Below, piece after piece: positions 1 through 51,610 of a stretch of DNA of 51,610 nucleotides; position 1 is the stretch's first letter; every line of letters begins with the position of its first letter. This DNA comes from Candidatus Onthoplasma sp. GTDB lineage: Bacteria > Bacillota > Clostridia > Christensenellales > UBA1242. Both the position numbers and the translations under genes were made by a program. Below the pieces are notes generated by a model that had not been told where the DNA came from, searched no databases, and was given only the letters and a program-made list of their open reading frames with translations. The DNA lies in the NCBI GenBank assembly GCA_045598895.1, contig JAZRUZ010000049.1, forward strand, positions 1 through 51,610. Direction: 5' to 3'.

Positions 1-112
1 TTTTTTGTTTGCATATAAATAATAATAAAAATATTAAACAAAATAATAAAAACTAAACAAAAGTATTTGCATTTTTTGTCGAAAAATGATAAATTTTAGT
101 TAGGAATAGTAT

Positions 113-856
113 ATGTTTAATACGAGTCACATTGTTTATATTACAGTTTCAACTATACTTACCGTAATAGGATTAATCCTTGCTAAGTTATTTGTAAAAA
201 CTGATAAGGCTAAATCTAGGATTATTAGAATTGCAGGCTGGTTATCTGTTATAACACACTTTAGTGTTCTGTGGGTAGATTTCTTCACAACGGGTACTGC
301 CACGGCCGATTCTAGCATTTTGCTTTTGATTTATCCATGCAATATACTTATGTGGTTAGTCCTTATATGTGGATATCTTCCAAAAGACAACAAAGTCTCA
401 AAAGTAATCTTTGAATTTGTGTTCTTTGCAAGTATAGTATGTGGAATTATTGGTATAGTCTTTAATCAAAATTATGACGCTAATCCAACGTTAACGAATT
501 GGTATTCATTAAAAGGTCTACTAAGTCATTCCTTCTTCTTATTTGGTGCTTTATATCTCTACGTCGCAGGGTATGTAAAAATTAGAGTTAAATGTTGTAT
601 ATCGGTAATTTTTGGTTTAATTTTCTTCTTAATAGACGGTTTTATTCACAATTGGTTATATTCAATTTTCAACTTAGGAGAACCAAACAACATGTATTTA
701 CAACACCCACCATTTGAGAATCTACCTTGGCTAAATACTTGGGTTATGGGGTTAGCGGCTATTCTATTAGTGTTTATAGTGACAGAAATATATGAATTAA
801 TAACTTTGAAAAAAGAAGAACGAACATTATATAGGTTGTTTAAAGGAGGTAAGTAA
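113..856 (+). CDS. YwaF/TMEM164-like integral membrane protein
   Basis: About 7 TM segments; LLLIYPCNI motif and a later SH, as in the YwaF family. Confidence 0.7.
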   Translation: MFNTSHIVYITVSTILTVIGLILAKLFVKTDKAKSRIIRIAGWLSVITHFSVLWVDFFTTGTATADSSILLLIYPCNILMWLVLICGYLPKDNKVSKVIFEFVFFASIVCGIIGIVFNQNYDANPTLTNWYSLKGLLSHSFFLFGALYLYVAGYVKIRVKCCISVIFGLIFFLIDGFIHNWLYSIFNLGEPNNMYLQHPPFENLPWLNTWVMGLAAILLVFIVTEIYELITLKKEERTLYRLFKGGK

Positions 857-1623
857 TGTTTGAAAATAATTTTAATATCACAAATCAATTAAAAAATTTC
901 TTTGGTTGGGAACTTGGAAAGGTTGAAATAACTCTTTTCTCTGGTTGGCACATTGGTTATGTATTAATCATTGCTGCATTAATTGTTGCTGGCGCTTTGC
1001 TTTTAAGAAAAAGATCACAAAAAACTAAAAAAATCACATTGAATGTCATTGCTATAACAACACTTTGTTTATACATATTCGACTTCTTCATTCAACCATT
1101 TATGAGAAGCGACTTCACTTTAAATATTGATAAGTTACCTTTCCATATTTGTACAGTTATGAGTATTGTGGCAGTATTCGCTCAATATTCAAAACGTAAT
1201 TGGTTTAGAGAGACATCTGCAATTTTAGCCATTACAGGTTCTTTAATGTACTTGGTTTATCCTGGTTCTGCTCTTGGTGGCGTTTCACCTTGGTGTTATC
1301 AAGTAATTCAAACTTTCGTTTATCATGGAATGCTTCTCGCTTGGGGTGTACTATCACTCACAACAGGAGAAATCAAACTCAATATGAAACATATATGGTA
1401 TCCTTTGTTGGGATTCGTTGCTATTTGCTTATGGGCCATGCTCGGAAACATCTGCTTTAATGGTGGCGGTCATTGGGATTGGTTCTTTATTACAGGTTCA
1501 ACATTCCCATTCGTTCCAGCAAACTTAATGCCATTAGCTTCAATATTTGCTTGTTATGGAGTTGCTTGTTTAGAATATTTAATTTACTTCTTGGCAACTT
1601 TTAAAAGAAAGAAAAATAACTAG
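856..1623 (+). CDS. YwaF/TMEM164-like integral membrane protein (paralog)
   Basis: FSGWH, KLPFHICT, VYP and FVYHG motifs; AGGAGG RBS; TAATG overlap with the previous gene. Confidence 0.75.
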   Translation: MFENNFNITNQLKNFFGWELGKVEITLFSGWHIGYVLIIAALIVAGALLLRKRSQKTKKITLNVIAITTLCLYIFDFFIQPFMRSDFTLNIDKLPFHICTVMSIVAVFAQYSKRNWFRETSAILAITGSLMYLVYPGSALGGVSPWCYQVIQTFVYHGMLLAWGVLSLTTGEIKLNMKHIWYPLLGFVAICLWAMLGNICFNGGGHWDWFFITGSTFPFVPANLMPLASIFACYGVACLEYLIYFLATFKRKKNN

Positions 1624-1641
1624 AAACGAAATTTAATTATT

Positions 1642-1672
1642 AAAAAAACAAGGAATTTATCCTTGTTTTTTT
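1642..1672. terminator. Bidirectional intrinsic terminator
   Basis: AAAAAAACAAGGA-attta-TCCTTGTTTTTTT between convergent genes. Confidence 0.8.
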
Positions 1673-1691
1673 AATAAGATATACAAAAAAT

Positions 1692-3116
1692 TTATAAAAT
1701 AAGATAGTCTTTCAAAAACTTTTCAACTCTAGTTATTGCGTCATTTAATTTATCCTTTTCGTTCATTTCTACAAACAATCTAATAATAGGTTCGGTTCCA
1801 GAGAACCTTATACATAGCCATTCATTATCTGCAAAAAATAATTTAAAATTACAATCTTTATCGTAAAATTGAATTTTATAATCAGAAAAAATAGAATCCA
1901 ATTTTTCTTTTATTAAATTTTTAATTAAATTTTTTTCTTCCAACTTAAAATGATAAGTTTTTTCTATGTTAATGTAGTTGTAGTTACCTGCAAATTGTCT
2001 TACTTCTTTTACTATTTCACTAAATGGTTTACCCATATCTGAAACCATTCTAATTATTAGTCCAATGGAAATCATACTATCTTTGCCTAATATATGGTTA
2101 TCCACAGCTAATCCACCACTATTTTCTCCACCAATAACTGCTTTAGTCTCTAATAGTTTAGAAGAAATATTTTTAAATCCAACATCCACACTATAACAAT
2201 CATAACCTAATTTTTTAGTTACCACATCTAATAAATTACTTGTACAACAATTTTTTATTGAAGGACCTGATTTATTGCAATATTTTATTAGATAATAGTA
2301 ACACACAGCCAAGATTACATTGTTGTCTATATAATTGCCTTGATTGTCAATAACTGCCAACCTATCGCCATCTGAATCTAAAGCGAATCCTAAATCAGCA
2401 TTTAATTTTAAAACTCTAGATTTTAATTTAGACAATTTTTTCTCAGAAGGCTCTGGCGCAACAAAGTTGAAAAAGGCATTGTGCTTAGAGTTAATTATTT
2501 CATATTTTTTTATATCCATTTTTTTTGATAAATATTTCAATTCTCGAACACTAGAGCCAAACATTGCATCGTACACTATAGTTAATCCCGATCCTCTACC
2601 TAATAAAGATTGATTATTAACCAAAAAATCAATGAATTTTCTATCGTAATTAACAATTTGAATTAAATTTCCAACCTCAGTATCAAAGTCTACTCGTTTT
2701 ATTTTATCGGTATTTGCCATTTCTTGTTCGATTAAATTAGTATCATCAATAGATGCATCTTTACCTTTATAAAATACCTTTATGCCGTTATAATTATAAG
2801 GATTATGGCTGGCAGTGATCATTATACCATAGTCATTGTTCTCAACAACAGAAGCATACATAGCCACAGGTGTCGTAACTGACAATTTATTAAATTTTAC
2901 ACTAATATTATTACCAGCAAAAACTTCTGCACACCATTTTGCAAAATAGTCAGACCCAAACCTGTTATCAAATCCAATAACAACTTCTCGTTTTAAATTA
3001 TTTTTGATTATAATATTACTAATAGACTGACAAATAAGTTCAACATTATACTTATTATATTCTTCGCCTATAATAGCTCGAAACCCACCTGTTCCGAATT
3101 TTACATTGTGTTTCAT
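1692..3116 (-). CDS. Phosphoglucomutase/phosphomannomutase family protein
   Basis: FGTGGFR, ITASHNP (phosphoserine), DSDGDR (metal binding), GENSGG, RFSGTEP. Confidence 0.92.
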   Translation of the reverse strand: MKHNVKFGTGGFRAIIGEEYNKYNVELICQSISNIIIKNNLKREVVIGFDNRFGSDYFAKWCAEVFAGNNISVKFNKLSVTTPVAMYASVVENNDYGIMITASHNPYNYNGIKVFYKGKDASIDDTNLIEQEMANTDKIKRVDFDTEVGNLIQIVNYDRKFIDFLVNNQSLLGRGSGLTIVYDAMFGSSVRELKYLSKKMDIKKYEIINSKHNAFFNFVAPEPSEKKLSKLKSRVLKLNADLGFALDSDGDRLAVIDNQGNYIDNNVILAVCYYYLIKYCNKSGPSIKNCCTSNLLDVVTKKLGYDCYSVDVGFKNISSKLLETKAVIGGENSGGLAVDNHILGKDSMISIGLIIRMVSDMGKPFSEIVKEVRQFAGNYNYINIEKTYHFKLEEKNLIKNLIKEKLDSIFSDYKIQFYDKDCNFKLFFADNEWLCIRFSGTEPIIRLFVEMNEKDKLNDAITRVEKFLKDYLIL

Positions 3117-3122
3117 ACTAAA

Positions 3123-3151
3123 ATATTACATTTTTTAACATTTTTTGTCAA
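3123..3151 (-). promoter_or_regulatory. sigmaA promoter for pgm, predicted leaderless
   Basis: TTGACA-17-TAATAT, 6 nt from the ATG, no SD. Confidence 0.7.
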
Positions 3152-3289
3152 ATAATAACAAATCATTTAAAAGATATTCTTCTTCAATTTATAATGAATT
3201 ATACTTACCTGAATTGAGTTATTAATAAAAAAGATTATACATTAAAGTATAATCTCCATTTTTAGAGAATAGACAAGTTAAAATTTATT

Positions 3290-3730
3290 TTATTTAGCTT
3301 CTATCTCATCTTCTGCTGACTGGTGTTCTACTAAATTTTCACCAACTACCCATGTTGCAATCATGTATCCTGTAGCCATAAGTGACACGATAGAGATTGA
3401 AATGAATAAGTTGAAGAAATCAGCACTAATTCCTGTTGCCCCTGTGTTAATGAAGTATAAAATGCAAGCCATTGCGACAGCCAACAAACTTAAGATATAG
3501 ACAATCCAACCTGAAGTAAGTTTTCCTTCGCCTGCGCTAGTGCAAATTATATCGAAAATTACTACACCAACTACCAAAGCACTCCAAATCCAATAAACTA
3601 CTTTAGCCCACATTACAACATCTCTAACGATTAAGCAGTAGACAAAGAAAGCAGTCATTGCGATAGCAAGTGCGGCAAGTGTGTAATAAACCACAATCGA
3701 CAAAAGTTTTTTGCTATTTACGCTCATCAT
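3290..3730 (-). CDS. Hypothetical 4-TM membrane protein
   Basis: AGGAGG RBS; four hydrophobic helices; upstream GTATA-17-AATAATA resembles a sigmaG/F promoter. Confidence 0.75.
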   Translation of the reverse strand: MMSVNSKKLLSIVVYYTLAALAIAMTAFFVYCLIVRDVVMWAKVVYWIWSALVVGVVIFDIICTSAGEGKLTSGWIVYILSLLAVAMACILYFINTGATGISADFFNLFISISIVSLMATGYMIATWVVGENLVEHQSAEDEIEAK

Positions 3731-3857
3731 AGCCTCCTAACATTATTATTTTCAAAAAGCCAAATTTTATACTATATGAAAATCTTTAGAATCGGTATAA
3801 CTAATTCATATAACAAAATTTAAAATTATATGCTATATTTATTACCAAGGAGACATT

Positions 3858-4547
3858 ATGACATTTAAAGAATTAAAAAATTTATATCAGGATTACATAC
3901 AAACTCAAAACAATTTAAACAACTTAAATTCAAATATAGATTGGACTCTTAAAGAGATAAAAAACAAAAGAGAAGAGTTTGTAAAAAAATTAAATGAAAT
4001 TAGAACAAAATTTACGGAACGCAAATCGATTTTTGAGTTTAAATTAAAAGATTTCGCACATATTTTACAAATAAACTCTAAAGAAGCAGGGGTTGAAATC
4101 AAAATTACACCTGAACGAAAAACAATAACTTATGAAGATAATGATTTTTATGCAACAAGCGATATAACAGAAGATTATTTAATCTGGAGATTTAGATTTC
4201 CAAAAGACAACAGAGCTAAAGATTGTGAATTTTTTCAATGCAGAGCAAATATAGATTATTTATTAGGCCATATCGATTGCGATTTTTCTAATTTATTATT
4301 TGAAAAAGTACCTTACAAAGAAATAATTGTTAAAACTATATTTGATTTAGTAGAAAAAAGTTTTAAAGATTTAGCCCTTGAAAAACAAAACAAAATCAAA
4401 AAATCTAACAATTTACTAACCGAGAGATACAAGCAACTTAGTGACGAAGCATATATTAAAAAAGAATTAAATAGATTAGAAAACGAAATCGACAAAAATA
4501 ATACTGAAATTGAAAACTTAAATAACGTAAACAATATTGAAATTTAA
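3858..4547 (+). CDS. Hypothetical protein with coiled-coil termini
   Basis: AAGGAG RBS; 229-aa ORF; no recognised motif. Confidence 0.7.
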   Translation: MTFKELKNLYQDYIQTQNNLNNLNSNIDWTLKEIKNKREEFVKKLNEIRTKFTERKSIFEFKLKDFAHILQINSKEAGVEIKITPERKTITYEDNDFYATSDITEDYLIWRFRFPKDNRAKDCEFFQCRANIDYLLGHIDCDFSNLLFEKVPYKEIIVKTIFDLVEKSFKDLALEKQNKIKKSNNLLTERYKQLSDEAYIKKELNRLENEIDKNNTEIENLNNVNNIEI

Positions 4548-4590
4548 AAAATGGCACAAGGGCAACAAACTTTATAACTAGTAAAAAACA

Positions 4591-4624
4591 AAAGAGGTGA
4601 TATTTTTAAGTCACCACTCTTTTT
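4591..4624 (+). terminator. Intrinsic terminator
   Basis: AAAGAGGTGA...TCACCACTCTTTTT imperfect hairpin followed by a T-run. Confidence 0.55.
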
Positions 4625-4743
4625 ATTGATTTAAAAATATATTGAATGTAACATTCTCACAATTTCATTAATTTTTATTAACATATTGAAATAATTTAAC
4701 AAACATGATATAATTAAACACGAAAGATGTTAAGGAGTTTTCT

Positions 4744-5541
4744 ATGTTTCAAAAAAATGTTAATGAAGAAATCAAAAATCTATTAATTCATTTTTTGGAC
4801 GAACACATTTTCCCAAAAATTTTGGATACAGACAATTTTCTTGGAGCTGTAACGTATGGTTCTTCTGTTACAGGATTTTCTTCAAAAAATTCAGATATTG
4901 ATTTACTTATATTATTAAGAGAGGCTGATTGTACTGTTAGGGGAGTAAAAATATATGAGGGACATAAAGTGGAATATTTTATTAAACCTATTGAAAAATT
5001 TCTTTCAGAAACAATAAAATATACCAATTCAAATTGCCCAACACAAGTTGCATTAGAACAAAATGGATACATTTTATATGATGAATATGGATTGATAGAA
5101 AACATATTAAAAACAAGCAGTGATTATTATAAAAAAAACAGACAAAAACCAAACAAAAATTATGATTTAACATTTGTCCAAATAGAAAATAGAATTGCGA
5201 GTTTACGTAATATTTTTGAAAGAAATGGTGCTGAATTTTACATGGTTTATTACAATATATTAGAGATGATTAGACAGTGGCACTCACAAACACATGATGA
5301 GGCTGATGTTCCATTTGCAAAAGCATATAGAGTTTACACTGACAAAAGTTATTATGATAAATATGTATCAAATGAAGCCGGAAATTCGTTACCAGATAAG
5401 AAATTTATTGATTTATATACTAAATGTGTAGAACAAAAAACAGATAAAACAAAAATGTTATCGAATTTACAATTGTTATATGACTATGAAAAGAGTTTTA
5501 TAAGTATCAATCCTAATGATTATGAATTAGAATTAAAATAA
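4744..5541 (+). CDS. Pol-beta-superfamily nucleotidyltransferase domain protein
   Basis: YGS...SDIDL signature plus KVEYF third acidic residue; helical C-terminal domain. Confidence 0.8.
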   Translation: MFQKNVNEEIKNLLIHFLDEHIFPKILDTDNFLGAVTYGSSVTGFSSKNSDIDLLILLREADCTVRGVKIYEGHKVEYFIKPIEKFLSETIKYTNSNCPTQVALEQNGYILYDEYGLIENILKTSSDYYKKNRQKPNKNYDLTFVQIENRIASLRNIFERNGAEFYMVYYNILEMIRQWHSQTHDEADVPFAKAYRVYTDKSYYDKYVSNEAGNSLPDKKFIDLYTKCVEQKTDKTKMLSNLQLLYDYEKSFISINPNDYELELK

Positions 5542-5660
5542 AAAATAACTTTTATTTAATTATAATGAAAAAAATCCTAAAACTATTGCTATTTTACAGA
5601 TTGTATGGTATAATTTTAATGTTGCTTATTAGCAACAAAATATATTTAAGGAGAATTATT

Positions 5661-5870
5661 ATGACAATTCAAGAATTATATGATGTTTTAGGACAATTTA
5701 TTAAAAATCACCCAGAATATAAAGACAAAAAAATAATGCTAGAAGATTTGAAAGGTAAGAAGGGTAAGCTTAAAGTAGAAAATGATATTATAAAACAAAT
5801 AAAGAAAATTAATGAGATAAATTGTGCAGTCATTCATGATGATGAACCTTGGAATGATGTCTTGGACTGA
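5661..5870 (+). CDS. Small hypothetical protein (69 aa; start revised from 5565)
   Basis: AAGGAG RBS before ATG 5661; promoter TTGCTA-17-TATAAT at 5586-5614 lies inside the longer ORF call. Confidence 0.65.
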   Translation: MTIQELYDVLGQFIKNHPEYKDKKIMLEDLKGKKGKLKVENDIIKQIKKINEINCAVIHDDEPWNDVLD

Positions 5871-5883
5871 TGATAGTATATAG

Positions 5884-5917
5884 AAAAAAAGGAATATCTA
5901 TTGGATATTCCTTTTTT
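5884..5917. terminator. Bidirectional terminator
   Basis: AAAAAAAGGAATATC-tattg-GATATTCCTTTTTT. Confidence 0.8.
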
Positions 5918-5971
5918 GTTGGTTTCTAAATTTATAATTTAATAACACTTTTTGTATTCGATTTTTTAAGC

Positions 5972-8596
5972 TTATGCTTTTTTACGCCTAATTTTAATTT
6001 TTTTATCTTCTTTCTCTAAAATTTTTTCTTTAGATAGAATTGCTTTCATGAGTTCGCAAGTTGGAATTATGAGAACGGAAGCAATGATTATCATTATCCA
6101 TTGAGAAAAATTCAAGAACTCTAAATCAAACAATGTATACATAAAAGGCAGGATTGCCACTGATAAATTTAAAATAAGCGTAATGATGAAACATAATATA
6201 AATGTTTTGTTTTTATAAAGCGACTTATCAAAAATCGTATTATGAGACTTACAATTTATGCTGTGAAGTAATTGCATAAAGATTATTGTGAAGAAGACCA
6301 TTGTGCTAGCAACTTCTGGAGTATAGCAGAAAATGCCTATCATAAACATCGCGATAACTATAACAGTTTGAAGTATTGCTTCGTAAATTATACTAATACC
6401 TGTGCGCCCTGCGAAAAGTCCTGCTTTACTATTTCTTGGAGGCTCTTTCATAAATTCCGGCTCAACTTTTTCGACTCCTAAAGCAAAGGCAGGCAAACTA
6501 TCAGTAACTAAATTAATAAACAACATTTGTACAGGTGTTAAAAATATAAACTTAGGAAACAAAAGTAACGAAATAAGCATACCGAATACTTCCACACAGT
6601 TAGTCGAAATCAAGAATTCTAACGCTTTTTGAATATTATGGTAAACTTTTCTACCTTCTTCAACAGCCACCACAATTGATGAAAAGTTGTCATCAGTTAT
6701 TACCATATCAGCAACATTTCTAACAACATCTGTTCCAGATTTACCCATACCGACGCCAATGTCAGCAATCTTTAGACTTGGTGCATCATTTATTCCGTCG
6801 CCTGTCATGGCAACAATTTTGTTTAGTCCTTTGTAAGAATTCACAATTCTAACCTTATGTTCTGGGCTAACTCGTGCAAACACAGTAAATTTTGGACATA
6901 GTCTAATTAGTTCCTTATCACTTAATTTATCAATTTCGTCGCCTGACATAACCTCGTCAATAGATTTTGCAATTCCTAATTCTTTTGCGATTGCAAAGGC
7001 AGTATTTTTGTTGTCACCGGTAATCATAACCGGTTTAAGTCCGGCAGAAAAACACTTTTGTATGCTTTCTTTTATTTCTGGTCTTGGTCTATCCATCATA
7101 CCTACTAAACCTAAAAACACTAAATCACTTTCAACCTCATCGTTTGAATTGAAGTCGTCTAGTTTTTTATAAGCAAAGGCAATGACTCTTAATGCCTTGT
7201 CGGCCATTTCCTTAGATGCTGAAACTATTTTATTTTTGATATTTTCATCTAAAAGCACATTTTCGCCATCTATTTCAATGTATTTACACCTGTCAAGCAC
7301 TCGCTCTAATGCGCCTTTTGTGTAACTTTTAATTCCGTCGTCATTGATAAGCACACTCATCATCTTCCTAGTAGAATTGAATGGAATTTCATGGATCTTT
7401 TCAAAACTTTTTTCTAAATTGTAATTTAATGTAAAATCAAAAATTGCCTTTTCGGTTGGTTCTCCTGTCGTTAACCCATTTTCCCGTTTTGCATTTGTAC
7501 ATAATTTCATACACTTAATAAATTCGTCACTTAATTTTGCGTTTGTTTTTAGATTTGAGAAACTCTCCACAACTTCCATTTTATTTTGAGTAAGTGTTCC
7601 TGTTTTATCTGTACAAATAATCTCACAACTGCCTAAAGTTTCCACTGCATGAAGGTGTTTAATTATACATCTTCTCTTCGCAAGTTGCTGAACACCTAGC
7701 GCCATAATGATAGTTATTACAGCCGGCAAACTTTCCGGAATTGCTGCGACTGCAAGACTTACTGATACCATAATTGTATCCATAAGATTATGCCCTTGAA
7801 TTAACTCAATTACAAAAATTATTAAACACACTGCAAGTACAGTATAAGTTATAACTTTACCTATTTTGTCTATAGATTTTTGAAGGGGAGTAACTTCTTT
7901 TTTCGCATTAAAGATAACATTCGCAATTTTGCCTATTTCAGTATTTTGTCCGGTAGCGACCACCACTCCCTTTGCCTTACCAGAAGTCACCATACTACCT
8001 GAATAGCACATGTTTTTTCTGTCGGCTAAAAGTGTAGTTTTCTTTAACACCAAATCAGCATTCTTTTCTTGTGGAACACTTTCGCCTGTAAGACTACTCT
8101 CATCGCACGAAAAGTTGTTAGTTTCAATAAGTCTAATGTCTGCTGTCACTACATTACCTGCAACGAGTTCTATAATATCACCCACGACAAGTTCCGTGCT
8201 GTCGATATTGAAAGTAACTCCATTTCGAATAGTCTTTACTGAAATCTTATTATATTTTTGTAAGTCATTTAAGCACGCCTGCGCCTTGTTTTCCTGATAA
8301 ACACCTATAATCGCGTTCATTATGACTATGAAAAGTATTACAAACCCTTCATATAAGTCTTCATACTGTTTTTTTATAATTGCAACACTAATTGAAACAA
8401 TCGCAGCAAAAAGTAGAATGCCTACCATTATATTTAAAAATTGTTTAAAGAAACAAACTATTAGCGACTCTTTCTTTGCCTTTTTTAATTCATTTTTTCC
8501 ATTTTGTTTTAATCTTTTATCTGCTTCTTTTGTTCCTAAACCAAGTCTAGTTGTGTTTAATTCTGTTAAAACTTCATCTATTTTTTTACTATACAT
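5972..8596 (-). CDS. Cation-translocating P-type ATPase (P2A, Ca2+-type, YloB-like)
   Basis: LTGES, IPESLP, DKTGTLT, KGALE, MITGD, TGDGINDAP, NLVTDSLPA. Confidence 0.93.
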   Translation of the reverse strand: MYSKKIDEVLTELNTTRLGLGTKEADKRLKQNGKNELKKAKKESLIVCFFKQFLNIMVGILLFAAIVSISVAIIKKQYEDLYEGFVILFIVIMNAIIGVYQENKAQACLNDLQKYNKISVKTIRNGVTFNIDSTELVVGDIIELVAGNVVTADIRLIETNNFSCDESSLTGESVPQEKNADLVLKKTTLLADRKNMCYSGSMVTSGKAKGVVVATGQNTEIGKIANVIFNAKKEVTPLQKSIDKIGKVITYTVLAVCLIIFVIELIQGHNLMDTIMVSVSLAVAAIPESLPAVITIIMALGVQQLAKRRCIIKHLHAVETLGSCEIICTDKTGTLTQNKMEVVESFSNLKTNAKLSDEFIKCMKLCTNAKRENGLTTGEPTEKAIFDFTLNYNLEKSFEKIHEIPFNSTRKMMSVLINDDGIKSYTKGALERVLDRCKYIEIDGENVLLDENIKNKIVSASKEMADKALRVIAFAYKKLDDFNSNDEVESDLVFLGLVGMMDRPRPEIKESIQKCFSAGLKPVMITGDNKNTAFAIAKELGIAKSIDEVMSGDEIDKLSDKELIRLCPKFTVFARVSPEHKVRIVNSYKGLNKIVAMTGDGINDAPSLKIADIGVGMGKSGTDVVRNVADMVITDDNFSSIVVAVEEGRKVYHNIQKALEFLISTNCVEVFGMLISLLLFPKFIFLTPVQMLFINLVTDSLPAFALGVEKVEPEFMKEPPRNSKAGLFAGRTGISIIYEAILQTVIVIAMFMIGIFCYTPEVASTMVFFTIIFMQLLHSINCKSHNTIFDKSLYKNKTFILCFIITLILNLSVAILPFMYTLFDLEFLNFSQWIMIIIASVLIIPTCELMKAILSKEKILEKEDKKIKIRRKKA

Positions 8597-8601
8597 ACAA
8601 T

Positions 8602-8629
8602 AATGTATTTATATCTTTTTTACTATAGA
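8602..8629 (-). promoter_or_regulatory. Putative sigmaE promoter of the P-type ATPase
   Basis: TCTATA-14-AATACATT, 5 nt from the ATG; same geometry as the spmA promoter. Confidence 0.4.
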
Positions 8630-8726
8630 ACAAATGTACATTTATCGACAAAACTATTTGATAAGCTGACTAATAAAGTCACAAATGTGTTGAAATTCTT
8701 AAAATATATGTTATAATATATAGGCT

Positions 8727-10547
8727 ATGAATAAAAAATTAGAAAGCCTTTTAATTAGATTAAAAGACTTAAATCAAGATAAATTAAATGATTTTTTAAC
8801 AATTTTAGACGACATGGAATTAGGTGATGAAAACAAAATTTCAGGACTTCTTGACATTGGAATTGTTAATAAAATTTTTTCATTCGATGACGTTAAAGAT
8901 AATTATGATGAAAAAATAATTAAAGATTTAGAAATCCTAATGAAAATAGATGCTATCAACTATGCTAAACAAGAAAGTGAAGCAGAGAACTTAAGAAAAA
9001 TGTTCTTTACTACCACTAAAGATATTAGAATTATAATGACGAAAATTGCTATAGTTGTAGTTAATCTAAGATTTGATACATACGATGACGAAAAAGCAAT
9101 TCTTGTCGCTAATACTATTTTCTATCTTTTTGCTCCCCTTTCAGCACGTCTTGGACTTTCAAAATATAAGACTGAACTAGAAAACAGTGCTTTTAAGTTG
9201 AGCAATCCAAAACTATATGATGAAATTCAACAAGAAGTAGATAACAGGTTCCATAAACGTCAACCTATAGTAGATAGATTAACTATAATGGTGGAAAATT
9301 GTTTAAAAGAATTGAACATCATAGGAAGAGTTTACGGACGAAAAAAGCACATTTACAGCATTTACAAAAAAATGAAAGACCACACTTTAGATAATATGTA
9401 TGACTTAATTGCTGTCCGTGCTATAGTTCCTAATGTAAATGATTGTTATGCCCTCCTTGGTAGGTTACACTCTATAATTGAACCATATAAAAACAGATTT
9501 AAAGATTACATTGCAACTCCAAAACCAAACGGCTATCAGTCACTTCATACCACATTAAAATTCGAAGGTTTCCCTGTAGAAGTGCAAATAAGAACTGAAG
9601 AAATGCATAGATACGCTGAATATGGTATCGCAGCACATTGGCTTTATAAAGAGAAAAGAAGTAAACAGTCAAGTCTTGACACAAGGTTATCTTGGATAAG
9701 ACAAATGATGGAAAATGAAAATATTTCCGTCGATGAACTCGCTGAATCTCTTGAACAAGATTTGTATAATAGCGAAATTTATGTTCAAACTCCAATGGGC
9801 AAAGTAATATATTTACCAAAAGGTTCAACTACTATTGACTTTGCATACGCAATTCACAGCGAAGTGGGAAATAAATGTGTTGGAGCAAAAGTTAATGGTA
9901 AAATGGTACCTACAACGTCAATTTTAAACAACGCCGACGTAGTGGAAATCATAACTAATCCTAATTCAAAAGGCCCAAGTAAAGATTGGTTAAAAATAGT
10001 AAAAACTAGCGAAGCAAGAAGCAAAATAAATTCTTTTTTTAAGAAAAACATGCGTGAAGAAACTATTAAACTTGGTAAAACCATGCTTGAAAACGCTATT
10101 CGCGATAAAGGCTATTCAGTAAATAAACTCATGAGTCAAGATAGTTTTGATGATATTGTAGCCTATTACAATATGCCCGACATAGATGACTTCTACATAA
10201 ATATTGGTACAAATGCTATTAGTGCAAAACTAATTGCAAATAAACTAGCAACTTCTTATCAAAAATTAATCAAGCAAACAACATCAACTACTCCTGTAGA
10301 AAAAAGTATTAATATCTCAACCCCTACAGAAAAACAAGTCGCTTTAAAAGACTTAAATAATGTCATGGTCAGTTTTGCTAATTGTTGTCACCCAATGTAT
10401 GGCGACGATATAATCGGCTTCATTTCAGCAGGACGTGGTGTTGTCGTACATAGAAAAATTTGCCCTAATGTTCAATCTTTCTCACATCACCGTTTAATCG
10501 ACGTTAATTGGAACCCTATTGAAAGTAAAAATGGAGATAAAAAATGA
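8727..10547 (+). CDS. relA: Long RelA/SpoT homologue (synthetase, TGS, ZFD); hydrolase domain degenerate, no ACT domain
   Basis: RKKHIYSIYKKM, DLIAVR, KDYIATPKPNGYQSLH, EVQIRT; TGS DFAYAIHSEVG; CCHP...HRKICPN. Confidence 0.9.
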   Translation: MNKKLESLLIRLKDLNQDKLNDFLTILDDMELGDENKISGLLDIGIVNKIFSFDDVKDNYDEKIIKDLEILMKIDAINYAKQESEAENLRKMFFTTTKDIRIIMTKIAIVVVNLRFDTYDDEKAILVANTIFYLFAPLSARLGLSKYKTELENSAFKLSNPKLYDEIQQEVDNRFHKRQPIVDRLTIMVENCLKELNIIGRVYGRKKHIYSIYKKMKDHTLDNMYDLIAVRAIVPNVNDCYALLGRLHSIIEPYKNRFKDYIATPKPNGYQSLHTTLKFEGFPVEVQIRTEEMHRYAEYGIAAHWLYKEKRSKQSSLDTRLSWIRQMMENENISVDELAESLEQDLYNSEIYVQTPMGKVIYLPKGSTTIDFAYAIHSEVGNKCVGAKVNGKMVPTTSILNNADVVEIITNPNSKGPSKDWLKIVKTSEARSKINSFFKKNMREETIKLGKTMLENAIRDKGYSVNKLMSQDSFDDIVAYYNMPDIDDFYINIGTNAISAKLIANKLATSYQKLIKQTTSTTPVEKSINISTPTEKQVALKDLNNVMVSFANCCHPMYGDDIIGFISAGRGVVVHRKICPNVQSFSHHRLIDVNWNPIESKNGDKK

Positions 10548-11800
10548 ATGTAGTTAAAAAGAAGCTAAGGCATTTAAAAAGAAAATTAGGTTTTTGCAAT
10601 GATGATATGTCAGAAATAGAAAAAATGTATAAAGGTGAATTCTTTAATCCTAATGACTCAGCATATTTAAAATTATTAAATATTTCAAATAAACTATGTG
10701 ATGAATTTAATTTTTCAATGGACGCTTTAAACGACAATTCAACTTTTAAAGACTATTTAAAAATAAGACATAATGATAAAAAAATTATAAATAAACTATT
10801 CCCTTTTAAATTTGTTTTATCAGGCGTAGGAAAAAATCTAAAGGTCTTCATTGGACAAGTTGATTTTTTAGGATGTGGTTTTATTAATAGATCTTGCTCT
10901 TTTTCAAAATATTCGCTTGTTAGATGCAAAAATTATACAATGTTTGCCAATTTAATTAATGTTGGTAATGACGATTTTGAAACTAATAATGGATTAATTA
11001 AACTTGGCAAAATCAATATTGGTCACGATTGTTGGATTTGCGCTGGTGCAAAGATAAACAACAATGTTTCAATAGGTAATTGCTCAGTTATCGGTGCTGG
11101 TGCTTCTGTTTCATCAAATGTTCCTAACAATTCATTAGCAATAGGATCTCCTAATGCTCAATTTAAAACTATTGGACCAATTAAAAATAAAACCAATAAA
11201 GAAAAATTACATGATGACGATGAAATAGAAGAAATTAAACAATTTATAAGAAACTTAAAAATTAAAGGAAATCTAAAAGAATATTTAAAATTATATAACG
11301 GAAATGATCACAATACTGCCAATCCAACCATTTCTAAACTATATAAATACACCTATTTCTTGTGCGAAATGTACAATTCAAAAAACACTAGTGAAAAGAA
11401 AAAACAAGAAGTTTTAGATATTTTATTCTATAAACATGGCAAAAACCTAAAAGTTGGCAAAAACCTTTTCGTAGATATGCTTGGTTTAACTTTAGTTGGT
11501 GACAACGTAACAATTGGCGACAACGTTTGTATTTCCGGAAATGTTACTATAGGCGACAATGTTAAAATAGGAAACAACGTGTCAATGTTCGCAACCGGTC
11601 ATAATCTTAATGGCAAAAAGCGTAGAGTTGGATTTTCACTAACTAAAGGAATTTATGAAATTACAAACACTGCAAAAATAAATATAGAAAGTAATGTTTC
11701 TGTTGGCAGTGATTGTATAATCGTTCCAAAAGCAAATGTAACTAACAATATAGCCGATAATAAAATTGTAACTAGCACTAAAATTATATCAAGAAATTAA
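10544..11800 (+). CDS. Sugar O-acetyltransferase with two tandem Mac/hexapeptide (LbH) modules
   Basis: EKMYKGEFF Mac-like N-terminus; IGHDCWICAGA and IGDNV repeats; second module carries ATGH. Confidence 0.75.
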   Translation: MNVVKKKLRHLKRKLGFCNDDMSEIEKMYKGEFFNPNDSAYLKLLNISNKLCDEFNFSMDALNDNSTFKDYLKIRHNDKKIINKLFPFKFVLSGVGKNLKVFIGQVDFLGCGFINRSCSFSKYSLVRCKNYTMFANLINVGNDDFETNNGLIKLGKINIGHDCWICAGAKINNNVSIGNCSVIGAGASVSSNVPNNSLAIGSPNAQFKTIGPIKNKTNKEKLHDDDEIEEIKQFIRNLKIKGNLKEYLKLYNGNDHNTANPTISKLYKYTYFLCEMYNSKNTSEKKKQEVLDILFYKHGKNLKVGKNLFVDMLGLTLVGDNVTIGDNVCISGNVTIGDNVKIGNNVSMFATGHNLNGKKRRVGFSLTKGIYEITNTAKINIESNVSVGSDCIIVPKANVTNNIADNKIVTSTKIISRN

Positions 11801-11893
11801 ATACTAAAATACACTTTATTTTAGTATTTTTTATTTTTACTAATAAACTTGTGTTTTTTTTCTTTAAATGATAAAATGATTTTAGGAGGAACT

Positions 11894-12685
11894 ATGTCTA
11901 AAAAAGAACAACTAACTTACTACTTTACAGACGAATTAAACGACGAGTTCTCTAACGAAGAATTAAATAAAAAAGTTAAAGACAAAATTATCGATGAAAA
12001 ATACAAATATATCCATAAATCGTTTTTCTGGAAATTAACAAATTTTATATTTTATAGACTAATTGCTTACCCTGTTGCTTGTACTTACTTGTGTTTTAAA
12101 TTTAGACATAAAGTAATAGGAAAAGAAAAATTAAAAAATTATAAATCAGGCTACTTTATGTTCGGCAATCACACACAAGAATTAGGAGATGGTTTTATTC
12201 CAAATGTTATAAACTATCCAAGGAACACTTATATTATTGTAAATTCTAGAAATCTTGCAATACCTTTTTTAGGAAAAATTTTTCCTTATCTTGGAGCAAT
12301 TCCTCTTCCAAGTGACCTTAAATCTACGAAAAACTTTATATCTGCTATTGATAATTTATCTAATAAAAACAACTGCATCATGATTTATCCAGAGGCTCAT
12401 ATCTGGCCATACTATACTAAAATTCGACCTTTTAAAAGCACATCTTTTAGGTATCCGGTAAAATTAAATAAACCTTGCTTTGCTCTTACAAACACTTATC
12501 AACAAAGAAAAAATGGTAAAGTGAAAATTACAACTTACATAGATGGTCCTTTCTACCCAAACAAAGATTTAGATTTAAAGGCCCAGGAAGAAGATTTAAG
12601 AAACCAAGTTTATGATACAATGACCGAAAGAAGTAAAAACAGCAATTTCGAATTTATAAAATACGTAAGGAGAAAAGATGAATAA
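11894..12685 (+). CDS. Lysophospholipid acyltransferase (PlsC-like); start revised from 11849
   Basis: NHTQELGD and IYPEAHI motifs; AGGAGG RBS before 11894. Confidence 0.85.
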   Translation: MSKKEQLTYYFTDELNDEFSNEELNKKVKDKIIDEKYKYIHKSFFWKLTNFIFYRLIAYPVACTYLCFKFRHKVIGKEKLKNYKSGYFMFGNHTQELGDGFIPNVINYPRNTYIIVNSRNLAIPFLGKIFPYLGAIPLPSDLKSTKNFISAIDNLSNKNNCIMIYPEAHIWPYYTKIRPFKSTSFRYPVKLNKPCFALTNTYQQRKNGKVKITTYIDGPFYPNKDLDLKAQEEDLRNQVYDTMTERSKNSNFEFIKYVRRKDE

Positions 12686-13511
12686 TAAAGAAATAAATGT
12701 TTGCTATTGCGCAGGTGGAAATATTGAAGGTATATTTACTTCTATCATTTCTCTTGTAAAATTCAACAAACAAAAAATAAATGTATATCTAATTACAATG
12801 GACTTGTCAGACAAAAATAAAAAATGGACACCTATCACAGAACAAGATATACTAATGTGTGAAAATATTTTAAAATCAGTTAACCCTGAAAGCAGTTGCA
12901 AACTTATTGATGTAACACAAAACTACTTAAAAGATTTAGAAAATTCTAAAAATGCAGATGCAGTATATACTCCATTTACCATGTTAAGATTTTATATCCC
13001 AGATATTCCTTCAGTCCCTGACAAAATTCTATACTTTGATACTGATTTAATTATACTAGACAATGTTCAAGAATTATACGATACTGATATATCTAAATAC
13101 GAGTTGGCTGGCTGTAAAGATTATTTAGGTAGAATATTTATTAGATACAACTACATAAACGCTGGTATGTTACTATTAAACATTAAAAAAATTAATGAAA
13201 CTAATTTATTCAAAAGAGCAAAAATTCTTTGTAATGAAAAGAAAATGACTTTTGTTGACCAAGACGCAATCGATAGATGCCTAAAATATAAATTGATTTT
13301 GCCTGATAAATATAATCATCAAAGAACTATCAGAAAAAATACCGTTATTAGACACTATTGTAAATCTCTACGCCTGTTACCATATTTCCACACTATCAAC
13401 ATAAAACCATGGCAAACAGAAGCAATTAGAAACAGTAAGTCAAAAGCCTTCTATAATAACGATATTGAAGAAATCATGTCAACATATGAAAAAATTAGAA
13501 AACACACCTAG
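12678..13511 (+). CDS. Glycosyltransferase family 8
   Basis: KILYFDTD, YINAGMLLLN, DQDAI, IRHY, KPW. Confidence 0.9.
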   Translation: MNNKEINVCYCAGGNIEGIFTSIISLVKFNKQKINVYLITMDLSDKNKKWTPITEQDILMCENILKSVNPESSCKLIDVTQNYLKDLENSKNADAVYTPFTMLRFYIPDIPSVPDKILYFDTDLIILDNVQELYDTDISKYELAGCKDYLGRIFIRYNYINAGMLLLNIKKINETNLFKRAKILCNEKKMTFVDQDAIDRCLKYKLILPDKYNHQRTIRKNTVIRHYCKSLRLLPYFHTINIKPWQTEAIRNSKSKAFYNNDIEEIMSTYEKIRKHT

Positions 13512-13578
13512 CAGGTCTTCATTTACTAATTCTATTTTGATACATAATCATAATAAAAAAGAACTTTAAAGTTCTTTT

Positions 13579-14814
13579 TTATTCAGCGTCTTTTATGCAC
13601 CATTTTGAAATATTTGAATCAAACATATGTATTGCACATTTTATACCAGATTCTTCATTTATGTCTAATATGCATTTAACATAATATGCTTCTGGACATT
13701 CAATAGTTTCCATTTGTTCACAGCAGTACGCCAACATGTCGCAAGTGTTTAAATTATCGCCTTCATCACAAAAGAAATGAGAAAACAAACATGTAAAAAT
13801 CTTATACATTGAAAATTTCTTATTATATGACTTAATATCAATAAATGCTCTATATGCTAATTTACAAAATTTTTCTATATTTTCATTTGTAAACTCTTTA
13901 AATTTAACGCCATATATTTCTTTATCTTTTAATGAATCTTGAAATAATTTCTCATTAAATATAGATTTATAAGATTGAATAAGCATCCCTTCTGGTACAT
14001 GGTTTTTTGCCATTAAGAAGAAAACCCAATAAAAGAAATCATAACTTCTAACATGTGACATCTCTTTCTCTTTTTCTGGGAAAAATTCTTTAATTGCACT
14101 TTCTCTTAGTGGTTGATTTTTCATAAAAGTATGCCAAACTGTATCCTTACAATCTCTAAATGCAGTAGTTATAGCACTTGCATCAGCACATGGAACAAAT
14201 GGCGCACAATAGTAATTGTGATAAACTTCATTTGTTACAACTACCTTTTTTAGATTTTTTAAATTGCGCAAGTTATACAGTTCGTCTTCACCATATGTAA
14301 GCCCTGGGGTAAATATTTCAGTAATACATTCTCTTTTTGTGATTTTATTCCAAGGCATACTTGAAGCAAAAAAATCTTGATAATATTTTATAAAATCGTC
14401 ATCTTTTGTTAAGTCATATATACCATCTTCTAAATGTTGTTCAAAGCAAGGATGTGTAAAGTTGCAAACACACATATCTGCATCTGTATCTTTAAGTCTT
14501 TTTAACATATTAGAAATTGCATAAGGAGTTGTATAATTATCATCAGCATCTAAATACATTATATATTCACCTGTAGAAGACAACAATCCGTTATTTCTTG
14601 CAACGGATACTCCGCCGTTAACTTGGTTAATAACTTTAATTCTCTCGTCAATGGATGCAAAATGATTAGCAATATCTAAAGTACTATCTTTGCTACCATC
14701 ATTTACTAAAATAATTTCTAAGTTGGAATAATTTTGTTCTCTAACACTATTAATTGTTCCTGTCAATGTCTTCTCTGCATTATAACAAGGAATAATTATT
14801 GAAACTTTTTCCAT
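13579..14814 (-). CDS. Glycosyltransferase family 2
   Basis: VSIIIPCYN, NDGSKD, NGGVSVARN, YLDADD, GED. Confidence 0.9.
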   Translation of the reverse strand: MEKVSIIIPCYNAEKTLTGTINSVREQNYSNLEIILVNDGSKDSTLDIANHFASIDERIKVINQVNGGVSVARNNGLLSSTGEYIMYLDADDNYTTPYAISNMLKRLKDTDADMCVCNFTHPCFEQHLEDGIYDLTKDDDFIKYYQDFFASSMPWNKITKRECITEIFTPGLTYGEDELYNLRNLKNLKKVVVTNEVYHNYYCAPFVPCADASAITTAFRDCKDTVWHTFMKNQPLRESAIKEFFPEKEKEMSHVRSYDFFYWVFFLMAKNHVPEGMLIQSYKSIFNEKLFQDSLKDKEIYGVKFKEFTNENIEKFCKLAYRAFIDIKSYNKKFSMYKIFTCLFSHFFCDEGDNLNTCDMLAYCCEQMETIECPEAYYVKCILDINEESGIKCAIHMFDSNISKWCIKDAE

Positions 14815-15037
14815 AATTTCCTCCTGAAATTTACATTATTATATCATTTGATAAAAAAATTTAATAGGAAAAAAGACATTTTTTAGTATAATGTTAAACT
14901 GAAATAAATTAGAGTATTTTTTTAGTTATTAGAATTTATTTACTTTACTCTAATAATTTTAGAATTTAATGAAAATCACCCTTAAAAAAGCATAAAAAAT
15001 AGAAACTAATTAGATTTCGTTTCTATTAATTTATTTT

Positions 15038-16069
15038 TTATTTCACACTTATGTCAAAAGTTCTGTCGGCTAATTTATTTAAATTATTTAGGCTGTCATC
15101 ACTAGGCATGATAGAAATCATGGTTATTGATGAATCTTTATGAGTCTTTGCTAGAGATAATAAAGTTTTTATTAATGTGCTTTCTTTATCAATTGCATGA
15201 ATAGACGCCATATCATCAATAGCAACTATTACATTCTTACCCAATTCGAAAAGTCTTTTTATTCGCTCTATGCTAAGGTCTATAATTTTTTGCATATATT
15301 CACTATCTGAAACTAAATTTGCGACAAACGTTTCAGTGTTAGGCAATCTCATTAAAATTGATTTTGTTTTTTCGACTAATGCAAGATTAATATAAACAGA
15401 CTTATCCACTTTTGCATAATTTAACATGTTGATAACCATCTCGGTATTGTATCTGTTGTCGTTGCCATAAATATAAACATTTTCACCTAAATGCAACTTC
15501 ATAGCATCTAATTTGTTTTGATCGAAGACTAAATCTTTAAGACTTCCATCGTGTTCCATAGTGTAAAAGTTGTTTGAATTTGCTACATATTCGTTAGCGT
15601 CTACGCCATTAATTGTTTCAATCTCTTTCACAATAATTTGGTCAGTATAAATATATAAATTAGCACTTATAAAGTCGCCATTTTTGAGGTTGTATTTTGT
15701 TACAATATCTAAAGGTAAAAGATATTTTTTAAATGTGTTATTAAATTTAGCTTCGATGAAAGCAATATTTTCAAATATAGCAACATAACCAGAAATTCCT
15801 TTATCGTCAGTAAAAAACTCTTCTCTTTCTTGATGTAGAACAATATTAGTGCTGAAATCTGGCTGATATTCCATAATATTAAAAGTAAATTCTTTAGGAG
15901 GTCTACCTTTGTTTGTAGAATTTACAGGTGATTTTACACCATTTTTTATATCTAGAATTTCCTTGATTAATTCATCTTTCTTTTTGCTAGTAGGCGAATT
16001 CACTCCCATACGCCTTGCGTACTCTCTTAGTGCAAAGATATTCAAATCTTCTAACTGCTCTTTTAACAT
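15038..16069 (-). CDS. Degenerate transcription termination factor Rho-like protein
   Basis: Rho N-terminal helices (LREYARRMGV...KKKDELIKEIL); OB-fold-like KYNLKNGD; ERIKRLFELGKNVIVAIDD; Walker A absent. Confidence 0.7.
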   Translation of the reverse strand: MLKEQLEDLNIFALREYARRMGVNSPTSKKKDELIKEILDIKNGVKSPVNSTNKGRPPKEFTFNIMEYQPDFSTNIVLHQEREEFFTDDKGISGYVAIFENIAFIEAKFNNTFKKYLLPLDIVTKYNLKNGDFISANLYIYTDQIIVKEIETINGVDANEYVANSNNFYTMEHDGSLKDLVFDQNKLDAMKLHLGENVYIYGNDNRYNTEMVINMLNYAKVDKSVYINLALVEKTKSILMRLPNTETFVANLVSDSEYMQKIIDLSIERIKRLFELGKNVIVAIDDMASIHAIDKESTLIKTLLSLAKTHKDSSITMISIMPSDDSLNNLNKLADRTFDISVK

Positions 16070-16094
16070 ATTTTATCCTTTTGTAAACGTTTTA

Positions 16095-16123
16095 ATTCTA
16101 ACATATCACACCTTAAAAGTAAA
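16095..16123 (-). promoter_or_regulatory. sigmaA promoter of the rho-like gene
   Basis: TTTACT-17-TAGAAT with an extended TG. Confidence 0.55.
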
Positions 16124-16138
16124 TGATTTTGTAAAAAA

Positions 16139-16208
16139 TTCGACATTTTGTAAAAAAATAAACGCAAAAAAATCGCCAAAATTCGACAATTTTGTCGAAA
16201 TTTCGACT
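16139..16208. promoter_or_regulatory. Cluster of Spo0A-box matches (TGTCGAA), part of which could be the mazF terminator
   Basis: TTCGACA at 16139 and 16182, TGTCGAA at 16193, near-match at 16202. Confidence 0.45.
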
Positions 16209-16210
16209 TT

Positions 16211-16561
16211 TTAAATAGCGAGGCCTAAACTTATCATTATCGCCACGTCAATTTTTTGCATAGTTACATCATCTAAAGACGACAATTTTTCTTTAAGTCG
16301 CCTTTTATCTAAAGTTCGTATTTGCTCTAACAAGACTACACTATCTTTAGGTAAATTGAAACTATCTTTATTAAGTTCAATATGTGTTGGCAATTTTGCT
16401 TTAGATAATTGACTTGTTATTGCTGCTATTATAATCGTTGGACTATATTTATTACCGACATTGTTCTGGACAACCAATACCGGACGTATACCTCCCTGTT
16501 CACTTCCAACGACAGGGCTTAAATCAGCGTAATAAATATCTCCACGATTTATATCCATCAA
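16211..16561 (-). CDS. mazF: MazF/PemK (EndoA-type) mRNA interferase
   Basis: [32 protein letters not shown]...AKLPTH...[10 protein letters not shown], a near-canonical NdoA sequence. Confidence 0.95.
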
Positions 16562-16758
16562 TTTCCTTTTAAATGCTCAATAGTAAGATAGTAGTCATCG
16601 ATATTTTCAAAATCTTTTTCAATTTCGTAAATCAACGACGCATATTTACTATCATAGTATGCATTGTAATCGAATTTTGGCATAATTGGTCTTTTTAACT
16701 CTTTAAAAGATAGCACATAATCCAAGTATGCTTCAGCTTCTTCAATCATTTTTACCAC
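16558..16758 (-). CDS. Small acidic protein overlapping the mazF start (candidate antitoxin)
   Basis: 66 aa; 4-nt overlap with mazF; no RHH or AbrB motif seen. Confidence 0.55.
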
Positions 16759-16769
16759 CTTTCAAGAAA

Positions 16770-17210
16770 TTAAACTTTAGCAAGTTGTTTTTTCAATTTT
16801 TCGTAGAAATCTTCCTGAATTTCGCGGAAATTTATTACCATTTGATTTAAGTCTGGATTTTTAGTTTTTAAATCTTTTTCGGCTTTAATGGTATCGATAA
16901 TACCCATTACTGTTCCGTTTATCATCATTTCAACTATATGTCTAGGAGTTTTATCCATCCAAAGCGAAAAATAAATCATAGTGGTTTGTTTCAACTTTTG
17001 AAAAAAACTATTTTCTTTTAACTCAAAATCGTTATTTGCAGCAAAAACGTTGCATTTTTCACAAAATGATTTGTACATTTCATATTGTTTAGCAAAGACA
17101 TTTTTTAACGTTCCGTTCTCGATCTTTTTAAGAATTTTATCAATGGCCAACATTCCAACTGTTGCATCTTGATACATTCGATTTGTTAAATTTATTTCCT
17201 TTTTTTCCAT
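16770..17210 (-). CDS. Conserved clostridial helical (ferritin-like) hypothetical protein
   Basis: YQDATVG...AIDKIL and IVEMMINGTVMGI pattern; GGAGG RBS. Confidence 0.65.
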   Translation of the reverse strand: MEKKEINLTNRMYQDATVGMLAIDKILKKIENGTLKNVFAKQYEMYKSFCEKCNVFAANNDFELKENSFFQKLKQTTMIYFSLWMDKTPRHIVEMMINGTVMGIIDTIKAEKDLKTKNPDLNQMVINFREIQEDFYEKLKKQLAKV

Positions 17211-17224
17211 AATTCCTCCATCAT

Positions 17225-17253
17225 TAGTTTGTTAAGTTAAAGCAAAAATATAC
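17225..17253 (-). promoter_or_regulatory. Putative sigmaG (forespore) promoter
   Basis: GTATA-17-CAAACTA, compared with the GHATA...CATAHTA consensus. Confidence 0.5.
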
Positions 17254-17295
17254 AAAAAAACTTTAACCTAAGTTAAAGTCTTCTGTTTTAATTTT

Positions 17296-18168
17296 TTATA
17301 TAAACAATAATGAATAACCTAAAATTAAGCCTGAAATAATTAAAACTGAAATAATAAAAATATTTTCTTTTACATTTTTATTTGTTTTAATAAGCATTAT
17401 TAAACCTAATCCAGCATTGACGCAAAGGCCTGCAACTAACGCTCCAAATTTTAATCCGTTGTTCATGATAAACAATTCGGTTAAAACCACACTAGAAGCA
17501 CAATTTGGTATCAAACCAACTATCACTGCGAACAAAGGTTGAAGATAAGTGTTACTAAGAAGGAATTTAGAAATATTTTCAGTACCAACAAAGTATACAA
17601 TCAAACCAAACAAAATATTGATTATTAGAATAAATAATGCTATTTTTAAGCAATGCATTAATGGATGTAGCCAATCGAATTGATTACTTTCAACATGGTG
17701 ATGACAACATCCGTCATGAATTTCAATTTCTTCTTCATCTACCAATTTCGTTTTTTTATTTTTAAATATCACTTTATATAAAGCAAGAGATAAATAACCT
17801 ATAACGATAGCATAAACGATTTTAATAGCAATTAGTAAACACATCATAGGAAGAGTGTCGAAATTAGATAACATTATTGGAATAGCCTCGTCACTAGTGG
17901 CAATATAAACAGCGATTAAAGCCCCTACTGAAATAATTCCATCACTAAATAGGTCAGTGGAAACCACCGAAAAACCACATTGTGGAATACTACCAACAAG
18001 AGCACCGAAAACAGGACTAGCATTACCCTTAAGTAATTTATTGTTAGCGATTTTTTTAGCAAACTTAAACTCTAAAATCTCAATTAAATAGTAAACTGCA
18101 AAAAGAACGGGCAAAATTTTTGCCGTATCTATAAGCGCATCTAATAAAACATCCCATATTTCAGCCAT
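17296..18168 (-). CDS. Putative manganese/heavy-metal transporter (ArsP_2/DUF2899-like); start revised from 18186
   Basis: GSIPQCGFSV, ATSDEAIP, GLIPNCASSV; His/Cys-rich loop HDGCCHHH. Confidence 0.8.
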   Translation of the reverse strand: MAEIWDVLLDALIDTAKILPVLFAVYYLIEILEFKFAKKIANNKLLKGNASPVFGALVGSIPQCGFSVVSTDLFSDGIISVGALIAVYIATSDEAIPIMLSNFDTLPMMCLLIAIKIVYAIVIGYLSLALYKVIFKNKKTKLVDEEEIEIHDGCCHHHVESNQFDWLHPLMHCLKIALFILIINILFGLIVYFVGTENISKFLLSNTYLQPLFAVIVGLIPNCASSVVLTELFIMNNGLKFGALVAGLCVNAGLGLIMLIKTNKNVKENIFIISVLIISGLILGYSLLFI

Positions 18169-18251
18169 TATCCAATAACTCCACATTCAACTAAAAAACT
18201 AAACGCGACAATAATAATAGAAATTAATATAATCCATTTAAATACTTTCAT
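18168..18251 (-). CDS. Unannotated 27-aa hydrophobic peptide MKVFKWIILISIIIVAFSFLVECGVIG
   Basis: Starts 8 nt after TTGCGT-17-TATAAT (18260-18288); its TAA overlaps the transporter ATG (TAATG). Confidence 0.55.
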   Translation of the reverse strand: MKVFKWIILISIIIVAFSFLVECGVIG

Positions 18252-18388
18252 ACAGGGTGATTATATCATGACAAATCGAAAAACGCAATAAAAAATAAAT
18301 CTTTTTAAAAAAAGGATAATAAAATATTTTTGATTTTATTATGTTTTAAAAATCGTAAATTTACAAAAATTTTGACTTACAATTGAAA

Positions 18389-18895
18389 TTAAATCAATCT
18401 ACAACACAAACAAGCAAGGATTGTACAAATCAAATTGCAAATCAAAGCAATAGGTATAGTTAGCATTGTCTTTTTGACATTGGTAGAAGCAAAGTAAATA
18501 CTACTGACATAAAAAATTGTATCACTACTTCCCATAATTACACTTGCACATTTCCCGACATAACTATCTACTCCATAAGTAGAAAAAATGTCTTTCAAAA
18601 GAACATAACCTGCATTTGATGAAAAAGGTCTTATTAAAGTCAATTCACACACCTCTTTAGGAACACCTATAAGGTTAAAGACGGGCGCTAAAATATTACA
18701 GAGTTTTCCACTTAATCCACTATTTCTAAAAAGTTCTACTGCCACAAACATAGCGATAATATATGGTAAAAGGGATACAATTAACGGAATTGCTCCTTTT
18801 GCACCTTTTATAAACGAAGAATAGCAATCCACTCCTTTAATTAAACCAAACACAAATACTATAGCAATAAACATTGGAATAAATAAATCAACCAT
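18389..18895 (-). CDS. spmB: Spore maturation protein B
   Basis: FIKGAK, LIRPFSS, MGSSDTIFYV; paired with spmA. Confidence 0.88.
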   Translation of the reverse strand: MVDLFIPMFIAIVFVFGLIKGVDCYSSFIKGAKGAIPLIVSLLPYIIAMFVAVELFRNSGLSGKLCNILAPVFNLIGVPKEVCELTLIRPFSSNAGYVLLKDIFSTYGVDSYVGKCASVIMGSSDTIFYVSSIYFASTNVKKTMLTIPIALICNLICTILACLCCRLI

Positions 18896-19451
18896 TTTTA
18901 GCCTTCTTATATATTAAACTTACTAACACTACTCCGATTATTGTAGGTATAAATGTCGCAACTATAGTTGGCCACAAAATTGAACTAGGACTAACACTTC
19001 CTGCAAGGGCACGCATACCGATAACTGTGGTCGGCAAAAATTGAATACCGGTCGAATTAATAACGACGAGCATAATCATACCTCTAGTGGCTTTAAGTCC
19101 ACCCTTGTCCATACCTTTCATAGCTTTTATTCCGTAAGGAGTAGCAGCACTTCCTACACCGATTATATTAGAAGCAATATTCATACAAATATTTTTCTTT
19201 GTTTCCTCATCTGTTCGACCGAAAATGTAATCGACCGGTTTGCTTAAACCCTTTGACAAATAGTGACTCAATTTACTATCGTCCATAATCTGCATTAACC
19301 CCATCCAGACAGCATAAATACCTAAAAATTCAATGGACATTGTAACCCCTGTTTTAGTTGCACTCATCATTGTCGAAACTATTGTTTCAGGTGCAAAAAA
19401 ACAAGTAACAACTATACTTAATAGCATTATTCCAATCCAAATTTTACTCAT
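18888..19451 (-). CDS. spmA: Spore maturation protein A
   Basis: WMGLM, NIASNIIGVGSAATPYGIKAM, IQFLPTTVIGMR. Confidence 0.9.
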   Translation of the reverse strand: MSKIWIGIMLLSIVVTCFFAPETIVSTMMSATKTGVTMSIEFLGIYAVWMGLMQIMDDSKLSHYLSKGLSKPVDYIFGRTDEETKKNICMNIASNIIGVGSAATPYGIKAMKGMDKGGLKATRGMIMLVVINSTGIQFLPTTVIGMRALAGSVSPSSILWPTIVATFIPTIIGVVLVSLIYKKAKNG

Positions 19452-19456
19452 AAAAT

Positions 19457-19484
19457 ATAATATGCTTGTACAATTTAGATATGA
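19457..19484 (-). promoter_or_regulatory. Putative sigmaE promoter of spmAB
   Basis: TCATAT-14-CATATTAT, 5 nt from the ATG; spmAB is sigmaE-controlled in Bacillus subtilis. Confidence 0.6.
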
Positions 19485-19521
19485 AAAAAGCGATAAAAAA
19501 ATATGCCAATCGGCATATTTT

Positions 19522-20280
19522 TTAATAACCTAATAACATATGGTCAGTTCCATAGATTGCATTAGCGATTTCTCTACATTTTTCAAATTTAGTTAATCCA
19601 TTAAAATCAAAACTTTCAGCACCAACTGCATACGCTTGAAATTTAAAATATAAACTTACATTTTTGTAGTAATTTCCAACTTCTTTACTTAGCTTGAAAG
19701 TATCTTTAGGAATAACCGTAAAGTCTTGAATTGGCGAATCACAATAAATTTTTTCAGTATATATCAAGCATCTATATTGTTTTGAAATCATATCATCGGC
19801 ATAAATTGTTAAAACGTAATCAACCCAATCACTTGTTCCTGATGACAAAATTTTATAACCATCTTCATAAGAAGGATTATAGTAATCATATCCTAAATCT
19901 ATAATTGGTTTCTCGAAAGAGTCAACTTTTGGTTGATTATTTTCGTCAAGTGCTGGATTCTCGTCATTGTCATGGTCAAATAATTCAACCTTGTAAACAA
20001 CCATTAAATAAATGTTGGCATTAGACTTATTTGTTACAACTAACGGAGTATTTTCAATAGTTTGATTAGGGACAATGTTTGTTCCAGATAAACCCAATTC
20101 ACTTTTATTTGAGCCATCATGTAAATCAATACTTAAATTTGCTAAAAGAATTTTTCCTGATACCATAGATGATTTATTACTATAAAATGCAAAAACGCCA
20201 CCAAACAATATGGTTAAAATCAAAATAATTGTCAAAATAATAATCGCTAAAGTTTGTCCTGTCAGACGTTTTTTAGTCAT
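19522..20280 (-). CDS. Secreted protein with a SipW-class-like signal peptide (TasA/camelysin-like N-terminus)
   Basis: MTKKR-hydrophobic-GGVFAFYS, then NIVPNQTI and VTNKSN. Confidence 0.5.
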   Translation of the reverse strand: MTKKRLTGQTLAIIILTIILILTILFGGVFAFYSNKSSMVSGKILLANLSIDLHDGSNKSELGLSGTNIVPNQTIENTPLVVTNKSNANIYLMVVYKVELFDHDNDENPALDENNQPKVDSFEKPIIDLGYDYYNPSYEDGYKILSSGTSDWVDYVLTIYADDMISKQYRCLIYTEKIYCDSPIQDFTVIPKDTFKLSKEVGNYYKNVSLYFKFQAYAVGAESFDFNGLTKFEKCREIANAIYGTDHMLLGY

Positions 20281-20450
20281 CTTTACCCCTAAATAACAAC
20301 TAAATGTAGAAATATTTAATATATTTTATTTTACATCTACTAAACTTCTTTTGTCAAACAAAAATGTAGAAAAATGTAAAAAATAGTAATTTTATTATAA
20401 TTCGCAAAGAAAAAATCAATTAAAAAAACAAGGACAAAAGTCCTTGCTTT

Positions 20451-20525
20451 TGGCGCCCAGTGTAGGGCTCGAACCTACAACCTACCGGTTAACAGCCGGT
20501 TGCTCCACCATTGAGCTAACTAGGC
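20451..20525 (-). tRNA. tRNA-Asn(GTT)
   Basis: Cloverleaf GCCTAGT...ACTGGGC-G-CCA; anticodon arm ACCGG-CTGTTAA-CCGGT; GGTTCGA T-loop. Confidence 0.97.
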
Positions 20526-20610
20526 ATACTCACATTGCTAACTCGCAACGTGACTATTTTACTATATAATTTATTAAAAGTCAATCGTTTTTAAAACTTT
20601 TTTATATAAT

Positions 20611-22716
20611 TTACGCAAAAGTATTAGTCAACTCATTAAATAGATTATATTTATTCAAAACAGAAATATAGTTAGTTTTAATTAATTTCTTTTTAAGTTC
20701 TTCTTTAAATAATTCTGTTATTTCATCATTAACATTAGAATTGTCATTTACGATAGAATTCATATCGCTCTTTATGTACAAATCCTGACCAAAAACACCA
20801 CCAGTAATAGAATAATACAAAATCATTTCATGTTCTTTATCATCTATAGTATATTTTGCATATTTAGGAGCGAATATTGATCGACCTAAATATAAGTTTT
20901 CATTAAAGCCTATACCCAATATATCCAAAAGTGTAGGAGTAATATCATAAGCCGAACAAAATCTGTCGTTTACATAATAATTTTCTGTGTTACCATAAAA
21001 ATCATCAAATTTATCACTTTTAGGAGTTGATATAATCATAGGTATAGTATTTAATTCTATTGATAAATTATTACTTAAGTCTAAACCTTTTACTTTATTT
21101 GATAAACTTTCATAATAGACATTATGGTCTGCGAAAAGGACAAAAGTAGTATGGTCAAACAAATTATCTCCAGCAAAATCACCTTCAACATAAGAAGTAT
21201 TAAGAAGTTTATCAACAATAGCGCCTATAGCACGGTCAAGTCCAACCATAGTTGCCTCATAATTTTTTAAATATTGTAAATCTTTAGCGTTAGAAACACG
21301 AGATGAAATGTTAGCGTACCATTCGCTATTTTCAACTAAATTTTTGTAAGCCACTTGATCTAAATTATTTACATTATCTCCATAGCTTCCGTGACTAGAA
21401 ACATTAAGATAAAAAGACATAAATGGTGTTTTAAGAGCATTTCCTTCATTATCTGTAGGCACAATATAATTCATAGCTTTGTTAACGAAATTCTCTTCAG
21501 TATCCCACGAATCCCATTTCAAACAATTCTTACTATAAAAATTATTTTTACCAACTACATTATCAAAACCAAGATATTCATGAGTTTTGTTTCTGTCATA
21601 ATAACTTATTGTGTTTGAATGGATATAACTTGTTGTATAGCCTTTAGTTTTCAAAACACTAGGAAGTGAATAACCGAATTTGTCACTATCTTTGCTTAAG
21701 TTTTTAACCTCATTAGTTAATGACTCACCTACAGGATAGTTGCTCAATACGCTAATACCTTCCGAAAAATTAGTTTTTGATTTTGCAAAAAAGTTAGATG
21801 AAAAAATAGTTGTATTATGTATGTCTTTAATATCATCACCATATAAAAGAGAATAAATATTAGGAGTTAATTCTTTAGAAAAACTTCCATTCTTTAGACC
21901 ATCTTCAAAACAAAAAGTTTCGGCTGATTCCATCATTATCATTATGATATTATTATTCTCGGCCACACCAGAAAGTGAATCACTGCCTGTATAAATATCT
22001 CCATTGTTAAAGTAGTATAATGCTGAATTTTTAATTTTACTATCATATTTAGTAAAAGTATTAATAATCATATTAGTCAAATAACCATATGTTCCAAATT
22101 TTGAATAACTACTAGCCTTCATTATTGCAGTATTTAATGCAAAACTATCACTTAAAACATAATTATCTTCAGTAACATTGGACTTACTATCTATTACATG
22201 TCGACAACCAAAGAAAGTTCCACAAGTTGCGACAAAAGTAATGCCAATTAAAACAAGACTTAAATAGTTATAATGATCTTTTGCTTTTACTTTACTTTCG
22301 TTGCAAAATTTTAAGACAATCGAACCTAAAAACAACTCAATTGCTGCAACTGATATTATTTGTAAAATTGTAGTCATATAGAAAAAACTAGAAGTTGCAG
22401 CCTCTAAAGCATTAATAAACAGCTGAATCATTTCAACTGAAAATAAATCGCCTCCATAAATTACGTAGAGAGAATAATCAACATAAACCAACATTGCTTG
22501 AACAACTAAAATTATGGAAAAAATTATATATTGCGCTTTAAAATTAGGTATCAAAGAAATAAGCGTAGCGATAAATACAACGATTGCAAGATTATAAAAA
22601 AAGTACTTGGGAAAAATTCCAATATTTAATAAATTAAAAGTTATTAACTCTAAGACCAAACTTCCTATAACAAAGTATAATGGTAAAAGAATCTTTTTAC
22701 CTAAAACCTTGAACAT
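20611..22716 (-). CDS. LTA synthase/sulfatase family membrane protein
   Basis: 5 N-terminal TM segments; MMES, KTNFSE (catalytic Thr position), SSHG, FADH. Confidence 0.85.
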   Translation of the reverse strand: MFKVLGKKILLPLYFVIGSLVLELITFNLLNIGIFPKYFFYNLAIVVFIATLISLIPNFKAQYIIFSIILVVQAMLVYVDYSLYVIYGGDLFSVEMIQLFINALEAATSSFFYMTTILQIISVAAIELFLGSIVLKFCNESKVKAKDHYNYLSLVLIGITFVATCGTFFGCRHVIDSKSNVTEDNYVLSDSFALNTAIMKASSYSKFGTYGYLTNMIINTFTKYDSKIKNSALYYFNNGDIYTGSDSLSGVAENNNIIMIMMESAETFCFEDGLKNGSFSKELTPNIYSLLYGDDIKDIHNTTIFSSNFFAKSKTNFSEGISVLSNYPVGESLTNEVKNLSKDSDKFGYSLPSVLKTKGYTTSYIHSNTISYYDRNKTHEYLGFDNVVGKNNFYSKNCLKWDSWDTEENFVNKAMNYIVPTDNEGNALKTPFMSFYLNVSSHGSYGDNVNNLDQVAYKNLVENSEWYANISSRVSNAKDLQYLKNYEATMVGLDRAIGAIVDKLLNTSYVEGDFAGDNLFDHTTFVLFADHNVYYESLSNKVKGLDLSNNLSIELNTIPMIISTPKSDKFDDFYGNTENYYVNDRFCSAYDITPTLLDILGIGFNENLYLGRSIFAPKYAKYTIDDKEHEMILYYSITGGVFGQDLYIKSDMNSIVNDNSNVNDEITELFKEELKKKLIKTNYISVLNKYNLFNELTNTFA

Positions 22717-22722
22717 ACGACA

Positions 22723-22751
22723 ATTATATAAAATAGCATCAAAATTGTCAA
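22723..22751 (-). promoter_or_regulatory. Consensus sigmaA promoter, predicted leaderless
   Basis: TTGACA-17-TATAAT, 6 nt from ATG 22716. Confidence 0.8.
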
Positions 22752-22825
22752 TCTAATATGTAAAACAAAATATGGAAATTATTGACTATTATTTATTTAA
22801 GAATTATAATAAATGTGAGGTGAAT

Positions 22826-23011
22826 ATGAAATTTAAGAAAACTGACTTAATAAGTTACATTTTAGAAAATCATCCTAAAGCAGAAGAAATTTTAACATCT
22901 TTTGGATTTCATTGTTTGTATTGTCCTTGTTCTCAAATGGAGAGTTTAGAAGAAGCATGCGCAGTACACGAAATAGAAATAAAAAAAGTTTTAGATGCTT
23001 TAAACAAGTAA
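22826..23011 (+). CDS. DUF1858 domain protein (start revised from 22772)
   Basis: GFHCLYCPCSQMESLEEACAVH; GAGGTG RBS; TTGACT-17-TATAAT upstream. Confidence 0.88.
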   Translation: MKFKKTDLISYILENHPKAEEILTSFGFHCLYCPCSQMESLEEACAVHEIEIKKVLDALNK

Positions 23012-23048
23012 AAAACAATCTCTTTATGAGATTGTTTTTTATAAACTA

Positions 23049-24395
23049 TTATTTGTTTTCTCCATTTCCTTGCTTATCTCTAATTTTTTGCAATGCAAGT
23101 TTAGTGTTCTCAAGATCCATTTCGAGATTAGCAATTTCTTGTTCAAGAATATTGTTGGTATGCTCTAAGATAGGGAAACGATCCTTACTGCTGTTAATTA
23201 CTTCTTCGCAGTGTTGAACACTCAATCTTAAGCCTGCTAACAACTCAATTTCTTCAGCTAATTTCTCAGCTTTTTCTTTGTCGATATCTACATAATTGTT
23301 TACACCATACAAAGCCACTTTTTTCTTAGCAACAACAGCCTCTTTTCTTCTTAATTTGGTATCATATTTTTCGAAATCTACACGAACTTTTTTAAGAGGT
23401 TTATATTCTTTAAGATTAATTTTGTAATCTTTTCTTAGATTCTTAAGTCTTTCTTCCAATGTTTCAATACGACTTAAACATTCCTCTTCTGTCATATCAA
23501 TAGATACAACTTCAACCTTTCTTTCTACCTTTCTAGCATCTTCTAATTGTTTAGTCATTTCCTCTAGTTGGGCTTTAAGATCAGCAATTGTCATATTTGC
23601 TTTATCCAATTCTTCTTTTTTATTATCAGCAACTTCTTCCAACTCAACATTATTGTCTTCTGATACTTCTTCAGTATTTGTATTATCTTCACTTTCTTCG
23701 TCAACTTTTTCAGTTTCAAATTGATCTTCTTCAATAATATCAGTATCATCTGTTTCGCTGTTTTCAGTATCTTCAATCAAACTTTCTTCAACTTCTTCAT
23801 CTAAATTTAAGTTTTCGAGATCAATTGATTCGTCATCTTTAACTTCTTCGATATTATCGTCGTCAATATTTAAGTTGTCTATGCTATACTTATTCAATTC
23901 GTCGCTAATTTTAACGTCATTAGTTGCACTTTCTTTTTCTTCGTCTATAACTTCATTAGAAATTTCACTCAAAATATCGTCTATGTCAAAATCGTCTTCA
24001 GTTGCATTTTCCAAATTGTTCTCGATAACTTTTTCTTGCTTAGGTTCTGTATTTGAAATAAGTGATTTAGATTTGATTAATTCTTCAATTTTCTCAAGAC
24101 CTTCATCATTTTCTTCATCAACATTTGCCACAACGTCTTTGTTTTCTTCGAATTTTTCAACTTGTTCATCTTTTGACAAATCTTTAAAATTTATAGTTTT
24201 TTGTTTAACTTCTTTCTGTTGATTCATTTCTTTATAAGTTGTGTAATCCATTATATCTTTTCTTTCGCGAATTTTTTTGTCTGAATTATCAAAGTTTTTT
24301 AACACTACATTTACAATTAAAGTAATAATCGTAGCACCTAAAATAACTACACCAAAAATTGCAAAAATACTACAAAAAGCCATCCAAGCGTCCAT
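23049..24395 (-). CDS. Membrane-anchored acidic/coiled-coil hypothetical protein
   Basis: One N-terminal TM segment, long D/E-rich linker, C-terminal coiled coil; AAGGAG RBS. Confidence 0.75.
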   Translation of the reverse strand: MDAWMAFCSIFAIFGVVILGATIITLIVNVVLKNFDNSDKKIRERKDIMDYTTYKEMNQQKEVKQKTINFKDLSKDEQVEKFEENKDVVANVDEENDEGLEKIEELIKSKSLISNTEPKQEKVIENNLENATEDDFDIDDILSEISNEVIDEEKESATNDVKISDELNKYSIDNLNIDDDNIEEVKDDESIDLENLNLDEEVEESLIEDTENSETDDTDIIEEDQFETEKVDEESEDNTNTEEVSEDNNVELEEVADNKKEELDKANMTIADLKAQLEEMTKQLEDARKVERKVEVVSIDMTEEECLSRIETLEERLKNLRKDYKINLKEYKPLKKVRVDFEKYDTKLRRKEAVVAKKKVALYGVNNYVDIDKEKAEKLAEEIELLAGLRLSVQHCEEVINSSKDRFPILEHTNNILEQEIANLEMDLENTKLALQKIRDKQGNGENK

Positions 24396-24514
24396 ATATT
24401 TCTCCTTATGGTATTTTAATTATATCGCATAATGGTATATATTTCAATACCTTTTTGAAAAATTTTTCTAAAATATGCAATTTTTTAATAAATTTACACG
24501 GAAAAATGAAATTT

Positions 24515-25825
24515 TTATTTAAAATTTCTTAATCCTTTTGGATAATGGTTTTTAAATTTACCATCACTTATTTTAAATCCACCTAAAGCGCACCCATCAA
24601 TAATTATAGCACCATATCCATCATTTAAATTCGTTTGTATCGTGTCACCCTTTAAATATTTCAAGACTTCCTGATCTTTATATTTAAATTCAATTTTTCT
24701 TTTAAAACAATTTCCAAAAGCAGAAAAAAGATAATGACATGGTTCAAATCTAGCGTTTTTGTTTTCGCCAATCCTAACACCAATAGACAAATAGTTAACA
24801 CCTTTCTTTATCATATTTGCATCTGGAACAAAGTAAATTTTTTTATCATACTCATAAAAACGTGTATTTTCACTAAAATTAGTATTTTCCTTAATAAATT
24901 TTCCAGCCGTAGAACTTGTCTGTAAATTCAAATTTCTTGAAGGATTAGTTTTGGTAAAAGAATTCTTTTTTAAAACAGCAACGAATTGTCCTTCACCTCT
25001 TACTCTATGTGGATACAATCTTACACACTCGGTTAATCCATTTAATCCACGTGGTAAATCATAATCTATATTTATAAGTGAGTAACCATAATCTTTTATT
25101 ATTTTTTCAACAACTTCTTCATTTTCTTCAACTGAATATGTACAAGTAGAATAAATCAATATTCCATTTTGTTTCAAAGCCAAATCTGCTGATTTTAAAA
25201 TTTCAAGTTGCCTAATTTTACACATTTCATTAAGGCTCGGATTCCATGCTTCAACCATATCGTTACCCTTTCTAAACAATCCTTCGCCACTACATGGAGC
25301 ATCCACAACTACTACGTCAAAACAATTGGCATAGGCTAACCCAATTTTTTCAGGTGTATCGTTACAAATTATTACATTTTTTAATCCCATACGCTCAACA
25401 TTAGAAAAAAGAATTTGTGACCTTGCTTTGTTTATTTCGTTAGATACAAGGACTCCTTTTGGAATTCTATTAGCAATTTGAATAGTTTTTCCACCAGGAG
25501 CAGCGCATAAATCAAGCACCTTTTCGTCTCCATTAAATTTATGTGAATTTATAGTAAACATTGCACTTGGCTCTTGAATATAAAATGCACCTGCATGATG
25601 AAGAGGATGACGACCTAGTTTTTCATTTTTAATATAAAATCCATTTTTTTCATAATCTATTTGTTCAATATCAAAGTCTATTATGTTTTTAAAATGTTCT
25701 TTATCTATTTTATTATTAATAAAAATAGCCTTCTCACTATCATTATCTAGGCTATCTAAAAAGGATAAATATTCTTCTCCTAAAATATTTTTCATCCTTG
25801 ATTTAAATGTTTCGTTTAATTCCAT
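24515..25825 (-). CDS. rsmF: RsmF/RsmB-NOP family rRNA m5C methyltransferase (start revised from 25864)
   Basis: YIQEPSA, LDLCAAPGGK, DAPCSGEG, YSTCT, RLYPH, KNHYPKGLR. Confidence 0.88.
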   Translation of the reverse strand: MELNETFKSRMKNILGEEYLSFLDSLDNDSEKAIFINNKIDKEHFKNIIDFDIEQIDYEKNGFYIKNEKLGRHPLHHAGAFYIQEPSAMFTINSHKFNGDEKVLDLCAAPGGKTIQIANRIPKGVLVSNEINKARSQILFSNVERMGLKNVIICNDTPEKIGLAYANCFDVVVVDAPCSGEGLFRKGNDMVEAWNPSLNEMCKIRQLEILKSADLALKQNGILIYSTCTYSVEENEEVVEKIIKDYGYSLINIDYDLPRGLNGLTECVRLYPHRVRGEGQFVAVLKKNSFTKTNPSRNLNLQTSSTAGKFIKENTNFSENTRFYEYDKKIYFVPDANMIKKGVNYLSIGVRIGENKNARFEPCHYLFSAFGNCFKRKIEFKYKDQEVLKYLKGDTIQTNLNDGYGAIIIDGCALGGFKISDGKFKNHYPKGLRNFK

Positions 25826-25949
25826 AAAATCATTATAACACAATTTAATGTAAAAACAAGTCAAAGTTAAAAATAAAAAGTTAAAAAAATATTATTTATT
25901 TGTTGATTTTTTTTGCAAATTTATTTAAACTAATAGAAAAGTAGGGGCA

Positions 25950-26711
25950 ATGCGTTCAATAGATATAATTAAACAAAAACGTAGATTTGTCATGTTCAAT
26001 AAAGAGAGCAAAGAAAAAGTTCTTGAATTGAACCAATTTTTCGGTAAATACTTAATGCGTTATGAGGAAAAGATTAAAAAAACTTTTGTCTACTATGATA
26101 CACCAAATTTTGACCTATTAAAATCGAACATTGTATTATACAAAACAATAATAGGAAATTTTTGTGAATTAAATATGGCAACTGAAAAAATTTCTTCAAC
26201 TCAACACATAAACTTACGTACACAATATCATCATTTTACAAAGCAAATTAAAGCACACGATAATATCTTAAAGCACAAAGAATTCCTAATGGATAGTTTT
26301 GCAAGTATGTTTATGTCTGGGTTAGCATTTGATAGCGACTTTTTAATGAGAAAACTTCAAGTAGCATACACAATTGAAACTACAAGTCTAGAATACAGAA
26401 GTATAAATGCAACAGGATTAAAAATTACTTATTCCTTTGATGAAGACAAATATAAAAATTTCTATAACAACATTATAGAAAACGCAAATGTTTTAACAAT
26501 TTACCAACATAGTGGCGCAAATACTGATGAAGAATTTGAAAACTTAATAAGTAAACTCAATAGATATTGTAAAGAGTTAACACAAACACAGGACACAAAG
26601 ATTATGATTGCAAGAAAGTTAACTTCGCAAAAAGAGGCACAACTTCACGAGCAACAACGTATTCTTGAACAGAAGAAAAAAGAACAAGAAAGATTAAAGA
26701 AAAGAAAATAA
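25950..26711 (+). CDS. CYTH-fold-like protein, degenerate
   Basis: YYDTPNFDLLKSNIVL resembles the CYTH YFDT...L motif; the N-terminal ExExK position reads KQKRR. Confidence 0.45.
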   Translation: MRSIDIIKQKRRFVMFNKESKEKVLELNQFFGKYLMRYEEKIKKTFVYYDTPNFDLLKSNIVLYKTIIGNFCELNMATEKISSTQHINLRTQYHHFTKQIKAHDNILKHKEFLMDSFASMFMSGLAFDSDFLMRKLQVAYTIETTSLEYRSINATGLKITYSFDEDKYKNFYNNIIENANVLTIYQHSGANTDEEFENLISKLNRYCKELTQTQDTKIMIARKLTSQKEAQLHEQQRILEQKKKEQERLKKRK

Positions 26712-26744
26712 TAAAACAAAAAAATTACCGAAATCGGTAATTTT

Positions 26745-28115
26745 TTAATTTTTAGTTTCCTCGCTTGGAATATCACTTTCGAGTAGAACTCCAACTATTT
26801 CAATTTCACTGTTCTTTACGAGTTCAACTCTATAAAGATAATCGTGAGAATTATTTGTCTTATAGAAATACAAATATCCATTATCTTGGTCAATATCAAA
26901 ATATTCAGGCTTGAATTCAGTTAAATCTGAAACAACATTAATAATTTCAGCTGTACCATCATTAAGTAAATTTGACCAACTGACCATTTTTATACTAGTT
27001 CCATCATGATAAACCACACTAGAATTATATAGTCCAATTGGATTTACAGTTCCATCTAAGTCCATTTGTTTTGTAGGTTCGTTAGAGGTCTCATTAGATT
27101 TATAAACTAAAAGTTTATTTTCTCCTACTGCTATTACGTTTCCGTTATCTAGATATAAAGAATAACTACCATCACCAATGCATACTGCAAATAATTCGAA
27201 ATCTGTTTTACTATTTAAATTACTGCGATACAAATTAGCATTAGATGTTGAATATTTTGTTGCATACAAATAATTATCGTCAGCAAACATAATTGTATAT
27301 TGTTCTATTTTTTCAGTTTCACTTAATTTCTCATTATTCAATACATCATAGTTTGTAATTAAGAAATTTTCATCACTAGATTTTCCATAGAAGACATTTT
27401 TGTCATGTAAATTTACACTTGTTACGTCATAATCAACCACAACATTAGATTTACTATTGCAGTCAATTCTTTTAAGCATGTTGTTTCGTTTTTCGCCGTT
27501 ATACTTATCTAAACTTGTACCTTTTTCGTATATTAAAATAAAGGTATTATTGTCACTCTCGAAATATTCAAATTCAATGTTTGTGTATTCTGCAGATGTG
27601 GTGTATATTGTTTCAACACTAGTAGATTTATCAATTTTAATACGATTAAAATTTACACGTTTCTTTGCCCACTCTGTAGCACCTGTATGTTCACTTGAAG
27701 GAGCATTTGCTTGACATTGTGTAGTGAAATACAAATAGCCGTGTGAAATGTATAAATCAGTAGCCTCAAAACCAGATAAACGATTGAAGAAATTTAAGTA
27801 ATCATCTTCAATTAAACTACCATTGTCATCAGTAGATAAATAGCCATTAGTTAGTTTTGTTAACACTAAACTACCTAAATCTTTACCTGCGACTAATTTT
27901 TGATTGTGCTTACTATCATTAGCACTCATAAAACCATTTGCAAAGTACAAATAGTCGCCCATTTGAACAGCAAGTCCACCATTTCCGTAAACATTATCGT
28001 TTACATCAGGATAAGTAAAAGCCTTGTCTTTTTCGTTTGCTGGCTCACACGCAAAAAGTGTAATTCCAAACAAAACAAGCATAAAACAAGCCAATATTTT
28101 AGTAAATTTTTTCAT
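26745..28115 (-). CDS. Lipoprotein, probable beta-propeller (DUF5050-like)
   Basis: LFAC lipobox; NGGLAVQMGDYLYFANG; repeated YLYF strands. Confidence 0.7.
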   Translation of the reverse strand: MKKFTKILACFMLVLFGITLFACEPANEKDKAFTYPDVNDNVYGNGGLAVQMGDYLYFANGFMSANDSKHNQKLVAGKDLGSLVLTKLTNGYLSTDDNGSLIEDDYLNFFNRLSGFEATDLYISHGYLYFTTQCQANAPSSEHTGATEWAKKRVNFNRIKIDKSTSVETIYTTSAEYTNIEFEYFESDNNTFILIYEKGTSLDKYNGEKRNNMLKRIDCNSKSNVVVDYDVTSVNLHDKNVFYGKSSDENFLITNYDVLNNEKLSETEKIEQYTIMFADDNYLYATKYSTSNANLYRSNLNSKTDFELFAVCIGDGSYSLYLDNGNVIAVGENKLLVYKSNETSNEPTKQMDLDGTVNPIGLYNSSVVYHDGTSIKMVSWSNLLNDGTAEIINVVSDLTEFKPEYFDIDQDNGYLYFYKTNNSHDYLYRVELVKNSEIEIVGVLLESDIPSEETKN

Positions 28116-28369
28116 TTAATAACCTCTAAAATCGTATGATTAAATTATAGCCAAATATAAGGATACTAAAACTTATGTAATCTAAGATTTGAAATATAAT
28201 TTTGCTGGAAGTATAATAGCACAAGATGTCCAATTTGTCAAACAAACAAATAACAAAAAAAATATCAAGATATTGATTTTGACAAAAATTTTTCTAAAAC
28301 TCATTGAAAACACATAATAAAACACAATTCTTGTTCTATTTTTACCCGGAAACATAATAAAATAAGGTT

Positions 28370-29230
28370 ATGAAAAGTAAAACGCTAATTTTATCAAATA
28401 ATGACGATAAACGTGGAATTATAACACTAAATATAGAAGACCAAATTTTAAATTGCAGATTAAGACTATATGGTATAGAAAATCTTCCAAATTCGACAAA
28501 AATAGGTATTTACCACCAAGATAAAGTCTTTTCAGCAAATTTACTCTTCAAAGACAATGTTTACACGAGTTCACTAGCCGGAGACTTCGATATTGACAAA
28601 GATTTTTATATCGCTTTAATTGACACATTTGACGATAATAAACCAATAATAGCAGGTTCGACCTATAGTGGATACTTTGAAAACACCGATGTTTTTTCAT
28701 CTGTCACACCTAACAAATACGAATATGATGAAGACTGCGAAAACGATTGCGACAAATGTGTAAATTGTAAATATAAAGATTATTTCTATAACAATCAAAG
28801 CAAAGTTGAAAATAAAAAATTTATAGAAAAACAAGAAAATAAATTAATTGATAACGTTTTACAAAAAGAAACCGAAGAAAAAGACGAGAAACTAAACGAC
28901 AATATTGTGCTAGACACGTCTAACCTAAATGAACAATTTGACTATATCTTTTCTCATTTTCCTATGGACGAAACATTAAATAATCTAATAACCAACTCAA
29001 AATTCGTAAAAATCGATGAAAACAAGGACACATACTCAATAGGCGCAATATATGAAGAAGAAAAAATGAAATATATTTGCTACGCAAAACCAACCGACTA
29101 CAATGCCCCTGTGCCAGACGAACTAGGCAAACACTACCAATGGCTCCCTCTCGATAAAGACGACCCACTAAGCGACGGCTACTACATTGTCTTCCAAGAC
29201 GCAAAAGACCTAAAAATCGTCGAACTGTAA
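28370..29230 (+). CDS. Hypothetical protein with a Cys cluster
   Basis: CENDCDKCVNCKY; C-terminal WLPLD...GYYIVFQDA; upstream CATAATA resembles a sporulation -10. Confidence 0.7.
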   Translation: MKSKTLILSNNDDKRGIITLNIEDQILNCRLRLYGIENLPNSTKIGIYHQDKVFSANLLFKDNVYTSSLAGDFDIDKDFYIALIDTFDDNKPIIAGSTYSGYFENTDVFSSVTPNKYEYDEDCENDCDKCVNCKYKDYFYNNQSKVENKKFIEKQENKLIDNVLQKETEEKDEKLNDNIVLDTSNLNEQFDYIFSHFPMDETLNNLITNSKFVKIDENKDTYSIGAIYEEEKMKYICYAKPTDYNAPVPDELGKHYQWLPLDKDDPLSDGYYIVFQDAKDLKIVEL

Positions 29231-29321
29231 CACAAAGAATAATTTTTTATTTACGAAAACAAACAAAAAACTCTTGAGAAAGTTAAAAAAGACACTCTTT
29301 TTTAAGAATGTCTTTTTGTTT

Positions 29322-31562
29322 TTATTTATTTTTTGTATATACTTTAAAATTACCTTCTGTTCCGGTTAATGTAAAATTATTTGTTACATATTCTGGAACA
29401 GTCAAACTTGGGCTAATTTCAACCGTGTCAACATTTTCTAACATTGTAAAATCTATGATTGATGTATCTTCGACGAAAGTTTCATCTATTGTTAATTTTG
29501 TTAGTGAAGAGAATTTAGCCGAGTTATATGTGTAATTATTATTTGAGGTATAAAATCTAACTTCTTCACCATCAATATTCATTCCATTGATTTTATTATC
29601 TTTAACCTTATATTCAATTACGAAACTTGATTCTGGTGCAAAGGTTATTGTAACTTTAATGGTGTAATAATCGAAGTTTTCAACGGCTTCTATTTTACTA
29701 ATGTAATTAGTAACTTCAGGGATTATATGCAAACGATTTTTTACACGATAATCAAAAGCATCTTCTTCAATAACTGAAACATCTTCTGCATGAATATAAC
29801 AATTATCCACATCTTCTGCATTATAGTTTGCTGAATACATCAAATTTGTTCCACTTTTGTATAAATCTAAATATTCATAATTTTCAGTAGTCCAATGTAT
29901 AAAATTATTTGTTTTACTAAATTCAAACAATGTTCCATCATCATATTGCATTTTAGTGTTTGCTGACAATGTATTGTTGGCGACATCGTTAAGTATTGTT
30001 TTACCATCATTTAAGCTATTGTTTATTTGTTCTACCGTTTCTTTATATGGATGAGCAACAATATTAAAATCATCTATAGTTTTATTCCATTGAACAGCAC
30101 AATATCCAATACCATTATTGTTCCAATAAGTATTCCAACCAAAAGGAGCTGTAGATCTTTCACAATAAATTGTTAATTTACCATCACTATGAAATGGAGA
30201 GTTTGCCGGACCAAAAGGGGCTATTGTTAATATTGAAGACGGGAGATATATATATTCAAGATTTATACAATGAGCAAAGATAAGATCTCCAATAGTTGTA
30301 ATACCATTTAAAATTGTCACAACTTTTAAATTTGAACAATCTGCGAAAGCTCCCTGACCCATGTCAGTTACAGAATGTGGTATTGTTATACTTGTTAGTC
30401 CACCGCAACCTTCGAAAGCACTATATCCTATTTCAGTTACACTATTTGGTATTGTTACATTGATTAAACTGTCACAACTGTAGAATGCATAATTCCCGAT
30501 ATCTGTAACTCCTTGTGGAATATCAAAACTAGTAGCAGTTTTTCCTATTGCATATTGAATCAATTCTTTTCCATCTTTGGTGTATAAATTTCCATCAATA
30601 GATTTATAAGTATTATTAAATCCGCTAACAGTTATATTTGTTAAACTTGTACACCCACGAAAAGCTTGATAGCCAATGTTCGTTATGCAACTTGGTATTG
30701 TTACATTGATTAAATTTCCACAACCATAAAAAGCTTGATATCCAATAACGTTTGTTTCCGTTGATGGAATAACAAAACTAGTAGCAGTTTTTCCTATTGC
30801 ATATTGAATCAATTCTTCTCCATCTTTGGTATATAAATTTCCATCTATAGATTTATATGCATTATTAAATTCATTAACCGTTATATTTGTTAAACTTGTA
30901 CACCCACGAAAAACTTCTCTTCTAATGACCCGTACTCCACTAGAAATTACAACTCTTGTTAAAGTTGTACAGTCCATGAATGCGTCATCACCTAATGATG
31001 TTACACTACTAGGAATTACAACACTTGTTAAACCTGTACAATCTCTAAATGCATTGTCTTTTATACCAGTTATTTCATTGCTTATAACCAAATCGCCGTT
31101 TAATGAATTAAAATATGACCAAGCTCCATTGCCAACTATTTCATTATAATGATTAAAAGCACTGGTAAATTCTTCCTCAATTTCTTGCCAAGTTTTAACG
31201 CATTCTCCATTTTGATATAGACCATATTGTATTCTTGCTTCTAATACTACATCGCCACCAATAAAGTCAAAATTTACCACTTGTTTATTAGTACCTGAAA
31301 TATACCAACCAGAAAACACACTTTTATATTCATTTTTAATTGTTGGAATATTTGTTATCCATTCACCAGAATTTATAACAACCTCTTCAGTATAATTATT
31401 AAACAAATCTGGCACCCCACAATCAAAAGTCACTGTATACGTTTTTTCAATTTGTGTTTGCAACTCTGCCAATTTATCATCAGTAGAACAGCCAACTAAA
31501 CCAAATCCAGCACCAAGCACTAAACCAGATATTGCTAGAGTCTTTAATATTTTGTTTTTCAT
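29322..31562 (-). CDS. BspA-type leucine-rich-repeat lipoprotein
   Basis: LVGC lipobox; B-repeat-like (VTFD...FSGWY); multiple IPxSVTxIGxxAFxxCxxL repeats. Confidence 0.88.
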   Translation of the reverse strand: MKNKILKTLAISGLVLGAGFGLVGCSTDDKLAELQTQIEKTYTVTFDCGVPDLFNNYTEEVVINSGEWITNIPTIKNEYKSVFSGWYISGTNKQVVNFDFIGGDVVLEARIQYGLYQNGECVKTWQEIEEEFTSAFNHYNEIVGNGAWSYFNSLNGDLVISNEITGIKDNAFRDCTGLTSVVIPSSVTSLGDDAFMDCTTLTRVVISSGVRVIRREVFRGCTSLTNITVNEFNNAYKSIDGNLYTKDGEELIQYAIGKTATSFVIPSTETNVIGYQAFYGCGNLINVTIPSCITNIGYQAFRGCTSLTNITVSGFNNTYKSIDGNLYTKDGKELIQYAIGKTATSFDIPQGVTDIGNYAFYSCDSLINVTIPNSVTEIGYSAFEGCGGLTSITIPHSVTDMGQGAFADCSNLKVVTILNGITTIGDLIFAHCINLEYIYLPSSILTIAPFGPANSPFHSDGKLTIYCERSTAPFGWNTYWNNNGIGYCAVQWNKTIDDFNIVAHPYKETVEQINNSLNDGKTILNDVANNTLSANTKMQYDDGTLFEFSKTNNFIHWTTENYEYLDLYKSGTNLMYSANYNAEDVDNCYIHAEDVSVIEEDAFDYRVKNRLHIIPEVTNYISKIEAVENFDYYTIKVTITFAPESSFVIEYKVKDNKINGMNIDGEEVRFYTSNNNYTYNSAKFSSLTKLTIDETFVEDTSIIDFTMLENVDTVEISPSLTVPEYVTNNFTLTGTEGNFKVYTKNK
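30524..30912. repeat. Intragenic direct repeat of about 140 bp (30524-30663 and 30773-30912)
   Basis: Both copies encode FRGCTSLTNITV...YKSIDGNLYTKDGxELIQYAIGKTATSF; offset 249 nt. Confidence 0.85.
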
Positions 31563-31734
31563 TAGAAATCTCCTTATATAGTTTTTAGTATATACAATAC
31601 TTCATGAAAAATCAAGAGATTTACAAAATATATACAAAAAAGTCTATATTTTATATATTTTTAAGTTTCTATTGAAAACTTATATACTATTGAATTTGTG
31701 TCTTTATGTTTTAGAATAAATATAGAGGTTTAAT

Positions 31735-32037
31735 ATGGATTTGTTAGAAATAATAGAAAGAATAAGTACAATAAGAACAAAAGCAAACTTATCTGCTAGA
31801 GAATTAAGTTTACGTATTGGAAAAAATGAATCTTATATTAACAGATTAGAATATAGAAAAAATTTTGAACCATCAATCACTGTTATTTCACAAATAGCTG
31901 AAGTTTGTGGCTCGTCGTTGGAAGAAATGTTCTATTATGACATTAATCAATATTCAAGTGACAAAGAAATAATTTCATTACTTAAAAAATGTAACGATAA
32001 AAAGAAAAAAGCAATAATAGATTTATTAAATAGTTAA
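31735..32037 (+). CDS. XRE-family HTH transcriptional regulator
   Basis: LSARELSLRIGKNESYINRLE...PS; transcribed divergently from the LRR gene. Confidence 0.88.
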   Translation: MDLLEIIERISTIRTKANLSARELSLRIGKNESYINRLEYRKNFEPSITVISQIAEVCGSSLEEMFYYDINQYSSDKEIISLLKKCNDKKKKAIIDLLNS

Positions 32038-32097
32038 AAAACACTCGATAACTGAAGTTAACCCCATAAGGTCGCTTCATAATCTCGAGTATTTTTG
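32036..32097. terminator. Long bidirectional hairpin/terminator
   Basis: ACTCGA..TGAAG...CTTCA..TCGAGT flanked by A and T runs, between convergent genes. Confidence 0.6.
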
Positions 32098-32100
32098 TTT

Positions 32101-33492
32101 CTAATATTCGCAGTTGTTTGGAGTACGAGGGAAAGGAATTGCGTCACGAATGTTTTCAACACCTGTCAAGTACATTACTAACCTCTCAAAGCCCATACCG
32201 AATCCAGAGTGGACACAACTACCGAATTTTCTTAAATTTAAGAACCAATCTATCGGTTTAGTATCAACATTCATCTCCTTGCAACGAGACATAATCTTCT
32301 CATAATTCTCTTCACGTTGACTTCCACCCATAAGTTCGCCAGAACCTGGCACTTCAAGGTCTACAGCAGCAACTGTCTCGCCATCTTCGTTTAATTTCAT
32401 ATAATAGGCTTTAATATCTTTTGGCCAATTCTTAATAAACACAGGGCCACCGAAATGTTCAGTGAGCCACTTTTCGTGTTCCTTCGCAATGTCTTCGCCT
32501 TGTTTTGGCTCAAATTCCCATTTTACATTTGCCTTAATAAGTAAATCAATAGCGTCTTTATGGTCAATTCGAACAAACTTGCTATTTACCAATTTTTCTA
32601 ACTTTTCTCTTAAACCCTTTTCAACGAAACTAGATAAGAAATCAATTTCTTCATGGCAACTGTCAAGAACATATTTTACAACGAATTTAAGCATTTCTTC
32701 TTCGATGTCCATAAGTTCCTCAAGGTCACAGAAAGCAATTTCCGGTTCAATCATCCAGAATTCGTTAGCGTGTGTCTTTGTGTTGCTGTTTTCAGTTCTA
32801 AATGTTGGTCCAAATGTGTAAATTTTATTAAACGCAAGCGCAAAAGCCTCGCCGTGTAATTGTCCACTTCCGGTAATGTAAGATTTTTTACCGAAAAGGT
32901 CTTTTTCTACATCTAGTCCACCATTTTCATTGATAGGTGGATTTTCAAAATTAAGAGTTGTGATTTTAAACATTTGATCACTGCCTTCACAGTCGGTCGT
33001 AGTAATCAATGGGGTGTTTACATACACATAACCGTGATTTTGGAAATAGGTGTGAATTGCGATAGCCGCCACCGAACGCACTCTAAACACAGCGCTAAAC
33101 AAATTTGTTCTAGGACGAAGGTAAGCGAGTTCTCTTAAATATTCAAGCGTACTACCTTTCTTTTGAAGTGGATAAGTTGAATCTGTTTCGTTGAATACTT
33201 CTACATTTTCAGCCTCGATTTCGAAAGGTTGTTTCATCTCAGGAGTAAGTTTAACCTTGCCTGTAACGATAATTGTAGAACCTGTATTTAACTTTGAAAC
33301 CTTGTCGTAGTTATCTAATTTTTCAGCATTTAAAACAACTTGAACACCCTTAAAACATGTTCCGTCATTCAAGTCGATAAAACCAAAATTTTTCATGTCC
33401 CTTGCACTCTTTACCCAACCAGCCAAGGTAACAACTTGTCCATCTAAATCTTTATATTTAGATTTTAGTTCCTTAATATCTATTTTTAACAT
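32101..33492 (-). CDS. asnS: Asparagine--tRNA ligase
   Basis: FIDLNDGT, LRPRTN, YTFGPTFRTENSNT...EFWMIEPE, GGSQRE, GFGMGFER. Confidence 0.95.
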   Translation of the reverse strand: MLKIDIKELKSKYKDLDGQVVTLAGWVKSARDMKNFGFIDLNDGTCFKGVQVVLNAEKLDNYDKVSKLNTGSTIIVTGKVKLTPEMKQPFEIEAENVEVFNETDSTYPLQKKGSTLEYLRELAYLRPRTNLFSAVFRVRSVAAIAIHTYFQNHGYVYVNTPLITTTDCEGSDQMFKITTLNFENPPINENGGLDVEKDLFGKKSYITGSGQLHGEAFALAFNKIYTFGPTFRTENSNTKTHANEFWMIEPEIAFCDLEELMDIEEEMLKFVVKYVLDSCHEEIDFLSSFVEKGLREKLEKLVNSKFVRIDHKDAIDLLIKANVKWEFEPKQGEDIAKEHEKWLTEHFGGPVFIKNWPKDIKAYYMKLNEDGETVAAVDLEVPGSGELMGGSQREENYEKIMSRCKEMNVDTKPIDWFLNLRKFGSCVHSGFGMGFERLVMYLTGVENIRDAIPFPRTPNNCEY

Positions 33493-33506
33493 AACTTCTC
33501 CTTTAA

Positions 33507-34790
33507 TTATGGTGTCAACCTATCTGGTCCACGGAATAAGAACATCGCTTCTTTAAGATTGCTTAATTCCAATAAATTCATAGTGATTCTATCAAGTCCT
33601 ATGCCAAAACCACCATGTGGAGGACAACCATATTTAAAGAATTGAAGGTAGAACTCAACGTCTTTGTCAAGGCCTTTTTCTTCTGCCTGTTTCTTTAATA
33701 CGTCATATCTATGTTCTCTTTGTGCGCCTGTAGTAATCTCGACACCTTTCCACACTAAATCGTAACCTTGTGGAATTCCGTCTTTTCTCATATGGTAGAA
33801 GGCTCTCTTTCTTGGTCCAAAATCAGTTACGAATATAAACTCATGATTGAATTTATCTCTCGCTAAATCTTTAAGAAGTTTCTCGGCTTCAGTAGTCATA
33901 TCGTCCTGCTCTTCAATTGGACAAGTGTAACCATAACGAGCCTCTAATTCTTTATAAATTTCACTTAACTTCATTCTTGGGAAAGGAAGGGTTGGAACGA
34001 CAACATCTACACCAAAGACTTGTTTAATTTCTTCGCCGTATTTTTCACTGACTTTCTTTAATGTATATTGCAACATTTCTTCTTCCATAACCATTACATC
34101 TTCAAAATTTTCAATGTTTGAAAATTCAAGGTCAAAGCCGGTAAATTCAGTAGCATGTTTTCTAGAGTGAGATTTTTCAGCTCTAAACACAGGACCACAT
34201 TCGAAAATTCTACCGAGTCCACCTGCCATTGCCATTTGCTTGTAGAATTGTGGACTTTGCGCAAGGTAAGCAAAAGTATCAAAATATTTAACTTCGAAAA
34301 CTTCCGATCCACTTTCACTAGCAGTACCAATAAGTTTTGGAGAGTGAATTTCTACAAATTCTCTTTCACACAAAAACTCTCTCATTGCATTGGTAAATAA
34401 AGTTTGAACTTTGAACATCAATAAGTTTCTATCAGTTCTAAGGTCAAGCCAACGATAGTCTAGTTTGTAGTCAATTGTAGAGTCTTCAGCGATTGGATTA
34501 GGTTCAGCATGACTAGTCAGGACGCAAGTTTCCACTTGTACTTCTTTTCCGCCCATTTTTACATATTCACTTAACACCAATTCTCCACTTACTTTTACTG
34601 TTGCTCCTGGAACAACATGCAAAAATAAGTCAGCAATTTCAGGATATTTCTCTTTGTCTACAAATAATTGAATTTTACCTGAAAAATCTTTAAGAACAAC
34701 GAATTGCATACTCTTTTTGTCCCTAACTGTATCTACCATACCATGAAATTCTACATGTCCTGGCTCTAATTTTGAAATTTGACTAATCAT
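33507..34790 (-). CDS. aspS: Aspartate--tRNA ligase, short archaeal/eukaryal type
   Basis: 427 aa, no GAD insert; LDYRWLDLR, YLAQSPQFYKQ, FRAEKS, GAQREH, PPHGGFGIG. Confidence 0.92.
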   Translation of the reverse strand: MISQISKLEPGHVEFHGMVDTVRDKKSMQFVVLKDFSGKIQLFVDKEKYPEIADLFLHVVPGATVKVSGELVLSEYVKMGGKEVQVETCVLTSHAEPNPIAEDSTIDYKLDYRWLDLRTDRNLLMFKVQTLFTNAMREFLCEREFVEIHSPKLIGTASESGSEVFEVKYFDTFAYLAQSPQFYKQMAMAGGLGRIFECGPVFRAEKSHSRKHATEFTGFDLEFSNIENFEDVMVMEEEMLQYTLKKVSEKYGEEIKQVFGVDVVVPTLPFPRMKLSEIYKELEARYGYTCPIEEQDDMTTEAEKLLKDLARDKFNHEFIFVTDFGPRKRAFYHMRKDGIPQGYDLVWKGVEITTGAQREHRYDVLKKQAEEKGLDKDVEFYLQFFKYGCPPHGGFGIGLDRITMNLLELSNLKEAMFLFRGPDRLTP

Positions 34791-34920
34791 AATTTCTCCT
34801 TTTATGAATTTAATTTTTTAAAATTTATTTTAATAAAATTTAATGAGTAAAAGCAAATTATATCGTTCTTTGATCTTTTTTATACTTTAATCTTTTTAAG
34901 ATATAATTTCTCCTTAAAAA

Positions 34921-35110
34921 CAAAAAATCCTAATGTACTTTTCATACATTAGGACGAATAGGACTATCCGCGGTGCCACCTAAATTGCCACAAGGCCACT
35001 CTTTATTTAGATACGACTCCAAAGTGTCCTTCATTGCGCTTTCTAAAGTGGTTCTCACTATCCCACTCTCACTCAATAGCGTTTACACAACTACTCTCTT
35101 TATCAACATC
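34921..35110 (-). promoter_or_regulatory. T-box riboswitch, probable specifier GAC (Asp)
   Basis: T-box AATTTAGGTGGCACCGCG (34969-34986); stem I with AGTA and GAA-G-GAC-A (GAC at 35026-35028); terminator at 34922-34954. Confidence 0.9.
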
Positions 35111-35265
35111 TAAATATATTATAAAACCAAAAATTTTAAATGTCAACTCGAAAACTAAAACTTTGCATAAATTATTGACAAAATAATCTTAAATTGTTAG
35201 TATAATAATGCCAAGAATAATATAAATATCTTTAATAAAATTTAAGTAAGGAGATTCTTGTTTAG

Positions 35266-35613
35266 ATGTATGAAGCAGAACACGTAGACAATGGAGTTTT
35301 AATTGGATCAATATTGCTTTGTTTAGATGAAGGTAAATCATTGTCAAGTAACGACTTAATAAAAATACAAAAAAACATAAACTCATTAGATTCAAAAAAA
35401 GGCGCAGGGATTTGGCTAAATCCTAATTTAATTAAAGAGGAAACTGAGTTTTATCTAACGAACAAAATTTATTCTTTTAACAAAAAAGAAAAATCGTGGA
35501 TATTATTAAATAGAACAAAGGCTCAATACTATTGTGGTTTTGCTGTTGATAAAATATTATTGTCAGCAGTTCAAAAATCAATTATTGTTGAGACTGCATA
35601 TGTTACGTTATAA
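35266..35613 (+). CDS. Hypothetical protein
   Basis: 115-aa ORF; AAGGAG upstream; sigmaA-like promoter near 35175. Confidence 0.55.
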   Translation: MYEAEHVDNGVLIGSILLCLDEGKSLSSNDLIKIQKNINSLDSKKGAGIWLNPNLIKEETEFYLTNKIYSFNKKEKSWILLNRTKAQYYCGFAVDKILLSAVQKSIIVETAYVTL

Positions 35614-35747
35614 CTAAATCTAATTTAAAATTATGTATCGTAATGAAAAATAGACTTGGTAAGGAAAAACTAAGTAAATATCACCACTAATTGATGGAGG
35701 TTTATAATGGAAATTGGTTAGGTCTATGGGGCATCCAGCCCCAACAT

Positions 35748-35822
35748 GCTACTGTGGCTCAGAGGTAGAGCACCACCTTGGTAAGGTGGGAGTCGCGGGT
35801 CCGATTCCCGCCAGTAGCTCCA
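35748..35822 (+). tRNA. tRNA-Thr(GGT)
   Basis: GCTACTG...CAGTAGC-T-CCA; anticodon arm CCACC-TTGGTAA-GGTGG; T-loop TCCGATT. Confidence 0.93.
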
Positions 35823-35980
35823 TAAGAATTAGTGCGTGCACATATTTTTTTATGGAGATACGCCGTGGCAATATGTTGAATACCATGAAACATATTAAAG
35901 ACATTATCTCCATTTAAATAAAATTTATCTTAATTTAAAGGGAGATAGGTTAGGTCAATATTTTGAGTTCAACAAAATAT

Positions 35981-35999
35981 ATTCCCACCAGTAGCACCA
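35981..35999 (+). repeat. Imperfect copy of the tRNA-Thr 3' end (att-like)
   Basis: ATTCCCACCAGTAGCACCA versus ATTCCCGCCAGTAGCTCCA (17/19 identical). Confidence 0.7.
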
Positions 36000-36012
36000 A
36001 TTCAACATAAAG

Positions 36013-36042
36013 AAAAAGCAGGGTTTTAATCCTGCCTTTTTT
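36013..36042. terminator. Bidirectional terminator
   Basis: AAAAAGCAGG-gttttaat-CCTGCCTTTTTT. Confidence 0.75.
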
Positions 36043-36045
36043 ATT

Positions 36046-36963
36046 CTATTCGCTTAAAGCATTAGGTGGAAGTTCTGGAGTAATCTTATTATAAGTATAT
36101 GAGTATGAACAATAAACTCCACGATTTTCGCCCATATCGTAATAATAACTAAATTGAACGAGTTTCTTCTCCCTAAAAGACATCGTTACTTGATATTCAT
36201 AATTTTTATTTACAGTAAAGCAATACGCATTGATGGTCTCGTCAAAATTCCCTTTTAGTTTTGTCTCATATGTAATATTGTCTAAGATAGTTAACAAAGT
36301 AACAATAGATAAATCTTGAGGTCTCTTAAAATCTGACGTTTCTCCATCTTGCCATTCGTTGTCTTTAAAAATTCTTATATTGCCGTCTAAATTTTTATAA
36401 TATTCAATTTCTTCATAAATACCGTCATGGTTGTAATGTCTTAAAGTCTCAGACATATTTATAGTAGGTGAAAGATACATAATAACTTCATTTAACTGAA
36501 GAATGTTTTCAGTATACACAGAATAAAAATAATCAAATTGAACATATTCCTCATCTTCAAGATTGATTGCATCGTTAAATTCGTTAGCGCCAACTCTAAA
36601 TACATTGTTAGAATTTTTGTACAAAGCAGTAATAACAACATTGTCAGTGACTGTTAAGGTTAGAGTTGCCTTATTTTGAGTTTCGTCTGTTACATAAGTG
36701 TAATCACTTCCGTTAACGCATTCTTTATCACCAATCAAGACATAAATATCATCAGGAACGACATAGTAATCATTATAGTTTTCTTTAACATTTAAAGTTA
36801 AATTGACTTCACTTCCTTTAGAATAATTGCCAATATTGTTTAAGTCACAATAATCGCTTTTAAATATAAATGTGCAACTTGGCTTCGAATTCAGCGAACA
36901 TGCACTACATCCAAATAATAAAACTAAACACAATGCACTTATAATAAAATTTTTAATTTTCAT
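36046..36963 (-). CDS. Putative lipoprotein (start revised from 37026)
   Basis: AGGAG RBS before MKIKNF; LFGC lipobox; B-repeat-like beta domain. Confidence 0.7.
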   Translation of the reverse strand: MKIKNFIISALCLVLLFGCSACSLNSKPSCTFIFKSDYCDLNNIGNYSKGSEVNLTLNVKENYNDYYVVPDDIYVLIGDKECVNGSDYTYVTDETQNKATLTLTVTDNVVITALYKNSNNVFRVGANEFNDAINLEDEEYVQFDYFYSVYTENILQLNEVIMYLSPTINMSETLRHYNHDGIYEEIEYYKNLDGNIRIFKDNEWQDGETSDFKRPQDLSIVTLLTILDNITYETKLKGNFDETINAYCFTVNKNYEYQVTMSFREKKLVQFSYYYDMGENRGVYCSYSYTYNKITPELPPNALSE

Positions 36964-37009
36964 TTTTCTCCTTAAAATAAAACTAATTACAAAAACGATT
37001 TTTTCATAT

Positions 37010-40000
37010 TTACCTTTCTCTTTCATCTAATAAGGAAACATAAATAATCATGAAACCTATCAATAAAATATTTATTATCATCAAAGTTAAACAAATGTAG
37101 CACTTGCATGCCAATAATCCAAGTAAACCAAGAATAATGCTAGTTATTAGACACAACGTTAAAGAAATTTGCAAAATAAACTTTTTGAAATTAATTACAA
37201 AATATAACAACAATAACACTGCTGATAAAAGCAAAATTACCGGCAATAAATAATGGCATTGGCATACAACATTTCCATTTACTTTCTCAAATTCTGCAGT
37301 AATTGTTACATCGAATTGAGGCATTACAAATGTATATTTTGTATTATCTTGACTATCTTGAATTAATTCAATAGTTTTTTCAGTTCCATCAACGTACTTG
37401 GCTATTAGACTATCTGTTTTTAATGTATAACCATCGTTTGCTAAAACAATAAATGTCACAATTTCGCCTGAAACCATAGTTGTTTCATCAATTGAAATAT
37501 ATCCATTATTTTCGTCTTTAGTTTCAAGTGTTAAATCACTTGTTATTACATAAGTTTTCTTAATAATCTTAACTTGTTTTGCATTCTCATCAACAATCAA
37601 ATATCCATTTTGATCAATTTGTCCTCCAATCACAATATAGTCTTCTGGAATGACTACTTTGGTACTGTCACTCATAGGATATCCATATTTATTAATATTT
37701 ATAATAAGAGAACCACCATCAATAATAGTCAATACATCGCAATAAATACCACAATCAGTTGCAGTTATAACTAAATCCTTACTTACTGTTATATTCCCCG
37801 TAGTAGATATACCAACTTGCGCTTTTATATTAGTATCAACAGATATCGAAAGATTGTTGTTATCTGCATCTATTCCTATAATGCCAGCATCAATATTGAG
37901 TGTCGCATTACCGGTAATACTAATGGTTTCGTCTTGCGTGTCATTTCCCGCAAATTCAATTGCTGTTGAAGGTGTTTTTATTGTTGTGTCACCTTCTACA
38001 ACTATATTTATATTGTTTGGTAGTTTCAATGCTGATTCATCTGACGTATTATATAGATTTATTTCGTCAAGTGTTAAATTTAATCTATCTAAATCATCAA
38101 CTGAGAATTCTGCATTACCTCCATTGGTTTCCAATAATTCTATAGTTTCTTGTAACTCAGTAGACTCATCTATATCTTCTTGAGTTTCAAATATAAAGGT
38201 TGTTAAATCTATAGGTTTATTGATTGATTTTTGCTCACCTATATTAAATTGAGTTGCAGAAGAAAGTTTGTCTTCAACTTTAAAATACACATAGTATAAC
38301 CCATATCCATTCTTTGCAATTTCCGTTATTTCCTCTTCACTAATTGTTACAGAATAACCAGGATTGACCGCATCACTTTCCCAAACTGTATTTCCATTAA
38401 CATCTTTTAACACAATCGTTCCAGATAAATTTGTGTCTTCATTTTTGATTGCTAATGTGTGGCCTTGAAGCGTTGGATTAATATAATCTGTAGATATACT
38501 TGGTTGTGATGGAACAATATCGAAACTGCCTGATTTAATAAACACAGCAGAATCATAACTACTATCAGAAACATCAGAAATACATAATTTTAATTCATAA
38601 GTTTTGCCTTGTTCAACCTTAAATGTAGCGTCATATAAATTTGTTATACCATTAAAAGGAAGTTCACTATAGAATTTTGATGGTCTCATTTCATTATCAC
38701 CATTTAGTGATACAGGATCTAAGAATTGAACTGTAGTTTCATTATGATCAAAATTCTTGTCTTTTAGGCTATTTATCAAATTTGTAACAGTGATATTTAC
38801 GTTAGGATCATCAACTTTTGACTTTGGCATAATAGCAAGATTTTCAAAAGAGTCACCATCAACATCTCGTGCAAAAAGTGCAAAAATATCATTGTATTGA
38901 GCATTTTGATCCATCTCAGGACTTGCAAAGCTATAACGGAACAAAAGTGTACCTGTGAGTTTAGCAGTAACTTTAAAAGTTAAAACTGCAGTATCATATA
39001 AATTATATTCATTAGGACTAACTTCAGCATCAAGTAAAGTTTTTAAATCTAAATCTCTTTCATTTGTTATTTCTGATTTTCCATTTTGTTGTGGTCCGCC
39101 ACCGTATGCAAAAATTTCTTTTGAATATCCACTTGATAATAATATTCCTTTATCCATACCGATAAGTTTTGCTTGAGATTCAGTTAAATCTAAAGAATTG
39201 AATATATAAAGTTGTCTATAATCTGAATAAAGGAAACTTGCAGAATCTTGAACATAATCTAGAGCACTATTATTTGTTCCTAGCAAATTTTCAACTGCAC
39301 GATTTGCTTTGTTTTTGTCTGGAACAGTATATTCGACAGTAAAATATAAAATATCTACATCAAACTCTTCACTGTATTCAATGTAAGGAGCACCTACTAA
39401 TGTTGCATTGCCTATTTTAAACTCGTTTGTTGCATAGTTTTCTTCAGGCATGAATGCCAAATTTTCATTCACTAATCCAAGCATAAAACTTGCTTCATAA
39501 GTTTCTCCAGCAATCCAATTTGATCCAATTTCAACATCTTCTTCATTATATCTAAAATTAACTCTAGACATATAACCGTTACCTTCTAATTCATAAGGCA
39601 CAGTTTCATAGTCATCAATATCAAATATGAAAGTATTAAAATATACCATAGGCAATTCAAGAATATAGTATGTGTCATAGTAATCATAAACACCGTTTTC
39701 TTTTGTTAAGCAAATACATATTTCTTCCTCAATATTAGACCAATTTTTTGAAAAATTTACAGTTAACAAAAAGTGTTTATTTTCATCCTCATATTCGTTT
39801 GTGTCTTTTTCAATTGACATAGATAATCCGTAATAAGAGATTTTATCATTGTATTCTTCAAGTTTCAAAGAAGAATATTCTTCACTATTAAAGTCATAAT
39901 AAGGAAAATAAAAATCATCTAATTCAACATTTTCAACACTTTTAACTACTAACGGATAAGTTACACTAGATTGTTTGTCACGATAAATAACAGCCTCACT

Positions 40001-40378
40001 TGGCTCACCAATTGACATTTCTTCTTTTAATATCGCTGTTATTGTTACATCTTTATTATAAGGCATGATAAAATAATATGCTTCGTAAGCATTATCATAT
40101 CTTATAACCACGTCACCAGATTCCCAACCAGCCAATTGACAACCCATCTCCAATCGAAGATTTAAAACAATTTTTTCTCCTCCACAAGCACTATAAACAT
40201 CAACATCTAATCCGCCTAAACTTTCATCATTAACACCAACTGTAATTTCGTGTTCATCTGCCGCATTGACAATCCAATCTTGATTTAAAAAAGAAATTGT
40301 AAATCCACAAAAAACTACGCACAAAAAGACAAGTGAACGCAAAATTATTTTATATTTTAATCCCCTATTTTTAATCAT
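37010..40378 (-). CDS. Large surface protein with a choice-of-anchor-L-like domain and a C-terminal membrane anchor
   Basis: Signal peptide; FRYSFASPE...NDIFALF...LKLCISDVSDSSYDSAVFI; FxMPxxDVTITA repeats; Cys-rich C-terminal TM segments. Confidence 0.7.
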   Translation of the reverse strand: MIKNRGLKYKIILRSLVFLCVVFCGFTISFLNQDWIVNAADEHEITVGVNDESLGGLDVDVYSACGGEKIVLNLRLEMGCQLAGWESGDVVIRYDNAYEAYYFIMPYNKDVTITAILKEEMSIGEPSEAVIYRDKQSSVTYPLVVKSVENVELDDFYFPYYDFNSEEYSSLKLEEYNDKISYYGLSMSIEKDTNEYEDENKHFLLTVNFSKNWSNIEEEICICLTKENGVYDYYDTYYILELPMVYFNTFIFDIDDYETVPYELEGNGYMSRVNFRYNEEDVEIGSNWIAGETYEASFMLGLVNENLAFMPEENYATNEFKIGNATLVGAPYIEYSEEFDVDILYFTVEYTVPDKNKANRAVENLLGTNNSALDYVQDSASFLYSDYRQLYIFNSLDLTESQAKLIGMDKGILLSSGYSKEIFAYGGGPQQNGKSEITNERDLDLKTLLDAEVSPNEYNLYDTAVLTFKVTAKLTGTLLFRYSFASPEMDQNAQYNDIFALFARDVDGDSFENLAIMPKSKVDDPNVNITVTNLINSLKDKNFDHNETTVQFLDPVSLNGDNEMRPSKFYSELPFNGITNLYDATFKVEQGKTYELKLCISDVSDSSYDSAVFIKSGSFDIVPSQPSISTDYINPTLQGHTLAIKNEDTNLSGTIVLKDVNGNTVWESDAVNPGYSVTISEEEITEIAKNGYGLYYVYFKVEDKLSSATQFNIGEQKSINKPIDLTTFIFETQEDIDESTELQETIELLETNGGNAEFSVDDLDRLNLTLDEINLYNTSDESALKLPNNINIVVEGDTTIKTPSTAIEFAGNDTQDETISITGNATLNIDAGIIGIDADNNNLSISVDTNIKAQVGISTTGNITVSKDLVITATDCGIYCDVLTIIDGGSLIININKYGYPMSDSTKVVIPEDYIVIGGQIDQNGYLIVDENAKQVKIIKKTYVITSDLTLETKDENNGYISIDETTMVSGEIVTFIVLANDGYTLKTDSLIAKYVDGTEKTIELIQDSQDNTKYTFVMPQFDVTITAEFEKVNGNVVCQCHYLLPVILLLSAVLLLLYFVINFKKFILQISLTLCLITSIILGLLGLLACKCYICLTLMIINILLIGFMIIYVSLLDERER

Positions 40379-40543
40379 ATTTTTCCCCTATTATGTTTAT
40401 TATAACATTTCTAATATTATTTTGCACTAAAAATAAACAATAATTTACAAAAATATAAATAAAATTACAAAAAAATAATGAATTATACTTAATTTTTGAT
40501 TATGATTTATTCTTATTAATTTCTCTATTAACTTTATTTTCTA

Positions 40544-40571
40544 TTGACAAACGATAGATTTATGCTATAAT
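40544..40571 (+). promoter_or_regulatory. Consensus sigmaA promoter with extended -10
   Basis: TTGACA-16-TATAAT with TG at 40563-40564. Confidence 0.8.
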
Positions 40572-40577
40572 ATTTAC

Positions 40578-40616
40578 ATGATTTTAATTCAGAAAGACGA
40601 CCAACAAGCACTTTAA
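40578..40616 (+). CDS. Candidate leaderless leader peptide MILIQKDDQQAL
   Basis: ATG lies 6 nt after the -10, the same geometry as other leaderless genes here; three Gln codons. Confidence 0.35.
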   Translation: MILIQKDDQQAL

Positions 40617-40665
40617 CACATTTAACATGGGTTTCTTTTTGATATTGAATAAGTTTAATTATTTT

Positions 40666-40702
40666 AAGTACCTTGGGAAATCCTTTAGGTACTTTTTATT
40701 TT
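40666..40702 (+). terminator. Intrinsic terminator upstream of gltX
   Basis: AAGTACCT-tgggaaatccttt-AGGTACTT followed by TTTATTTT. Confidence 0.75.
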
Positions 40703-40767
40703 TAGTTAAAATTTAGTGATATATTATTAAAAATATGTTATAATGTAAGAGAAAATTAGGAGAAGAT

Positions 40768-42450
40768 ATGACAAACGTAGATATCGCAGAATTACTATTT
40801 CCAGAAGTAAATTTAACAGTTGAAGATTTATTGAAACAATATCCTGAACGTAATTTACCAACTGACGCTGAAGTTACAAGATTTGCGCCAAGTCCAACAG
40901 GATATATTCACATAGGTGGTATTTTTCAATGCTTAATCAATTCTTATTTTGCGAAATCTCATAATGGTTTAATGTTTTTAAGATGTGAAGACACTGATAA
41001 ATTGCGTGAAGTTGAAGGTGCTGCTAATTTAATTTATCCTACTTTAACAAAAATGGGCATAGATGTTCAAGAAGGTTTTATAAGCACCAATGAAGAATTT
41101 GGAAATTATGGTCCATATTTACAAAGCAGAAGAAATATGTATTATAAAGTTTTCGCAAAAGATTTAGTTTCGAGAGGACTTGCTTACCCATGTTTCTGCG
41201 ATGGTGATGATGATGACGAGTGTGCCGAATATAGAAACGAACAAAAACGTTTAGGTGTTCCTATTGGTTATTATGGAAGATGGGCTAAATGTAGAAATTT
41301 GTCTTATGAGATGATTAAAGCAAATCTTGACGCTGGAAAGCCATTTAAAATAAGAATAAAAGCAGAAGGCGATGGCGAGAAAAAAATCATTGTTCACGAT
41401 ATGCTTCGTGGTGACCTTGTTATGCCTGAAAACTATATTGACTATGTAATTTTAAAATCAGACAAAACTGCCTTGTACCACCTAGCACATTTAGTAGACG
41501 ACACCTTGATGCATACGACGACTGTAATAAGAGATGAATCATGGCTTCCAAGTTTACCTTTACACTATCAATTATTTAAATATTTTAATTTTAAACAAAA
41601 GAACTACGTTCACACTGCTCAAGTGATGACAATAGATAAGGAAACAGGTGGAATTAGAAAAATAAGCAAGCGTTATGACGATTGGGCTGATTCTAGATGG
41701 TTCTTGGAAAAAGGTTATCCTGTTTTAGCAGTTCATGAATATCTTTTAAATTTAATCAATTCAAACTTCGAAAAATGGAGAAATGAAAATCCTGATAAAG
41801 ATATCAAAGAATTCCCTTTTGAAATAGAAAAGATGAACAAAAGTGGTTGCATCTTCGATCTTGAAAGATTAAATAGAATTTCTAAAAATGTTTTGTCAAA
41901 AATGAACAAAGACGAATTATTTGAAAAGGCATACGACTACGCATTAAATTATGACGAAAAATTAAAAAATTTAATCGAAGAAGATAAAGAATATTTTAAA
42001 AAGGTTATCAACATTGAACGTGAAAAAGAAAAACCTAGAAAAGACTTAACGACTTATGCCGAAATCTATGACGATATTTGGTATATGTATGACAAAGAGT
42101 TTATTAATAAGGAAAAATTTTATGAATTTTCAAAGCCAACAAGCAAAGAGGAAATTATAAAAATAGTTGAAACATACCTTGAAAAATGCCTTGATTTAAA
42201 CGACACTAAAGACGAATGGTTCAATAAAATTAAAACCCTTTGTGGTGAATTAAATTACGCTTGTTCTAAAAAAGAATATCTTGAGAACGCCGATAAATTT
42301 AAAGGTGACATTGCTGACGTTTGTTCTATATTAAGATCAGTATTTACTTCAAAAAGCAGAACACCTGATTTGTATGAAATCATCGAAGTTCTAGGCAAAG
42401 ATAAGTTAATAAAACGTTTTGAATATTTTAAAGAAATTTATAACAATTAA
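40768..42450 (+). CDS. gltX: Glutamate--tRNA ligase
   Basis: RFAPSPTGYIHIGG, LRCEDTD, YGPYLQS, AYPCFC, KISKR. Confidence 0.95.
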   Translation: MTNVDIAELLFPEVNLTVEDLLKQYPERNLPTDAEVTRFAPSPTGYIHIGGIFQCLINSYFAKSHNGLMFLRCEDTDKLREVEGAANLIYPTLTKMGIDVQEGFISTNEEFGNYGPYLQSRRNMYYKVFAKDLVSRGLAYPCFCDGDDDDECAEYRNEQKRLGVPIGYYGRWAKCRNLSYEMIKANLDAGKPFKIRIKAEGDGEKKIIVHDMLRGDLVMPENYIDYVILKSDKTALYHLAHLVDDTLMHTTTVIRDESWLPSLPLHYQLFKYFNFKQKNYVHTAQVMTIDKETGGIRKISKRYDDWADSRWFLEKGYPVLAVHEYLLNLINSNFEKWRNENPDKDIKEFPFEIEKMNKSGCIFDLERLNRISKNVLSKMNKDELFEKAYDYALNYDEKLKNLIEEDKEYFKKVINIEREKEKPRKDLTTYAEIYDDIWYMYDKEFINKEKFYEFSKPTSKEEIIKIVETYLEKCLDLNDTKDEWFNKIKTLCGELNYACSKKEYLENADKFKGDIADVCSILRSVFTSKSRTPDLYEIIEVLGKDKLIKRFEYFKEIYNN

Positions 42451-42460
42451 AAGGAAAAAT

Positions 42461-42745
42461 ATGGAAATCGATAAAACAAATATTAAAAGATTTGAAGATT
42501 TGTCAAAATTAAAATTTGATGAAGAAAAAGAAAACCAAATTTCTTTAGACTTTTTAGTTTGTGACGAAGTAAAAAGCAAAATCAACGAAAATACAAAAAA
42601 AGAATACACTCTACCTACATACGAAGTAGAGGTTGAAGATTTAAGAGAAGATATTGTTGAGCCATCTTATGACAGAAGCAAAGTTTTAGAAAATGCTCCA
42701 CATAAAGATAGTTTATCCTTTATCGTTCCAAAGGTGGTGGAATAA
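42461..42745 (+). CDS. gatC: Amidotransferase subunit C (start revised from 42419)
   Basis: LSKLKF, LREDIVEPS, ENAP...FIVPKVVE; position before gatA. Confidence 0.85.
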   Translation: MEIDKTNIKRFEDLSKLKFDEEKENQISLDFLVCDEVKSKINENTKKEYTLPTYEVEVEDLREDIVEPSYDRSKVLENAPHKDSLSFIVPKVVE

Positions 42746-43992
42746 TGAAAAATTTTAAATCTATAAAAGAAAAAAATATTGCATTTTTAAATAAAGAATT
42801 TAATAAGCAAGATTTAATTTCTTGTTATACACAAAATAATAGCAAAAATGTGGAATTCTTTTCCAATTCAATTGAAAAAGCAAAACTTATTGATGAAAAA
42901 TTAGAAAAAGGTTGTGATTTAGGAAAACTTGCTGGTTGTTGTTTCTTAGTGGAAGACAATATTTTAGTTGAAGGCGAAAACTGCAACGCAGGACTTGAAA
43001 TCATTGACAATTTTAAGTCTATTTACACTGCTACTGCGATAAAAAAATTAATTGACGAAGATGCTATAATTTTAGGTAAGATTAAAACAAACGTAAATCA
43101 AACTGAAGTTGGTTTAGTAAACGAAATTAAAGATGGGTGTTTAAATATTAATAATACAAACGACGACTACTCTTTATTAAATGATTTTTGCGATGGAATA
43201 ATATGTTCCGACGTAAACAGCTCGATATTCGCTAAATCAAATTCGAATTTCGTTTCACTACGTGCTCCATATGGCTCAATTTCAAGATTTGGTGTAATTA
43301 GCCGTGTGCCAAGTTTTGAAACTATTTCATTTTTAACAAAAAACTATTTAGACGCATTAGATTTATACAATATTTGTAAAGGAAAAGATAAATTCGACTT
43401 AATTTCAAGAAATTTTGTAGAAAACGAAATTGCTGACTTTAATAATATTAAAATCGCTTGTGTAAAAAATTGTATAAACGACAAATTAAAAAACAAGTTT
43501 AATAATTTCGCTGAAATATCTCTTAACAACATTACACTTTTAAAAGACATTTATTCTGTTATAACACTACCTGAAACATCTAGCAATTTAGCAAGATTTG
43601 ACGGCATTAAATATGGTAAATTAGCTGAAAACTGCAACAACATTGAGGAAGTATATACAAAAACTCGTACTGAATTCTTTAGTGAAAATTTGAAACAAGA
43701 AATCATGTATGGTGACTATTTCTTGTCAGGTGGTAAAAGAGGCGAAGTTTATTACAACGCAAAATTGTTAATTGACGAATTAACTAGTCAAATAAAAGAC
43801 ACTTTAAATAAATACAACTTCTTACTAATACCTAATAATGACGACTACAAATTATTGCCAGCATTAATTGGATATCCTGCTGTAAATATTGAAAACGATT
43901 TTATTTTACTTTCAAAATGTGAAGCAGTAAATTCATTGTGCAAAGTTTCTAATGAAATTACTAACATTACAAAGGAGGGACAAAATGCTTAA
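42745..43992 (+). CDS. gatA: Amidotransferase subunit A, amidase signature degenerate
   Basis: YGSISRFG, ETSSNLARFDGIKYG, TRTEFF; EDNI in place of KDNI; no GGSSGGS. Confidence 0.85.
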   Translation: MKNFKSIKEKNIAFLNKEFNKQDLISCYTQNNSKNVEFFSNSIEKAKLIDEKLEKGCDLGKLAGCCFLVEDNILVEGENCNAGLEIIDNFKSIYTATAIKKLIDEDAIILGKIKTNVNQTEVGLVNEIKDGCLNINNTNDDYSLLNDFCDGIICSDVNSSIFAKSNSNFVSLRAPYGSISRFGVISRVPSFETISFLTKNYLDALDLYNICKGKDKFDLISRNFVENEIADFNNIKIACVKNCINDKLKNKFNNFAEISLNNITLLKDIYSVITLPETSSNLARFDGIKYGKLAENCNNIEEVYTKTRTEFFSENLKQEIMYGDYFLSGGKRGEVYYNAKLLIDELTSQIKDTLNKYNFLLIPNNDDYKLLPALIGYPAVNIENDFILLSKCEAVNSLCKVSNEITNITKEGQNA

Positions 43993-45394
43993 TGATAAAT
44001 ACGACTTAGTCGTAGGACTTGAAATTCACGCTGAACTTAATTCTAAAACAAAAGTTTTTTGTTCATGTGAAAACAAATATGGTGCTGAACCCAATACTTT
44101 AGTTTGTCCAATTTGTTTAGGTATGCCTGGTACTATTCCTCTACTTAATAAGCAATGTGTATTGCTAGCAGTTAAAGCAGGTCTTATGACTAACTGTGAA
44201 ATAAACGAGCACACTTTCTGGGAAAGAAAAAATTATTTCTACCCAGACTTAACTAAATCTTATCAAATAAGCCAAGTCACTAAACCAGTTTGCGTAAATG
44301 GTTACATTGAATTGGATAGTGGTAAGAAAATTAGAATAAGCGATATTCACCTAGAGGAAGATACCGGAAAATTAATCCACGATGGTGCTTATTCATATAT
44401 CGACTATAACAGGTGTTGTGTTCCTCTTATTGAAACGGTAACTGAACCAGATATATCCACTGCCGAAGAAGCCGTAGAATTCTTGATGAAGTTAAGAGAT
44501 ACATACATTTACGGTGATGTTGCAAAGTGCAAACTTGAACAAGGTGGTATGCGTTTTGACGTAAACTTATCTGTTAAACCAAAAGGTAGTACAACTCTAG
44601 GCAAACGTGTAGAAATGAAGAACCTTAATTCCTTCAAGTCTGTTAAAAATGCTATTGAATATGAGTTTAATAGACATGTAGAATTGCTTGAAAGTGGACA
44701 AATTGTTGACGAAGAGACAAGAAAATGGGACGACAGCAAAAATATGAGTTTCGCTATGCGTAAGAAAGATCCGGTTAGTCCATTTAGAGTCTTCCCTGAT
44801 CCAGATATTCCTGCAGTGCATATCAAACATGAAATTGTTGAAGATATCAAAGAAAATTTACCTTTAACACCAATGCAATTAAAATCTAAATACAAAAACG
44901 AATATAACTTGCCTGACTATGATATAAAAGTTTTAACTTCTACTAAAGAATTGTCAGATTTCTATAATGCTTGTCTAAAAATTTACAATAATCCAAAAGA
45001 GTTATCTAACTGGGTTATGGGTGAATTACTCCGTAACGTTAAAGATAAAATAACAATTTCTCCTGAAAAGTTTATTGAAGTTATTAAAATGACTAAAGAA
45101 AACAAAATTTCAAGAATTAATGCTGTTGAAGTTATTGCTAGACTCATGATAACAGACGCAAACCCAATGGATATTGCAAAGGAATTAAACTTACTAAACG
45201 AAGCAATGTCAGAAGAAGAACTTGAAAAGTTGATTGTTGGAATAATTAATTCTAATCCAAAGGCTGTTGAAGACTATCAAAAGACACCAGACAAGATTAT
45301 TTCTTTCCTTGCTGGACAACTTATGAAATTAACACATGGCAAAGCAGATATAATCAAAGGAAAAGAAATTATTGAAACACATTTAAAAAATTAA
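43985..45394 (+). CDS. gatB: Amidotransferase subunit B (start revised from 43952)
   Basis: VGLEIHAEL, RKNYFYPDL, HLEEDTGK, DYNR...VTEPD, EMKNLNSF; AGGAGG RBS. Confidence 0.95.
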   Translation: MLNDKYDLVVGLEIHAELNSKTKVFCSCENKYGAEPNTLVCPICLGMPGTIPLLNKQCVLLAVKAGLMTNCEINEHTFWERKNYFYPDLTKSYQISQVTKPVCVNGYIELDSGKKIRISDIHLEEDTGKLIHDGAYSYIDYNRCCVPLIETVTEPDISTAEEAVEFLMKLRDTYIYGDVAKCKLEQGGMRFDVNLSVKPKGSTTLGKRVEMKNLNSFKSVKNAIEYEFNRHVELLESGQIVDEETRKWDDSKNMSFAMRKKDPVSPFRVFPDPDIPAVHIKHEIVEDIKENLPLTPMQLKSKYKNEYNLPDYDIKVLTSTKELSDFYNACLKIYNNPKELSNWVMGELLRNVKDKITISPEKFIEVIKMTKENKISRINAVEVIARLMITDANPMDIAKELNLLNEAMSEEELEKLIVGIINSNPKAVEDYQKTPDKIISFLAGQLMKLTHGKADIIKGKEIIETHLKN

Positions 45395-45549
45395 AATTAA
45401 TAATTTTATTTTGATTGTAAAAATTCAAACAAAAAAACTCCGACCGAATCGGTTGGAATTTTTTTGTTTAATGATTTAAAATAATAATATTTTATTTTTC
45501 AACTATTTAGCGATTTAAATTGCTAGTTTTAATTATAAATATTTTTCCT

Positions 45550-46956
45550 TTAAGTTTCAATTAGTGACACTCTGATAACAACTGTAACATCCGAAGTGAA
45601 ATTCAAATCTAAATTGTAAGTTCCAACAGGATAGGATATTACATTTTCTCCACTATTAACTACTATACTTTCAATATTATATCCATTTGACACAGCATCA
45701 ATATTTAAAGTAAGTTGATTATCACCGTAAATATTAAAAGGTGAAGTTACAGAGACTGTTGTTTCAGGTATTACACCTTCGATACCAACAAGAATTCCTT
45801 CATCGGTTCCACCTGTAGCTCCACTAGGCGTTATAGTTAATGTATGTTTTGAAACAGGTGCAACAGTTATAACGATCTCTGTAGCACTGCTAACATTAAC
45901 TGTAAATGATGAATCTACAGGATCAACGGGTTCACTATTTACCATAACACTAGTAAGTGTATATCTGCCAAACAAATTATAACTTACTGAAAAATCTGTT
46001 CCGTCTACAACATTGTCAACGTCGAATTCTGTTGAATCCGGTTGATCTAAACTAGGAGAACAAAAACCACCATTATAACTAATTGTGATGCCATAATTAT
46101 CTGCTGTAAGGCCAACCACACTTATTGATACAGTAAATGAAGGTTTTGGACTTTCAATGAAATTCGCATAAATAAATACAAATGACTGTGTTTCCGGTAT
46201 TTGTGAAAAGTCATAATCTTTTAGATCAGTTATCTCTTCTTCCCCATCTAAATCAGTTGTCCATTTAAGTGAATAACCGTCTTTTGAAACATCGTATTCT
46301 AATGGTTTTGAGCCGTTAGTTACCTTGTAAGTTGCTGGGTTGCTAGTTTCTACAAAGTTTCCCGTTACTGAATCTGCATACCATATATTATATTCCTTAG
46401 CTTCGTAACGAGCTTCAATTTCAATGTCTTGATCTTTGTTTAATTCAATTTCTTCTTCTTCCAATTTGTACCTATAGTCTGGTCTTGGTGTGCCATCTGG
46501 AAAATTCTCATTTCCTTGGAATGTATATCCTTCTTGGTAAAACAAATTATAGTTGGTTTTCTTATTAGTTCCCTTGTAATAGAAACCTAAAAATTCAAAA
46601 CTTGGAATATTTGGTGCAAAAATATACACAGGGTCTCCAGCAAAGAAATAATATGATCCATCACCTTGTCTTACAAAAGCCTTATCCAAATCTGCTTGTG
46701 TTGCTCCTGCAGCAGTCAATTCTTCTATCTCATAATCTTCTCTTATTCCTTCACCATGTTCACCAAAACCATAAAAGATTTTTAGATCATCTTGACTTCC
46801 AATTGATTCAACATCTGTTGAATATGAAAGTTTAATGTGATAGAGATTTGGATCAACTTCATCATCTCCACCAAACAAGTCACAAGCACTGAATAAAACT
46901 GTGCAAGGTAAAATTATAAACAATGCTAAGATAAAACTTAAAAATTTCTTTTTCAT
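45550..46956 (-). CDS. Acidic beta-rich lipoprotein (start revised from 46992)
   Basis: GGAGG RBS; MKKKF...LFSAC lipobox; B-repeat-like modules (FEFLGFY, NPATY). Confidence 0.7.
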   Translation of the reverse strand: MKKKFLSFILALFIILPCTVLFSACDLFGGDDEVDPNLYHIKLSYSTDVESIGSQDDLKIFYGFGEHGEGIREDYEIEELTAAGATQADLDKAFVRQGDGSYYFFAGDPVYIFAPNIPSFEFLGFYYKGTNKKTNYNLFYQEGYTFQGNENFPDGTPRPDYRYKLEEEEIELNKDQDIEIEARYEAKEYNIWYADSVTGNFVETSNPATYKVTNGSKPLEYDVSKDGYSLKWTTDLDGEEEITDLKDYDFSQIPETQSFVFIYANFIESPKPSFTVSISVVGLTADNYGITISYNGGFCSPSLDQPDSTEFDVDNVVDGTDFSVSYNLFGRYTLTSVMVNSEPVDPVDSSFTVNVSSATEIVITVAPVSKHTLTITPSGATGGTDEGILVGIEGVIPETTVSVTSPFNIYGDNQLTLNIDAVSNGYNIESIVVNSGENVISYPVGTYNLDLNFTSDVTVVIRVSLIET

Positions 46957-47101
46957 AAATATCCTCCAATTCCACCATACCACACTTAACATTATTTTGC
47001 AACCAAATTAACTAAAAATACAAAAATTGATAAAAAAAAATAGATATATCTTGACACAATCTTATTATTATGGTAATATGCTGTTATACTTAGGAGAAAA
47101 T

Positions 47102-47767
47102 ATGTTAGTTTTGACATTTTTAAAACCACAATTTGCAACAAAAACAAACATTAATATTGTTAAATCCCATTACTTTACAAAAGTAAACAAATGCGAAGTT
47201 GTTGCAGAATTTGATGGGATTTATAGTGCAGAAGATTGCACAAAACACTACGCTCATTTAAAAAGTAAACCAGCCATTTTTGAAGAAACTTTTGATTATA
47301 TTACAAGTGATGGCATTTATGCAATGATAATTGATTATGCAGGAACTGAAGAAGAATGGAAAACTGATAGACTTAGGATTATTGGTGCTACAAAAGAGGT
47401 TGACCTTATTCCTGGTTGCATTCGATATGATTTCACTATTGGTTTAGGCATGCATTATAACATTGGAAAAAATGTAATGCATTCATCAGACAGCAGGTTG
47501 GCAGCGACTAAAGAGATAATGATTGCACTAAATGTTTTATTACGCAGCGCTGAACAAGAAATCATTTCGAAAGACAGATTTAATGAAATTGTAGCAAAAT
47601 TAATTGATGCAAACGCTAAAGAATTACAACAAATTTATATCGAGAGAAAAAATGTTAAAAAAACAGATAAAGATAAAATTTATGATCTAGACGTACTAAT
47701 TAAAGCAAAAAAAGAATTAGCATACAAACTAGTTGACATTATCGAAAGTGTTTACAGCGTAGATTAA
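47102..47767 (+). CDS. ndk: Nucleoside diphosphate kinase with a C-terminal extension (start revised from 47027)
   Basis: FLKP, HYAHLKSKP, IGAT, PGCIRYDF, NVMHSSDS; TTGACA-17-TAATAT promoter and AGGAG RBS. Confidence 0.8.
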   Translation: MLVLTFLKPQFATKTNINIVKSHYFTKVNKCEVVAEFDGIYSAEDCTKHYAHLKSKPAIFEETFDYITSDGIYAMIIDYAGTEEEWKTDRLRIIGATKEVDLIPGCIRYDFTIGLGMHYNIGKNVMHSSDSRLAATKEIMIALNVLLRSAEQEIISKDRFNEIVAKLIDANAKELQQIYIERKNVKKTDKDKIYDLDVLIKAKKELAYKLVDIIESVYSVD

Positions 47768-47862
47768 AAAATCACCTTGTTAGGTGATTTTTTAATTGAT
47801 ATATACTTTACTATATATTTTTTTAATAATAAACTTTATATTGTTAAATTTTTTTTAATTAA

Positions 47863-49047
47863 TTATTTATTTGTTTTTTCTGTATCAATAGCAATCATAA
47901 GTTCTTCATTTGTAGGAATTCTTAAAACTTTTACTTTACTATTTTCTTTAGAGAAAGTTTCAATAGTTCCTCTAGGTGCATTTTTATTGTAGTCGTAGTC
48001 AAGTTCGATACCCAAATACTCCATATCTTTACAAACTGCTTCTCTAACTAAATAGTCGTTTTCGCCAACACCTGCTGTGAATACTAAGTAGTCTACTCCA
48101 TTCATAGCTGCAGCATATGCACCAATATATTTTTTAATAGAGTAAACTAGCATATCAAAAGCAAGTTTAACTTTAGGTTCATCAAGATGAGCATCGACAT
48201 CTCTTAAATCGCTATATCCACAAATACCAAGTAGTCCACTTCGTTTGTTAAGCATATTAGTAATTTCATCAATGTTTTTACCTGTAATTTCCATTAAGTC
48301 TTTTATAACGCTTGGATCTAAATCTCCTGAACGAGTTCCCATAACTAAACCAGCAAGTGGAGTGTAACCCATAGAGGTATCTACACATTTGCCATCTTTA
48401 ATAGCACAAATACTACTACCTGAACCTAAATGACAAGATATAACTTTTTTACCAACTAGAGAACCAAACATTTCTTCAAGTTGAGTTGCAATAAACCTAT
48501 GGCTTGTTCCGTGTGCTCCATATCTTCTAATTTTGTTCTTTTCATAAAATTCATAAGGAACTGCATACATATAGGCTTTTTCTGGCATAGTTGCATGGAA
48601 AGATGTATCAAAAACGGCAACATTTTTCTTACCAGGCATCAAATCTAAACAAATTCTAATACCTAAAAGAGCCGCATTGTTATGTAGTGGTGAATAATGT
48701 ATATAATTTTTTAAATCCTCATAAACATCATCATCAACAACTATTGATTTATTATACTTATCTCCAAAATTTACAAGACGATGTCCTACTGCTCCTATTT
48801 CATCTAGGCTTGAAATCACACCTAAATCTTTACTAACTAAAGTATCTAAAACTAATTGAAATGCCTCTTTATGGTTAGGCATATCATGGTTAATTATATG
48901 CTTTTCGCCACCTTTTTTGTAGGTCATAAATGATTCACCTAAACCAATTCTTTCACAATATGCATTAGCGAAAGACTCTTTTGTATCGGTATCTATTACT
49001 TGAGCCTTCAAACTACTGCTACCTGAATTTACAACTAAAACTTTCAT
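47863..49047 (-). CDS. ackA: Acetate kinase
   Basis: VNSGSSSLK, PLHN, VFDTSFH, YGAHGTSH, CHLGSGSS, GTRSGD, TNEELMIA. Confidence 0.96.
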   Translation of the reverse strand: MKVLVVNSGSSSLKAQVIDTDTKESFANAYCERIGLGESFMTYKKGGEKHIINHDMPNHKEAFQLVLDTLVSKDLGVISSLDEIGAVGHRLVNFGDKYNKSIVVDDDVYEDLKNYIHYSPLHNNAALLGIRICLDLMPGKKNVAVFDTSFHATMPEKAYMYAVPYEFYEKNKIRRYGAHGTSHRFIATQLEEMFGSLVGKKVISCHLGSGSSICAIKDGKCVDTSMGYTPLAGLVMGTRSGDLDPSVIKDLMEITGKNIDEITNMLNKRSGLLGICGYSDLRDVDAHLDEPKVKLAFDMLVYSIKKYIGAYAAAMNGVDYLVFTAGVGENDYLVREAVCKDMEYLGIELDYDYNKNAPRGTIETFSKENSKVKVLRIPTNEELMIAIDTEKTNK

Positions 49048-49214
49048 CTTTACTCCTTAAATTAGTTTAATTATAGTATTTTTTTCTTATTTTTGTCAAA
49101 CAAAATACGAATACCTATTTTAAATAGCACATAAAAAATATGAGGAATAATCCTCATATTTTACATATTTGCAAACTTTTTATGATAAATAGATTTTAAT
49201 CTATGTATCTCTAA

Positions 49215-51593
49215 TTATTTCTTACCTTTAGAAATCTTTGAATTCTTTTCTAATAGTTTAGCTGATTCTTGAAGTTTTTTGTTTTCTTTAGCAATTTCCT
49301 TATCAATTTCTTTTAGATAATTTTCAATATCATCTATTTCATTGTTGGAATTCTTTTTAGGTCTTCCTCGGCCTTTCTTAATAGAAATAATCTCTCTATT
49401 TATTTCTACCTTTCTAGGTCTACCTCTACCTTTCTTAATATTTTCAACTTTAACTTCTTTCGAACCATTATCAGAATTCTTCTTAGGTCTTCCTCGGCCT
49501 TTTTTAACTTTTTCAGTCTTGACTTCGTTATTTATCTTTTTAGGTCTTCCGGGATGCTTTTTAGGTTCTATTACTTCTTTTTCTGGTTCTTTGTATACAA
49601 TATTCATTTCATAAGGTTTTTCATTTTTTTCGCCATATGCGACTTCCGAAGTTGTATTTACCTCTTCGTCAATTTGATTTTCTTCAATGTCGCCTACGTC
49701 ATGTTTTTCTTCCTCGTTAAAATTAGATCCATTATTGTCTTGGTTGAATTTAGATCCGTTATTATCTGTGTTAAAATTCAATCCATTGTTTTCTCCGTTG
49801 GGATTAGATCCATTGTTTTCTGCATTGTAACTAGGATAATTATTGTATGAGTTAAAATTAGATCCATTTTTGTCTTGGTTGAAATTTGATCCGTTATTAT
49901 CTTTGTTGTCAAAATTTTCTAATTCGTTTTCAGTATTTAAGTTTGTATCTTCGACTTTTCCATATTCGCTAGGATTAACATCAGTATTTGAAGAACCATC
50001 TTGTAGTTTCTCTTCTTCTTTATTCTCAACCGAATTATCAATACCTAAAAGTTCTGGATTGTCACCTGTAATTTCTACAAGTTTATCATTTAATTCTTGA
50101 TTTCTTGAATACACTTCATCAATCTCGGTTTCTTTTATTTTTAGTTTTTCTTCAAGTTCTTTTACGTATTGATTAAGTTTTGTAAGTTTATCTTTTTCTC
50201 TTTCGTCAGCAAGTTTTTTAGCAGCATCATAGACCTTATTTGAATAAGTAGCAAACTCAGCTGACATAGAATCTTCTAATACTTTACGACTTTCTGCTCT
50301 AAACTTATCAATTGCATCAAGTTCTGCTTGGTAACTTGCCATAACTTTTTTATGTTGTTCGGTTGCGACATCATAATCTCTCTCTAAATTACGTTGTCTA
50401 TCAAGTTCTTGTTGTTGTTGTTTCTTAATATAGTTGGATTCAATTGATGAAGTAACATCTTCAAGTTGCTTTTTGAAATTTTCAAAAGTCTCTTTTGAAA
50501 CTTGCATTTGTCTATTATATTCTTTTGTTATTTCACGATAATTGCTTTCTTCTGATGTAATATCAGAGTTAATTTGTTCAACATCTTGATTATATTTTTT
50601 TCTTTCTGCCATAAAGTTTTCAGCTTCTTGCATAGCACGTTCAAGGACTAATGAACCTTCAACACCATTCTCATCAAAGTTGAATTTTTCATGTTCAACA
50701 TTTTTAAGTCTTGCTCTTTCAAGTTCGCGTTGTTCTTCTTCGGCTCTCTTTTGAAGATACGCATAAAGAACAGGAATACCATGTTTAATTTCATTTCTAT
50801 CGAACAACACTTCATAATCTATATATTCAGGAAGCGTTTGGGTGGCCTTATCAATATTTACTTCAAAGTATTGATAGTTTTGATACAGGTCACTTACTAA
50901 TGAATTATGTCTTAAATCTAAGAAAATGGTAACAACATAATTAACTAATAAAATGATTACAGGTGTAACCAATACAGATCTTAGTACTTGTGAAAATTCA
51001 CCATAAGAGAAATATAAATTTAATAGAATAGCAGTTATAGAAAATATTATTGCTAGTGAGTGCATTAAATTAATATCTCTTTTGTATGAACTATTTTTAA
51101 TTGGATTCTCAACACAGTTTTGGAATGACATATAATCACTTGCTTTGCCATCTCTATAAAGAACATAAGATTGCCATTGTTTGCGAAGTTGTTTTGGAAC
51201 CTTTCCTGACTTCATCTTGTTATTAAATGCAACCAAGTTATCTTCAGTAATTTGAGGATTATTCAAGAAATAATTATTGAACATATCTATAGCCTTAATA
51301 AGCTTAGACTCATAAGATCTTGATGTTGAAATTATTACACAAATTGCCGTGAATAAAAATAATCCAACAAATATCAAAAAAACTACATTATAACTGCCAA
51401 CACTCTCATTTATTTTGTCCTGTGCTGTTTTTATTACTTCCTGCATCTTCATATAATCATTTCGATATGACATTTGAATTTGAATTATTTTTTCTAATTT
51501 AGCTTTCTGCTCTGCAATCTTCACATCAAATGCTTTCACTATTTCCTCATCATTCTTTTTAAGAAGCTCTTTTATTTCTTCGATTGAAAACAT
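49215..51593 (-). CDS. Membrane protein with coiled coil, Asn-rich repeats and AT-hooks (start uncertain; the frame is open to the window edge)
   Basis: 3 TM segments, long coiled coil, NGSNFN-like repeats, four GRP motifs. Confidence 0.75.
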   Translation of the reverse strand: MFSIEEIKELLKKNDEEIVKAFDVKIAEQKAKLEKIIQIQMSYRNDYMKMQEVIKTAQDKINESVGSYNVVFLIFVGLFLFTAICVIISTSRSYESKLIKAIDMFNNYFLNNPQITEDNLVAFNNKMKSGKVPKQLRKQWQSYVLYRDGKASDYMSFQNCVENPIKNSSYKRDINLMHSLAIIFSITAILLNLYFSYGEFSQVLRSVLVTPVIILLVNYVVTIFLDLRHNSLVSDLYQNYQYFEVNIDKATQTLPEYIDYEVLFDRNEIKHGIPVLYAYLQKRAEEEQRELERARLKNVEHEKFNFDENGVEGSLVLERAMQEAENFMAERKKYNQDVEQINSDITSEESNYREITKEYNRQMQVSKETFENFKKQLEDVTSSIESNYIKKQQQQELDRQRNLERDYDVATEQHKKVMASYQAELDAIDKFRAESRKVLEDSMSAEFATYSNKVYDAAKKLADEREKDKLTKLNQYVKELEEKLKIKETEIDEVYSRNQELNDKLVEITGDNPELLGIDNSVENKEEEKLQDGSSNTDVNPSEYGKVEDTNLNTENELENFDNKDNNGSNFNQDKNGSNFNSYNNYPSYNAENNGSNPNGENNGLNFNTDNNGSKFNQDNNGSNFNEEEKHDVGDIEENQIDEEVNTTSEVAYGEKNEKPYEMNIVYKEPEKEVIEPKKHPGRPKKINNEVKTEKVKKGRGRPKKNSDNGSKEVKVENIKKGRGRPRKVEINREIISIKKGRGRPKKNSNNEIDDIENYLKEIDKEIAKENKKLQESAKLLEKNSKISKGKK
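49718..49900. repeat. Intragenic degenerate tandem repeats encoding NNGSNFN-like units
   Basis: Repeated GATCCRTT; about seven NG(S/L)x(F/P)N units. Confidence 0.75.
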
Positions 51594-51610
51594 AGCATCC
51601 TGAAGATTTT

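Follow-up and report, generated by a model that had tools for sequence, protein, structure and literature searches.

A candidate leaderless leader-peptide attenuator with glutamine codons upstream of an extra gltX and gatCAB in a small Candidatus Onthoplasma genome

Introduction

Leader-peptide attenuation is a textbook mechanism: in the trpL, hisL, leuL, thrL and pheL leaders of Enterobacteria a short ORF that carries codons for the cognate amino acid is followed by alternative 1:2, 2:3 and 3:4 hairpins and a terminator. The pheM leader of E. coli pheST is a leader-peptide attenuator of an aminoacyl-tRNA synthetase. The locus described here lies in a 51,610 bp stretch of Candidatus Onthoplasma sp. 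DNA (the window), upstream of a second glutamyl-tRNA synthetase gene (gltX2) and gatCAB. It resembles the classical attenuators in that a promoter-proximal ORF with codons of the amino acid whose supply would be controlled overlaps region 1 of a hairpin set. It differs from them in its leaderless start (the classical leaders use a Shine-Dalgarno (SD) sequence), in having only three cognate codons, in preceding tRNA-charging genes and not a biosynthetic pathway, in its weak antiterminator, formed with the terminator's apical part, in a second promoter 3' of that terminator, and in its host, a reduced Firmicutes-like genome, T-boxes being usual in Firmicutes. With pheM it would share the property that the charged tRNA sensed is the operon's own product, but the amino acid would be Gln and not Phe, charging takes the indirect route in two steps, by GluRS and then the amidotransferase, and the two leaders have no sequence relationship. 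Like a T-box it would sense charging and gate a terminator before aminoacyl-tRNA synthetase or gatCAB genes, but the proposed sensor is the translating ribosome, whereas a T-box binds the tRNA directly. Our literature search returned no description of leader-peptide attenuation for glutamine, gltX or gatCAB, and none of the Asn-codon gatCAB leaders that we describe below.

The downstream genes also have a described counterpart. Three papers on Helicobacter pylori report two divergent GluRS enzymes, GatCAB and no GlnRS, with the extra GluRS2 tied to the amidotransferase (PMC2777447, PMC3241645, PMC3927822), and one table of the last of these includes no Firmicutes genome with two GluRS. The present host likewise has a second divergent GluRS and GatCAB and no detected GlnRS; here, unlike in H. 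pylori, the extra GluRS gene is in one operon with gatCAB under the leader, and gltX2 may be specific for tRNA-Gln.

Results and Discussion

Promoters and the leader ORF

The first promoter, P1 (40544..40571, + strand), consists of TTGACA at 40544-49, a 16-nt spacer with a TGC end, and TATAAT at 40566-71. It is a 12/12 match with an extended -10 TG, and is one of 48 perfect promoters that a genome-wide scan found in the 774-kb genome. As an earlier note on this DNA had proposed, an ATG stands at the expected transcription start, 40578, 6 nt past the -10. It opens a candidate leaderless leader-peptide ORF (40578..40616, + strand) that encodes MILIQKDDQQAL in 12 codons and a stop: ATG ATT TTA ATT CAG AAA GAC GAC CAA CAA GCA CTT TAA. 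Three of these codons are for Gln (CAG at 40590-92 and CAA at 40602-04 and 40605-07), two for Asp (GAC GAC at 40596-601, codons 7-8) and one for Lys. Gln thus accounts for 3/11 leader codons as against 2.4% of codons in the genome's long ORFs (CAG 0.2%), which gives a P of about 0.002; this value is post hoc and should be relaxed by a factor of 2-4, since other amino acids might equally have been named, and the enrichment is modest.

Is a start codon in this position plausible in this genome? An ATG is found 6 or 7 nt 3' of a -10 in 29 cases genome-wide, and in 21 of them it opens an ORF of at least 100 aa (14 at 6 nt and 7 at 7 nt); the corresponding numbers are 0/13 at 2-5 nt and 0/8 at 8 nt. 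The commonness of such 6-7 nt starts supports leaderless translation of the leader ORF. A second small ORF of 29 codons, which starts at ATG 40627 and extends across the terminator, has neither an SD nor a leaderless context and was set aside. Directly after the leader ORF comes a block conserved with relatives in alignment, CACATTTAACAT(G) (40617..40628, + strand), whose second in-frame TAA (40623-25) is the stop site of the type-B leaders discussed below.

A weaker promoter, P2 (40716..40744, + strand), is placed 3' of the terminator and 5' of gltX2. It has GTGATA, a 17-nt spacer and TG-n-TATAAT (TGTTATAAT at 40736-44), is a 10/12 match with TG, and probably gives basal expression of the operon.

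RNA folding of the leader

The 133-nt leader has a minimum free energy (MFE) of -26.9 kcal/mol (z = -3.08; 1/200 shuffles was as stable), and its MFE fold is made up of a helix between the ORF and region 2 plus the terminator. Region 1 (40583..40602, + strand) is inside the ORF and pairs with 40630-40649 of region 2 (40629..40649, + strand), much as had been suggested for the segment around 40628-40650; this 1:2 duplex has an energy of -16.2 kcal/mol (z = -3.0) and ranks second in stability among the family's leaders. The intrinsic terminator (40666..40703, + strand) has arms at 40666-73 and 40687-94, forming the hairpin AAGTACCT...AGGTACTT at 40666-40694, and continues into TTTTTATTTTT, with the U-tract at 40693-40703; folded alone it has -12.4 kcal/mol. 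The order first read from this DNA, a Gln-codon ORF and then a terminator before gltX, is therefore present. A simple terminator scan gave 0 sites in the leader region because the 13-nt loop of this hairpin exceeds the scan's 8-nt loop limit.

The 5' part of region 2, GGGUUUCUU (40629-37), is the 5' strand of a candidate antiterminator whose 3' strand, GGGAAAUCC (40675-83), is also the terminator's apical part. This pairing would exclude the terminator and has -10 to -12 kcal/mol. Folding both conformers, a check that the earlier note had called for, gave -12.4 kcal/mol for the terminator and -10.1 to -11.5 kcal/mol for the antiterminator. In the 1:2 / 2:3 / 3:4 layout claimed previously, the 2:3 helix then named (40628-50 with 40654-73) reaches only -4.9 kcal/mol, and 40629-37 with 40675-83 is a better competitor for the terminator. 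Measured as a duplex, 2:3 of the gltX2 leader has -10.3 kcal/mol (z -1.6) and is the weakest among the 14 leaders with a valid measure.

When a ribosome was modelled as a mask on the RNA and the remainder folded to equilibrium, the terminator was favoured at every ribosome position, with P(terminator) 0.78-0.87. When region 1 was masked and the transcript was allowed to grow, the antiterminator was the MFE structure up to a 3' end at 40691 (-11.5 to -12.3 kcal/mol); the completed terminator conformer is then better by only 1.4 kcal/mol, and a barrier of about 14 kcal/mol lies on the direct path from one conformer to the other. In these models the antiterminator is thus a structure that wins co-transcriptionally only and loses at equilibrium. 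With the ribosome at the leader stop codon 40581-98 is still able to pair with region 2 (-11.4 kcal/mol). A point against the switch is that the leader ORF ends 9 nt before the type-B ORFs do, so a ribosome at its stop leaves region 2 uncovered.

Searches with Rfam models gave two tRNAs only and no leader family in the whole window at the gathering score, and chance-level matches only between 40300 and 40900 at E up to 10 (the SpF01 sRNA, which scored 25 bits where the gathering score is 55, plus three more; best E 0.33). The T-box model RF00230 had no match at the gathering score in the window, nor any between 40300 and 40900 with the E limit at 10, in accord with the previous statement that no T-box is visible at the locus.

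Asn-codon leaders in related genomes

An Asn-rich short ORF, an antiterminator and a terminator are found 5' of gatCAB(-aspS) in 13/13 genomes of the same genus that have gatB and lack AsnRS; 11 of these leaders are complete, and at contig ends one is without its first bases and one has its 3' half only. The layout 5' of gatC is a promoter, a short ORF with Asn codons (for example, MIILANDNNNNI, MLILNNNDNNLD or MFFINNNNNNNLNHI, each ended by a stop codon) and a terminator. Genomes G335 and G285 also have Asn leaders, before gatCAB(-aspS) or aspS-gatCAB, and the number of Asn codons per leader ORF is 5-9 in 14 relatives. The start signal is leaderless in all six type-A relatives (ATG 6-7 nt 3' of the -10) and an SD in six or more other leaders.

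The 2:3 antiterminator duplexes of the relatives have energies of -11.2 to -21.3 kcal/mol, with z of -2.7 to -5.2 in 12/13; the exception is G008 (z -1.8), which has its own AsnRS. In the type-B antiterminator three pairs are changed on both sides (n = 6 sequences) and 86% of cells are paired. The observed covariation counts were reached by 17/500 shuffles, a figure for the whole submitted structure, in which the register of the terminator helix was wrong and the antiterminator helix alone is usable. In masked-ribosome folding 5/6 type-B leaders switch: P(terminator) is about 0 while the ribosome sits on the Asn codons and 0.83-0.99 once it is at the stop. The G285 leader switches likewise; for the type-A relatives, equilibrium modelling yields patterns that are mixed or reversed. 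Three genomes of the same family have an Asn T-box 5' of aspS-gatCAB (aligned specifier AAC; RF00230 135-140 bits), and there were 0 Rfam matches at 15 gatC-upstream loci of relatives.

The relatives bear on a reading of the unit as a separate small RNA about 120 nt long, made from P1 to the terminator and acting in trans or binding protein, with gltX2-gatCAB expressed independently from P2. The strong promoter and terminator that the unit has to itself, the separate promoter before gltX2 and equilibrium folds that favour the terminator would all suit such an RNA. The earlier note was right that gltX has its own promoter, but the use of P2 as an argument for a small RNA is weakened by three relatives with long spacers between attenuator and gatC, which have an extended -10 in the same position. 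In eight other relatives the terminator abuts the gatC ribosome-binding site and the unit ends 20-56 nt before the gatC start, which leaves no room for a second promoter, so that the unit there is the operon's 5' leader. Also against a small RNA, the short ORF and its start signal are kept across subtypes, the unit matches no Rfam family at the gathering score, and a DNA query found no other copy in the host genome. We regard this reading as very improbable.

A second alternative concerns what is sensed. The attenuator might be multivalent or differently tuned, responding to Asp-tRNA at GAC GAC in addition to Gln-tRNA or in its place, or to any slowing of translation over codons 3-10. The tandem Asp codons indeed fall within the stretch of the ORF that forms the helix with region 2, and Asp codons break up the Asn runs in 6/6 type-A relatives, whose operons include aspS. 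The gltX2 operon has no aspS, however (AspRS is encoded elsewhere in the host genome), and GAC GAC supplies G/C pairs of the 1:2 helix and so may be structural. We consider this alternative distinctly unlikely, only a little less so than the small RNA.

Kinship of the gltX2 leader with the Asn leaders

The gltX2 leader has the same position and architecture as the Asn gatCAB leaders, an alignable ORF, the block CACATTTAA-ATG-GG and the leaderless spacing of type A. Its ORF aligns codon for codon with that of the type-B leader B_G057, in which seven Asn face the Q K D D Q Q A of the gltX2 leader, and the two have CTT, CAC ATT TAA and ATG-GG in common. The CAC is invariant in 14/14 aligned leaders, the 13-mer CACATTTAACATG is identical to that of G058, and the block ATGGGTT(T/C)C is common to region 2 of the gltX2 leader and to the G285 leader. 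A covariance model built from six relatives has its best window match at precisely 40578 (+ strand); the score is 20.1 bits, with E 0.81 for a search of 203 kb, and is not significant alone. The same model finds 6/6 type-A relatives and loci L078 and L108 at E 0.014 or lower. Against this, the gltX2 leader has Gln, Lys and Asp in place of Asn, a weaker antiterminator, and gltX2 where the Asn operons carry aspS. Its ORF contains 0 Asn, and thus not the Asn run of the family; on its sequence it is a derived variant and not a typical Asn-leader member.

Could it then be a relic? In this account it descends from an Asn-codon attenuator whose Asn codons drifted once tRNA-Asn was charged directly, and it would now be a largely constitutive terminator or a general translation-rate sensor, with gltX2-gatCAB expressed mainly from P2. 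The weak antiterminator, the terminator favoured in all modelled states, the stop codon that is premature relative to the type-B frame and the low covariance-model score (20.1 bits, E 0.81) all point this way, and the absence of Asn among 11 codons is not unusual by chance (P 0.43). Such relics appear to persist: G008, which has AsnRS and GlnRS, retains an Asn leader with a terminator that stays closed throughout the modelling. The functional parts of the gltX2 leader are nevertheless intact in spite of deep divergence (GatB 46-49% identical to the genus, 66% to the closest), including the 12/12 promoter, the leaderless-spaced ATG, the open frame, the U-tract terminator and the -16.2 kcal/mol 1:2 duplex. 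The replacement codons, moreover, contain G/C and are enriched for a rare amino acid, unlike the drift expected at 30% GC. We judge decay to a relic to be unlikely, though less so than the other two alternatives.

The Gln-type leader was found in only one instance among the loci compared. The earlier note had proposed aligning gltX upstream regions to look for conserved Gln codons: the five nearest gltX2 orthologues (L114-L118, 50-64% identity) have no such leader, and the closest cluster, G399 (gltX 64%, GatB 66%), has plain promoters. A DNA search of 41 related genomes with the 231-nt unit returned promoter-like or AT-rich stretches only. Searches for closer relatives found six loci in genome contigs, which reached 52% identity at most and lacked both a leader and a downstream gatCAB, and two in metagenome contigs, neither of them close.

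Proposed mechanism

On balance we favour, with moderate confidence, the reading in which gltX2-gatC-gatA-gatB is preceded by a ribosome-mediated leader-peptide transcription attenuator. The core of the earlier proposal, a leaderless Gln-codon leader gating a terminator before a Gln-tRNA operon, gains support from the Asn layout in relatives, the Asn T-boxes at that position in three family members, the codon alignment and the 21 long ORFs that an ATG opens 6-7 nt past a -10. The species sensed is probably Gln-tRNA, which we infer from this one instance. The switch would work as follows: the transcript would begin at the A of ATG 40578, giving a leaderless RNA on which a ribosome translates the 12-codon ORF. 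If translation is unhindered or absent, 40583-40602 would pair with 40630-40649; this would free the terminator (40666-40694 plus the U-tract), and most transcripts would stop near 40700. If Gln-tRNA(Gln) is scarce, the ribosome would stall, most plausibly at CAG (codon 5) and CAA CAA (codons 9-10), and cover region 1. The 5' part of region 2 (40629-37), thereby freed, could pair with 40675-83 before the 3' arm of the terminator exists, and this antiterminator would let RNA polymerase continue into the operon for Gln-tRNA(Gln) synthesis. P2 (40716-44), being weaker, would supply basal expression.

The operon and its host

The first gene of the operon, gltX2 (40768..42450, + strand; SD AGGAG at 40758-62), encodes an extra, divergent GluRS of 560 aa with Pfam and NCBIfam GluRS matches. 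It was correctly placed in an operon with gatCAB by the earlier note, but it is not the housekeeping GluRS: it is 39% identical to all GluRS of the genus, while the host's other GluRS, on contig C57, is 46-74% identical to the same set, and because that copy is so much closer to the genus GluRS, gltX2 is the extra one. Its best match (64%) is from another genus. The gatC gene (42461..42745, + strand) begins at an ATG 10 nt 3' of the gltX2 stop, with AAAGGAAAAA before it, and like gatA (42745..43992, + strand) was identified by domain matches. The GatA protein is short (415 aa) and lacks the amidase signature motifs; the missing signature residues imply that the enzymology of the operon is non-standard, which counts against the favoured reading. 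The gatB gene (43952..45394, + strand) is well conserved, with a domain match to NF004012 at 554 bits; its product shares only 46-49% identity with GatB proteins of the genus and 66% with that of G399, the nearest one found.

The host genome encodes AsnRS (C49:32104-33480, 561 bits) and two GluRS, and a GlnRS profile search of it gave no match above the cut-off. This gene content shows a host predicted to require GatCAB for Gln and not for Asn, and the Gln codons of the leader fit this genome because AsnRS is present, GlnRS is undetected and the extra GluRS is in the operon. Genome G001 has the same repertoire (AsnRS and gatB present, GlnRS absent) and is without any leader, which speaks against the proposal. 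A possible history, to which we give somewhat less than even weight, is that a gltX2-gatCAB cluster with a relative in another genus captured, or kept before it, an Asn-sensing leader, and that Gln codons took the place of the leader's Asn codons when GatCAB came to be needed for Gln only. The result would be a self-regulating Gln-tRNA(Gln) module in a 0.77-Mb genome, with a dedicated GluRS and an amidotransferase whose GatA lacks the glutaminase residues.

These genomes offer a natural comparison: relatives have Asn codons, or else an Asn T-box, before the Asn branch of the pathway, and this host has Gln codons before the Gln branch. If the attenuator reading is true, sensing resides in the codons of the mini-gene, a few substitutions are enough to re-target it, and ribosome-read switches and T-boxes are interchangeable within one bacterial family; the locus is then a testable handle on the control of indirect tRNA charging in very small genomes.

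Some smaller observations on the operon and the tRNAs remain. The listed gatC ORF begins earlier than the ATG given above, at TTG 42419, and a hairpin scan found a terminator-like hairpin at the operon end (45439..45457, + strand). The acceptor end of tRNA-Asn, tried as a marker of GatCAB use, was uninformative, being G1-C72 in the host and in 4/4 relatives without AsnRS (those with a recovered tRNA-Asn; the G057 match was another tRNA cluster and was left out). Both tRNA-Gln genes of the host have U1-A72.

The leader ahead of gltX2-gatCAB

A 390-nt gap separates the divergent 1122-aa gene (37010-40378, minus strand) from gltX2 (40768), the extra GluRS copy that heads a gltX2-gatC-gatA-gatB operon. 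The parts of the upstream unit that the earlier note had described were read directly in the sequence of its plus strand as follows: a perfect sigma-70-type promoter, P1 (score 12/12), has TTGACA at 40544-49, a 16-nt spacer ending in TG-n and TATAAT at 40566-71; an ATG at the expected +1 (40578), 6 nt past the -10, opens the leader ORF MILIQKDDQQAL-stop (40578-40616); and a terminator hairpin with its U-tract lies at 40666-40703, ahead of gltX2. A weaker, extended -10 promoter, P2 (40716-44), is between this terminator and the gltX2 SD and start. The upstream side offers no same-strand gene for the terminator, so the simplest reading is a short transcript from P1 that would end at 40666-40703. 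The 133-nt leader folds at -26.9 kcal/mol (z -3.08) into two elements, a 20-bp helix (40583-40602 with 40630-49) and the terminator, and comparison with Rfam found no family. The product of the divergent gene has a Flg_new_2 (InlB B-repeat-like) domain as its sole Pfam match. A second small frame of 29 codons (ATG GGT TTC ..., 40627-40716), hydrophobic and basic, crosses the terminator; it has neither an SD nor a leaderless context, and its homologue in the related genome G285, ATGGGTTCC, is read within that genome's own leader frame.

To judge from the sequence, leaderless mRNAs are a normal gene start in the genome of the window, G000, since 21 of the 29 promoter-like sites with an ATG 6 or 7 nt past the -10 open ORFs of at least 100 aa (examples are C36:11280, C49:22716 and C10:2031), against 0/13 at spacings of 2-5 nt and 0/8 at 8 nt. 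The leader ORF has exactly this 6-7 nt geometry.

Asn-codon leaders in relatives

The genus collection comprises 64 genomes, 16 of which (G000 included) have gatB. In all 15 gatB-bearing relatives gatCAB is not beside gltX and is followed by a 580-aa AspRS gene, and 13 of them lack AsnRS. All 13 AsnRS-less relatives carry a promoter, a short Asn-codon-rich ORF and a terminator upstream of gatC (11 of these leaders are whole, one is missing the first bases, and of one the contig end leaves just the 3' half). There are two subtypes: in type A (six genomes; e.g. MIILANDNNNNI-stop and MLILNNNDNNLD-stop) the ATG lies 6-7 nt past the -10 in 6/6, as in the window, and in type B (e.g. MFFINNNNNNNLNHI-stop) the ORF is SD-started. 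G001, which has AsnRS and lacks GlnRS, has no leader at all ahead of gatCAB; G008, which has both enzymes, has retained an Asn leader, the terminator of which stays closed in every modelled state. Outside the genus, inspection of 29 order-wide gatC upstream regions found such a leader only in G335, and G285 (L108:1106-1250) has before aspS-gatCAB a leader ORF of 28 codons, nine of them Asn in a row, and the folding of a textbook switch. At the same place three further genomes of the family have a T-box (135-140 bits; L105:1023-1239, L106:1472-1690 and L107:988-1207) with the aligned specifier AAC, which points to interchange of T-box and leader peptide within the family.

The Asn leaders have strong antiterminators (-11 to -21 kcal/mol, z -1.8 to -5.2), and that of type B has three pairs changed on both sides, i.e. 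compensatory changes, in six sequences. In 5 of the 6 type-B leaders the modelled probability of the terminator rises from about 0 with the ribosome on the Asn codons to 0.83-0.99 with it at the stop codon. On these properties, the Asn leaders clearly look like cis-acting sensors of Asn-tRNA supply. Full-text literature searches found no paper joining gatCAB, leader peptide and attenuation, and none joining gltX, leader peptide and transcription attenuation; the papers retrieved on amidotransferase, leader peptide, asparagine codons and terminator did not appear to concern such an element.

Kinship of the window leader with the Asn leaders

MAFFT aligns the window ORF codon for codon with the type-B leader of genome G057 (M-I-L-I-Q-K-D-D-Q-Q-A-L-stop-H-I-stop over M-F-F-I-N-N-N-N-N-N-N-L-N-H-I-stop), and the two have in common CTT, CAC ATT TAA and then ATG-GG; the window 13-mer CACATTTAACATG is identical in G058. 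When a covariance model is built on the type-B leaders only (six sequences), it detects every type-A leader (6/6) as well as G335 and G285 at E <= 0.014, and its best match in the 51.6-kb window is exactly at 40578 on the plus strand. The score of this match is low, 20.1 bits (E 0.81 for 203 kb), which is what the loss of the Asn run from the window ORF leads one to expect. The model's alignment groups the window leader with that of G285, with TAA-CAC-ATT(T)AA ... ATGGGTT(T/C)C-TTTT in common. On this codon alignment and these common blocks, we take the window unit to be a derived member of the Asn-leader family. Its ORF has no Asn codons; in their place are three Gln (one of them the CAG codon, which accounts for 0.2% of genome usage), one Lys and two Asp. 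With Gln at 2.4% of long ORFs, a count of three among 11 codons has P about 0.002, and P is 0.0005 for three within the seven positions that face the Asn run; both values are post hoc and subject to a small factor for alternative amino acids.

The own promoter motif of gltX2, TGTTATAAT, had been taken as a hint that the unit is an independent sRNA. The motif is present, but the relatives weaken that hint: an extended -10 between terminator and gatC also occurs in three of them whose spacers are long (110-169 nt), and in eight others the terminator is 20-56 nt before the gatC start and a second promoter is absent, so by their arrangement the related units are leaders. The best reading of P2 is that it gives essential genes a basal level of transcription. 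The earlier note's observation of a uORF and terminator ahead of gltX-gatCAB stands, and its attenuator reading is well supported through kinship with the Asn-sensing leaders; the window unit is very probably a leader-peptide attenuator acting in cis, or a unit recently derived from such an attenuator.

Which amino acid requires GatCAB

AsnRS is present in G000 (window 32104-33480, 561 bits), a profile search found no GlnRS over the cut-off, and both tRNA-Gln genes have U1-A72, from which GatCAB in G000 is needed, on gene content, for Gln and not for Asn. PMC4206432 reports U1-A72 for GatCAB substrates; unlike that, tRNA-Asn is G1-C72 in G000 (window 20451-20525, minus strand) and in four AsnRS-less relatives (L109-L112:1501-1575), which must depend on GatCAB. 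About 21 of 60 other genus genomes sampled have neither GlnRS (TIGR00440 over cut-off) nor GatB, and the absence of GatB was confirmed with the TIGR00133 HMM in G005, G053, G024, G013 and G076 (91-98% complete). Besides a 530-aa MetRS, G005 (C4:58990-60381) and G053 (C1:483352-484743) have another, diverged MetRS-like gene of about 671 aa, a few kb away from asnS; G000 has one canonical MetRS copy only, and the distribution is complementary across the very few genomes compared.

Modelling of the proposed switch

With the ribosome out of the way, the sequestering helix of region 1 (40583-40602) with region 2 (40629-49) (-16.2 kcal/mol) and the terminator would both form. A ribosome whose A site holds any of codons 5-10 would cover region 1; the MFE of the growing transcript then pairs GGGUUUCUU (40629-37) with GGGAAAUCC (40675-83), extendable by 40620-25 with 40685-90, until the 3' end reaches 40691. 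The different pairing that had been suggested as antiterminator amounts to only -4.9 kcal/mol. In the finished transcript the terminator conformer is better by only 1.4 kcal/mol (-13.7 vs -12.3) and a barrier of about 14 kcal/mol lies on the direct path between the conformers, which makes a kinetically trapped antiterminator plausible. At the stop codon, 40581-98 behind the ribosome can re-pair with region 2 (-11.4 kcal/mol), which would restore termination. Against a switch, the terminator is favoured at equilibrium in every ribosome state (P 0.78-0.87), the antiterminator duplex ranks last in strength within the family (z -1.6), and the ORF ends 9 nt before the type-B stop position, so the terminating ribosome itself leaves region 2 unmasked. 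From this one instance and the kinetic modelling we lean towards Gln-tRNA sensing by a working switch in G000. The leader is a variation on an already known mechanism; what makes it chiefly interesting is that its sensor seems to have been re-targeted from Asn to Gln, matching the operon under its control.

The operon, its GluRS and its GatA

The genes downstream of the leader encode GluRS, GatC, GatA and GatB in operon-like packing (gatC starts 10 nt past the gltX2 stop), with a terminator-like hairpin 3' of gatB. The G000 genome (774 kb, 30.5% GC) has two GluRS genes, which share 40% identity. One, on contig C57 (G000:C57:1149-2810, L051), has a plain promoter and SD; its identity is 68-74% to one genus subgroup and 46-51% to the other, and by this measure it is the genus orthologue. 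The window GluRS (40768-42450) is 37-40% identical to every genus GluRS and best matches other genera of the family (G399 64%, G389 62%); its GatB is 66% identical to that of G399 vs 46-49% to genus GatB. The cluster thus looks transferred, or at least of other descent than the genus gatCAB. In G399 gltX lies next to gatCAB in divergent orientation, and both have plain promoters and no leader. An uncultured 'Mycoplasma sp.' contig has a gltX homologue (39% identity to gltX2) that is immediately preceded by a tRNA-like sequence with a CTG anticodon context (L057:2760-2840). A two-GluRS system is known in H. pylori (PMC2777447, PMC3241645), and among the genomes consulted in the PMC3927822 table none with two GluRS is from Firmicutes.

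The window GatA (42745-43992) is short, 415 aa vs about 475, and alignment to S. aureus GatA (PDB 2df4_A) places Glu at Lys79 and Asn at Ser154. It is without the xKDN, GGSSGG and DTGGS(I/V)RQP motifs, which are kept in five other GatA proteins of the family and in G014 GatA. Lys79 and Ser154 are glutaminase-site triad positions. The glutaminase site looks dead, while GatB is intact, and this amidotransferase may run on ammonia.
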